Made by a program: the position numbers and the translations under genes | The notes under the pieces: generated by a model | What the model saw: the letters and a program-made list of their open reading frames with translations, nothing else | The model's database searches: none | What the model was told of the DNA's origin: nothing | Shown here: positions 1 to 64,000 of the stretch, one piece after another | How positions within the stretch are numbered: the stretch's first letter is position 1 | Layout of the letters: the number at the start of each line of letters is the position of its first letter | Assembly: GCA_052327205.1 (NCBI GenBank) | Contig: CM126206.1 | Coordinates: 300,204,001-300,268,000 of the forward strand | Source: Somniosus microcephalus | Lineage: Eukaryota | Reading direction: 5' to 3' | Length of the DNA stretch: 64,000 nt

Positions 1-415
1 CCTAGATATATCTTCCAAATATAAATTTGCTATCAGCAGAATAATGTTGTCTAATACTTGTTACAAATCTATTTTTAATCTGAGATTCTCCTCAAATCTA
101 ATTCCGATAAATATGAGAGAACAATTACGAACCATTATCTAATAAATCAGTAATTCCTAAAATAGGTTCTGCTATGATTAGCCATCCAAAAAATGCTGAC
201 ATTTTCAGTACAGGCAATTATTCAACAAGCAGTAAAAGGCAATGGAACCACTTTAACTCTTTTTTAAACGCTGGAAAAGCAATTCTGCATCAAATCAAAA
301 AACAATAAGTAGGAATGTTTAATTTTCTGTACTGTATTTTCTAATGTTGAGGATTTCGGTTTACATATTATGACCTACAATGACAACCCAGTATGTCTGT
401 CTTATTAAAAATCTT

Positions 416-608
416 GTGGGTGAAGTTCAACTGCAGTAGCGGGGGGCGGGGGACGTAAAACGGGTGGTCGTGAATTGGTCGCCCATCCTAAACTGTGCCC
501 AATTTTCCTTTCCATTGACATTTGAAAGAAAAATCAGGTGGGACGTATAACGGACAGCTGATCGGTACCACCTGCTTTACGCTCCCACCGAAGTTGAAGT
601 TCACCCCC
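416..608. mobile_element. Short MITE, PIF/Harbinger-like
   Basis: Imperfect TIRs gtgggtgaagttcaact ... agttgaagttcaccccc; a related fragment lies near 54545-54645. Confidence 0.6.
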
Positions 609-771
609 TTGTATCTGCAGTATTATATGATTCTAATATTATATGAGTCTATCATGCTTCATCCTAACCACATGACACCATGGACAAATTAGATTGTTGG
701 TAAAAAATTCAACCTATTTTTGGCTGCCATGATGGTTCTTTAAATCAGTTGAGCCATCAGGGAGCTCCATA

Positions 772-942
772 TTGTGCTGTTCTGAAAGTACAGCAACTCT
801 ACAATAACTTTATCCAACATTGGTACTCTAAAGAGTCACGGTGATATACTCGGGGAGCTGGAAATAGGATTTTCCAGTTCTATAAATTTCCCATTATAAC
901 CCTTCACCATAGTTTTATTTATTCACTTTCAGAACAGCACAA
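772..942. repeat. 18-bp perfect inverted repeat, probably an old MITE
   Basis: ttgtgctgttctgaaagt (772-789) and actttcagaacagcacaa (925-942). Confidence 0.55.
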
Positions 943-1565
943 GCCACTAGAGGAAACACAAATACTGTCCAATATGAACCCAGAAGCAAACAGGCACTAG
1001 ATTAAAGGGCACCTTTCAGTAACATTGATAAAATGGCTGCTTAGGAGCACATATAACAGCAATCACAATACAACAGGCAGTAATAAATAACCAAAATGAA
1101 CTGCACAATACAAAATATAAAATTTATACATATAATTAAATACCAATGATTTATACAAATAATAACTTCATGATGTAGAGTGTCAAGTGTTTTCATAGTA
1201 ACTTAAGATCAGAGAATCACTGCCAATCAGTAGATTTAAGAGAGGAAGGAAAAGAAAGATAGGGAATATAAGAATAGCTGGATTTTGAGAATGCATCTCA
1301 TACAGCTTGGTACAAAATCCCATCGTTCCACAAATTCTATCATGGCAGAGCTGAAGAAGGAAAATGTAGTGCTCTGTTGCTTATAAAAGGCAGTATGGAG
1401 AGAGGGATTACTGGCAGATCTAATGCCTCATCTACAGTCACAGTCAAGAACCGAATGAACTAAAATCAATTTATGGTAATAGAAGAACATGACTTCTATC
1501 AACCTGACTATTTCCAAACCTCCTGGAATTGACTTGTTCTACTTGAATATTTTTCCAGCACTTAC

Positions 1566-1610
1566 CTGGGCCATGATTTCCATTACATAAAAGAGTTTTT
1601 TACAAGGATT
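1566..1610 (-). other. Candidate exon of a leftward gene
   Basis: Perfect donor CAG|GTAAGT on minus at 1566/1565; open frame NPCKKLFYVMEIMAQ; acceptor weak and boundary uncertain. Confidence 0.25.
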
Positions 1611-1967
1611 CTGCATGTGCACCAGGCATGCAATGTGTTGTCACTTGCATATAATTTGTTTATTACTTTATTATAATTTGACATAATGAGATTAAAATCT
1701 GTGCACCACTTAAAACCACTGCAAGAGAGGTGTGCCAGTACAGCAGCGGAAGCAGCCATGATGATGGTGAATGTCGTGCAAATATGGCCATATTTTTCTT
1801 TATGGTTTCAGGAAACTAGCCTTAGGAGACAAATGCCTGGTTTCTGCTTACTGACCTGAGCATATGTAGGTGCTAAGTGTAGGCAGCGTGGTGGATTCGC
1901 TTGTGAATGGTCGTGTCATTGGCATGTAGGCCAGATTTTCGTCCCGGATCAATCTCTTAAGATGGTA

Positions 1968-2222
1968 ATAAAACAGAAAGGGACCTTTTGTGCATGTACC
2001 GGCTCTTTGAAAGAGCTATCCAATTAGTCCCACTCTTTCCCCGTAGCCCTGCAACTTTTTCCTTTTCAATTATATATCCAATTCCCTTTTGAAAGTTATT
2101 ATTGAATCTGTTTCCACCACCCTTTCAGGCAATGCATTCCAGATCATAACAACTCACTGCGTCAAAAAATTCTCATCTGCTTACTGGTTACTGATCCTCC
2201 TGCCAGTGGAAACAGCTTCTCC
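1968..2222 (-). mobile_element. CR1 LINE 3' fragment (divergent subfamily)
   Basis: Reverse complement resembles the CR1 ORF2 C-terminus and 3' UTR (…gttatgatctggaatgcattgcctgaaagggtggtggaaacagattcaataataactttcaaaagggaattggat…). Confidence 0.6.
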
Positions 2223-2885
2223 TGAATCGGAGCTACAGCTATGAAAATAAAGGTGGGTGAGGACCCTTCGCCAAAAGCTAAAATTCTTAAACTTTTGCAT
2301 TAATTTTTTTTGAAGTGCAGCCTGTAGAAGTTTCTAGTAGAATCACTGATATAAAATGGGCCAGATTCCCTAATGGCAGAACACAGACTGGAACTCTACT
2401 TGTGCTCCCATTCAGTGAAGCTCTGCTTCTGGAGTGGAGCCTTGCTGAATTTGTCCTATAGTCCTAGAGAAAAACGAAACACCAGCATTAATCCATTTTT
2501 TGGAAGTTTAAATTTTAAAAAGGTGCTGGAAAAGAGATTCCCAATTTAAAAAATTGTTGCAAAGCCCAAGATAAACTGAAAAACTAAATCAGAGATGATT
2601 TGTTTGATACATGTCATGCTGGGAGAGAAGGACTTACCACAGAACATCTCCCAGTGCTAGCATTTAGAGGAAAACCAAACTTATTTTGGGAAGAATTGAA
2701 TTTCTTTGCCAATGGCATTAAAGACAATTTGCTCAAGAACTTGAGAAGTAATGGGTTGGAGAGAAATAGAATCATTGTTGGATACTGAATGGGTATCATA
2801 AGATTTATTGATTAGAGCAATCCACACACCCATCCAACTAACTGGGAGTAGGGATAATGATTGAGATAGATTGAAGATATAGTTG

Positions 2886-3110
2886 AAATAACAACAGAAA
2901 ATGCTGGAAACACTCAGCAGGCCAGGCAGCATCTGTGCCGAGAGAAAGAGAGTTAACATTTCAGGTCTGTGACCCTTCGTCAGAACTGGAAAATGTTAGG
3001 GATGTAACAGGTTTTAAGCAGGTGTAGAGGCAGAGAAAGGTGGGGGGGGGAGGGGAGGAAGGGACTAAAGGGACGGTCTGTGCTAGGGTGGAAGGTAGGA
3101 GAGATTAAAT
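2886..3110 (-). mobile_element. Penelope-like element terminal-repeat fragment with hammerhead motif (2951-2989)
   Basis: Same family as 36149-36738; minus strand reads agtt-CTGACGA-agggtc-aca-gacct-GAAATGTT-aact. Confidence 0.7.
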
Positions 3111-3227
3111 GTTGTAAATGGGGATGGCAGAATCATTTTGATTGAATCATTGAATTGATTATTTTGCTATTGTGTTAGTGTGAAGATATAGTTGAGGTGG
3201 GGTCGATAGCTGCAGACATTGTTGAGA

Positions 3228-3865
3228 TTCCGTTGATAGAATTTAAACCCAAATGTTTCTGATTTGCAGGATATATTCTAGCAAAAGCGAATGATGTTTT
3301 AGCTAAAAGTATCAACCATATTGAAACTGGAATGAAGAAACAATTTTAAAAGCTGGCAACTGCTATTAGGATTTCTGATGACAGCTGGTTTCACCTCCAT
3401 TATTCTGTGTGTAAACTCAGTAGTTCGTATAAATGTTGTAGCTGTTAATGCAAATACAGACTTCACTCAACAGTCAGTTGTCTCCTCAATGAGATTGTCA
3501 GGAAATAGAAAGAAATATTGCATGAAGTCCCCAAGCTGACTCTTGACAGCAAGGCCATTAAAACTGAGCTCTGAGCTTAAGAAAGTAGTAAATATTGTGC
3601 AGACAGGAAATTGATGCATTGATAACAACGCAGAAAGAATCCAACTACCTAAACTTTACTAAAAGAAAATTTACTTTTCTTCAATGTTGAGAATGCCTCT
3701 GAAAAAGCCAGGTTTTGTACCGAATTAATGCCATGCCAGCTTTTAAAATTCTTTCTTCATTTCTGTTTCAGTATGGTTGATACTTTTAGCTAAACATCAT
3801 TGGCTTTTGCTAGAATATATCCTGCAAATCAGAAACACTTGGGTTTTAATTATGTCAATGGATCC
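3228..3865. repeat. Inverted duplication, ~130-bp arms (about 3228-3358 and 3735-3865), ~375-bp spacer
   Basis: aaacccaaatgtttctgatttgcaggatatattctagcaaaagc…aaaagctggca recurs in reverse complement at roughly 90% identity by eye. Confidence 0.85.
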
Positions 3866-5115
3866 AATGGCACCTCAACAATTTCTAAAAGAATTGCATG
3901 GTTTGGTTTCAAAGCAACATCGTTTACATAAGAACATAAGAAATAGGAGCAGGAGTCGGCCATTTGGCCCTTCGAGCCTGCTCTGCCATTCCATAAGATC
4001 ATGGCTGATCTTCTACCTCATCTCCACTTTCCTGCACTATCTCTATATCCCTTGATTCCCTTAATATTCAAAAATCTATCGATCTCTGTCTTGAATATAC
4101 TCAACGACTGAGCCTCCACAGCCCTCTGGGGTAGAGAATTCCAAAGATTCACCACCCTCTGAGTGAAGAAATTTCTCCTCATCTCCGTCCTAAATGGCCG
4201 ACCCCTTATTCTGTGACTGTGACCCCTGGTCCGAGACTCCCCAGCCAGGGGAAACATCCCCCCTGCATCTACCCTGTCAAGCCCTGTAAGAATTGTGTAT
4301 GTTTCAATGAGATTACCTCTCATTCTTCTAAAGTCTAGAGAATATAGGCCTAGTCTACTCAATCTCTCCTCATAGGATAATCCCCCCATCCTAGGAACCA
4401 GTCTGGTGAATCTTCGTTGCACTCCCTCTATGGCAAGTATATCCTTCCTTAGGTAAGGAGACCAAAACTGTACACAATACTCCAGGTGTGGTCTCACCAG
4501 GGTCTATATAATTGCAGTAAGACGTCTTTACTCTTATACTCAAATCCTCTTGTAATAAAGGCCAACATACCATTTGCTTTCCTAATTGCTTGCTGTACCT
4601 GCATGTTAACTTTCAGTGATTCGTGTACAAGGACACCCAGGTCCTTCTGAACACCAACATTTCTCAATCGCTTACCATTTAAAAAATACTCTGCTTTTCT
4701 ATTTTTCCTACCAAAGTGGATAACTTCATATTTCTTCACACTATATTCCATTTGTCATGTTCTTGTCCACTCACTTAGCCCGTCTATATCCCCTTGAAAC
4801 CTTCTTGCATCCTCCTCACAACTTACATTCCCACCCAGCTTTGTATCATCAGCAAACTTGGATATATTACATTTGGTCCCCTCTAGTTACAGCCTGCCAA
4901 CCCGAAAATGACCCGTTTATTCCTACTCTCTGTTTTCTGTCCATTAACCAATCCTTAATCCATGCTAATATATTACCCCCAATCCCATGAGTCTGAATTT
5001 TGTTTAATAACCTCTTGTGTGGCACCTTATCGAATGGTCTCTGAAAATCCAAATACACCACATCCACTGGTTCCCCCTTATCTATTCTGCTAGTTACAAC
5101 CTCAAAAAACTCTAA

Positions 5116-5880
5116 CATAGAAACATAGAAGATAGGAGCAGGAGTAGGCCATTCGGCCCCTAGAGCCTGCTCCGCCATTCAATGAGATCATGGCTGATCA
5201 TCCAAATTCAGTACCCTGTTCCTGCTTTCTCCCCATATCCCTTGATCCCTTTAGCCTTAAGAAATATATCCAACTCCTTCTTGAATATATTTAATGAATT
5301 GGCCTCTACTACCTTCTGTGGTAGAGAATTCCACAGGTTCACCACTCTCTGGGTGAAGAAATTCCTCCTCATCTCTGTCCTAAATGGCTTACCCCTTATC
5401 CTTAGACTGTGACTCCTGGTTCTGGACTCCCCGACCATCGGGAACATCCTTCCTGCATCTAGTCTGTCCAGTCCTGTTAGAATTTTATAAGTTTCAATGA
5501 GATCTCCTCTCATTCTTCTAAACTCCAATGAGTATAAGCCCCATCGACCCAATCTCTCCTCATACGTCATTCCTGCCATCCCAGGTATCAGCCTGGTGAA
5601 TCTTCGCTGCACTCCCTCCATGGAAAGAACATCTTTCCTCAGATAAGGCGACCAAAACTGCACACAATACTCAAGGTGTGGTCTCACCAAGGCCCTGTAC
5701 AACTGCAGCAAGGCATCCTTGTTCCTGTACTCAAACCCTCTCGCTACGAAGGCCAACATACCATTTGCCTTCTTAACCGCCTGCTGCACCTGCATGCTTA
5801 CCTTCAGCGACTGGTGCACAAGGACACCCATGTCTCGTTGCACTTCCCCTTCTCCCAATCTATTGCCATTCAGATAATGT
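5116..5880 (-). mobile_element. 5'-truncated CR1 nested in the outer CR1
   Basis: ORF 5208-5900 is the RT C-terminus; (TTTCTATG)n tail; ctaaca duplicated at both ends; very similar to 26725-27420 and the 3' part of 58827-61010. Confidence 0.9.
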
Positions 5881-6042
5881 CTAACAGATTTGTCAAACAC
5901 GATTTCCCTTTCATAAATCCGTGTTGATTCTGCCCAATCCTATTATTATTTTCGAAGTGCCCTGATACCACATCCTTAATAATAGATTCTAGCATTTTCC
6001 CTACTACTGATGTCAGGCTAACTGGTCTGCAGTTCCCCATTT

Positions 6043-7216
6043 TTAATAAAGTCCCACATAAGAGGTTAGTGTGTAAAATTAAAGCACATGGGATTGGGGG
6101 TAATATACTGGCATGGATTGAAAATTGGTTAACAGACAGGAAACAGAGAGTAGGAATAAATGGGTCTTTTTTGGGGTGGTAGGCGGTGACTAGTGGGGTA
6201 CCGCAGGGATCAGTGCTTGGGCCCCAGCTATTCACAATATATATCAATTTGGATGAGGGAACCAAATGTAATATTTCCAAGTTTGCTGATGGCACAAAAC
6301 TAGGTGGGATTGTGAGTTGTGAGGAGGATGCAAAGAGGCTTCAAGGCGATTTAGGCAAGTTGCGCGAGTGGGCAAATACATGGCAGATGCAGTATAACAA
6401 GGATAAGTGTGAAGTTATCCACTTCGGTAGGAAAAACAGAAAGGCAGAGTATTATTTAAATGGTGATAAATTGGGAAATGTTGATGTACAAAGGGACCTG
6501 GGTGTCCTTGTACACCAGTCACTGAAAGCAAACATGCAGGTGCAGCAAGCAGTTAGGAAGGCAAATGGTATGTTGGCCTTCATTGCAAGAGGATTTGAGT
6601 ACAGGAGCAAGGATGTCTTATTACAGTTATACAGGGCCTTGGTGAGACCACACCTGGAGTACTGTGTACAGTTTTGGTCTCCTTACCTAAGAAAGGATAT
6701 ACTTGCCATAGAGGGAGTGCAGCGAAGGTTCACCAGTCTGCTTCCTGGAATGGCAGGACTGTCGTATGAGGAGAGATTGGGTCGACTAGGCATGTATTCA
6801 CTAGAATTTAGAAGAATGAGAGGGAATCTCATTGAAATGTATAAAATTCTGACAGGGCTAGTCAGAATGGATGCAGGGAGGATGTGTCCCCTGGCTGGGG
6901 GGCCTAGAACGAGGGGTCACAGTCTCAGGATACGGGGTAGGACATCTAGGACTGAGATGAGGAGACATTTCTTCACTCAGAGGGTGGTGAACCTGTGGAA
7001 TTCTCTACCACAGAAGGCTGTGGAGGCCAAGTCACTGAACATATTTAAGAAGGAGATAGATAGATTTATAGACACAAAAGGCATCAAGGGGTATGATGAG
7101 AGAGCGGGAATATGGTATTGCGATAGAGTATCAGCCATGATCATATTGAATGGTGGAGCAGGCTCGAAGGGCCAAATGGCCTACTCCTGCTCCTATTTTT
7201 CTATGTTCTATGTTTC
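6043..7216 (+). mobile_element. 5'-truncated CR1 nested in opposite orientation
   Basis: ORF 6186-7235 with SGVPQGSVLGP and FADG (FADD degraded); tail tctatgttctatgtt. Confidence 0.9.
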
Positions 7217-7527
7217 TCTCTCCCTCCTTTCTTAAATAGTGGGGTTACATTTGCTACCTTCCAATCCGCAGGAACCGTTCTAGAATCTATGCAGTTTTGG
7301 AAAATGACAACCAATGCATCCACTATCTCTATAGCCACCTCTTTCAAAACTGTAGGATGTAGGCCATCAGGTCCAGGGGATTTATTGGCTTTCAGTCCCA
7401 TTAATTTCTCCAGTACTACTTTTTTACTAATACTAATTTCTTTCAGTTCCTCATTCTCGCTAGACCTTTGGTTCTCCACTATTTCTGGGAATTGTTTTGC
7501 GTCTTCTTCTGTGAAGACAGACACAAA

Positions 7528-8397
7528 GGTCGTGATTTTGCCGGTCCTCAGAGTGCGGGATTGGAGGCGGGATCGCTGTCAAAATCGCAAAGATTGACAA
7601 CGGGTAGGAAACCCACCGTCAACTCGTCTCCAATCAATCTTCCCAAGTGTCGGGTCCCCGATTTGTGCATGGACTCGACACCTAGCGGTGGGAAGAGGAT
7701 TATAGACACTTACCTGGCTGTTAACAGGTAGTTGATACTTGTTAACAGGGACATTTTGAATTTTGCCGCTTCTGGCTCAGGTTTGACGACGTCCGGACAC
7801 CATGCCAGGTAAGTGTGGTGTGTTGAGTCTGCTGAAATGTTTCTGCATTGATGACAGCTACAGAAGTGGTGTGAAGGATCCAATGGTGCACTGGTGAGTT
7901 TCAGAGGTAAGAAAATGTTGGGAAAATCATTTTTAATGCATTTACACTTTTCTGTAGGTAACAGGTTTTGAATTGGCTGTCTAGTCCCACCTCATTGGGA
8001 GAACCTCTCTCACCAGTGACAGATTCTGTAACCTCACCTGCAGCTGCCATCTGTCCTAGCCTAAGGTGGGAGTCACTAGAGAGCCTGGGTGCAAGAGCTC
8101 ACCTGTGAACAGTCATTGTCAGTGTTTGCAGCACCTCAGTGCTGTCAAACACTGAGAAATGAGCTGTCAAAGAAAAAGTGTGCGTGGTCCCTTTAAGAAA
8201 ACCGGCAGATGACGCATCGTCAAATGACGTCATTTGACTGGCTTCCTCTTAATTGGCTAGCAAGCCCACAGGGTGGGCCTAACAAGGCCAATCGATGTAA
8301 AATCACGCCCGTTGGCCGGATGCAGTTGGGGCCGGGACTGGAACCCGGAAACCAGCTGACCTGCTCGCAAGCCACATCCACTGGAAAAATCGCGGCC
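7528..8397. mobile_element. Non-autonomous PIF/Harbinger-type element
   Basis: TIRs ggtcgtgatttt ... aaaatcgcggcc; interrupts CR1 cleanly; 3-bp flanks aaa/ata; homologous to 14305-15099 and 49179-50925. Confidence 0.75.
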
Positions 8398-8480
8398 ATA
8401 GTATTTGTTTAATTTCTCTGTCATTTCCTTATTCCCCATTATACTTGCTCCTGTCTCAGCCTGTAAGGGATCCACATTTA

Positions 8481-8814
8481 CAGGAAACTCTCGATTTACC
8501 AGCACCTAAATAACCGGAAATCTCTGTTAACCGGCAAAATTCAGGAGTAGGTTCAGGTAAGTTTTACTTCATATTAGTGGCCGTTCCTGGATCTGTGGCT
8601 GTGTAATAGGGTTCCTGCACTTGTTGCTAAGCAACAGGGAAGCTTGGTCTCTGGCCGGGGTTCCTGCACCTGTTGCTAAGCAACAGGGAAGCCTGGATTT
8701 GTTGCTGTGTATGGAGCTCTCGTACCTTTTAACTATACCTCTCTGTAATCCGGACTTTTTGATAAACCAGCACCACGCCGGTCCCGTCGGTGCCGGATAA
8801 AAAAGAGTTTCCTG
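8481..8814. mobile_element. Tc1/mariner (pogo-like) MITE
   Basis: TIR caggaaactct ... agagtttcctg with TA duplication; internal ~46-bp direct repeat; same family as 61386-61706. Confidence 0.85.
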
Positions 8815-8996
8815 TACTTTTGCTAATCTTTTCCTTTTTACATACATATAGAAGCTTTTACAGTCTGTTTTTATGTCTCTTGCTAGTTTACTCTCATATT
8901 CTGTTTTCCCTTTCTTTATCAATTTCTTGGTCCTCCTTTGCTGAATTCTAAAATCCTCCCAATCCTCAGGCTTATTACTGTTTTTGGCAACATTAT

Positions 8997-9100
8997 AAAG
9001 AAAGAAAGACTGACTTGCATTTATATAGTGCCTTTCATGACCACCGGACGTCTCAAAGCACTTTACAGCCAATGAAGTACTTTTGGAGTGCAGTCACTGT
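8997..9100 (-). mobile_element. SINE 3' tail fragment (Deu-SINE/SacSINE1-like)
   Basis: cttgcatttatatagtgcctttcatgacc…ctttacagccaatgaagtac matches the 3' end of the SINE at 24700-25140. Confidence 0.75.
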
Positions 9101-10241
9101 TTATAAGCCTCTTCCTTTGATCTAATACTATCTTTAACTTCTCTTGTTAGCCACGGTTGGACCACTTTTCCTGTGGGGTTTTTGTGCTTTAAAGGAATGT
9201 ATATTTGTTGTAAATTATGTATTAACTCTTTAAATGCTAGCCATTGCTTGTCTACCATCATACCTTTTAATGTAGTTTCCCAATCTACCTTAGCCAACTT
9301 GCCCCTCATACCTACATAGTTTACTTTGTTTAGATTTAAGACCCTAGTTTTGGATTTAACTAAATCACTTTCAAACTCAATATAAAATTCTGTCATATTA
9401 TGGTCACTCTTCCCTAAAGTCCCTTTACTACAAAGTTATTAATGAACCCTTTCCCATTCCACTATACTAGATCTAAAATAGCCTGTTCCCTAGTTGGTTC
9501 CTTAACATACTGATCTAGAAAACTATCTTGCATACATTCCATGAATTCGTCCTCCACACTATTACTGCAAATTTGGTTTGCCCAGTCTATATGTAGATTA
9601 AAGTCCCCCATGATTACTATATTACCCTTGTTACATGTGCCTCTAATTTCCTGATTAATACTCTGCCCTACAACTACTATTTGGGGGCCTATAAACATCT
9701 CCCACCAATGTTTTCTGCCCCTTGCTGTTTCTTAGCTCCACCCAAACTGATTCTACTTCTTGATCTTCAGAGCTAAGATCCTTTCTCTCTACTGTCTTTA
9801 TCCCATCCTTTATTATCAGGGCTACCCCTCCTCCTTTTCAATTTTGCCTATCTCTTCTAAAAGTTAAGTACCTTGGAATATTTAGTTCCCAACCTTGGCC
9901 ACTTTGCAACCACCTCTCCGTTACGGCTATTAGATCAAACCTGTTAATTTCTATCTGCGCTATTAATTCATCTATTTTGTTGCGAATGCTTTGCGCATTC
10001 AGATATAGTGTCTTTAGCTTTGACTTATTTCTATTTTTCCCTGATGTCACCTTAGTCACTGATGCCTTATTACCTTTGTTAGTCTCTCTGTCCCTTTCTG
10101 ACCCACTCTGCTTATTTTTACCCCAAACTGTATTCTGCTCTAGAGCCTTGATATTTCTCTCGCTGCTTTTAAATTTACTCTTTCCTGAATCTTCCCATCC
10201 CCCCTTCATTAGTTTAAAGCCCTGTCTGCTGCCCTAGTTAT

Positions 10242-10748
10242 TTAGTTCGCCAGGACACTGGTCCCAGCCTGGTTTAAGTGGAGCCCATCCCAACGGAACA
10301 ACTCCCTCTTTCCCCAGTGCTGGTGCCAGTGCCCCATGAACTCAAACCCTTTCCTCCCACACCACTGTTTGAGCCACGCATTGAAACCTCTAATCTGTTT
10401 GTCCCTATCCCAATTTGCGCGTGGCTCAGGTAACAATCCAGAGGTTATTACCTTTGAGGTTCTGCTTTTTAATTTGGATCCTAGCCCCCTCAGCAGAACC
10501 TCATTCGTACTTCTACCTATGTCGTTGGTTCCTATGTGGACCACGACAACTGGATCCTCCCCCTCCCACTCCAAGTTCTTCTCCAGCCGCGAGGTGATGT
10601 CTTTAACCCTGGCACCAGGCAGGCAACACAACCTTCGGAGCTCTCGGTCGCGGCTGCAGAGAACAGTATCTATCCCCCAGACTATACTGTCCCTTACCAC
10701 AACTACGTTCCCTCTCACTCCCCCCACTTGGATGGCCTCCTGCACCAT
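10242..10748 (-). pseudogene. CR1 ORF1 SGNH/GDSL esterase domain remnant
   Basis: VVVRDSIV (GDS-like), CLPGA, VVHIGTND, DGLHLN motifs typical of CR1 ORF1p. Confidence 0.85.
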
Positions 10749-11177
10749 AGTGTCATGGTCTGCTTGCTCATGCAGGCTTTTCTGTCATCCACACAGCAAG
10801 AACCTCATACCCGTTGGACAAGAGCAAAGGCTGAGGCTCGTCCTGCACTGCACCTGAAGTCCCCTTACCTGCCTGAGTTGCAGTCACACCCTCCTGTCCC
10901 TGACCACTAACCAGACTTGTACCACTACCTAACCTGTATAATGGGCGGCTGATCCGATAATGCCTGTTTTGTTCTACCACCCAAAACAAATTTCTAGGCC
11001 ATGATGTCTTACTTTAAATTAGACTTTCCTTGTAAGACCACTGCTCAACTACTCCTTATGTGGACATGCCCTAAATAGTTTCAGAGTTCAACCAGAGTTT
11101 AATTGCTGCTTGGTGAGGCAAGTTTGCAGATTGCCAGGTGCTTGTAAATTTCTGGATCCAGGTCAGAAAAAAACATT

Positions 11178-11916
11178 GGGCCGGATATTCCGATCCCTAC
11201 GGGTGTGTACGCGCTGTGTACCCACCCGTAGGAACATCGGAAATGTCGGTTTCAGGAATGTGAAGCGCATGAACTGAAAACCGGCATTTCCGATCTGTTA
11301 AGAATGCTCTTGGCAGATCCGACGCCTGCCTTAGAGAAGGGCCTCTGCGGGCGGATAGTTCCGCTTTCTGGAGAACCTCCACCCGCAGAAAACCCTTAGA
11401 AATCTTATGCCTGCTTTTACCAGCATAAGATTTGAAAAAAAGTAAAAAAATAAATAAAAAACATTTTCACTCATTTATCATTTAAAAATACTTAAAAAAA
11501 GGTAAGTTTATTTTTAGCCCCGTAAAAAACTTTAATTATTATTTTCAAAAAATTAAATATTTTGTTTAAAATATTTAATTGTAATTTCAACTAATTTTAA
11601 AAATGTGATTTAAAAAAATGTATTTAATGTTTTAAAGTGTTTTTGGGGTGATCTCCATTCCTATATTTGACAGGTCTATCTGTCAAGTGTATGAAGGGAG
11701 ATTCCCTTCTTTGATTGGCTCCCCATAGCCCACGTGATCCCAGGGACGCTTGCGAACCGCCTGCGCCCCTGGGATACGTGAGCCCTGCACATTTGGAGTT
11801 GGAGACGCCCAGGAGTGGAAGTGTCCGGACCTCAGGAGCCCTCAGGTAAGTGTGTAGATTTTTTCCAGGTCAGAGGCCTCCGCACGCAGGAAGTCTCCGA
11901 TCGGAAAATACGGCCC
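11178..11916. mobile_element. PIF/Harbinger-type MITE with AT-rich core
   Basis: TIRs gggccggatattccgatc / gatcggaaaatacggccc; 3-bp TSD ATT; related to 18324-19047. Confidence 0.85.
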
Positions 11917-12041
11917 ATTATTTTCTTTTTTTGTGCATTTGATACTTTGAAGTATAACAACTGGAATGTGACACAGTTTCAGAAACAGACAGACAGGTTG
12001 TTGCATATTTAGATAGGTAGGACTAAATGTTCTCTGTTTGA

Positions 12042-12160
12042 AAAAGAAGAAAAAAGACTTGCATTTATATAGCACCTTTCGCAACCTCAGGATGCTCCAA
12101 AGTGCTTTAAAGCTAATAAAGTATCGTGGAAGTCTAGTTGCTGTTGTAATGTAGGAAAAA
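12042..12160 (-). mobile_element. SINE 3' tail fragment
   Basis: gacttgcatttatatagcacctttc… same family as 24700-25140. Confidence 0.65.
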
Positions 12161-14304
12161 CAAACGTGCCTGTTTTTTTTTCATAATTTACAATCTGCCA
12201 ACAAAATAGTGAGAATGTGTGGCTTTAAAATGTGCACTTGCTGAGAATCCTATTTGATTAACAGGAACAACAAAAGTGCTAATTACAAAACACCTGTAAC
12301 AGTGATCCTTTAATGCTCCTCTAGCAGCTAACAAGCTACTTAACCAGGATAAATGTCTGGAGAATTTTGTAAAGGTGGCCTTAATCAAACCTTCCCTTCA
12401 TTTGAATTTCGGTTTACAGCGTTCAACTAATCAGAACTCTCTACTATTGAGACATGTGGATCCAATATATAAAAAAATCTGGGAAACCTTCTATATTAAT
12501 CTGACCAAGTTAGAGACGATCCATTTCCCCGTACAGCACACAGTCCTTTGTCAACCCTTCACCCAGATTCCACTTATCTGCTCACATGAAATGTTCATCC
12601 CCCGTAATTAAGATTCTTTGATTCATGTCTCAGCACTTGAAACTGCCCTTAGGCAGTTATATTTTTGATAAATGATTCTGCACTATTGATCATCTGTCAT
12701 TTTCTTATTACGCATGGTATCGTATACAGCACATGATAAGCCCATCCTGCAGGCATGCAATGTAAAATGAAATGCAAACTCTAATAACAATCTTATTAGC
12801 AATAAAATGTACTTCACATCTGACTCCTGAGCACAAACCCAAAATAGATGTGACCTACCATTTCAGCAGTACCTCTCCAGTGCAACATCAAATTGTAATT
12901 AAAAATTGATTGGGACAAACTGAATAATCCATGCAGCAATACGCTCTCTTCTAATGATAATGTGCTAGTCCTTAGCTCTTCGCTGTGTCTTAGTTACAGA
13001 GTATAACGCTGAGGGTACTGCTGACCAATCATTCATTTGACTAGCTACTCTGTATCTGTAGAGATGTGTCTAAACCACATACTGTGTATCATACATAGGC
13101 TTTAGAATCCTGGATCAGTGCACATCTAGTTTATCACAAAATGCTACAGTTGGATCAAATTTACCATAAATTGCAGATAAAAATACCTAAATCTAAAATC
13201 TTAGTACCACAGACCATTTAATCATTCATGCAGTAACTCTGGATTACAACAGACATCAACAGGGTAACAGAAAAGGCACAGAAGTGATTAGACTTGTAAA
13301 ATGTGCTGCTGTCTCTAGAGGAACCTTGAAAGTCAATTAACCATGTTTAGTATGCTGAGCAATAACACACAACCCCCTCCCTTCCCTTTCAGCCCTTGAT
13401 AATTACGGAATATATTGTTTGGATAAGGAATTTTGTATAATCAGTATAAATGGCAAGCGGCTTACTACACACAAATTCTACTATGTTGCGAATTGCACTA
13501 GGATTCAGTGTGCATTTACTTGGATTTGACTGCATTACAGGTTAAAGCACTTAAAAAAGCCATATAACACACAAGGTTGCTCAGCAGAAAAAATGTGCAT
13601 TTGCAATGGGGTAGGGAAATCTGAAGACACGCTCTTATTGAGCTGTTTTTGTATACCTCCTGGCAGCCAGTAACCGATTGCGTTAGCAGTAGTTTGTGAG
13701 TAGCCTACCTGTTTGGCTGCAGAAAGACCTATGTAAAGAATACAGCAGGATGATAAAAAAATCCAAGATCTTAACACTCTTCCCAAATAAAACCCAATGA
13801 ACCAAAGTTATTGTACTTGGCTCTTACCAAAAACTCTGTATGCTTGCCACTAACTCTATCTCCCTCCCCAACTACTTGCGTAGACTGCACCAGACAATCC
13901 ACAACCTCATTGTCCTGCTTGACCCAGAGCAACTAACCAACCCTTGTCAACCTATCTGCCAATGCTTTAGCTCCACCAGCTCTTACCTCTTCCGCCCCCC
14001 CCCGTCTCTCCCCAGCCAAAAACACAATGATGCACCCTCGGGGGCCTCTGATTCTGCTGCATTCCTGAATCTTTCTGAGCTTGTACTTCACAAGGCCTGG
14101 CTCACACTGTGCTGCAAAGCTCAATCTCCAATAAGACTTCAGTTCTCAGGGAGCCCGGCTTCTCTGGTCAGACTTGGGCTGAGGAAGATGGCTGGTTGTC
14201 CTGTGCTTGATGTGTCAGCATTGACTGCTCAGCAGGTACAGTCACTTCAAACCCCTTGTCATTTTGCTCTGCTTTGGGTAATGATCAGTCTGAACTGAGA
14301 CAAG

Positions 14305-15099
14305 GGGCTGGATTTTACCAGCCCTTAGGAGGCGGGTCTGGAGGTAGGACTGCTGGGAAAAACCCAAAAAATGGGAGCGGGTCCCAAACCCGCTCCCAAC
14401 CCACCTCCAACCACTCTTCCCGGGAGTCGGGTCCCCGATTTGTGCAGGGTCCCGACTCCTAGAGGCGGGAAGAGGATTACAACCACTTAACTGCCTGTTA
14501 ACAGGTAGTTAACAGGCAGTTAAGAGGCTTTTTCCCATTTTCCACTGCTGCTGCAGGCTTCCCGATGTCGGGGAACCCCGCCAGGGTAAGTGAGGCGTGA
14601 TGTGGATCTACTGTAATTTTTGTGTATATATGACAGCTGCAGAAGTGGTTTAAAGGATTCAATGGGACACTGGTGAGTTGCAGAGGTAAGGTAAAGTTAT
14701 GAAAGTAATGTTTAATGTGTTTAGATGTTTCTGTAGGTGACAAGCTGCGAAGTGTTTGTGTAGGCTCATCTCATCGGGAGAAGAGCCAGATAGCTTCTGC
14801 AATCTCAGCTGCAGCTGCCATCTGTTTTATCCTAAGGAGAGAGTAATTGGAGAGCCTGGGTGCAAGGGCTCACCTTTGGACAGTGATTGTCAGTGTTTGA
14901 CAGCACCTCAATGCTGTCAAACACTGTCAAATTATCTGTCAAACTGACGTCATCTGATACCGATTTTCCCTTAAGTGGGCTTACTAAGGCCAATCAGGGC
15001 AAAATAGCGTCTGTTCGCCAGACGTCGCTGGGGGTGGGACTGGAACCCGAAAACCAGCAGTCCCGCCTCGTGCTCAGCCTTCCAGGTAAGATTCCGCCC
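14305..15099. mobile_element. Non-autonomous PIF/Harbinger-type element
   Basis: TIRs gggctggattttacc / ggtaagattccgccc; TSD AAG; internal homology to 7528-8397. Confidence 0.8.
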
Positions 15100-15503
15100 A
15101 AGGCTTCCATCTGATCCCAAACCCATGCTTCACCTCTCCCCTCCCAGAAGCTGAACTGAAGTGGCAGACACGTGGTGTAGACTGACCGGTGGGCCTACAT
15201 TAAGGATAAACAACCCCAGCCACTGGAATAGCTAAAAACTGAGGAGTGGTTTTTGATATTTCAATCTCACTTTTCAGGAGTCCAAGGTTAAACAACAACC
15301 ACAAAAATGCCTTTATCAATTCACAATCCATGCATGGCTAAACATTATTCAGAATGTACTCCATCTGCCTTCATTTACCACTCCCTTTCCCCGGATTTTG
15401 TCTGTTATAACATCTCTGCAAGATACTGAACACACAGTTAACAAAAATTGCAACAGAACTGTATATATTACTGCATATAAAACATACATGAGAAAAGCAG
15501 TAC

Positions 15504-15584
15504 CTTGATTGGCCAGTCTGTAAATTGACAGATCACTCCTTGTAAATCACTATGACATTTCAGCACTTGTTTATAGAACCAGAT
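15504..15584 (-). other. Candidate 81-nt exon of a leftward gene
   Basis: ttgtctggtcattcag| ... AAG|gtactg; open phase-0 frame IWFYKQVLKCHSDLQGVICQFTDWPIK; not recognised. Confidence 0.3.
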
Positions 15585-16132
15585 CTGAATGACCAGACAA
15601 TGATTACAAAGACTAGGTCAGTTACTTAATTTGATGTTCTCGAGATAAGATTTTTTAAATAACTGCAAGTTTTTTTTAAAACTCTCAACACCCGTGACGC
15701 ACACTTGCAGCATCCGAACGACCGTATCCTGCGGAACAGGTGTACTTGGAGCCCACAGGTAGGAGAGGGGGCGGTGCGCTCAGAGAGCTTAGGGTCTCCA
15801 CCGTGTGATTTCTGCAGAATACACATTCGGATCCTCAACTTCAGCTTCAAGGAAGTACCCAGATATTCACCAAACTTTATGGGTATAGCCTATTCTGTTT
15901 TATTTGATCAGTCAATTGTAAAAGAAAAGCAGTGATTTTATTTAGTCCAATTTGCATTTGTCAGATGGAGAGAAACAAAAAAATCTGATTTTTTTTAAAT
16001 GCAGCAATTTAATTAACAAATCAGACAAGTGAATGAAGCAGTATGAGAACGATACGAGGGTTATGGTGTCGTGGTTTTGTTACTGGATTGGCAATCCAGA
16101 GGTAAAAACACAAAATGCTGGAAACATTCAGC

Positions 16133-16722
16133 GTTCGCTGTTATTACCCCTTTAAAACTTGACTATTCCAACGCACTCCTGGCTGGCCTCCCACGTTCTA
16201 CCCTATGTAAACTTGAGGTTATGCAAGCTCGGCTGCCCATGTCCTAACTCACACCAAGTCCTGTTCACCCATCACCCCTGTGCTCGCTGACCTACATTGG
16301 CTCCCGGTTAAGCAACGCCTCAATTTCAAAATTCTCATCCTTGTTTGCCAATCCCTCCATGGCCTCGCCCCTCTCTATCTCTGTAATCTCCTCCAGCCCC
16401 ACAACCCCCGAGATATCTGCGCTCCTCTAATGCTGACCTGTTGAGCATCCCTGATCATAATCGCTCAACCATTGGTGGCCGTGTCTTCTGTTGCCTAGGC
16501 TCTAAGCTCTGGAATTCCCTGCCTAAACCTCTCCACCTCTCTTTCCTCCTTTAAGACGCTCCTTAAAACCTACCTCTTTAACCAAGCTTTTGGTCATCTG
16601 CCCTGATTTTTCCTTAAGTGGCTCGGGGTCACATTTTTTGTCTTATAATACTCCTGTGAAGAGCCTTGGGACATTTTACTACGTTAAAGGTGCTATATAA
16701 ATACAAGTTGTTGTTGTTGTTG
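16133..16722 (+). mobile_element. L2-clade LINE 3' fragment
   Basis: LDYSNALLAG…LHWLPVKQR coding remnant; (TTG)n tail; matches 44710-45365. Confidence 0.85.
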
Positions 16723-16724
16723 AA

Positions 16725-17406
16725 AATGACCAGCAACTTCAGGATTTAGCGCATGCGCATCGTAACGCAGAAATCCTGAAGTTGCAGGCAGTCATTCACT
16801 GCTCCGACACTGGCTGCATTGTGCCCCCACCCCCCAAGCCGGGAATCAGTGTAATCAGGGAAATCAGTGACACTGATGAAAAGTTGGGCTTTTCTGCGGT
16901 AATAGCGCTGTTAAATACCCCATTAAAAGTTAGATCTTGTTGGATTAGGTGTAACTGGGGCTTTAACAGCGTATTGACTGCTAAACAAATGTTATGACCC
17001 TGAAAAACTAATTTTAATTTTGTGCAGTGTTAATTACCCATTATAGAAAGAAACTTAAAAAAACATCATTTTGTTCATAATTATTTCAGGTTTACCTTTT
17101 CCCCATGTGAGAGCCCCAATCTTTGATTTGCTCTCTATAACATTTTTAAAAAGTCAGAATAAAAGAAGCTTCTTCACTTCCTGGTTCCCTGTCTGTAAGA
17201 ATCCTGCTTTGTGATTGGCTGCTTAGACAGCTTGTTGACATCACTGCAGCTCGCATTATGGAATTCCCACTATACTACACTGATCCCAATTGCACGTTGA
17301 AAAAGCCAAACTTCTCGCCACAGAAATCACAAGATCTTTGTGGGCAGCTTTCTTCGGGGCCACTGGCGAATGCCCTTGCTTCGCCACTAACCACAAATTT
17401 AGGGCC
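16725..17406. mobile_element. Harbinger-type MITE (degraded)
   Basis: Right end ccacaaatttagggcc; internal blocks similar to 18324-19047 in reverse. Confidence 0.55.
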
Positions 17407-18323
17407 AATGTTTCAGGTCGTTGACCCTTCATTAGAACTGGCAATGTTCTGCAGTAACCATTTACACCTCCTCTGGACCCATCTTGTGTTTCTTCACTTG
17501 TCTTGGTATCACCTGATTTTGCATTGCACCATAATTTCTGCTGTTATTTAATCACTCCTGCTCTCCACCCTATCACAGACCTCTCCCCTTTGTTCTTTCC
17601 CTGCCCCCTTGTCCCTGGCTCTGTACTTGCTTAAAAGCTGGTCATCTCTAACATCTTCTAGTTCTGATGAAACGTCATCGATCTGAAACGTTAACTCTGT
17701 TTTTCTCTCTCCACAGATGCTGCCTGACCTGCTGAGTGTTTTCCAGCATTTTCTGTTTTTATTTCAGATTTCCAGCATCCGCAGTATTTTGCTTTTGTTG
17801 CAGTAATACAGAAGCCTGGACTAATAATCCAGAGAACGTGAGTTCAAATCCCACCATGGCATTTGAATTCAGTTTTAAAAATCCAGAAAGGAAAAGCTGG
17901 ATCAGTTAAAGTGACCATGAAGCTGTTAGATTGTCATAAAAACCAGAAATGAACCTGCCGTCTGGCCTGTATGTGACTCCAGTCCCACACTTAGTTGTAC
18001 CAAACTGCAGTGGTTCAACAAGAAGGCCCACCACCACCTCCTCAGGGCAGCAAGTAATGGTAAATAATTGCCTAAGAATTAATATTAGAAAAACTGGCTA
18101 TGAAAGTAAAACTGGGTTGTGTCAAATGCGGGTAGTCATTGTTTTATAAAATCTATGTTAAGGGCGACTGGGAGATAGAAGTAGCTGTTGAGGGTAGCAG
18201 TGAAGTACATCCCAGTTTATTATGAAATATATATGTGTATTATAGAATAGTGTATAATACACTGCATGTATATACTGCATATTTAGTACGTCTTTCATGC
18301 TTATCTGTCCCATTTCTAATTAT

Positions 18324-19047
18324 TGGCCCGGATTGTCCAGGGCCTGTGACCGTAAGTGCCCCTGCAAGTTCTGGGTTTCCGCATGTGCTGCGCATGCATA
18401 GAAACTCAGAACTTGCGATCTGTCAAGTTTCAGCTTGACGGATCCACCGCATCCCTGGGAAATAGACATTCGCTGGTGGAGATTGGGCTATTTACCCAAC
18501 TACTGTCCAGCGAATGCCCATGAAACTCTTACGCCTGGTAAAAGCAGTCATAGGGCCTTCTTTTACCAGCGTAAGAGTTTAAATAAATATTTTAAAAACA
18601 TTTTTTAATTATGTAAACATAAAAAAATGTAAAATTAGTTTAGCCCCTTTAAAACGTTTAAGTTTTTTGAAAAATAAATGTAATTTGTTTTAAATGTTTA
18701 ATTTAATTGTATTTTAATTAATTTTGACCATGTAATGATTTATTTTTATTTTTGTGTGAAATTTGTATTTTTTAGGTGATTCTTATTAAGCTGATGGGGA
18801 TTCTGTATGTAAATGGAATTTCCATAAGCATAATGGGGATCCTCCTTTCTAATAGGTTGGCCTGGCCCACGTGATCCCAGGGGCGCTTGCGAACCGCATG
18901 CACCCAGGGATACGTGGGTCTTTACGCATGCGTACACGTAGAGGCCCACGAGTCTACAAACCTTTGGAGGCAGCAGGTAGGTTCGTAGTTTTCTTGCGGT
19001 TTGGAGGCATTCGCCCGCAGGAAGCCTCCAACCGCAAATTCAGGCCC
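18324..19047. mobile_element. PIF/Harbinger-type MITE
   Basis: Ends ggcccggattg / caaattcaggccc; shares gcccacgtgatcccaggg…gcttgcgaaccgc with 11178-11916. Confidence 0.75.
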
Positions 19048-19069
19048 AATATGTACCTAAAGTGGATGA

Positions 19070-21848
19070 ACATAAGAACATAAGAAATAGGAGCAGGAAT
19101 AGGCCACTTGGCCCCTCGAACCTGCTCCACCATTCAATGAGATCATGGCTGATCTTGGGCTCAAAACCACTTCCCTGCCCGCTCCCCATAACCCTTCACT
19201 CCCTTATCTTGCAAAAATCTGTCTATCTCCACCTTAAATGTATTTAATGACCCAGGCTCTCTGGGGTAGAGAATTCCACAGATTTACGACCCTCTGAGAG
19301 AATAAATTCCTCCTCACCTCAGTTCTAAAAGGGCAACCCTTTATTCTGAAACTATGCCCCCGAGTTCTAGATTTTCCCATGAGGGGAAACATCCTCTCTC
19401 TATCTACCTTGTCGAGCCCCCTCAGTATCTTATATGTTTCAATAAGATCACCTCTCATTCTTCTAAATTCCAATGAGTATAGGCCCAACCTGCTCAACCT
19501 TTCTTCATAAGTCAACCCCCTCATCTCAGGAATCAACTGAGTGAATCATCTCTGAACTGCCTCCAATGCAAGTATATCCTTCCTTAAATAAGGAGACCAA
19601 AACTGTACGCAGTACTCAAGGTGTGATCTCACCAATACCCTGTACAGTTGTAGCAGGACTTCCCTGCTTTTATACTCCAACCCCCTTGCAATAAAGGCCA
19701 ACATTCCATTTGCCTTTTTGACTACTTGCTGTACCTGCATGTGTTTCATGTACAAGGACCCCTGGGTCCCTCTGAACTGTAGCATTTTGTAATCTCCATT
19801 TAAATAATAATTTGCTTTTTTATTTTTCCTGCCAAAGTGGATAACCTCACACGTTCCCATATTATACTCCATCTGCCAAATGTTTGCCCACTCACTTAGC
19901 ATGTCTATATCCCTTTGCAGATTTTTTGAGTCCTCTTCACAACTTGCTTTCCCACCCACCTTTGTATCATCCGCAAACTTGGCTACATTACACTTGGTCC
20001 CTTCATCCAACTCATTAAAGTAGATTGTAAATAGTTGAGGCCCCAGCACCGATCCCTGTGGCACCCCACTAGTTACTGTTTGCCAACTGGAAAATGACCC
20101 ATTTATCCCGACTCTCTGCTTTCTGTTAGTTAGCCAATTCTCTATCCATGCTAATATATTACCGTCAACTCCGTGAGCTCTTATCTTATGCAGTAACCTT
20201 TTATGTGGTACCTTATCGAATGCCTTCTGGAAATCTAAATACACCACATCCACTGGCTCACCTTTGTCCACCCTGCTTGTTACATCCTCAAAGAACTCCA
20301 GCAAATTTGTTAAACATGATTTCCCTTTCATAAAATCATGCTGACTCTGCTTGACTGCATTATGATTTTCCAAATGCCCTGCCACTGCTTCCTTAATGAA
20401 GGACTCCAGCATTTTCCCAATGACAGATGTTAGGCTAACTGGTCTATAGTTTCCTGCTTTCTGTCTCCCTCCTTTCTTAAATAGGGGTGTTACATTTGCG
20501 GTTTTCCAGTCTGGTGGGACCTCTCCAGAGTCCAGGGAATTTTGGTATATTGCAACCAATGCATCCACTATCTCTGCAGCCACTTCTTTTAAGATCTTGG
20601 GATGCAGGCCATCTGGTCCAGGGGACTTGTCGTCTTTTAGTCCCATTATTTTACCAAGTACTTTTTCCTTAGTGATAGTGATTGTCCTTAGTTCCCCCCT
20701 CCCTGTGGCCTCTTGATTATCCATTATTGGGATGTTGTTAGTGTCTTCTACCGTGAAGACAGATACAAAATATTTGTTCAGAGTCTCTGCTATTTCCCCG
20801 TTCCCCATTATTAATTCCCCAGTCTCATTCTCTAAGGGACCAATGTTTACTTTAGCTGCCCTCTTTTTATATACCTGTAGAAGCTCTTACTATCTGTTTT
20901 AATATTTCTTGTCAGTTTACTCTCATAATTCATCTTCTCTCTCTTTATTAATTTTTAGTCATTCTTTGCTGGTTTTTAAAAATTTCCCAATCCTCTGGCC
21001 TTCCACCAATCTTGGCAACATTGTATGCCTTCGTTTTCAATTTGATACCATCCTTTACTTCCTTAGTTAGCCACGGATGGTGCTCCCTTCTCTTAAAATC
21101 TTTCTTTCTCACTGGAATATATTTTTGTTGAGAGTTATGAAATATATCCTTAAATGTCCACCACTGCATTTCAACTGTCTTACCCTTCAATTTATTTTTC
21201 CAGTCCACTTTATCCAGTTCTGCCCTCATGCCATTGTAATTGCCTTTGTTTAAGATCAGGACACAGGTTTGAGATACAACTTTCTCACCCTCCAACCGAA
21301 TTTGAATTTCAACCATGCTATGATCACTCTTTCCTAGAGGATCCTTTACTATGAGATAATTTATTAATCCTGTCTCATTACACAGTACGAGATCCAAGAT
21401 AGCCTGCTCCCTGGTTGGTTCCATTACATACTGTTCTAGGAAACCATCTCGGATACATTCTATGAACTCCTCCTCCAGGCTACCATGGCCAATTTGATTT
21501 GTCCAATCAATATGGAGATTAAAATCACCCATGATTATTACTGTACCTTTTTTACAGACCTCCATTATTTGTTGATTTATACTCTGTCCAACAGTATTGC
21601 TACTGTTCGGGGGCCTGTAGACTACGCCCACCAGAGACATTACCCCCTTACTATTTTTTATCTCCACCCAAATCGATTCTACATCTTGATCTTCTGAGCC
21701 AATATCACTTCTCACCATTGCACTGATCCCATCCTTTACCAACAAAGCCACCCCAGCTCCCTTTCCTTTCTGTCTATCCTTCCGAATTGTCAAATACCCT
21801 GGAATATTCAGTTTCCAGCCCTGGTCACCTTGCAACCATGTCTCTGGT
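19070..21848 (-). mobile_element. CR1 LINE, ORF2 nearly complete (APE + RT) with frameshifts
   Basis: ORFs 20948-21892 (ETWL, YRPP, GDFN, SDH), 19546-20808 (QGSVLGP, FADD), 19234-19536; tail at ~19070. Confidence 0.95.
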
Positions 21849-22359
21849 GAGACCCACCACAGATCATTTATGTAACTGCAGTGCACGAGCAATGCATCCT
21901 TTTGCTATAAGTACAGCATGCTACATCCACAGATTATTTATTTCTGGAAATGTAGAATGTGAAAGGGCACAAATTAATTTCTTCATTTGCCTATCTGCAG
22001 TGAGTGAGGACACCACTTTTTTTATTTATGCACTCAATTTTATCTATTTTTAACTTTTAGCCATGAACAAAGGCACAGAGATCCACTGGGTCACTAGTTT
22101 TATAAATCAGGACTAAAGTAATGCTGATAAACTACCAGTGCCTGAAAATTATGCTTGACGCTACTGAAGAGTGCTTTAAATGGCTGTACCAAAATCATCT
22201 GTGTGCCATTTTAACAGATGCTTTACCCTTTTATTTTAAGTGATGGTACAATTATATTGCACACCATAATTTCCAGGCTCATAGGCTTGTGCCGCTACGA
22301 GTAACAAAAATGTGAACATTTCAACATTACGGTGGAGGCTATGTTTAAGGCATACTTTC

Positions 22360-22722
22360 AACAACAACAACTTGCATTTATATAGCACCTTTAATGTAGT
22401 AAAACGTCCCAAGGCGCTTTACAGGAGCGTTATCAAACAAAATTGGACACCGAGCCACATAAGGAGATATTAGGGCAAGCTTGGTCAAAGAGATAGGTTT
22501 TAAGGAGCGTCTTAAAGGAGGAAAGAGAGGTGGAGATATTTAGGGAGAGAATTCCCGAGCTTAGGGCTTTGGCAGTTGAAGGCATGGCTGCCAATGGTGG
22601 AGCGATTAAATCGAAGATGTGCAAGCGGACAGATTTGGAGGAGTGCAGATATCTCGGAGGGTTGTAGGGCTGAAGGAGGTTGCAGATATAAGGAGGAGCG
22701 AGACCATGGAGGGATTTCAAAA
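22360..22722 (-). mobile_element. L2-clade LINE 3' fragment
   Basis: (CAA)n tail; KSLHGLAPPY…FKTLLKTYLF in ORF 22433-22744. Confidence 0.85.
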
Positions 22723-22899
22723 CTAGATTCCCATATTCCTCCACAAGGTTCCCATATTTGGCATCTTTGAGCCCTGATGAAAGAAAGAAAAAAAGACTTG
22801 TATTTATCTATCTATCTATCTATATATATAAAAGGATACATCTGTCTGTCTGTCTGTCTGTCCTTCGGTGTGTGTCTGTCCGGCTATACACTCGAAAGT

Positions 22900-23830
22900 T
22901 ATAGAGCGTACCTACACGTGCGTTACATCAAAAGAAAGCTTACGATTCCGGAACAGTTGTAAGCGTATTTACGTTTCGGCCAGACAAAAATTGCGCCCGC
23001 GGTATCCAAAAAACGTTCAAAATTCCGCTCATTAGCATCTCATTATCTGCTCATTAGCAATAGAGTGACGTCGAGGTCGACCAATCGTACGGTGGGTTCC
23101 TGGCGCGTGCGGGCGGGCCCTCCTACAGTCGAGTGACGGGACGATTGACCAATCCTACGCTTCGGTGACCTGACGGTCCACCAATCGGTGCGTGTGTGGG
23201 CGGGTCTTATCGTTTTGAACCGAGGTGAGTCGCCGCCATCTTGATTCCAAACTTTTCATTTCTTTTTCCCGCTTTCTGCATGTTTCTTTTCAAATCTACA
23301 TTTCCAGCAAAACAAAAGTTGCTTTTAAAAGACAAATTGTTTTTAAAAAAAGTTAATTAATTTGTAAATCTTTTGTCTAACCTCTATAATTTTCCTACCT
23401 TTCACCGTTTTTCCAGGCCTCAAAGCCTGGGCGTCTGTTGACCAGCCACGCCCGAGCTAGGCACCTCCCGTCGCGATCGACAAAAGGCCAGCGATCGCCG
23501 CCATCTTTGTGAAGGCTGGAGGGGGCGGGCCTGAGCCGAGCGTCGCCACCGCCGCCATCTTAGTAAAGGCGGGCGGGAGTCAGCGTCCGCGTCATCTTCC
23601 GCCCGGAGCGCAACTTGAGCCCGGCCGGGCCTCACGCGGTAGGTTGCGCGGCGGCGTCTCTCTGGTCTTGAAGCCGGCTCGGGCGGGGAGCGGGGCTCCG
23701 GAGAGTGGGAGGGCGGGGCTCCAGAGAGCGGGAGGGCGGGGCTCCGGAGAGCGGGAGGCCGGTGCTCGGGAGGGCGGGTTTCGGGCTGAGCCATGTCAGT
23801 GCGTGGGGCGGCACGGAGCTCCACGGAGCC
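22900..23830. promoter_or_regulatory. CpG-island promoter, probably bidirectional
   Basis: Non-repetitive and CpG-rich; CCAAT at 23081, 23149, 23181; GC boxes; TGACGTC at 23066; ETS palindrome ttccggaa ~22946; YY1 CGCCATCTT at 23234, 23499, 23553; plus donors GAG|GTGAGT (23224/5) and GCG|GTAGGT (23638/9); minus donor ATC|GTAAGC (22944/3). Confidence 0.8.
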
Positions 23831-23844
23831 ATCGGGTCTGCTAG

Positions 23845-24552
23845 CTCCCCCCCTCCCTTTCTCCCCCCACACCCCCCCTCCCCTCCCCTCTTCCTCTCCC
23901 CCCCTTCCCCCCTCCCCTCTCCCCCCTCTCCACCCCTCTCCCCCCCACCCCTCCCCCACCCCCCCTCCAGTCGCTCTCTTCCCACCAGTCGCTCTCTCTC
24001 TTCCCCCAGTCGCTCTCTCTCTTCCCCCCCAGTCGCTCGCTCTCTCTCTCTTCCCCCCCAGTCGCTCGCTCTCTCTCTCTCTTCCCCCCCAGTCGCTCGC
24101 TCTCTCTCCCCCCCAGTCGCTCGCTCTCTCTCCCCCCCCAGTCGCTCGCTCTCTCTCCCCCCCAGTCGCTCGCTCTCTCTCCCCCCCAGTCGCTCGCTCT
24201 CTCTCCCCCCCAGTCGCTCGCTCTCTCTCCCCCCCAGTCGCTCGCTCTCTCTCTCTCCCCCCCCAGTCGCTCGCGCTCTCTCTCCCCCCAGTCGCTCGCT
24301 CTCTCTCTCCCCCCCAGTCGCTCGCTCTCTCTCTCCCCCCCAGTCGCTCGCTCTCTCTCCCCCCCCAGTCGCTCTCTCTCCCCCCCAGTCGCTCTCTCTC
24401 TCTCTCTCTCCCCCCCAGTCGCTCGCGCTCGCTCTCTCTCTCTCGCCCCCCAGTCGCTCGCTCTCTCTCTCGTCCCCCTAGTCACTCGCTCTCTCTTCCC
24501 CCCAGTCGCTCACTCTCTCTCTCTCTCCCCCCCCCCAGTCGCTCTCTCTCTT
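23845..24552. repeat. Polypyrimidine tract plus ~21-30-bp minisatellite (CCCCCAGTCGCTCGCTCTCTCT)n
   Basis: More than 20 variable units directly visible; source of the spurious low-complexity ORFs 23705-24653. Confidence 0.95.
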
Positions 24553-24699
24553 CCAACAACAACATTCCCTCAAAAATCCCCTCGGCACCGCCGGGCACTT
24601 CAGCTAGTATGTGTATAAACGGTTCAAAATCTTTTGGCAACTTACTTTTTTAAGCAAATCTTCTAATACTTTAAGTTTGATTTAATTTTTTTGTAAATA

Positions 24700-25140
24700 A
24701 AGAACAAACTTGCATTTATATAGCGCCTTTCATGACCTCAGGATCTCCTAAAGCGCTTTACAGCCAATGAACTACTTTTTGAAGTATAGTCACTGCTGTA
24801 ATGTAGGAAATGTGACAGCCAATTTGTGCACAGCAAACTCCCACAAACAGCAATGAAATGAATGACTATATCATTTGTTTTAGGTGTTGGACGAGGGATA
24901 ACTGTTGGCTTGCACACTGCGAGAACTCCCCTGTTCTTCAAATACAAGGCACACATGAGAGGGCACATGGGGGCCTCAGTTCAATGTCTCATCCAAAACA
25001 CGGCATCTCCGACAGTGAAGTGCTCCCTCAATACTGTACTCAGTGTCAACCTTGATTATGTGCTCAAGCCTCTGGAGTGGGACTTGAACCCACAACCTGA
25101 CTCAGAGGCAAGAGTGCTACCACTAAGCCAAGGCTGACAC
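24700..25140 (-). mobile_element. Near full-length tRNA-headed Deu-domain SINE (SacSINE1-like)
   Basis: Minus strand: A box tggcttagtgg, B box ggttcaagtcc, Deu-like core gagggagcacttcactgtcggagatgccgtgttttggatgagac, tail gcgctatataaatgcaag. Confidence 0.8.
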
Positions 25141-25431
25141 CTATGGCTACAAGTGAAAAATTATTTTTTAACCATGGGAAACTTGAATTCTGTTTTCATG
25201 ATAATAGAAGTCAATGCCAGCACAAAATGTTGGGTACTATAGTGTGTCATGTTGGCAGTTGTTCAACACAAGGGAAAGGGAAATAAGAAATACTTTAACT
25301 CAACTCCCAGAATTAATTTGGTAGATTTGGCTCTGTGCAGAAACAAAGCTGTTTGCTGTGGCTGAATTTGATGCATGGACTTTTTTGTCAGTTTGTGATT
25401 TCTCAGTGAATATGTGAAACATTTTCTGCAG

Positions 25432-25528
25432 CAATGTATCCATTCCAGTGGAGAAAACGTCCAAGTGATTTATATCAATATGATTGGCAACAAGATTGGA
25501 GACTTTAAAGATGCAGTTACAGACAGCG
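25432..25528 (+). other. Candidate exon of the rightward transcript from the CpG island
   Basis: attttctgcag| ... GCG|gttagt; one open frame QCIHSSGENVQVIYINMIGNKIGDFKDAVTDS; not recognised. Confidence 0.25.
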
Positions 25529-26029
25529 GTTAGTTGTTAAGATTCAAGTGAACCTCCCAGACCTAGAGGTTTAATTAACAAAACCTAACAAATAATATTT
25601 GTATCACTTAGATAGCCCAGAAATTGCTGTTGCCTTTAAGTCTGATGGCTGTGGTACTGGAATGTTAATAAACAGTAGTGAGTGCTGTCCAAAATTGCTG
25701 TGGAATGAAAGTTGGATCTGTGTGACAGTCATCAAGCTTCTTATTGTCAGCACAACAGCTTGGTAAGAGTGTAGCATACTATATTGCAATGCTGACGCAT
25801 CATCTTGGCCATATGATGTGTTGCTAGTTCTTATATTGAACCGGTGTTGCTGCAGAGGCTACAGTCTGTGACCTGGCATCTTTAGTTAAAATTGAGGTGC
25901 TGCAAAGCACCTTGGGATATTTTACGATGTTAAAGGTGCTATATAAAAGCAAGTTGTTGTTATATACTTCAGTTGAAGTTTATAAATTGCTGTACTAGCA
26001 CTGAACTTGCCAGAGGAGGAGCAACAAGG

Positions 26030-26440
26030 ACAGAAAAAGAAAGACTTGCATTTATATAGCGCATTTCATGTGCTCAGGATGTCCCAAAGCACTTTACAGC
26101 CAATTAGGTACTTTTTGAGGTGTAGTCACTGTTGTATACAAACAGCAATGAGATAATGGCCAGATAATCTGTTTTAGTGTTGTTGGTTGGGGGATAAATA
26201 TTGGCCAGGACACCAGTGAGAACTCCCCTGCTCTTCTTCGAAATAGTACCATGGGATAATTAGGTCCACCTGAGAGGTCAGATGGGGCCTTGGTTTAACG
26301 TCTCATCTGAGGGATGGAACCTCTGACAGTGCAGCACTCCCTCAGTACTCCACTGGAATGTCAGCCTAGATTTTGTGCTCAGTCTTTTTACAGCCAATTA
26401 AGTACTTTGGAAGTGCAGTCACTGTTGTAATGTAGGAAAA
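26030..26440 (-). mobile_element. Deu-domain SINE copy, 5'-truncated
   Basis: Homologous to 24700-25140. Confidence 0.8.
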
Positions 26441-28178
26441 GGGCTGGCCATGATGTCAGGTGTCACTCTAGCGCTACTTAAAGGTGTATTACCTTTTACT
26501 GTTCACTTGCTGCTGGAGGTTTGAAGAGGACTTTTGAAACACATCGGGAGACTTTCTGGGACACTTTGTCAAGACTTCACCAACACTGGAAATTTTCTGA
26601 GGATGTCACCTAAAAAGAGTAAGTGCTGTGCTGCTCGACCCTATTGAAATCCTAACAGGAGTCACCAGGAGAAAGGGACTGCTTGGTCAACGACATCTTG
26701 CTAGGTGGGTACAATTGATTGGGGACGCTGAAGGTAAGCATGCAGGTGCAGCAGGCGGTTAAGAAGGCAAATGGTATGTTGGCCTTCGTAGCAAGAGGGT
26801 TCGAGTACAGGAACAAGGATGTCTTGCTACAGTTGTACAGGGCCTTGGTGAGACCACACCTTGAGTATTGTGTGCAGTTTTGGTCGCCTTACCTGAGGAA
26901 GGACGTTCTTGCCATGGAAAGAGTGCAGCGAAGATTCACCAGGCTGATACCTGGGATGGCAGGAATGACCTATGAGGAGAGATTGTGTCGATTGGGCTTA
27001 TACTCACTGGAGTTTAGAAGATTGAGAGGGGATCTCATCGAAACTTATAAAATTCTGTCAGGCCTGGACAGACTAGATACAGGAAGGATGTTTATGATGG
27101 CCGGGGAGTCCAGAACCAGGGGTCATAGTCTAAGGATAAGGGGTAAACCATTTAGGACTGAAATGAGGAGGAATTTCTTCACCCAGAGAGTGGTGAACCT
27201 GTGGAATTCTCTGCCACAGAGGGCGGTGGAGGCCAGTTCATTAAATATATTCAAGAAGGAGTTGGATATATTTCTTAAGGCTAAAGGGATCAAGGGATAT
27301 GGGGAGAAGGCAGGGACAGGGTACTGAATTTGGATGATCAGCCATGATCTCATTGAATGGCGGAGCAGGCTCGAAGGGCCGAATGGCCTACTCCTGCTCC
27401 TATCTTCTATGTTTCTATGTCCCTCTTGGTCTGGAATGGAAGGAGGAGATGAGGCCAGGCAGAGCAGTACCAGCTGCTGGAGGAGAGAGGGACAGGGGGG
27501 CGAGGAGGGCTCCAGATTTGTGGTGACTTGCTGCATGCTCCACAATCTGGCAATCAGAGAGACCAGCCGTTACCACCAGCAATTGTGCCAGAGGAGCCAG
27601 AGAGGAGGAGGAGAGAGGAACAGGAGGGCAAGGTAGACTCCTTCCCCCCGCAAGTACAGGACATTCTTCCTCTTCTGGATCTCCTTCACCAGGACCTCCA
27701 GTGCCGCGCCCGAGAACCTGTGTGCCCACTCATTCGGTCCCTGAGCCATCCTGAAATGTGCTGGTGTGTGTCAGCCAGCTCACTCCACACCTTCATTAGA
27801 AGTGGGTGCGTGGAGGCCGCATATATTGCTCCATGAAAATTGCATCTAATCAGCGCATGAGTGCTAAACCTGCCAAAATAATCCCCGATATACCTTTAAG
27901 TAGTGCTCAAAATCCTCTGCAAATACTTGTTTACTCCCAATCAGCTGGTTGCTGTTAGGAGAGGGTGTTAGTTCAAGTGCTAGCCACCAAAATGCCATGC
28001 AGCCTCCTTAATGAGCGCTAGCAGGCAATTTAAAGGGCAATCAGCCCCTTAACGATCCTCTGGGCAGCCGTTCCTAGCGCAAGCTTCAACTTCTTTACCA
28101 AGATGGCGATTTGCCCAAGACACCATCTTGGTAAAGGAGACTCTTTAGCGGCTAATGTATTCAAAGAAAATCACCCCC
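26441..28178 (+). mobile_element. Decayed Harbinger element with transposase remnant, interrupted by CR1
   Basis: RFVVTCCMLHNLAIR (~27512-27560) resembles the Harbinger/HARBI1 transposase C-terminus; right end aaaatcaccccc; left boundary uncertain. Confidence 0.55.
26725..27420 (+). mobile_element. 5'-truncated CR1
   Basis: ORF 26719-27327 is the RT C-terminus; tail tctatgtttctatgt. Confidence 0.92.
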
Positions 28179-30874
28179 AGTGTTTCCAAACCATTCTGTT
28201 GTACGCTTTTAATGGTCAGTTCATCAAATACCATCTATTGCCATCTTAAGCTGGGCTTCTGCTTTGGTGCAATTATTTCATCCCTTATGTGGTATGTGAA
28301 TGTTGCCATGATATGCCATCTTGATGCCTCTCTGTGCTTGTGCTTTGTTTTCAAACGTGTGACACCAAACCTACTACTCTTGCTAAGTGATTCTATTATG
28401 GAAGAAGTAATGTGCGATGGCTGGCTGCTTGGTTTAACTGATAGCTTCTCGGATTTGAGGGTCCTAGATCTCCTTGCACTGTGCATTGCAGTGGCCCTGA
28501 ATTTGAGTTGGCACGTACAGAATTTGGTGGTTCACTGGTCCTGCTATGCCTGCTGCACCAGGGGCTTCTGGGGAGTGAGGATTAGGGTGGCGGTGAAGGT
28601 ACCTATTAATTCCATAATGTGTGTCCATCCACTCCCTTACTCCTTGCAGCATAGCTTCCAGCACCTGAGCAGTAAAGCTACCTGCTTTTCCTCACACTTT
28701 AATGGTCCATTCTTCAGCTCCGTTAACAGCTGCCCTGGCTTCCTCATTGCTATTTCAGCACCTAAGTGGACTTCACATCTGATAATGAGCTTGGTTGACT
28801 TGTTATGTGGGAGTTAAAGCCCCTTTCTTTGTAACCCTCAACCCTCAGGAATGCACCAACTGCAATGTGCCGGCTTATATTGAGCCCTAAAATCGCATTT
28901 AAAAAAAAAGAAAACAACTATAAAAATTGGCGTCAAATAATTCTCAAAACACAGTTTGAATACAATACCTTTGCAAATGTCAACAGCTTGTAGAAAGCAG
29001 AAACTTCTATAAATGTCCTTTGCGGCATTCAGTTTAACAATTGTTCTTCCTACAATTGTTAGGCAGCAAGATTGTGCAGAATATGCTAAATTGTATGTGC
29101 CGATACTAAGCACCAAAAAGCAATCCTATCTACTGCTTGGTGCATAGCAAAATGAGAAGGCAAATAATTAATTCAGCACTGTATATTTGCCACCTTCTTG
29201 CACTGAAGGACTTATAAATGTTTGCAAATGTTTTGGTAGCTTGGCTTTTCTAGCAAAAACAGTAAATGACCAGACAACATTTTAGTTCTTGCAATCCAGT
29301 AGTATACTGATAAAGTTCTGATTTATATACTGATAAAGTTCTGATTTCTAATTCCAGCACTCTGGTCACTGGATTCTGCCTTGAAAGAGGGAAAAGAACA
29401 ATATATTTTATGTGATCTTGTTCATGCATATTGCTAGGTGATTAAAGTCGGTCTTCCATCAGCCAAAGGATTTTCCCCAAGGCAGGGTCCTGTCCCACCA
29501 GTCCATGTACCAGGCTTTGTCTGACACTTGGGGTGACAAGAGAATTCAGCTGACTGAGGCTGCAGTATGGTGTGGCAGATGAGTACCAAGGTTGCTATGG
29601 AGATAACAAATACAGCTGAAACTCAAAAGGGCAATTGTTAAACTGGAGGAGTTTGAACGCCAGAGATGCAGCGAGGAATTAAACTAGCGGTAGAAGTCCC
29701 AGATGGAGTGCTAACCCGTTTATAAGGTTGTTGGAAGGAGTTACACATTTAACATGCTAAAGTAATGTTTTACTGATGCCTGGTTTTTGCAGCCAAGCAC
29801 AGGAAAGCCTGCTGTGCTGCACATTATTTATTCAGGAGTCAACCATACACCACTGGGAATAATGGTGCTAAGGGATTTGTCTGTAACATATGCGCTGGTG
29901 TTAATGATGAAAAAATTACCACAACAATTAGACATGGATTGCTAAAGGGAGGGTCGGAACACTCTGGCAATGTGATTAAATCCGTGTATATGACAATTAA
30001 CTCTCCTAGCTTTATTTTGTTGAGAAGGTAGTGAAAAGGGGAAGGGGGGAGAATAACACAAGAAAGGCTGGGTGCAGCTGGTACTATCAATTTTAATCTG
30101 ACATGAAATTAATCACACTGAAATCAATCTATTCTTTATTATCTGATTTTTGTTCCTGATTTATTTACACTTTTTTTTATACTTAGCGAGCAGTGGCTGC
30201 TGCCATAACTAATAAGATGCTTGTATGGGGTTGTGGTGAATATTAAGGGCATGTCCCTTGATATTCCTATTTCTGGTGGTCTGGGGCATTATTAATCTGG
30301 AATAAATCAAGTACCTGTGGAGCAAATGCTGCAGTCAGTTCTCTGGTGCTTTGTAGGAAATCCAGCCAAAATAAACATTTGCTTGTGGAATATGCAGCGT
30401 TATTTTTTTAACAAGCTTCTCTTCAACGAGCTCTAAATTTTGTTGGTAATCACTAGACTAAGCAAATTTTTTCCTAACTCATCAAAGGGAAATTTTTCTG
30501 GGTTTGCTCCCAGGTACATTGAATCATTTGGGCACAAAGAATATCAGAAAATCGGGCGGGTTTCTTTACGCCCTGACCCATCTGAAGAAACCTGCCCAAT
30601 TCTCCAATATTCGTTGAGCCCAGATGTTCCAGTGCACCTGGGTGCTGACCAAGGGAAATCTCTCCTTTAAATTTCTACTTGTGGTGACGTGCTGTCGGTT
30701 GGATGAGTTAGAAGAAAATTCAGTCCCATGATTAGCAACAAAATATAAAACTCTCCGAAGAGGAGCGAGTTAAAAAATCTGCATTTTCACAAGCATATGT
30801 TTTTTTTGGCTGGATTTAGTATGTTTTTACACATTTATTTATTTTTCAGAAGTGATCTATCTGTTAAAGATAAT

Positions 30875-31556
30875 GGCCCAAAAATTACTGTGGCAGGTCA
30901 ACGTACGGCGCCTCTTTAATGGCAACAATATTTTGCGCTGCAAGTTTCTGGAAGTGTGAGATGGAAATGGTGCTGCGCCCACTACATGGCATCTGGGACC
31001 CGAGAGAACATGGCAAGCAACTGTGTATCTCCTTAACTGATCAGATTGAAGGATTGTGAAATTAACAGCGCAAAGACTGAGAAGGAAGTGTAAGTTAGAG
31101 TGTTGAATTCAATGTCAAATCAGGTACAGAGAGAGAAATAGAGAGAGAAAGAAAGATTAGATTAAGAGAGAAAAAGAGACAAAAGGAAAAAGTAAAAAAC
31201 ATTGATTTCAATTTTTTTAAAAATTCTCCAACAACAATTAAAACCTGAAAGAATGAGACTCCACACTTATAATAGTTGATTTTCAGTTCCAAAGAGGTTG
31301 ACTGGCAGTAATTAACACTTATCACGTCGTTAAAAGGGTGCTTAGACTTGAAATAACTTCACTTAACTTTCTTTGGTGAGTTTACTTCATATCTACCGTG
31401 CAAGTACAGCAACTTCACGTTGTTCAATGCATTTGAATCAGAAGTCAGACAGCGAGATGCTGTTTTCGCAAAGCTAACAGCGGAGTGGCTCATCTTTTAG
31501 CTTTTAGATTAGAACACTATTAGCCTCAACATTATTTTGACAGCAGTTTTTGGGCC
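30875..31556. mobile_element. Harbinger-type MITE
   Basis: TIRs ggcccaaaaattactgt / acagcagtttttgggcc. Confidence 0.65.
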
Positions 31557-31574
31557 GTCAAAAAAGCACAAAGG

Positions 31575-31765
31575 AACAGAAATCTGAAATAAAAAGCGAA
31601 AATGCTGGAAATGAGCAGCAAGTCAGTCATCATCTGAAGGAAAAAGACAGGTTACCATTTCAAATGTGACCCTTCATCAAACTGTCCTGAAAAAGGTCTT
31701 GCCTGAAACGTTAACTTATACTTGTCTTTCAGAAACGGATTTACATTTTGAGCATTTTCTGAGTT
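31575..31765. mobile_element. Old Penelope-like inverted pair with two degenerate hammerhead motifs
   Basis: aaatgctggaaatgagcagc…gacccttcatcaaact followed by ctgaaaaaggtcttgcctgaaacgttaact. Confidence 0.55.
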
Positions 31766-31864
31766 TATTTGAATCCTTCTATTATCCTATTTCATTACTA
31801 TGAACCACATCTCAGGTCTTAAGTAGTTTTCTTTCTGATTTATACCCCAAATTTTTAAAAAAAC

Positions 31865-32145
31865 TTATTCATGGATGTGGGCATCACTGGTATTTATTGC
31901 CCATCTCTAATTGCCCTTGAGAAGGTGGTGGTGAGCTGCCGCCTTGAACCGCTGCAGTCCATGTGGTGAAGGTGCTCCCGTAGTGCTGTTAGGGGAGGGA
32001 GTTCCAGGACTTTGACCCAGCGACGATGAAGGAATAGCGATATAGTTCCAAGTCAGGATGGTGTGTGACTTGGAGGGGAACTTGGTGGTGTTCTCATGCG
32101 CTTGCTGCCCTTGTCCTTCTAGGTGGTAGAGATCACAGTTTTGGG
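31865..32145 (-). mobile_element. LINE 3'-end fragment (CR1/L2 group)
   Basis: Reverse complement ends ggttcaaggcggcagctcaccaccaccttctcaagggcaattagagatgggcaataaat; tail shared with the SINE at ~18010-18070. Confidence 0.6.
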
Positions 32146-33325
32146 CACAGTGTTACCATCCTGGCCAACATGTGAAGAAAGTCTGTTTTCTGTAAATGTC
32201 TGGGCTGTGGATTTGTGGTAAATCTGTAATTGAAAATGATCCTCTACGTAATTCCTCTCAAGGCAGCAGTAGATTCCCACCATGAGTCCTAACTATAGTT
32301 TTCCTGCACCCCTCGGCAATGTTGAGGTACAAAATCTCAGTGAATACTGAATTTCCTTTGTATCTAGTAACATGTGCTCTCTTTCTGCCATTACCACACA
32401 GGCACAGAATACAAGTGAGTCTGAGATTTTGCAGTACTCCTCAGGGCAAACTTTGCGACTTTAGTGTTCCCAGCGCAGAGGTTTGCACATCAGGAGTGCC
32501 TATCTGGAATAAAAGGAGATCGTAAGAGGGGTGCCCCCAAATTCCCAATATGCCATTTCAACACACGAGGTGCTCTGCGCCAGGAGCATTAAAGATGACA
32601 ATTTACTCCCTAATATAGATTCATTGCACAGATTCAAGGAGAAGAGGCACCAATCAAGTGGCAAAATTTACACAGATTAAATCTGTTTACCATCAGTTTT
32701 GGACCAGACAATAAAAGTTTGATCTTTAAAATAGAAGTTCATTTTTTCCACTTGCATCTACGTCTCATGACGTAGAGTAATTAATTATTAAAGATTTCAA
32801 TACATTCTCATCAACCAACAAAGGAAACCCCACAGCTTCAACCACAATTTCTCACCCTTCCATGCCCTGCTCCTATACTGCCCTCCTATTGGGTTTTGGT
32901 TTTGGAAAAGAGTGGAAACCCTAAATTTTAGTCCTACAGTACAGCCTTGTAACTTTTGACAGGAAGATGAAAAACCATGAATGAAAGCAAATTCCTGTGA
33001 ATACACAGGAGTTTGATCAGCCTCTGAAACAGACACAAGATGAATGTTTCAAGTGTGACCTTTCATCAGGAAAAAGGAACTATGTTTTCCACCCTGGTAC
33101 ATCTGATTAATATACCAACATAGCCAAAATAATCAGTATGTCAATTTTTTTGCAGAAAGATCTACTGCAGCTGACATATTACCATCCTTTGAGAATTATG
33201 TAATTCCAAATAATTTCAATAAAATGCACAATGCAGTAATAGGCCTGTTTTCCTGAATCAATACTAACAAGTTCCAACAAGTTGCTATTTCTAGACAATT
33301 TTAAAAGTGTGTATATATATATTAT

Positions 33326-33449
33326 GGGATCAGAATGAAAACTCAGTCAAAGAGATATTAAAGTATTAAATATATATATATTACATTGCCATTCCACAAT
33401 TATTTTTAATGCTTTAATAACTCTTTGACTGAGTTTTCGTTTTGATCCC
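33326..33449. repeat. ~125-bp fold-back element with ~45-bp arms
   Basis: gggatcagaatgaaaactcagtcaaagagatattaaagtattaaa vs tttaatgctttaataactctttgactgagttttcgttttgatccc. Confidence 0.85.
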
Positions 33450-34315
33450 CCACTAATCTTTTTAAGTCTCCAGCTCGGAGTTCTCCTGCCCACTGCTTGT
33501 CCCCTCCTCTCCCCATTAATGTGATCTGCAACATTTTTTGATGTTGCTGTTGGAATTAAAACATTTATATATAAAAAGACATCAACCGAGATTATTTAGA
33601 TATAGAACCCAAGATACGGATTGCCATGTGGCATTTTTTAGGTGATGTTAAATGCTTTTCCACCCAGTCAGGGACTAAATCTATTTTTTGTAATGGTCGT
33701 TGAACATGAGATGGATTTTGCTGATAGCACTAAGGCAATCAAACCCTGTTCTTCCTTTGACAGATGCTATTTAGCAAATAGAGTGATGGTCTGTCCTTTA
33801 CCTTTCGCTGCTACAAATCTATGTCTAGAGGTGACTACAGGGGGGTTCCCTACCCTTCCCGAAATAATCAGGGAAAATTCCAAAGAAGCCTTTTGTCTTT
33901 CACTATTCTTTTACTGGTTACTGTCGGCTTCCTTTCTGGTGTCAAGGAGCTAAGTTCTGGTTTTCTTTGTTGGACAGGGCTGAGAGCATTCCACTGATGA
34001 TAGTGTAAATCTTCGGCACTAGGATTTTGATCGGAATGCGATAAACATTCTTTACTCCAGCAAATCTTTTGTTTGCAGTAAGATATTTTATATTAACAAG
34101 CAGACTCCCCAGTGGTGTTGCTCACACAGAGTCAGAGGATTCGGTGTTTTCTAACAATAATCTTATTGTGCCATGTGGAGGTTAACATTACCGTTACTGA
34201 TTTGCAGTGACTGAATAAGTCAAATTCCACTTTTATGACTTGGCATTCTGTGATTTTTAGCGGTGCTTTGAGGATCGAATTTGGTGACTATGTCCACAGT
34301 ATGTAAAAACTGTAA

Positions 34316-35402
34316 GGGGGCAAAATTCAGTTGGTTTGCACCTCCCGTTAGCGCCTTAAGAGGGTGCTAATGGGGCGCAAAGCAACTAGTGCCCGTGCGT
34401 GGCAATGTTTGCGCTGCTCACGAAATTAACTAGACATTTTGCGGCAGCGCTAAACACTACCACCATGATCTCCTGCGCCGGCAGATCGTGATGTCAGTCG
34501 AGTGTGCAACGCCCCGGTAGCGCCCCAGACCAGATATTGAGTGGCGCCCCCTGCCTTACTGCCTGCCGCTAGCAACGACAGGTTGAGGGGAGCGTTTTGC
34601 AGTCAGGAAGGGACTGGGGAGCGCTATTTAAAGGCAACTACCTGCCTTTTTTTGTTGGTGACATTTTTGCACCACGCATTCTGAGACAGAGAGAGAGAGA
34701 CTTCTGGAGAGATTCAACGCTGTGTGAAGGAGTTTTGGGTACTGAGCAGCACTTTGCAGGTTCATTTTGATTTGCCCTTCCTTGTATCGATTTAGAAGAG
34801 ACTGTGGGGGCTGCACTCTGAGCTCTTTCCCTGGGTCTCTCCATTGTTCTTTCCAGCAGATTTGATGTACAGGTCTCTCCAGGCTGAGATTCAAGACTGC
34901 AATGAGCAGGATGTGGATGGAGAGCAAGATCAACCCTCCCCTTTAAAAACTGGCCGGCGCCATTGTGTCTGTGTTCCATTGCTGACTGACATCACATGAA
35001 CTTCGCCAGCGCTCTTGAGGTAGTGTTAGATCCGTGTGTTAATGGAGACACGGAATGCAGGAGTTGATTTAACAAGTGTTTACTGAACAAAGTCTGGAGG
35101 TGAACTAACAACACAAGACGCTACACAGGCTTATATACCCGAGTGGTCACTACTGGTACTACAGTATACAGGGGCTTCAAAAACATAGTTCCTCTTAAAG
35201 GTACATACACTACAATTAGCGCCTCGCTCCTCGGCCTTTGCGCCTTAAGACAGTTGTGAAGCACCTGATTTAGCGCTCCAATCACCTCCAAGGGCGATAA
35301 AAGCCAAGTTTGCAGTCGGAGGCGATAATTAGCGCCAGGAGCTAATCTTTGCGTCCGGCCGATAATTGCGCCCCAAATGGGGCGATACTGAATTTCTCCC
35401 CC
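34316..35402. mobile_element. GC-rich non-autonomous PIF/Harbinger element
   Basis: TIRs gggggcaaaattcagt / actgaatttctccccc; TSD TAA; sister copy in reverse at 62251-63245. Confidence 0.88.
35024..35214. mobile_element. Probable solo LTR (191 bp) nested in the Harbinger element
   Basis: TG…CA ends (tgttag / ctaca); absent from the sister copy at ~62430; flanks ggtag/attag. Confidence 0.65.
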
Positions 35403-35444
35403 TAAGTGTTTTATATATATCCCTTTGCCTATATATTTGGGTGT

Positions 35445-36075
35445 AAGAGGGCGCTAACGGGGCGCAAAGCAACTAGTGCCCGGGTGCGGCACCGCCAACG
35501 CCTCCCGCGAAATTCAGCGGGAGGTTAGCGGCGGCGGTAACTGTTAGCTCCAGCCGCGATCTTTGGTAGCGCCCCCTGACTTACCGCTGGGCACTATACC
35601 TGCGGTCGGGGCGGTGCTAATTAAAGGCGAGGTGCCGAGCAGTCATTTTTGTTGCTGGCCGCCTGCCAGCACCTGCCCCCATTGCCGTTCCCGGCCTCCT
35701 GACCAGTCCCCCCGTGGAGTGCCGGCTGCGCTCCATGAGCCCGGCACTTCTCTTGAGTGCCAGGCTCTTTTGCCGGCACTCTGATCCCTGGTGGCCCAGC
35801 TGGGCCCTGGGTCGCGCTGCGCACGGCCCCTCCCCTTTAAGAAGGGGAGGAAGGCCTGCAGTACCGTGGCGCGACGTGCTGCAGAACGTGGCGCTGCGGC
35901 ACGTAGCGCCGCGATATTCCCTCGCAGCGCCCCAAGAGGGAGGCGGGGTGCTTCCAGTAGTGCCCCGCTTCCCTCTTGGGGCGCTACCGATGAATTTTGG
36001 CCGTGGGGGCGCTAAGAAAAGTAGCGCCCTGGCGAATTTAGCACCCCAAAGAGGGCGCGACTCAATTTTTCCCCC
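35445..36075. mobile_element. Related GC-rich Harbinger MITE, left end truncated
   Basis: Starts with the subterminal block aagagggcgctaacggggcgcaaagcaactagtgccc also seen at ~34358; ends aattttt ccccc. Confidence 0.7.
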
Positions 36076-36211
36076 TTAATTTTTATCACTTACTATTTTT
36101 AAAGCTGAGAATTCACAGCATGAGAATATGAAAGACAGACCAGTTGGAATAACAACAGAAAATGCTGGAAATACTCAGCAGGCCAGGCAGCATCCGTGGA
36201 GAGAGAAACAG

Positions 36212-36248
36212 AGTTAACGTTTCAGGTCTGGGACCCTTCATCAGAACT
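36212..36248 (-). ncRNA. Minimal type I hammerhead ribozyme motif
   Basis: agtt-CTGATGA-agggtc-cca-gacct-GAAA-CG-TT-aact: core boxes, stem II, stem I agtt/aact, palindromic ACGT in place of stem III. Confidence 0.7.
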
Positions 36249-36604
36249 GGAAAAAGCTGGAGATGTAACAGATATTAAGCCGGTGCAGAGACTGGGGGAT
36301 GGGGGTTAGGAGGGGAGGAAGGAATAGAAAGAATACCCTGTACTTTTGTAAGGAACAGCACCTCATCTTTCGATTGTGCACTTTGCAGCCTGCCGGACTC
36401 AACAATGAGTTTAACAATTTCAGATAATTATCCCTGCCCCCATTTTTCATGCAGTATGATTTTTGCCATTCCCATTTGCAACATTTTATCTTTCCTGCCT
36501 CTTACAAAAGTACAGGGTGTTCTTTCTATTCCTTCCTCCCCTCCTAACCTCCCCCCCCCTGTCTCTGCACCTGCTTAATATCTGTTACATCTCCAGCTTT
36601 TTCC

Positions 36605-36641
36605 AGTTCTGATGAAGGGTCCCAGACCTGAAACGTTAACT
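36605..36641 (+). ncRNA. Minimal type I hammerhead ribozyme motif
   Basis: Identical to the copy at 36212-36248, on the opposite strand. Confidence 0.7.
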
Positions 36642-36802
36642 CTGTTTCTCTCTCCACGGATGCTGCCTGGCCTGCTGAGTATTTCCAGCATTTTCTGTTG
36701 TTATTTCAGATTTCCAGCATCCGCAGTATTTTGCTATTACAGACCAGTTGGACTTAGATATCCGATATTTATCAGTGTGGTGGGGGGGGAAGGGGAGTAG
36801 CT

Positions 36803-37007
36803 TCACTGTGAAAGTGGTCCTGATCTTTGATAGCATCGCTCTGGAGGAGCACCCTGAGGTTTGGCAAAACTGGTGGTGGAACGTTGAGGAATGTGGAGTT
36901 TTGGCTGCTGGTGTTTGTCAACAATGAGAGGAGGGAGAGGGTCCCGGTCCGGCAGCCCTGGGAGGTCCAGGTCTGACAGCACTGGTTTGTACGTTTCTAA
37001 GACACCT
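36803..37007 (-). CDS. Terminal coding exon of an unidentified host gene
   Basis: attagtttttgcag|A GGT…; (R)GVLETYKPVLSDLDLPGLPDRDPLPPL…PPERCYQRSGPLSQ*; phase 2 matches the exons at 52183-52259 and 54218-54285; non-repetitive. Confidence 0.8.
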
Positions 37008-37865
37008 CTGCAAAAACTAATTTCAGTGCTTTCTGATTGGTTCCTGGATGTTTGTTTCTTTTCTTTCTCTCGCAACTGTCACTGATTACAATGCTTACAT
37101 TTTCTAACTCTTAACAAATCACAGCTAATGCTGATTAAAATCTTTGTTTGCTTGAGAGGCTTTCAAAATTCAATTCATTTGTTCTTTATATTTTGAAAAA
37201 GAGAAAAAGAACTCCATTTAAGACGAGGAAAGACATTGGATTTTCCATTTCAGTGCTCCCTAGCCTGTGATTTCTGCACATTCATTTTAATGGATGGAAA
37301 ATCATGGGCTGGAAAATCACAGCCACTGTTTCTCTGTCTGCCTTCCTGCCTGAGTCTCTGATTTGCTATCTCTGTCTCTATTTCTGTTGTAAATTAAATA
37401 ATAAGAATGCCTTTGGTGTGGAGGGGGCCCATGCCAGCTGTACACAAGCACCCGATGCATTAAAGATAATTTATTAGTTAAAATAATATCCGATCCGTAA
37501 GATACCCGATGTAGACCAACTATTCAATTGGAAGTGTCAAACCAGTGAATATCTAATTCCCAATTAATTTGAACCGCAGAACAGAGGGAGTCACTGACTT
37601 TGATTAATCCGCAATATTTATTCAATTACGCGATTAGCTACTAGCTAACCTTTCCTGCATTTGCTTAAATTACATACTCATGTTCATGTATACTTATGCC
37701 CATGTGCACCACAACTACTACTTCTTTTGGAGATGATCATCTTCTAGCATGCTGTGTTTTCTCTTGTTCGACAACAATGATTTCACCAAAGGCTTTTATA
37801 ACTCACTTGTTATGAACAGTGCCCATGGCTTACTTGTTGTATTTGGACGATAACGCCAGAAATCT

Positions 37866-38308
37866 GGGCCTAGAAATTTACAGGTGTAAAATGGGCACCT
37901 AAGTGTGCCACCTGTCATATTGGTAAAGGCTCCTGTATAGGTGTCATGGCCTACCACCTGTTTGAGGCCCCCTTTACAAAATTCATTAGCAACTAACCAT
38001 GGCATGCGTCGTGCATGCTCGGTATACTCAGGTGCTTGGCAGCCAAACTAGCGGGCTTTAAGGTTTTTAGTTTTTTACTTACTTTATTGTGGAGCTGGGA
38101 GGAGTAAGAGTTAAACTCGCAGAGTGCTGCAGGCCACCACTCATCCTCCTCCCGATTTCTTCCCCCCCCTCCCCCCCCCCCCCCCCCCCCCGCAAACGGA
38201 CTCTGCTTACAGCCTTGGCCGGCAGATTTTTGTTTACCCAAGGACTGACAAGCTGCTTCTGGAACCACGACTGGTGCCTGCAGATCACCGGTAAAAACAA
38301 ATTAGGTC
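37866..38308. mobile_element. Harbinger-type MITE (degraded)
   Basis: gggcctagaaatttacaggtg vs caccggtaaaaacaaattaggtc; GC-rich interior. Confidence 0.45.
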
Positions 38309-39141
38309 AGCATCGGCCTGATTAGACGCATACAGCATGCATTACACTGGGATTTTGCCCAGTTTGAGTGCAATCCAATTTCTAGATCTGTTACTCTTTC
38401 TTATCTTTTTAACTATCCTTAAGGTCTCTTTGCTTGTTAGCAGTCCTTTGTTTTCAAGTGTTGATCATGTGCTTTATAAGCGCAGACAGCGTGCACTCTC
38501 CTTCACATGCCTCTGTTGTCCTTCATTATTCTTCAACAATTTGCCATATCAGCACAACCTTTACACGCATTTTTAACCACATACGCATCTTCATATAAGT
38601 GACTCGACATATCAGAATGTTGAACATTCATCTCTACATTGACGCTGTCCTTGTTACAATCTCACTGGAGCCATTACAGCTACAACCCACATCCTTCTTT
38701 TGCAGGCTCTTACACTTTAATTGGCACAGGTATTTAATCCTTTCCAAATGCAATTCAATTTCACAGAAACATTATTTTTGTTAGCATAACACAATGATTC
38801 ATAATAAACAGATTGTATACAACAGTTCCCCCCCACCGCCCCTCTTTGGTATTAAAGCTTAATCTAAAATTGCACTGGTATCACTCATTTTTTCAGAGAA
38901 TCATTTGCCAGGGCTAATCAGATTTAGATAATTTGAGCCCTGTTTTCTAAGTTGTGCCACATCCTAATTATCCCACAAGCAGATTATCCCAAAGACATAT
39001 GAGTTTTTGTTAGGCCAGTTTCAAACCAGGAGCTTTCAACAAGTGATGTTCGTTCTCTTCAGAAAGCGTGGCACCCAGACCCTGCCTCACCATTTCATTG
39101 TTTTTATAATACTTACTAAATGACAAGATTTCGGTGTCTTT

Positions 39142-39680
39142 GGGCTCGATTTTCATTGGGCCGTTGAGGCGGGATTGGAGGCGTGTTGGGGGTTAAAATT
39201 GCAAAAACTGGTGGGCGGGCCCAACCCAGCCTCCATCCCGCCTCCAAGCAATTTTCATTAAATCGTGTCTAATGGTCCCGTCTCCGTCCCACCTCCAAGA
39301 GGCGGGATAGGCCGTTAAGGCCCTTAACAAGCACTAAATTGCCTCTATAATGCCATGTTGAAAGGCCTTTGTGATTTTAACCCACGTGAAGCACGCCTGT
39401 TCTGAAACACGACGGTGAAACCTGGCGGGAGCACAGTTGGATTGCTGACTATCAGCTGCAGGTCAACCATTAAATAGGAGATTTGATCAGCCATCATTTG
39501 CAGGTGACAGGACTTTGTTGTCTCAGGTCTGGGGGAACTTTTAGAAGGCATAACCACAGCTGTGGAAGTTTGGAGCCTGACATCCATCTCCAGTGTGACC
39601 TCCTGGGAAACCCCTCTCGCCACCTTCTGGCGTTATCTCTGTTAATGCTTTTGTTAAATGCATTAAAATGTCTGCCAATG
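39142..39680. mobile_element. Partial Harbinger-type element related to 7528-8397
   Basis: Starts gggctcgattttc, followed by gcgggattggaggcg…aaaattgcaaa as in the 7528 copy; right end not found. Confidence 0.5.
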
Positions 39681-40154
39681 ATGGGCCAGATTTCCAAATC
39701 TCTAACCCAAACTATTTCATCTGGATTTATATAAAATTTGGCTTTGGTCCTTCACATTTGTGATATTTGTACTAAAAGGACGATGCTATACTTGCCACCA
39801 TCCAATTTCCATTTTCCATTACCCATCCCACAGTACGATTGGAAATATAAATGAATAGCTTTTATTTAAAGGTTTAGTTAAAACTTTACTCAAATTCATT
39901 GTCCATTATGTATTCAAATAATTTTCAACAACACACAAACTGAATTACTGTTAGACACAGAGTGTCAATTTGACTTTTCTACTGAAAAAAATAATAGTAC
40001 AGTATGTTTATAATTTGAATATAAACAAAAGCTGCAACCGGTGTGTAATCAGTGGAGTCTTTGAGATTTAAAATGGATCTCTTCTTTCTCATATACACTC
40101 ACACGTGCACTTAAACAGTCAACCTGCACACGTTTTGCTTTAAAAAGGAGGGGT

Positions 40155-43100
40155 TGTAGGAATGGTCAACTTCCTATCTAGAGATTGAGTTCGACGCAGG
40201 CAATCAATCAAAAAGGTTTTTAATGTCAAACTAACGAGTTTAAACAGATTGATGCAAGAGAACTATGAATACAGGTCTTAACAGGTCGGAGGCTCCACGA
40301 GGACTGCCAGGGCGGTCCCGTGGATGGCGTCATGACGTCATCACGTTTTTCCCACGTTTGGGTGATCAAGTGATTAGCGGCATGACGTCATCGCGTTTGC
40401 CCGCGCTCTTAAAGGGACCGCGCACTGTACGTGCAAACAGTGTATACAATGGTACAGATTTAGTCTGTAGCTAACACATCGTTAAAGGGAATTATGTACA
40501 GTTGTTCAGAGTCCCTCAGTGACTCTGCCACATGCGCCCCCCCCCCCCGGAATTGCCTTTAATGGAAAAAGTCAAACGGTGAGGGGGCCTGACAAGCCGG
40601 TGAGGGGGCCTGACAAGCCTGTCAGAACGACTCCGGTATTCTCGAAGCGGAAGCTGTTGGACGGCGGGCGGTCTGGCGGGTGGTTGCACTTGTTCTGGCA
40701 TGACGACGGTGGGCGGCCGACCTCGTTTCGGTGGCTGTGCTGTCTCGACGGGACGGTCAAGGTCCAGGTGTGCTGGCTTCAAACGGTCGACCGAAATGTG
40801 GTCCGGTTTACCACCGACATCCACCTTGAAGGTTTTGTCTCCTGCCTCTTAACACACGGAAAGGACCAGTGTATGGGGCCTTGAGCCGATCCCGGTGAGC
40901 ATTGTGGCAGATGAACATGTAGTCGCATTGTTTCAGCTCCGCTGGAACGTGAGAGCCCTGAAACCCATGATGCGTTGTGGGAACCGGCACGAAACATCTG
41001 GCTGCTTCCTGGTGACTGATAAGCTGGTGTGAGGCGGACCATGGCTCCGTTGGTGTTGGCAGGACATCCCCTGGCACTCGCAGCAGCTGACCATAAACGA
41101 GCTCTGCCGCAGAAGAGTGAAGATCTTCCTTGGGGGCCGTGCGAAGGCCCAACATGACCCACGGCAGCTTGTCTGCCCATCCGGCGTCTTGGAGGCTGGC
41201 CCTCAGTGCGGCCTTAAGCGATCTGTGAAAACGTTCGCACAGACCGTTCGCTTGTGGGTGGTAGGCTGTGGTGCGGTGTAACTTGAGTTGTTGAGCCACC
41301 GCATTCCAGAGTGCGGAGGAAAACTGCGGTCCCCGGTCCAAAGAGATGTCAGCAGGCACTCCAAAACAGGCGACCCATGAAGAGATGAACGCCCTGGCCA
41401 CGTCCGTCGAAGTAGTAGATGACAGGGGAACCGCCTCCGGCCATCTGGTGGTGCGATCTACTATGGTCAGGATGTGCGTAAAACCATGGGAAGGTGGAAG
41501 TGGTCCTACCAGGTCCACATTAACGTGGTCAAACCGTCACTCAGGAACTGCAAAGGTGGCCAATGGAGCCTTGATGTGGTGCTGTACCTTGGCCTTTTGG
41601 CAGACCACGCAGGTGTTGGCCCAGTCGCGGACATCTTTATGCATGCCCCACCAAACGAACTTAGACGACATTAGCTTCTGAGAAGCCTTCATTCCTGGGT
41701 GTGACAACCCATGTATGGCGTCAAACACCTTGCGGCGCCAGGCGACTGGCACAATTGGGCGAGGGTCCCGAACGGAGACGTCACACAGCAACGTGGTATC
41801 AGCCGAATGGAGTGATGACTGCGGTCTTCTGGACATCCTGCGGGTGCACTGGGACCTGGTGGTAGCCCCGGACGAGGTCGACCTTGGAGAAGAAGTTGTT
41901 TCCAGCCAAATGGGCAAAGAAACTCTGAATGTGGAGGATCGGGTATCGATCAGGAGTGGTGGCGCCGATAGTCGCCGCAGGGCCGCCATCCGCCGCCAGG
42001 TTTCGGAACGATGTGAAGAGGCAAAGACCGGGGACTATTCGACCTGCGAATAATCCCTAAGCGTTCCATTGTAGCGAACTCCGCCTTCGCGACCGCTAGC
42101 TTGCCAGGTTCGAGGCGCTAGGCCCGCGCGTGGACCGGGGGGCCGGTGGTGGTGGTGGTGGTGGTGGTGGTGATGTGGTGTGGCCGTGGAGGAGAACGTG
42201 GGCCTGGTCAGGTCTGGAAATTCGCCTTGCAGGCGAGTGAACTCATTCGGAGTCGGGAAAGCGCAGGAGACGGTGCGCGACATGGTGTTACTACGGTGGC
42301 AAGGGATAGAGTGAAACGTGGCCGCGTTGATGAGCCGCCGGTTCCTGTTGGCGCACAGGAAATCTGCACCAAGAATGGCTTGCGAAACCTTGGCCGTAAC
42401 GAATTCCCAGAAAAACCGCTGGCCGCTGAAGCACACCTGGACCCGCCGTCTGCTGAAAGTCCGAATAGCTCCACCATTAGCCGCTTCGAGGGGGAGGCCG
42501 TGCCTCCCAGCCTGTACATCACGCACTGACGCGGGTAGGATGCAGCACTGCGCTCCGGTGTTGCACAGGAACCGACGACCGGAGAGGGTATCTGTGATGA
42601 AGAGCAGCTTGCCTGCATTGCCGATCGCAACCTGTAGCAACCGCGCCTTGAGGGTCTCATACTTGCGGTCAGTTGGGGGATTCCCGAGAAGACTGACGAT
42701 CCACGAGGCGGTAGAGCCGTCGCGTGCGGAGACCACGTATAAGTATTGGGTCTGATCCTCAACAATGCCTCTCAGGGCAAACTGGGCTTCAACTTGGATG
42801 AACCACGAGGTTGCTTGTTGCTCCCAGAACTGCGGCAGCTTCAACAAAACGGCATTTGCCTCCATGCTGTGTTCCTTTTGCGAAATCCGTTCACAAAAGT
42901 CGAGGTCACCAATGTAGGAATGGTCAAATTCCTATCTAGAGATTGAGTTCGACGCAGGCAATCAATCAGAAAGGTTTTTAATATCAAACTAACGAGTTTC
43001 AACAGATTGATGCAAGAGAACTATGAATACAGGTCTTAACAGGTCGGAGGCTCCACGAGGACTGCCAGGGCGGTCCCGTGGATGGCATCATGACGTCATC

Positions 43101-43290
43101 ACATTTTTCCCGCGTTTGGGTGATCAAGTGATTAGCGGCATGACGTCATCGCGTTTGCCCGCGCTCTTAAAGGGACCGCGCACTATACATGCAAACAGTA
43201 TATACAATGGTACAGATTTTGTCTGTAGCTAACACATCGTTAAAGGGAATTATGTACAGTTGTTCAGAGTCCCTCAGTGGCTCTGCCACA
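40155..43290 (-). mobile_element. Internally deleted Gypsy/Ty3 LTR retrotransposon
   Basis: 378-bp LTRs 40155-40532 and 42913-43290 (TG…CA, about 12 mismatches); TSD GGGT; PBS tggtgacctcgac (tRNA-Trp-like); G-rich PPT at ~40535-40550; gag LKLPQFW…WF.QVEAQF, protease FLCNTGA, integrase H-H-C-C and DLVGP/DRG/NGLCER. Confidence 0.95.
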
Positions 43291-44660
43291 GGGTGACTAA
43301 AAGCTTGGTCAAAGAGGTAAGTTTTAAGGAGGGACCTAAAGGAGAAAATAGAGGTGGAGAGGTTTAGGGATGGAATTTCTGAACTTATGATCTAGACAGC
43401 TGAAAGCAGGGCCGCCAATAGTGGGGCAAAGGAAGTGGGGGCTGCACAAGAGACCAGAATTTGAGGAACGGAGAGTTCTTGTAGGGTTGCAGAGCTGGAG
43501 AAGGTTACAGAGATTAGATGGGGTGAAGCCAGGAAGTGATTCGAACACAAGGATGAGAATGTTAAATTGCAGGGGTTGGGGGATTGGGAGCCAATGTAGG
43601 TCATTGAACACAGGGGTGAGTGGGACTTGGTGTGGGTTATGATACTGACAGCAGAGTTTTTGGATGAGCTGAAATTTATGGAGGATGGGAAGCCAACCAG
43701 GAGAGTATTGAAATAGTTGGGTCTGGAGGTGGCAAAGACATGGATAAGCATTTTGGTAGCAGGTGGGCTGAGGCGAGGCGGCGACAGGTGATATTACAGA
43801 GTTGAAAATAGGCTGTCTTTGTGATGGAGAAGGATAGCTGGCCGGAAGCTCAGCTTGGAGTCAAATAGGATGCTAAGGTTGTGAACAGACAGCTTCAACC
43901 TCAGACAATGGCTGGGGTGGGGGAATGGAATCAGTGGCGAGAGTTTGTGGTGGGGGCCAAAGATGATAGCTTGGTCTTCCCCATATTTAACTGAAGAAAA
44001 TTATGGCTCATCTAGGACCAGATTTTGGACAAGTAGGCTGACAACACAGAGACAGTGGAGGGGTCGAGAGAGCTGGTGGAGCGATGAAGCTGGGCATCGT
44101 CAGCATACATGTGGAATCTGATGCCTTGTCTTCTGATGATGTCGAGGAGTGGCATGTAGATGAGAAAGAGGAGGGGACCAAGGATAGATCATTGGGGAAC
44201 TCCAGAAGTAATGGTGCAGGAGCAGGGAGAGAAGTCATTGCTGGAGACACTCTGGCTAGCATTGGGTGGAACCAAGCAAGGGAAGTCACACTGAGACAGA
44301 CAACGGAGGAGAGGCGTTGGAGATGGATGGTGTCGTCGACTATGTCAAAAGTTGCAGAGAGGTCGAGAAGAATGAGGAGGGATAGTTTACCACGGTCACA
44401 ATCATGCAAGATGTCATTTGTGGCTATGATTAGGGCAGTTTCAATGCTATGGCAGGGGTGGAAACCTGATTGGAGAGATTCAAACATGGGTTGTAGGAAA
44501 GATGAGCACACATTTGGGAGGCACCAACACATTCAAGGACTTTGGAGAGGAACAAGAAGTTGGAGATGGGGTGGAAGTTTCCAAGGACAAAGGGGTAGAG
44601 AGTGTTTTTTGAGGAGGGGGCTGATGACGCCAGTTTTGAAAGGGGAGGGGGACAAATCCT
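43291..44660 (-). mobile_element. L2-clade LINE RT fragment
   Basis: QSGFHP.HS.ETAL, LLDLSATFD and LHWLPI motifs in ORFs 43336-44681. Confidence 0.88.
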
Positions 44661-44709
44661 GAAATGAGCTTCTGACCACATATCCGTGGCATAACTAAGA
44701 CCTAAATTT

Positions 44710-45365
44710 CCACCTCTGTGACATCACCCACATCTGCCCTTGCCTCAGCTCATCTGCTGCTGAAACCCTCATTCATGCCTGTTACCTCTAGGCTTGACTA
44801 TTCCAACGCACTCCTGGCTGGCCTCCCACATTTTAACCTACGTAAACTTGAGGTCATCCAAAACTTGGCTGCCCGTGTCTTAACCCGCACCAAGTCCCGT
44901 TCACCCATCACTCCTATGCTCGCTGACCTACATTGGTTCCCGGTTAAACAACGCCTCGATTTCAAAATTCTCATCTTTGTGTTCAAATCCCTCCATGGCC
45001 TTGCCCCTCCCTATCTCTGTAATCTCCTCCAGCCCCACAACCCCCTGAGATATCTGCACACCTCTAATTCTGCCCTCTTGAGCATCTCTGATTTATAATC
45101 GCTCAACAATTGGTGGCCATGCCTTCTGTTGCCTAGGCCCTAAGCTCTGGAATTCCCTGCCTAAACTTCTCTGCCTCTCTACCTCTCTTTCCTCCTTTAA
45201 GACATTCCTTAAAACCTACCTCTTTGACCAAGCTTTTGGTCACCTCCCCTAATTTCTCCTTAAGTGGCTCGGTGTCAATTTTTTTGTCTTATAATATTCC
45301 TGTGAGGTGCTTTGGGACATTTTACTATGTTAAAGGCACTATATAAATACAACTTGTTGTTGTTG
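44710..45365 (+). mobile_element. L2-clade LINE 3' fragment
   Basis: ORF 44718-45098 VTSRLDYSNALLAG…; (TTG)n tail. Confidence 0.88.
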
Positions 45366-46809
45366 ATAGAGAAAGCCATTTACAATATCAGCTAGGAAGG
45401 AGGTCAGGAAGGGAAGTTAGGTGTTCAGCAGTTCAGTGGAGAGCAGAGTGGTAGCAATAGCAGCAAATCCAAGTAAACAGTGGCTGCATGCAGTTAAATC
45501 AGATCATTGTATGAGAAACAAGAGAAAAATTTGTCTTCAGTCTCAGCCTCTGCATGGCCACTGACCCTGAACATATCATCCTCTGAGTGGGGAGACTAGA
45601 GAGCAATAGGAGATTAGGTAGATTTGCAAAAAGAGATTGGGAGGGGCAGGGGAAGGAAGGGAGGCCCACACGAATCCTGTGATTTGTATAAGTCTTATTA
45701 ATGCTTGCGATTCAAGTGGAAATTTTTAATGTGCAAAAATCTGTATTTATTTAAGTTTACAGTGTGAATTGTGAGCATTGAAGAAAATCACAAATTGTAG
45801 GACTCGGGTGCTGCCAACACTGGGCTAATGACTAGAGTTCAACACAAGTGGCTTTAACTTATCTCCCAGGCTTTCTGCATCCTTCTCAGCCACTTCAAAT
45901 GGTCGATCTGACCACTGACTGTAAGAGTGGGTGTTGGTTCTCACTGGGCTGGGTTACAGGGAGGTAGTATTCAGGATAAATCCAAGTCCATCGTGGAGCA
46001 TTTTCTGGTGCATGTCAAGATTGCTTTACAGATTCTGGAGGATAGCATTGACATTCAATGATTTTTTATGTTATGTTCTCTGTGCATATGTAAACATGAT
46101 TTATTTTATTACAGATTTGAATGTCATTGTCATAGCAGAAACCTCTAGGGAAAAAAATTCAGATTGATTTTAACATACTTATTGAAGACCAGAAATTAAT
46201 TTTTAAAAATTCTGCTCCACCCTGTTTGTTTTACCTAGAATCCCTTTATTAACTCCAGCCCTTTAAGATGCTGATATGTTTGTAATATCTAATTATATTT
46301 ATGGCACCTCTTAATCACTCCCCAACTTTCCCTCCTCTCCAGAAGGCAGACTGAAGCTCGAGTACAGTTCCATGGATGCCAAGAACCCTCTGGAACCTCA
46401 TTCAATTGGCTATTCTGCACGTGTGCGAACCTAAATAGTGACTATTGGGATGTTATTCAACTGTGGAGTGTACCACAGCTGGGCCTAACATCTGTTTTCA
46501 CCAATATCCATGCACATGCATGGGGATTGCAAAATAGTAATCCAAAGTGGGAACCCTCGGTTCTTTTTACTGCTCTCCACTACAGGAATGCTGAAGCAAG
46601 TGCAACAACTTCACTCTTGTCTTGTCTGAAACTAGCTAATTCAGCATTAACCATCTACAGTTTTTTTGATCCTTTTAAATACTTTACATTCACTATGGTA
46701 AACTAAAGGAGTATAACATGGGGAAACTTTGTTGTGTATTTTACATCAAACATTACAATGGCAAATTTGACTAAATTGCATTGTAATAAAATTGTTATCA
46801 GAATTACAA

Positions 46810-46945
46810 TAGAAAGAAAAACCTTGCATTTCTGTAGCGCCTTTCATGACCTCAGGACGTCGCAAAGTGCTTTACAGCCAATGAAGTCATTTTTGAAGTG
46901 TAATCACTGTTGTAGGAAACCCGGTAGCCAATTTGCTCACAGCAA
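46810..46945 (-). mobile_element. SINE 3' tail fragment
   Basis: cttgcatttctgtagcgcctttcatgacctcaggacg… as in 24700-25140. Confidence 0.7.
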
Positions 46946-47140
46946 GGTCCTATGCTGGTATATGATTCCATGGCTGCTGCTTACCCCACCTAATATGCAG
47001 TTATATACACACACATGCGTGCACACACACATTCTAGTAGCATTCACTGGATAGCCATTGGCACTATGAAAAAAGTTTAGAAAAATTTTAGCTCTTCGGA
47101 CTTGAAAGGAGGTAAATGACAGGAATCTTATAGAGGTATA

Positions 47141-47832
47141 GATCAGATTAGATTTATTTGCCATATGTAACAAGTACAATGGAATGCTTGTTCCCCGTAG
47201 GGAAGCGTCAGCTATACACACAGTGCCACGTTCAGAGTCAATACAATGGCTTCCCGTGGCAGTGGGAGCACGATGTCCCTCAGCCGCTCCGTCCTCCTCT
47301 TCACCGCGGTCTCCTCCTCTCTGTTGCCGGCTCCACGTGTGGTGGCCTGCTTCTCCCGCTCTGGCCACCATGCCTGGCTCCCCTCCTCCCATCCGGACTG
47401 CGAGTTACCCGAAGTGGAGCTGCCGGCCGATGTGCTGCAGCGTGTCGTGAGTCTGCTGCTGCTGCTCGTTGCGCTGCGCTCCTCTGCCCAACTCGCCGAA
47501 CACATCGTCGGGATGTGAATGCTCCAATGCGGCCCCCTCTTCACCGGCTCCACGCTCCACGGCCCGGGGCCTACTTCTCTCTCTTCACGGGTCGGCCTCT
47601 GGCCGCCATGCTCGGCTCCCCTCCTCCCAGTCGGAATTCCTTCCCGCCGAGGAGCTGCCGGCCGATGTGCTCCAGCGGGTCGGCTTGGCTGCTGCTGCTG
47701 CTCACCGCGCTGCGCTGCCTCTGCCCGACTCGCCGAGCACCTCGCTCTGGTTGCGGGAGCGAGCGGCGAGAGCTGGCCGCCCGAAACAGGGAGAGCGATC
47801 TCAGCACCGGACCGTCACGGCCGCCATCTTGA
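47141..47832 (-). mobile_element. CpG-rich non-autonomous retroposon inserted in an old CR1 fragment
   Basis: Minus strand starts caagatggcggcc and ends aaataaatctaatct; internal degenerate tandem duplication; flanks rejoin as CR1-like cttatagaggtata…gatactaagtgga. Confidence 0.55.
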
Positions 47833-48189
47833 GATACTAAGTGGATTCAAAAAGTTTAATCCGGAGCACTATTTCAAGTTAAACCATGACTGTAGGACAA
47901 GATAAAAGGCAAGTTGAGGACTGGTGTCAGGAAGTATTTCTTCACAAATAGAGTGATTAATACTTGGAATGATCTTCCAGCTGGTGTAATGGAGGCAAAA
48001 ACTCAGCTTAGATGTTGTTGGGGGCCTATAGGTTTACATTGAATGGGTGAGCTAGATGGACTGAATGGCTCCCGCATCTGTACTTGTCTGTATGATATTT
48101 TTTCCAGGGACACTAAGGTCAATTGTACCAGGTACTTATTTTTAAAGGAAAAACGTTGACTAGTAAATAATAGGGGTGGAAGAAATTGT

Positions 48190-49040
48190 GAATTGTTAAA
48201 GAAATAATGGTTTTATAAAAGAAATGGGTTTGCCTAGCTCAGCAGCCAGGATAAGCTGATGACACAGAAGAAACCAATCATGTCAGATAAGGAGTTGCAC
48301 AAAAAGCTGAGGTCGTTTACAAGGGCATAACACAGAAACAGGCCTTCATGTCGGTATAGCTAGGCCTGATAAGAGGTCAAGTAAGGAGCCTTATGATAAA
48401 CAAACTGTCTAGGAGAAAGTGCAAGATGTCCAAACAGGAGACAAGCAGAGGAATGACCACATGAGTCTGGGAGGGGTCTGCCGTAGGTACCTATTCCTTT
48501 TTAATTGGACAACTGAATGGGTAAAAGTGATTAAACAAATGATTGATGCAAGGTATCCACCAGCCCCCCGAAATAATAAGCTATATAAACGGGCAGCCAA
48601 AATGGAAAAACAGGCAGAGAGGGGAAGAGTTTCCCCGGAGTGGCAGAGAGGGGAAGGGCTTCCCCAGGGTGGATTCAAGCTAGCTTCGGCTTAACACCTT
48701 GGTCAAGCTCAACCTCTGGGGTGGATTCATGCTAGCTTCGGATTAACACCTCCGCCAGCTTGAGAGATGACCAAAGAGGAAGAGACCACTGCCACAGGCT
48801 GCAGGGATCCACGACCACCGTTCTGCCTCAACCTCCGTCCATCTTCCCGTCCGTCCGTTCCGGGGCTAGTAAACCGTTCTCATCTGTTACGGGTTGTATG
48901 TTGTCTATGTCTATCCTGATTGCATGTTGTACTTAACTATATTTGAACTGCCGCTCCTTAATAAAACGACCTATGACTCCTAAGACCCTTTGGGTAATCT
49001 GTGTGTAACCTGTGATCCAAATCTTAGAGGGGACTAAAGG
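48190..49040 (+). mobile_element. Probable ERV-type solo LTR
   Basis: TATA ctatataaa (~48581), short internal duplication (48667-48750), AATAAA at 48960; termini and TSD not resolved. Confidence 0.45.
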
Positions 49041-49178
49041 TAACCTGATGATAAACTAATTTACTTGATCAGACTGCTGACTGAAGCTAAGGAACTTCTC
49101 CAAAATGTTTTGGTTCAATTGTTTTATTCGACACATACATTAAATTCTTCTTATTTCCATAAATATTACAAACACGCT

Positions 49179-50925
49179 GGCCGGAATTTTACCGACGCTC
49201 AGAGTGTGGGTTTGGAGGCGGGTCCACTGTCAAAATCACAATAATTGACAGCGTGTCGGTATCCTGCTGTAAACCCACCTCATTGTCAGTTTCCCAAGTT
49301 TCGGGTCTGTCATCCCTGAACAGACCTGACATTAAGCGGCGGGTCAGCCAATTTAGATAGTTAAAAGCTTGTTACTTGCCATGTACTTACCATTTTACCA
49401 GGTTTTCAATGAGGTTCCCGGAGAGCGGCTATCACGTCAGGTAAGTATGTCGGGTTCTCAATGACTGTGGATTGTTGTGAATAGGTGAAAGCTCAAAAGT
49501 GGTCTAAAACCTACCATGTCAGAGCTGTTCACTTCCCAATCTTAGAAGGTGGAGCATTAATTGATTTGGAACCCACTTTTGAGCTTTATGCACTTTTGAA
49601 GTGTTTGGAGTAATCTCTCTATCCACTGTCACCTCCTTGGAATAACCTATCTCAACATTGACAGATTACTTCTGTCATCTCAACCTCACCTGCCATCTAT
49701 TCCATCAGCATCTGTGCCCTTGAAAAAAATCTCACCTTGGTCCTCAGAATCCCAACACGATCAACCCCAACACCAGCATCACCGGGCACACCAACAGCAC
49801 CAACATCCACACCAACCTTCTCCGCAATCAACTGATGCTGCACAGGGCATCATCACCCGACCACCTTGTTGCCCAGGAGGCCAGCGATGGCCTCACCATG
49901 TCCAGATTTGCTTCACTTAACACTGTACACCCTGGCTGCCACATGATGCACCAGGTTGGCACCACCCCACCCCAGCAGCATAAAGCATCCCTACAATGTC
50001 TCCAAGTCATTCCTTTCACAATCAGTACCATTGGGGGGGCAGAACGTTATGTCTCACCATTCACTGGAACTCACTCAGACACTTTCAAAGGTGCGCACAA
50101 ACCTGTCCAAGAAGGCAAAGTGGTGACACTAAGGATTTCAATGTTTGACAACACATTAACAGAAAGTTTACATGGACATTGGCTAAAACATCCAAGTGTC
50201 TACCCTTGTGTGGTGTTAGTTGGTATGATTGGATGAGGATGAGGGAGGGGCGGTTAGTGAGATGGGGAAGTGATAATATAGATAGAGAGGGATGGTTGGA
50301 GGTGCAAGGTAAGTTGGTGTGAGTAAGAATGTGCAGGAGTAGGATAGGGAAGGCAGAGTGATAGGGATGTGATGAATGACACAGGAGGATGAGGTTGAAT
50401 GTGGCTTTGCAGTAACATTTTGTGATCTAATGTGATCATTGAAATGGTTGCACCACTGCAGCCAGGTCCTCCTGACAACATCCCTGCTGTGTCCTCCTGT
50501 GAATGTGCAATCAGGCTGCGTTGGTGTCCTGGGGAGGTCTCTTCCGCCCATTGGAAGGGAAGAGAACCTCCCTGCTTGCTGTGACACCCTCCATAAGCAT
50601 ATGGAGAGAGCCTGGCTGCAGCCGTGCACCTTTGTGCAGTGCTTGTCAGTGTTTGTAGCACCTCAATGCTGTAGAACACTGACAGCACAACTGTCAAAAT
50701 GAATGTGGACATGGCCCCTTTAAGGAAACTGGCTGATGACGTGTCATCAGATGATGTCATCAGACCCGCTTCCTTTTAATTGGCCGGGAATCTCGCAGGG
50801 CGGGCTTAACAAGCCCAATCAGGGGAAAATCACTTGGAGGAGGCGTGATGAAGACGGGTGCGCAGTTTGAGGCCACTGTCTGCTCTGGCTGCACCGGACT
50901 CACCACGGCGGGTGAAATCGCGGCC
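49179..50925. mobile_element. Longer deletion derivative of a Harbinger transposon with a Myb/SANT-like remnant
   Basis: TIRs ggccggaattttacc / ggtgaaatcgcggcc; ends match 7528-8397; minus frame VVRRTWLQWCNHFNDHIRS (~50430-50485). Confidence 0.75.
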
Positions 50926-50937
50926 TCTGTGTCATAC

Positions 50938-51795
50938 TGGATCTGGGGGTCCTGGTGCACGAAACTCAAAAGGTTAGTATGCAGGTGCAGCAAGTGATTA
51001 AGAAGGCCAATGGAATGTTGGCTTTCATTGCTAGGGGGATAGAATATAAAAATAGGGAGGTATTGCTTCAGTTGTACAAGGTATTGGTGAGACCGCACCT
51101 GGAATACTGCATCCAGTTTTGGTGTCCATACTTAAGAAAGGACATACTTGCTCTCGAGTCAGTACAAAGAAGGTTCACTCGGTTAATCCCGGGGATGAGG
51201 GGATGGACATATGAGGAGAGGTTGAGTAGATTGGGACTCTACTCATTGGAGTTCAGAAGAATGAGAGGCGATCTTATTGAAACATATAAGATTGTGAAGG
51301 GGTTGGATCGGGTGGATGCAGGGAAGATGTTCCCGATGATGGGTGAAACTAGAACTAGGGGGCATAGTCTTAGAATAAGGGGCTGCTCTTTCAAAACTGA
51401 GATGAGGAGGAACTACCTCACTCAGCGGGTGGTAGGTCCATGGAATATGCTGCCCCAAAAAGCTGTAGAAGCTACATCATTACATAAATTTAAAACAGAA
51501 ATAGACAGTTTCCTAGAAGTAAAGGGAATTAAGGGTTACAGGGAGCGGGCAGGAATTTGGACATGTGTCGAGGTTCGGATCGGTCATGGCCCTGTGGGTA
51601 GCGGAGCGGGCCCAGGGGCCGTGTAGCCTGATCCTGCTCCTATTTCGTGTGTCTAATTCTGTTAGATTCAGGAGATGGTTCTGTGATAGTGGATTGGCAG
51701 TTAGGATCAGATCAGCCATGATCTTATTGAATGGCGGAGCAGGCTCGAGGGGTCAATTGGCCTACTCCTGCTCCTATTTCTTATGTTCTTATGTT
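50938..51795 (+). mobile_element. 5'-truncated CR1 with duplicated 3' UTR
   Basis: ORF 50955-51626 is the RT C-terminus; tail tcttatgttcttatgtt. Confidence 0.92.
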
Positions 51796-52182
51796 ATCAG
51801 ACTTGAGCTGCGTTACATCAGAAAAAGCTGGCTGCAGACTTCCTCTACCTACTTGAAAGGCTAATGACTTGTAGTTCGAGAACCTTACTGGTGTAATACT
51901 TATGTTCATTTCTATATCCACATCTGGCCCAAGCTAGACTATACGAATTTTATTAGGAATAATCCGTGGTAGCATTTGTTTTAGTCTCAAATCACAGAAT
52001 TCGGAGGAAGCAGGCAGTTCTCAATTTTTGGGTTGCTGACCTCAAAAAAAAAAAAAAAAAAGCTCAACCGTACTGTTCTATTTATTATTCTGTTCTACAT
52101 TTTACATTCTCAAAATATAAAATCCTTTTGATGATGAAGTATGAAGGGTGGAAAATTTATAAACTGCAGTGTAAAGAATAAC

Positions 52183-52259
52183 CTTGGTTGTAGTGTTGGT
52201 TGACTTTTGAAGTCTCCAGCTGTCTTCTGAATGACCTCTTTGGCAGTTCTCATGCTCAG
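52183..52259 (-). CDS. 77-nt internal coding exon of the unidentified gene
   Basis: ttgttcttccacag|CTG…CCA AG|gttatt; LSMRTAKEVIQKTAGDFKSQPTLQP(R); phase 0 to 2, bridging 61132 and 37007 in frame; donor is weak. Confidence 0.7.
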
Positions 52260-52707
52260 CTGTGGAAGAACAAGCATACCACGTCTACTGGAGCCAAGTT
52301 TAAATCCAATCTGATCAGATTCTCAAACAAGATTGTATCCCACTTTAGAGTTGACTTTAACCATTTTTGCACTGCGATTTAAAATACAGTATTGTGTTTA
52401 AACAATTGTCTAAAATTAAATTTTACCCAAGACTATAGTTTTTAGACAGTTCATGGCCATTTAAAGACAGATTACTGACTTTGTGAATAGGCAGCATTTA
52501 AGGTGAAATACTATAACATGAGTAATTTGGGTCAAAGTCAGTGTCTAATGTCCATTCTGGAAAGTAATATATTGCATTGGTCTGGAGGCTATATTTATGT
52601 TTGTTTTCCACAATGCTCTTCTGGCTAGGCATACATTGTATCCATTTTTCTGCTAGGGGTTATGACCTATTCTTTGATGGTATAATGGTGCTATTATGCT
52701 ATAATGG

Positions 52708-52925
52708 TCCTGGCCAATATTTATCCCTCAATCAACACAACAAAAACAGTTTATCTGGTCAGTATCACATTGCTGTTTGTGAGAGCTTGCTGAGCGCAAA
52801 TTGGCTGCTGCGTTTCCCACATTACAACAGTGACTACACTCCAAAAAAACTTCATTGGCTGTAAAGCGCTTTGGGATGTCCAGTGGTCGTGAAAGACGCT
52901 GTATAAATGCAAGTCTTTCTTTTCG
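52708..52925 (+). mobile_element. Deu-SINE 3' half
   Basis: cctggccaatatttatccctcaatcaac…gctgtataaatgcaagtctttc. Confidence 0.75.
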
Positions 52926-54217
52926 TTTCTTATTCATCTATTTTCCCTGATGTTCCTGCGAGTCTTATCATGCTTGCCAACTGAGCTATTTTTGGTCCTT
53001 CTGATTCAGCCTATTCACATTTCAAGTAGCACAGGACATCCAAATTTATAGAAATATTAATCCCTAATATGTCATAGAGAATCAAAAATAGTAAGAGGCA
53101 AGAAAACTCAGTCAGCAAGTTTAGACTACTATTGAAAGATTTTGTACTAAGGAACCGTAATATTATTATTTCCATAGCATGCATCTCGCGTATTACATAG
53201 GTACTATACAATATGGTACATTAAAGACCAAATAATCAACCTCCTGTCATTAATACAGATGAATGAGAAAAAATATGCAATATAATGATTCTAGCTTGTC
53301 ACAATATTCATTTCAGGACATTGCTCTTGCGCTCCTAACACGGGGTTACATCTGAACCTGTCAGAAATCCTTTAAGAAATCTTGAAAATTGGGTCCCATG
53401 GGGTTATGCACCTGGTTAAATACAAAATCTATGGTTTACTGTTACTGCACTATATCCCATGGCTATATTTTGCACAGGTTCTGTGATAATGATTGAATAA
53501 ACATCGGGATTCTTTAAATTCAGTATGGTAATTTAACATTATGCATCAGTTACCTGGCTTATGAGCCGCTTATGTTTCAATCATGAGCTTTTTTACCATT
53601 CCCTTCTATATTATGATGAAATGGGTGAAGTACTAACTTGAAACTGATGTAGCCTAGTCAACCAAATTTATAATGGATTGATAATTGTTTGTTAAGTTAA
53701 TATATTTTTGAAGACTCCGGTGCCAAAAATAAAGGTCTCTGCTTTGATTTTTACCTCTGAGAAGGTCAGAATAAATTACACAATAACTCAAGGATCACGT
53801 GATGGATCAGAACAAAATTTGGTTATGTAACAAGAAGTTTTTTCAAGTAATGATGAAGTTGTCAAGGAAGAGACTCGTTGAACAAGCTATGTAAGGAAAA
53901 CTCTACAAGAATCAGAGAACACATTTGACTTAAAAGATGTAGTATCTCTGAGAAACTGGCCATTAAGATCATTAATTAAATAAAAACTCCGGACAATTTA
54001 GGTTCTGCACATGCTTCCAACTGGCACTGCATTCAGTACAGCAAAAATATAGTTGATTCCGACTAATGATACAGTTCAGGGAGATACTTTCCAACATAAA
54101 AAATAATTTCCCAATTATAACCAGATTCTAATTATACAGCACTTTATTTGGTTAGTCATAGGTTTCATTTGATAATTTAGAACTTCCATTCAGCCTTTAA
54201 GTTTCCTTGCACCATAC

Positions 54218-54285
54218 CTGAGCTGCAAATGTTTGAAGGAGACTTGCTTCAAGGCCACTACTAGTGATGCTCGATAAACTGACTG
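54218..54285 (-). CDS. Candidate 68-nt alternative exon, paralogous to 52183-52259
   Basis: Branch point ctaac, pyrimidine tract, cccag|CAG…CTC AG|gtatgg; QSVYRASLVVALKQVSFKHLQL(R); phase 0 to 2. Confidence 0.5.
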
Positions 54286-54789
54286 CTGGGAGGCACGTGG
54301 GAGAAGGTTAGGGTGACACATTCTCCACTTTTCCTCTGGCCCCGCTTGGTACCTTTGACAGTACAATGTCATTCATTATGTAAGGCAGCGCAAATGTAAA
54401 CTAACCACCCCCCATTTTGTAGCACAAGCTCCAACATGTTCAACTTGTTTTATTTTAAATCAGGTAGCCCCATTCAGTGGATAAGTGTACCATGTGATGA
54501 GGCATTGAGCTATGCAGAGCAGAAATGTCCCTGGTTTGATTCTTGCGGGTAATTTTTCAACTTCAGCGGGGGTGGAACATGGGCAGTAGTGGATCGGGAG
54601 CCCGTTATACACCCTGCCTGACTTTCCTTTTCATTGACTACATTGGCCCCTTGGTCTGTGCTCTTAGCCAGTGTGAGCCAAAGTGGGCCCACAATGTTTA
54701 AATGTAATGGCGCTCAATCTGAAAATTCCAGAGTCTCCCACATGGCAGCTGTCTCCCATTCTGCCAGAACATTTCACACCTAATCTAGA

Positions 54790-55040
54790 GCCGTCTTTTG
54801 TCTCCACTAGTCCTATCACCATCTCGTCTGGTTTTGAATACCTCTTAGTGTCTCTTCACTTCTTTTGTTCTCTCCCAGCCCTGCCTTTCGATCTATTTCA
54901 TTTCCTTTCCAGTTTTGAAAAAGGGTTTGACCCGAAACGTCGACTCTATTTTCTCTCCACGGATGTTGCCTGGCCTGCTGAGTTTTTCCAGCATTTTCTG
55001 TTGTTATTTTGGATTTCCAGCATCTGCAGTATTTTGCTAT
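54790..55040 (+). mobile_element. Penelope-like terminal-repeat fragment with mutated hammerhead core (54911-54945)
   Basis: agtt-TTGAAAA-agggtt-t-gaccc-GAAACGTC-gact followed by the family tail cctgctgagtttttccagcattttctg. Confidence 0.7.
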
Positions 55041-56397
55041 CGTACAGATATTTAGGACCTGGCAAAGAAATAATCTTGAGCCTAATTGCAAAATGAAGGC
55101 TCACAGAGAGAACAGTCAAACTCCAAAATTGGCAAGAAAATCCATTTTATTCTAAATCTTACAGGAGTTTTTTTATTCCCTTAAAGAGCCAGAAAATTGT
55201 AAATTATGTGGGAATTTTCTTATACCATATGCAATTCACAGTGGGTGTTCTCACTAAGAATTTGACCACAAAGCAACTTAACTATGTAAATTGCATATCA
55301 CATTTCAGTTTGTGTGTATGTGTCTTTTATTTTGATTTAAGCTCTATAGTTCCAGTGGCATGTAGTCCTTCGGTGCTCCAAAGTTGTGCCAGGCATGGGA
55401 GGATGTTGGTTCCTTAGCTCAGCATGTTCTCAAGGAAGGCAACTCGTGAAGGCTAGGCAATGCCTCACGGGGAGAAAGCGAGGGAAGGTTCAGTGGGCAT
55501 GTCAGCTCAGGCTATTCTTATGTATCATTTTGCAACTATTTACACAGAGCCATGCAGGAGGCCTGGGAGTGAGGCTGTTTGCTGTCTCACAGAGCATGAT
55601 ACAGTGTGAGGAGAAGTAAAATAAGGATGATAGCTTTTTTTTCAATCTTAGGCTAGCCCTGCAGTTTTAATGCTTAAAAGGGGAAAAGCGTTAACATTTT
55701 TGTCATGTCTGCAACAGTAATGGATACATGTAATTTTTTACAGTGCAACAGCAGTCTATTTTGCTCATTATGAATCTCGTGTGACTTCCTATTAGTTCAG
55801 TAGATGAGTGATACATCTGCTCATCTTCCCTACCCCCCTAAAAATCTGATTTAACCTTGTTAATATTTTTTATGATGAGCGGAGGATTGAATAGACATGA
55901 TTGAGCTCCGTTCGCGAGGAACCTCTGATAGCTTTAGTATTCACATCATTCAGCTGCAGCAAATTTTCTGTTCGGCCTTCAACATATCACCTGATTAAAT
56001 TCTTGCAACCCAATAAATTAATGATATACATCTAATTACTTTTCCAATGTTCTGTGAAGCCTCATTTGCCAGCTCTTCCCCCAATGACAAGCTTTCTCGC
56101 TCAATTGCTTTGTATTTTTCACCTGCCTTTTGCTCACTCTTCTGTGACCCCAGATGAAATGAACTACATTGCTTGCAAAAATGTAATTTCAAAAAGTTGC
56201 ATAGTCTGTGGGGGAGGGAAGTCTGCAGCAGAGCTATCCTGCTGTGTTTTAATTCTGGATCTGGGTGACATCTGATATCTCATCTTCAAATAAAGGGCCT
56301 CTTCAACAGATGTGATAGTGGGGAATAAGACATATTAGACAGAGATCTTTGATGTTATACACAAAGAGAGTCACTGACTACAGCAGCTGTGGTGAAT

Positions 56398-57515
56398 AAC
56401 AACAACAACAACTTGTATTTATATTGTGCCTTTAACGTAGTAAAATGTCCCAAGGCACTTCACAGGAGTGTTATCTATCAAAATTTAACACCGAGCCATA
56501 TAAGGAGATATTAGGGCAGATGCCCAAAAGCTTAATCAAAGAGGTAGGTTTTAAGGAGCGTCTTAAAGGAGGAGTGAGAGGTTGTGAGGTGGAGAGGTTT
56601 AGGGAGGGAATTCCAGAGCTCGGGGCCTCGGCAGCTGAAGGCACGGCCGCCAGTGGTGGAGCGATTAAAATCAGGGGTGCTCAAGAGGCCAGTATTATAG
56701 GAGCGCAGATATCTCGGAGGGTTGTAGAGCTGGAGGATAGGGAGGGGCGAGACCATGGAGGGATTTCAAAACAAGGATGAGAATTTTGAAATTGAGGCGC
56801 TGCTCAACTGGGAGTCAATGTAGGTCACCGAGCACAGGGGTGACGGGTGAACGGGACTTGTGCGCGTTAGGATATGGGCAGCAGAGTTTTGGATGACCTC
56901 AAGTTTATGGAGGGCGGTAGAGGGAGGCCAGCCAGGAGTGTGTTGCAATAGTCTAGTCTAGAGGTAACAAAGGCATGAATGAGGGTTTCAGCAGCAGATG
57001 AGCTGAGGCAGGGGCAGAGATGGGCGATGTTACGGAGGTGGAAATAGGCGATCTTACTGATGGCGCGGATATGTGGTCGGAAGCTCATCTCGGGGTTAAA
57101 TACGACACCAAGGTTGGGGGACACCAGAGGTAATGGTGCGAGCGTGGGAAGAGAAGCCATTGCAGGTGATTCTCTGGCTATGACTGGATAGATAGGAATG
57201 GAGCCAGGCGGGTGCAGCCCCACCCAGCTGGACGACGGTGGAGAGGCGTTGGAGGAGGATGGTGTGGTCAACTGTGTCAAAGGCTGCAGACAGGTCGAGA
57301 AGGACAAGGAGGGATAGTTTACCCCTGTCACAGTCACAGGGATGTCATTTGTGACTTTGATAAGAGCTGTTTCGGTACTGTAGCAGGGTGGAAACTTGAT
57401 TGGAGGGATTCAAACATGGAGCTGCGGGAAAGATGGGCGCGGATTTGGGAAGCGACCGCACGTTCAAGAATTTTGGAGAAGTAAGGGAGGTTGGAGATGG
57501 GGCGGTAATTTGCAA
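56398..57515 (-). mobile_element. L2-clade LINE RT and 3' fragment
   Basis: NYRPISNLP, LGVVF.PEMSF, FVTSRLDYCN; (CAA)n tail at 56398. Confidence 0.9.
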
Positions 57516-57544
57516 GGAATATGATGCACGGGATGTGATACATG

Positions 57545-58266
57545 GGGGTCGATTTTCCTGAAGCTGTCGGGAAGAAGGCGGGACTACAACTTTCGGGTTT
57601 TAGACCCGCCTACTTCGACGTCCGGCCAATCCGCACAATTTTCCCTTGTTGAGCCCGCCCAGCAGGCTCAGCAGGCCAATTAAGGGCCACCCGGCAATAA
57701 CCTGAGTCCTTCTGCACAGACTCAGTTAGAACTCTCAGCAGCACTCAAAGCTGAAGGCTGTCACTTTTCACAGATCGCAGCCGTTCAGCTTTAAGTGCTG
57801 GCTGAGTGATGGGCTCCCAACGGCTACAGGAAGAAAGGCTGTTAAGGTAAGTACAGGTAAGTAAAAGTTCTTTACACACTTTAGACACACCAAACACACT
57901 TACCTTTGCACTCATGCACCCATCATTCACCTGAGCACCTACATCGCGACCCCTCCAACTCCTTCAACCCGACGGCCCGCCTGCTCTAATCTGGCGTGGT
58001 TTGGAGCCATCGGGAATCCCACACGAAACCCCTCAAAATAGGGATTAGGCTAAAAACTGCCTGTTAACAGGCAGTTAATTGGCACTAATCCCTTCCCGCC
58101 TGGTTTCGGCGGGTCCCAGTGCGGGGTGGGCACCCGCCGCCCCTGAAACTTGCGTGGGGCGGGGTTTTGGGCGGGATGGTGTCGGGACCCCCAAATTCGG
58201 GATTTTGCCCCCCCCCCCCCCCACACGCCTGAAATCCCGCCTGACGGCTCCAAGAAAATCGACCCC
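57545..58266. mobile_element. PIF/Harbinger-type MITE
   Basis: TIRs ggggtcgattttc / gaaaatcgacccc; TSD ATG. Confidence 0.85.
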
Positions 58267-58826
58267 ATGATGTCAGAACGCACAACCAATATAACAATTA
58301 CACTTTGACATTGTTGTTTTAACAGAATGAAAATAATAATTTTGTAAACACCCCCCTTCCTCCCCTACCATTTTAGTGATGAAACAATACCCTTTTACCT
58401 CATTCAGCACCCTTCCAGAGATGTTAGGGTTTTTCTAAATTACGGCAACATTTTTGCCAGGAGCTTACTCATCTGCCTGTATTCTTTTAAAAATTATTAA
58501 CAGGCTATCTTGTAACTGCTGGAAAACGCCATAATTTAATTTGCATATTTTTGCCTCCATGAAGACAGTGGGCCCAAAATTCCTGTCAGAGTTAAGGGCG
58601 GAGAGTGGGAGGATTGCCTGCCGGCGGCTGTAATTTGGGGTTGAAACTGATTCTGTTGGGATTCCAACACATTTCTTAAAGATGGCCATTTTCAGGTGGG
58701 GTTGGGGGAGGGCAGGGGAAAGGACCACTCTTCCACCTAACCCCCCAATGTCAAGGGTGGGGTGGGGGGTGTCTGGGGGAGGTTCCAGGCTACCCGTGAA
58801 TGGCATTCATTCTATCCTTATAAGGG

Positions 58827-61010
58827 TAATTAGGGATAGCATAAGATCCAAGGAGAGGACATATAAATTGGCCAGAAAAAGCAGTAAACCTGAGGATTGG
58901 GAGCAGTTTATGATTCAACAAAGGAGGACAAAGGGATTAATTAAGAAGGGGAAAATAGAATATGAGAGTAAGCTTGTAGGGAACATAAAAACTGACTGTA
59001 AAAGCTTTTATAGATATGTGAAGAGAAAAAGATTGGTGAAGTCAAGCGTAGGTCCCTTGCAGTCAGAATCAGGGGAATTTATAATAGGGAACAAAGAAAT
59101 GGCAGACCAATTAAATACATATTTTGGTTCTGTCTTCACAAAGGAGGACACAAATAACCTCCCAGAGATGTCGGGGAACATAGGGTCTGATGAAAGGGAG
59201 GAACTGAAAGAAATCAGTATTTGTAGGGAAATGGAGTTAGGGCAATTAACGGGATTGAAGGCCGATAAATCCCCAGGGCCTGATAATCTACATCCTAGGG
59301 TACTTAAGGAAGTGGCCCTAGAAATAGTAGATGCATTGCTGATCATCTTCCAACATTCGATGGAATCTGGAACAGTACCCATGGATTGGAGGGTACCTAA
59401 CGTTACCCCACTATTTAAAAAAGGTGGTAGAGAGAAAACGGGGAATTATAGACCGGTAAGCCTGACATCGGTAGTGGGGAAAATGCTAGAGTCCATTATA
59501 AAAGATGTAATAGCAGAGCACTTGGAAAACAGTGACAGGATCGGACAAAGTCAACATGGATTTACAAAAGGTAAATCATGCTTGACTAATCTACTGGAAT
59601 TTTTTGAGGATGTAACTGGTAAAATAGATAAGGGAGAACCAGTAGATGTGGCGTATTTGGACTTTCAGAAGGCTTTCGATAAGGTCCCGCATATGAGATT
59701 AGCGTGTAAAGTTAAGGCACATGGGATTGGGGGCAAGGTATTGACTTGGATAGAGAACTGGTTGGCAGACAGAAAGCAAAGAGTTGGAATAAACGGGTCT
59801 TTTTCCGAGTGGCAGGCAGTGACTAGTGGGGTACCGCAGGGATCGATCCTTGGACCCCAGCTATTCACAATATATATTAATGTTCTAGACAAGGGAACTA
59901 GATGTAATATCTCCAATTTTGCAGACGACACAAAACTGGGTGGGCATGTGTGCTGTGAGGAGGATGCTGAGAAACTCCAGGATGATTTGGACAGGTTGGG
60001 TGATTGGGCAGAAGCATGGCAGATGCAATATAACGTGGATAAATGTGAGGTTATCCACTTTGGTGGCAAAAACAGGAAGGCAGATTATTATCTGAATGGC
60101 AATAGATTGGGAGAAGGGGAAGTGCAACAAGACCTGGGTGTCCTTGTGCACCAGTCACCGAAGGTAAGCATGCAGGTGCAGCAGGCGGTTAAGAAGGCAA
60201 ATGGTATGTTGGCCTTCGTAGCGAGAGGGTTTGAGTACAGGAGCAAGGATGTCTTGCTGCAGTTGTACAGGGCCTTGGTGAGACCACATCTTGAGTATTG
60301 TGTGCCGTTTTGGTCGCCTTATCTGAGGAAGGATGTTCTTGCCATGGAAGGAGTTCAGCGAAGATTCACCAGGCTGATACCTGGGATGGCAGGAATGACG
60401 TATGAGGAGAGATTGGGTCGATTGGGCTTATACTCATAGAGTCATAGAGTTTTACAGCGCAGAAAGAGGCCCTTCGGCCCATCGTGTCTGCGCCGTCCAT
60501 CAATCCCTGTCCAGCCTAATCCCATTTTCCAGCATTTGGTCCATAGCCTTGTATGCAATGGCATTTCAAGTGCCCATCCAAATGCTTCTTGAATGTTGGA
60601 GTTTAGAAGAATGAGAGGGGATCTCATTGAAACTTATAAAATTCTGACAGGACTGGACAGACTAGATGCAGGAAGGATGTTCCCAATGGTCGAGGAGTCC
60701 AGAACCAGGGGTCACAGTCTAAGGATAAGGGGTAAGCCATTTAGGACAGAGATGAGGAGGAATTTCTTCACCCAGAGAGTGGTGAACCTGTGGAATTCTC
60801 TACCACAGAAGGCAGTTGAGGCCAATTCATTAAATATATTCAAGAAGGAGTTAGATATATTTCTTAAGGCTAAAGAGATCAAGGGATATGGGGAGAAAGC
60901 AGGGACAGGGTACTGAATTTGGATGATCAGCCATGATCGCATTGAATGGCAGAGCAGCCTCGAGGGGCCGAATGGCCTACTCCTGTTCCTATCTTCTATG
61001 TTTCTATGTT
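58827..61010 (+). mobile_element. Young CR1, 5'-truncated, with a long open RT frame
   Basis: ORF 58682-60439 (CR1 part from IRDSIRSKE) with NYRPVSL, QGSILGP, FADD; continues in 60593-60916 after a nested insertion. Confidence 0.95.
60435..60597 (-). mobile_element. Short 3' end of another CR1 subfamily nested antisense in CR1
   Basis: catagagtcatagag tail; interrupts tactca|tggagtttagaaga (YSLEFRR). Confidence 0.75.
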
Positions 61011-61131
61011 TAAGCCCTCAACAGAACTTTTGCTAGCTGAGAGCTGGAATGAGTCCTGCTGAGGCCTTTTGAATGGTGCCAACCTTTAGAAGTCAAAGAA
61101 AATGGATCCTGGAGTAAATCGATTAGCTTAC

Positions 61132-61375
61132 TTTAAAAGAATCCCGGCTTCTGTTGGTGCTGAAGATCTTTTTGACAGTTGGTTTCTTTGGCCCAGGAAG
61201 GGCCTCAGATAGAGTGGCTCTTGGTTGTTCCACCTCAGAAGGACGGATTGGTGCAGGCATCACTGAAGTACCCATGCGGCACTGGCGGCTGGCCCTGACC
61301 ATGTAGAGGACTCTATCCGTGTAATTTGAGGCAGGGTCCATGGCCTTGTGCTTAGGCAGATGTGGAGGAATTCCA
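61132..61375 (-). CDS. 244-nt internal coding exon of the unidentified gene
   Basis: cattgtag|T GGA…TTT AAA|gtaagc; GIPPHLPKHKAMDPASNYTDRVLYMVRASRQ…STNRSRDSFK; phase 2 to 0; acceptor position is inferred. Confidence 0.72.
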
Positions 61376-61385
61376 CTACAATGTA

Positions 61386-61706
61386 CAGGAAACTTTGTGA
61401 TATCCGGCACCGACGGGACCGAGCTGTTGCCGTCCCATCAAAACTGCCGGACAAACCAGCGCTAATGTTAAAACATACGGAGCTTTTGAGCTCCGTATCT
61501 AGCAACAAACCCTGTGCTTCTAAACAGTCGGCCGTAGCTTGCAAGCGTCTCTGTAGCTAAGCAACAGCTTTAGCTAGACCTTGCAGAGCCTGACTGGTGA
61601 AAGAAAAGCAACGAAAAGAAAAAAAACTTACTGAACCGACTCCTGAATTTTGCCGGTGGATCGAGCATTCCGGACAGTTAACCTCCGGATAAACCAAAGT
61701 TTCCTG
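61386..61706. mobile_element. Tc1/mariner-type MITE
   Basis: TIR caggaaactttg / caaagtttcctg with TA duplication; family of 8481-8814. Confidence 0.85.
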
Positions 61707-61778
61707 TACTTGGAGTGGGACCCCTGGATTTCAGGCCCAGTGAATTTTGAATTTCCGCTCATGTCTGCATTGTATTGG
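61707..61778 (-). pseudogene. Stranded middle piece of the inferred ancestral exon
   Basis: In frame with the 61132-61375 exon once the MITE is removed: PIQCRHERKFKIHWA*NPGVPLQV; one TGA at 61733-61731. Confidence 0.5.
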
Positions 61779-62250
61779 GCAAAAATTTGGCAGATGGAGT
61801 ATAATGTGACAAAATGTGAGGTTATCCACTTTGGTAGGAAAAATAAAAAAGTAAATTATTATTTAAATGGAGAGAGACTACATAATGCTGTGGTACAGAG
61901 GGATCTGGGGGTCCTAGTACATGAAACACAAAAGGTTAGCATGCAGCTATAGCAAGTAATTAGGAAGGCAAATGGAATGTTGGCCTTTATTGCAAGGGGG
62001 ATGGAATATAAAAGTAGGGAAGTCTTGCTGCAACTCTACAGGGCGCTGGTGAGACCACACCTGAAGTACTGTGTGCAATTTTGGTCTCCTTATTTAAGGA
62101 GGGATATACTTGCATTGGAGGCAGTTCAGAGAAGGTTCACTAGGTTAATTCCTCAGATGAAGGGGTTGTTTTATGAAGAAAGGTTGAGCAGGTTGGGCCT
62201 ATATTCATTGGATTGTAGAAGAATGAGAGGTGATCTTATTGAAACATATA

Positions 62251-63245
62251 GGGGGAGAAATTCGGTATTGCCCATTTTGAGGCGCGATTATCGGCCGGGC
62301 GCAAAGTTTAGCGCCTGGCGCAAATTATCGCCGCCTACTGCAAAATTTGTCTCTATTGCCCCTGGAGGTGATTGGAGCATTAAATCAGGTGCTACACACC
62401 TCTCAAGGCGCTAAGCCGGAGGAACGGGGCGCTACCTCACAGCGCTGGCGAAGCTCATGTGATTTCAGTCAGCAATGGAACACAGACACACTGCCACCGT
62501 CCAATTCTTAAAGGGGAGTTCTGATGAATGATCATCGACCTGAAACCTTAACTCTGTTTCTCTCTTCACAGATGCTGCTTGACCTGCTGAGTATCTCCTG
62601 CATTTTCTGTTTTTATCTTAAAGGGGAGGGTTGATCTTGCCTTGCTCTCCATCCACATCCTGCTCATTGCAGCCTTGAATCTCGTCCTGAATCTCAGCCT
62701 GGAGAGACTTGTACATCAAATCTGCTGGAAGGAACAATGGAGAGAACCAGGGAAAGAGCTCAGAGTGCAGCCCCCATAGTCTCTTCTAACTCGATACAAG
62801 GAAGGGCAAATCAAAACCAACCTGCAAAACTCCTTCACACAGCGTTGAATCTCTCCAGAAGTCTGTCTCTCTCTCAGAATGCGTGGTGCAAAAATGTCAC
62901 CGACAAAAAAGGCAGGAAGCGGTCGCCTTTAAATAGCGCTCCCCTAGTCCCTTTCCGACAGCATAACGCTCCCCTCAACCTGTCGTTGCTAGCGGCAGGC
63001 GGTAAGGCAGGGGGCGCCACTCAATATCCGGTCCGGGGCGCTAACGGGGCGTTGCGCACTCGAATGACGTCACGATCTGCCGGCGCAGGAGATCGTGGCG
63101 GTATTGTTTAGCGCCGCCGCAAAATGTCCGCTCAATTTCGAGAGAGGCGCAGGTCTCGCCGCGCTCGGGTGCTAGTTGGTTAGCGCCCCACTTATCGCCC
63201 TCTTAAGGCGCTAACGGGTGGCGCTAACAACTAAATTTCTCCCCC
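62251..63245. mobile_element. GC-rich non-autonomous Harbinger element (sister of 34316-35402)
   Basis: TIRs gggggagaaatt / aatttctccccc; TSD ATA. Confidence 0.88.
62519..62615 (+). mobile_element. 97-bp Penelope-like fragment that starts at the hammerhead motif
   Basis: 13-bp TSD tcttaaaggggag (62506-62518, 62616-62628); absent from the sister element at ~34940. Confidence 0.8.
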
Positions 63246-63630
63246 ATATGATTCTGAGGGGGCTTGACAGGGTAGATGCAGGGAGGATGTTTCCCCTCAT
63301 GGGGGAATCGGGAATCTAGAACTAGGGGGCACAGTTTCAGGATAAGGGGTCACCCATTTAAAATGGAGATGAGGAGGAATTTCTTCTCTGAGGGTTGTGA
63401 ATCTTTGGAATTCTCTACCCCAGAGAGCTGTGGAGGTGGAGTCATTGAATGTAGTCAAGGTGGAGATAGGCATATATTTGAGCTACAGGGGAGTCAAGGG
63501 TTATGGGGAGCAGGCGGGAAAGTGCCGTTGAGGCCAAGATCAGACCTGCCATGATCTTATTGAATGGCGGGGCAGGCTCGAGGGGCCGAATGGCCTACTC
63601 CTGCTCCTAGGTCTTATGTTCTTATGTACA

Positions 63631-63674
63631 GTATTGGTGGTGACACAGGAGCAAGTCGCTTGCCTGCCCCCTGG
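63631..63674 (-). pseudogene. Stranded 5' piece of the inferred ancestral exon with its original acceptor
   Basis: Long pyrimidine tract …cccctctttcag|C CAG GGG GCA GGC AAG CGA CTT GCT CCT GTG TCA CCA CCA (QGAGKRLAPVSPP). Confidence 0.5.
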
Positions 63675-64000
63675 CTGAAAGAGGGGTATGCCGAGCAAGA
63701 ACAGGGAGAATGGGGAAAATCAGAAGGATTTCCCAATAATGAACCTTGTAGACACATCCATGTACATTTTTGGGGGGCTTTCTCATTTTTGTACCTGATC
63801 AAAATGGGTCCTGATAATATATCTCATTATCAAAAAAAAATTCAGGCTTAAGCAAGAGCAGTTCTTTCTGATCCTGGATTAATTGTAAAATATCAGACAA
63901 CTGTATCAGCAACAGTCCCACCTAAAAGCTGGCAATTAGGAAGGCTGATAACAACTTACCCAATAAATAGCTAGTTACAAGAGTAAAGGTAGTGAAGGCA

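What the first reader, a model, noticed from the sequence alone, without database searches (positions are those of the whole stretch)
36135..36805. Two intact hammerhead motifs in a ~200-bp inverted repeat 65 nt past a host stop codon
Seen: a Penelope-like insertion with a 14-bp TSD and near-identical inverted arms (36149-36352, 36501-36704), each carrying agtt-CTGATGA-stem II-GAAACGTT-aact. It lies just downstream of the minus-strand gene's TGA (36803), so probably in its 3' UTR, where the 36212-36248 copy is in sense. Established: Penelope-like elements carry minimal type I hammerheads with a palindromic stem III thought to act as dimers. Inference: the mRNA would hold a long duplex (ADAR or Dicer substrate) that pairs with and masks the ribozyme, a possible stability switch.
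Basis: partly seen in the sequence, partly recalled or inferred. Interest (0 to 1): 0.7.

Follow-up and report, generated by a model that had tools for sequence, protein, structure and literature searches.

The report
Truncated Penelope retrotransposon copy with hammerheads
This is a short, recent leftover copy of a very abundant Penelope-type jumping gene, and its mirror-image ends each carry the class's usual tiny ribozyme motif; it is likely an ordinary passenger, with the ribozyme predicted to be locked shut by its own hairpin and no sign found of a host message running through it.

Summary
The sequence observation holds: a perfect 14-bp TSD, 204-bp arms at 97% identity, and two identical minimal type I hammerhead motifs on opposite strands. 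The element is a 5'-truncated, Neptune-like Penelope-like element (PLE). The 'spacer' holds the last 24 codons and stop of a PLE GIY-YIG endonuclease (10 of 17 identical to Neptune-1_Ac). After it come a pLTR with the hammerhead and a 34-nt tail; a tail-less inverted pLTR forms the other end. This layout is published for PLEs. Five more copies lie in the window, and reads from other copies end at both tail edges.

The 3' UTR switch is unsupported. The supposed host exon has no homolog and zero depth in 2 of 2 RNA runs, and 21 of 188 acceptor-like sites give frames as long. No excess of editing-type changes was seen. On either strand the antisense arm is transcribed first and costs the ribozyme fold about 70 kcal/mol, and the two motifs cannot dimerise in one RNA. 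Verdict: an ordinary new copy of a known kind.

The parts
36135..36148 (+). Left target-site duplication, 14 bp
36149..36352 (-). Inverted, 5'-truncated pLTR copy without tail (second PLE 3' end)
   Evidence: 6 mismatches of 204 to the right arm
36212..36248 (-). Minimal type I hammerhead motif; predicted cut after GUU at 36216
   Evidence: cleavage not tested
36353..36427 (+). Last 24 codons and stop of a PLE GIY-YIG endonuclease ORF (Neptune-like end motif)
   Evidence: translation, compared by eye with Fig. S2 of PMC8557442: 10 of 17 identical, ungapped, to Neptune-1_Ac; Pfam, Atlas and protein search gave nothing
36428..36704 (+). Forward pLTR region; 36501-36704 is the right arm of the inverted repeat
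36605..36641 (+). Minimal type I hammerhead motif, identical to the minus copy; predicted cut after GUU at 36637
36612..36737 (+). Open frame of 42 codons from an ATG in the hammerhead core to the tail end; likely the start of the next tandem ORF copy
   Evidence: open over the stretch held in 3 of 5 other copies; inference from PMC3846280 and PMC11167929
36705..36738 (+). 34-nt PLE tail, present at one end only
   Evidence: loose ends of reads from other copies at 36706-36707 and 36735-36737
36739..36752 (+). Right target-site duplication, 14 bp
36803..37007 (-). Unverified candidate last exon of a host gene (acceptor AG before 37007, TGA 36805-36803); not part of the element
   Evidence: 54% GC against 35% upstream; no homolog; RNA depth 0 in 2 of 2 runs

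Best explanation
It is a short copy of a high-copy Penelope-like retrotransposon between 14-bp target duplications, made of an endonuclease-gene end, a hammerhead-bearing pLTR and a 34-nt tail plus an inverted tail-less pLTR, and it is likely a functionless recent insertion whose ribozyme motifs would be locked in a long hairpin on either strand. How it likely formed (inferred): the element's protein nicked both target strands 14 bp apart and primed reverse transcription twice, from the two internal start sites that bracket the tail. One cDNA began at the tail end and ran 386 nt back into the last codons of the upstream ORF. The other began at the inner edge of the tail and ran 204 nt. The two truncated cDNAs were then joined head to head. 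The hammerheads are inherited pLTR parts. Both point outward, so any read-through RNA makes the antisense arm first and zips the helix over the sense motif. One RNA holds only one sense motif, so the dimer that such minimal ribozymes need cannot form in cis.
For: TSD, arms and tail. The spacer reads as the terminal E...RL.T..P.GLN motif of PLE endonucleases and is followed by a stop. It is 10 of 17 identical to Neptune-1_Ac and to Neptune1_Nv, while the Poseidon and Penelope rows lack this spacing (by eye). The layout of inverted pLTR, 30-40-bp tail at one end and TSD is published, as are priming on both strands and two RT start sites bracketing the tail. Five other loci of the family lie in the window; two have their own 13-15-bp TSDs and two have an inverted piece. 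About 120,000 and 85,000 contigs were laid on the stretch, which also holds a second repeat family; summed depth on the right arm was about 2.5e5 times single copy, which is not a copy number. Reads from other copies leave the element at both tail edges: 150 and 319 reads at 36706-36707, and 145+386 and 511+777 at 36735-36737. Forcing stems I and II costs 69.7 kcal/mol in the whole element on either strand and 5.6-6.7 in one arm alone. The active dimer evaluates at -8.5 against -19.3 kcal/mol for a misfolded dimer. RNA depth is zero over the candidate exon and the unique downstream sequence.
Against: No database search recognised the 24-residue remnant, so the endonuclease call rests on a by-eye match to a published alignment. 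No full-length partner was retrieved. The empty site was not shown: no piece near the site was among the 8 records listed for run X4. The candidate exon is GC-rich, has a fair acceptor, and has a phase-compatible candidate donor at 54218, so a real gene is possible. The two RNA runs are of unknown tissue and were read to about 24% and 31%. The two-sided priming step is not distinguished from fold-back self-priming.
Confidence: 0.86

Rival explanations
1. The insertion lies in the 3' UTR of a real, tissue-restricted host gene. It gives the mRNA a 204-bp duplex that is edited by ADAR or retained or degraded, as a passive side effect, and the ribozyme stays silent.
For: TGA 64 nt from the element, an acceptor-like site and 54% GC; phase-compatible candidate donor at 54218. 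No AATAAA on the minus strand until 31898. Penelope copies are massively edited in lizard, and exonic retrozyme copies in Xenopus tend to lie in 3' UTRs.
Against: Depth 0 in bins 36866-37147 and 33200-34186 in 2 of 2 RNA runs. No homolog for either candidate exon. Frame length is within chance, 21 of 188. A>G plus T>C make up 0.43 and 0.39 of transition places in RNA against 0.41 in DNA of the same species label, though other copies dominate these reads. A variant signal GATAAA lies 30 nt before the element (variant status recalled).
Confidence: 0.2
2. The host has adopted the hairpin and ribozyme as a stability switch: editing or unwinding of the duplex frees the hammerhead, which cuts off the poly(A) tail.
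For: The core nucleotides are complete in both copies, and the outer 132 nt of the arms, which include the motif, are identical. Hammerheads in 3' UTRs have a precedent in rodent Clec2 (figure legend).
Against: The element looks young (perfect TSD, 97% arms) and is one of very many copies. One sense motif per RNA cannot dimerise in cis. A single minimal PLE hammerhead showed no cleavage and dimers only low activity; the anole PLE ribozyme needed the PLE protein, and no RNA-seq ends were found at its cut site. Stem II closes with G-U and the triplet is GUU. The masking penalty is about 70 kcal/mol. No transcript of the locus was seen, and no end pile-up at the cut site was among the 13 of 16 rows shown.
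Confidence: 0.03
3. It is the same PLE fragment, but the inverted arm arose by fold-back self-priming or template switching on one cDNA rather than by two priming events.
For: Self-priming was proposed for head-to-head PLE inversions. The 14-bp TSD fits either route.
Against: The inverted arm stops at the inner tail edge, a second end point shared by many other copies. A 148-nt unpaired spacer separates the arms, and all 6 mismatches lie in the inner 72 nt (chance 0.002-0.04 with a boundary chosen after the fact), as if the two arms had different templates.
Confidence: 0.3
4. It is a self-propagating non-autonomous unit (retrozyme or MITE-like element) that moves with this fixed 590-bp hairpin layout.
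For: Animal non-LTR retrozymes derive from PLE pLTRs, and inverted arms with a TSD look MITE-like.
Against: The other five loci have different inner end points. Summed depth on the spacer is 11- and 74-fold lower than on the arm. There is no head-to-tail tandem of hammerheads, and an ORF remnant is present.
Confidence: 0.05

Closest known systems
Endonuclease-positive Penelope-like elements, Neptune clade: 5'-truncated insertions with inverted pLTR and tail (PMC8557442, PMC3846280)
   Same: Inverted 5'-truncated pLTR next to a forward copy; 34-nt tail at one end only; TSD; hammerhead in the pLTR; ORF ending in the GIY-YIG terminal motif with Neptune spacing.
   Different: Only 24 codons of the ORF remain, so the RT was not seen and the clade rests on 17 residues. 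The TSD is 14 bp against 8-10 bp in the rotifer examples read.
Poseidon from Anolis carolinensis, PAc (PMC11167929)
   Same: Two end points bracketing the tail; ORF start overlapping the hammerhead; no transcript ends seen at the cut site.
   Different: The endonuclease end motif resembles Neptune rather than Poseidon; the ATG sits within the core rather than at the start of stem II; no biochemical test exists here.
Minimal type I hammerheads of metazoan PLEs (PMC4209133)
   Same: Complete core boxes, an extra nucleotide before stem II, short stem I, palindromic stem III without a loop; pairs on opposite strands 100-700 bp apart were already noted in Schistosoma.
   Different: G-U instead of the conserved G10.1-C11.1 pair; stem II of 5 bp rather than 7-8.
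Animal non-LTR retrozymes (bioRxiv 10.64898/2026.07.22.740005)
   Same: PLE-derived, type I hammerhead.
   Different: Not a head-to-tail tandem; the two motifs are on opposite strands; ORF remnant and TSD present.

Membership tests
EN+ Penelope-like element insertion | pLTR carrying a hammerhead motif | tested here: met
EN+ Penelope-like element insertion | Inverted 5'-truncated copy adjacent at the 5' end | tested here: met
   feature as described
EN+ Penelope-like element insertion | 30-40-bp tail at one end, with family copies ending at both tail edges | tested here: met
   34 nt; loose ends at 36706-36707 and 36735-36737
EN+ Penelope-like element insertion | Target-site duplication | tested here: met
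   14/14; empty site not shown
EN+ Penelope-like element insertion | C-terminal GIY-YIG endonuclease at the ORF end | tested here: met
   terminal motif plus stop, 10 of 17 identical to Neptune-1_Ac by eye; too short for Pfam
EN+ Penelope-like element insertion | Telomerase-like RT in the autonomous partner | tested here: inconclusive
   no long copy in the window or in the collections scanned; no genome held
Neptune clade | Placement in an RT phylogeny; CxxC linker | not testable with these tools
   RT and linker are not in the fragment
Minimal type I hammerhead ribozyme | CUGANGA and GAAA boxes, UH site, stems I and II, palindromic stem III | tested here: met
   90% of cells paired in 8 window rows, but no two-sided changes and no excess over shuffles
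Minimal type I hammerhead ribozyme | G10.1-C11.1 pair | tested here: not met
   G-U in this copy; G-C in 1 of 8 rows
Minimal type I hammerhead ribozyme | Match to an Rfam hammerhead model | tested here: not met
   none at gathering score or among 19 matches up to E 10; likely because stem III is missing
Minimal type I hammerhead ribozyme | Self-cleavage (as a dimer) | not testable with these tools
   no end pile-up listed at the site; the active fold is not the predicted minimum
Non-LTR retrozyme | Head-to-tail tandem units, each with a hammerhead | tested here: not met
   the two motifs are on opposite strands
3' UTR inverted-repeat regulatory element | Lies inside a host transcript and is edited or processed | tested here: inconclusive
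   no RNA over the candidate exon in 2 of 2 runs; no editing excess; tissues unknown

The most novel reading that the evidence does not exclude
A tissue-restricted host mRNA runs through this young PLE hairpin, and A-to-I editing or the PLE protein opens the duplex and lets the hammerhead cut in trans-dimers with the abundant family RNA: a transposon-sensing, editing-gated self-destruct switch in a 3' UTR.
Probability: 0.03. Interest if true: 0.7.

Novelty: new member of a known kind. Interest (0 to 1): 0.14.

Why it matters
It matters little as a single locus. It is a clean example of the published PLE insertion layout. Its two ends fall on the two family end points around the tail, which fits the in vitro finding that PLEs prime on both strands from two internal sites. 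Because the layout makes long perfect hairpins by default, a genome with very many such copies would carry a large dsRNA load; that is a family-level question already raised for lizard Penelope (PMC5625713). Only if a host mRNA were shown to run through it and be cut or edited would it become a regulatory case.

Tried and rejected
Rfam gave no hammerhead match.

No whole genome is held for this window, so no genome-wide count or empty-site search was possible.

Host gene identification failed. The candidate last exon gave no hit in the word-indexed protein search, one weak 24-residue hit among 1.84 billion representatives, nothing significant in PDB or the Atlas. A Pfam scan of 41 frames (the candidate exon plus 40 of the 52 unique minus-strand frames upstream) gave no match above a curated cut-off. 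The candidate upstream exon at 54218 also gave nothing. These collections may hold few such proteins, so the blanks are weak.

Search for an autonomous partner failed. A pLTR motif found 0 matches in viral and metagenome contigs. An ORF-end motif gave 27 and 11 loci; in the 22 of 38 reported by blastn the match was limited to the motif and a few adjacent bases, so all were treated as chance. The remnant peptide found nothing.

No RNA holder was listed on record by the run search.

Covariation in 8 window rows was uninformative.

The primary paper on PLE hammerhead dimers (PMC5785218) is not held; I saw it only as cited in a review. A ranking of GUU against GUC was not found in the passages read, so 'GUU is weaker' is recalled.

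MITE/retrozyme reading rejected: the inner end points differ between copies.

Assembly artefact rejected: unitigs of run X2 match both junctions with 0 differences at single-copy depth, though they reach only 22 and 25 nt into the element and X2 may be the source sample.

Full report
**1. Observation.** A 14-bp direct repeat lies at 36135-36148 and 36739-36752. The arms 36149-36352 and 36501-36704 differ at 6 of 204 positions, all in the inner 72 nt. The minus-strand RNA folds to -440 kcal/mol, z -34 against 20 shuffles. The hammerhead pattern occurs at 36216-36244 (-), 36609-36637 (+) and 17664-17692 (+), with no match in 100 shuffles. Both copies have complete core boxes, a 4-bp stem I, a 5-bp stem II closed by G-U, a loopless palindromic stem III and a GUU site. 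Rfam does not detect them. The organism is not known from any call; a cartilaginous fish is my recalled impression and agrees with unchecked earlier notes.

**2. What it is.** First, 36705-36738 is a 34-nt extension at the right end only. Second, the first 75 nt of the spacer read EQHLIFRLCTLQPAGLNNEFNNFR and a stop. In Fig. S2 of PMC8557442 (supplement part 55) PLE endonucleases end in this motif. By eye the match is 10 of 17 ungapped to Neptune-1_Ac and to Neptune1_Nv, whereas the Poseidon and Penelope rows lack the spacing. Pfam, the protein search and the Atlas did not recognise the 24-mer.

The forward unit (36353-36738, 386 nt) is therefore ORF end, pLTR with hammerhead, and tail. An ATG in the hammerhead core (36612) opens 42 codons to the tail end; this frame, or its second half, is open over the stretch held in 3 of 5 other copies. 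The inverted unit is a second 3' end without tail. This is the layout described for PLEs: an inverted 5'-truncated copy, a 30-40-bp tail often at one end (PMC8557442, passages) and a TSD (PMC3846280, passages). Hammerhead pairs on opposite strands 100-700 bp apart were reported in Schistosoma (PMC4209133, parts 1-2 of 4).

**3. Family.** Five other loci of 100 bp or more lie in the window at 73-88% identity. The locus at 2872-3195 has a 15-bp TSD, an inverted arm and a tail remnant; 62506-62628 has a 13-bp TSD; 17407-17796 has an inverted hammerhead piece, an arm and a tail. No TSD of 8 bp or more was found for 3 of the 5.

Laying four runs on 33200-37400 put 119,734 and 84,512 contigs on the stretch, which also holds a second repeat family. 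Summed depth on the right arm was about 2.5e5 times single copy, and 11 and 74 times that on the spacer bin; the tool warns that this is not a copy number. Of the RNA reads laid, 60-65% ran on into unlike sequence, that is, they came from other copies. Among the listed loose ends (2621 more not shown), reads leave the element at 36706-36707 (150 and 319 reads) and 36735-36737 (145+386 and 511+777). These are both edges of the tail, the signature tied to two internal RT start sites in PMC11167929 (parts 1-2 of 4).

Run X2 has unitigs matching both junctions with 0 differences at depth 21-23 against 26 for single copy. They reach only 22 and 25 nt into the element, under the tool's 31-nt rule, and X2 may be the source sample. 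The more distant organism C (25 substitutions in about 1113 nt of flank) showed no listed piece across the site, so the empty site was not seen.

**4. Host gene and 3' UTR.** In favour: an acceptor-like site at 37007, a 68-codon frame, 54% GC against 35% upstream, a TGA 64 nt from the element, and a phase-compatible candidate donor at 54218. Against: no homolog, and 21 of 188 acceptor-like sites in unique sequence give frames as long. RNA depth was 0 in both runs over 36866-37147 and over the seven unique bins 33200-34186 (1.68 and 1.45 billion letters, about 24% and 31% of each run). The tissues are unknown and human-like reads are silently dropped, so this does not exclude the gene.

On the minus strand the first AATAAA is at 31898; GATAAA (a weak variant, recalled) occurs 30 nt before the element and again just after it. 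A>G plus T>C made up 0.43 and 0.39 of transition places in RNA and 0.41 in DNA of the same species label. This shows no family-wide editing excess at this likeness threshold, but heavily edited reads could be lost and locus-specific reads were absent. No read-end pile-up at the predicted cut was among 13 of 16 rows shown; fragmented cDNA libraries are a poor test for it.

**5. How it works.** Shown: the anatomy, family membership and shared end points. Inferred: nicks 14 bp apart on both strands, two priming events from the two tail-edge sites, and head-to-head joining of two truncated cDNAs. The rival is fold-back self-priming; the tail-less outer end, the 148-nt spacer and the inner clustering of mismatches lean toward two events but do not settle it.

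For the ribozyme, both motifs point outward, so on either strand the antisense arm is made first and the helix is predicted to be zipped up to the motif when it emerges. Forcing stems I and II costs 69.7 kcal/mol in the whole element and 5.6-6.7 in one arm. Even alone the motif prefers a misfold, and the active dimer scores -8.5 against -19.3 kcal/mol for the best dimer (tertiary contacts not modelled). One RNA holds one sense copy, so no cis dimer is possible. Published minimal PLE hammerheads were inactive as monomers and weak as dimers, or needed the PLE protein. Masking is thus real in prediction but constitutive, not switch-like.

**6. Comparison and novelty.** It works like, and on every feature that the fragment lets one test is, an endonuclease-positive PLE insertion, probably Neptune-like; the RT could not be tested. 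It fails the retrozyme test. Editing of Penelope copies is known in lizard (PMC5625713, passages), and 3' UTR location of PLE-derived copies in Xenopus (bioRxiv 10.64898/2026.07.22.740005, part 1 of 5 and passages). Seven literature searches listed no paper on this family or on a PLE hairpin-hammerhead UTR switch, judged from titles and abstract starts; subscription journals are largely missing and bioRxiv supplements are closed. Other papers seen as passages only: PMC6155905, PMC6765202, PMC3138052. Three earlier unchecked notes from other genomes describe the same layout and are not independent support.

**7. Verdict.** A real but ordinary new copy of a known kind; interest 0.14. The UTR-switch reading has about 3% probability.

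Noticed in passing
window 2872-3195: Family copy with a 15-bp TSD, a 260-bp inverted arm and only about 14 nt of tail end: the forward arm was lost or never made.
   Followed up: partly
window 62506-62628: 100-bp family copy with a 13-bp TSD inside another repeat; it starts right at the hammerhead core and lacks the tail.
   Followed up: partly
window 17407-17796: Copy of a different subfamily with a short inverted hammerhead piece, a different spacer, a forward arm and a tail.
   Followed up: partly
window 54906-55040: Older copy with a G-C closing pair and a GUC site but a broken first core box; many RNA loose ends at 36204 and 36649 resemble this subfamily.
   Followed up: partly
window 36281-36334: All 6 differences between the arms lie in the inner 72 nt, 4 of them within 11 nt of a G-run; different templates or homogenisation of the outer part are possible.
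   Followed up: partly
window 34300-36080 and 62260-63230: Another very high-copy, transcribed repeat family with many GGGCGC-type motifs and a 60-nt hairpin at 35926-35985; not identified.
   Followed up: no
window 40150-43300 (-): Decayed LTR-retrotransposon-like element (Gypsy-like by recall) with a pair of direct terminal repeats and integrase-like frames.
   Followed up: no
window 54218-54372 (-): Candidate upstream exon with a strong donor whose phase fits the acceptor at 37007; no homolog found.
   Followed up: partly
window 23400-24700 and 47150-47900: Two GC-rich islands, one with long simple repeats and one with an internal duplication; not identified.
   Followed up: no
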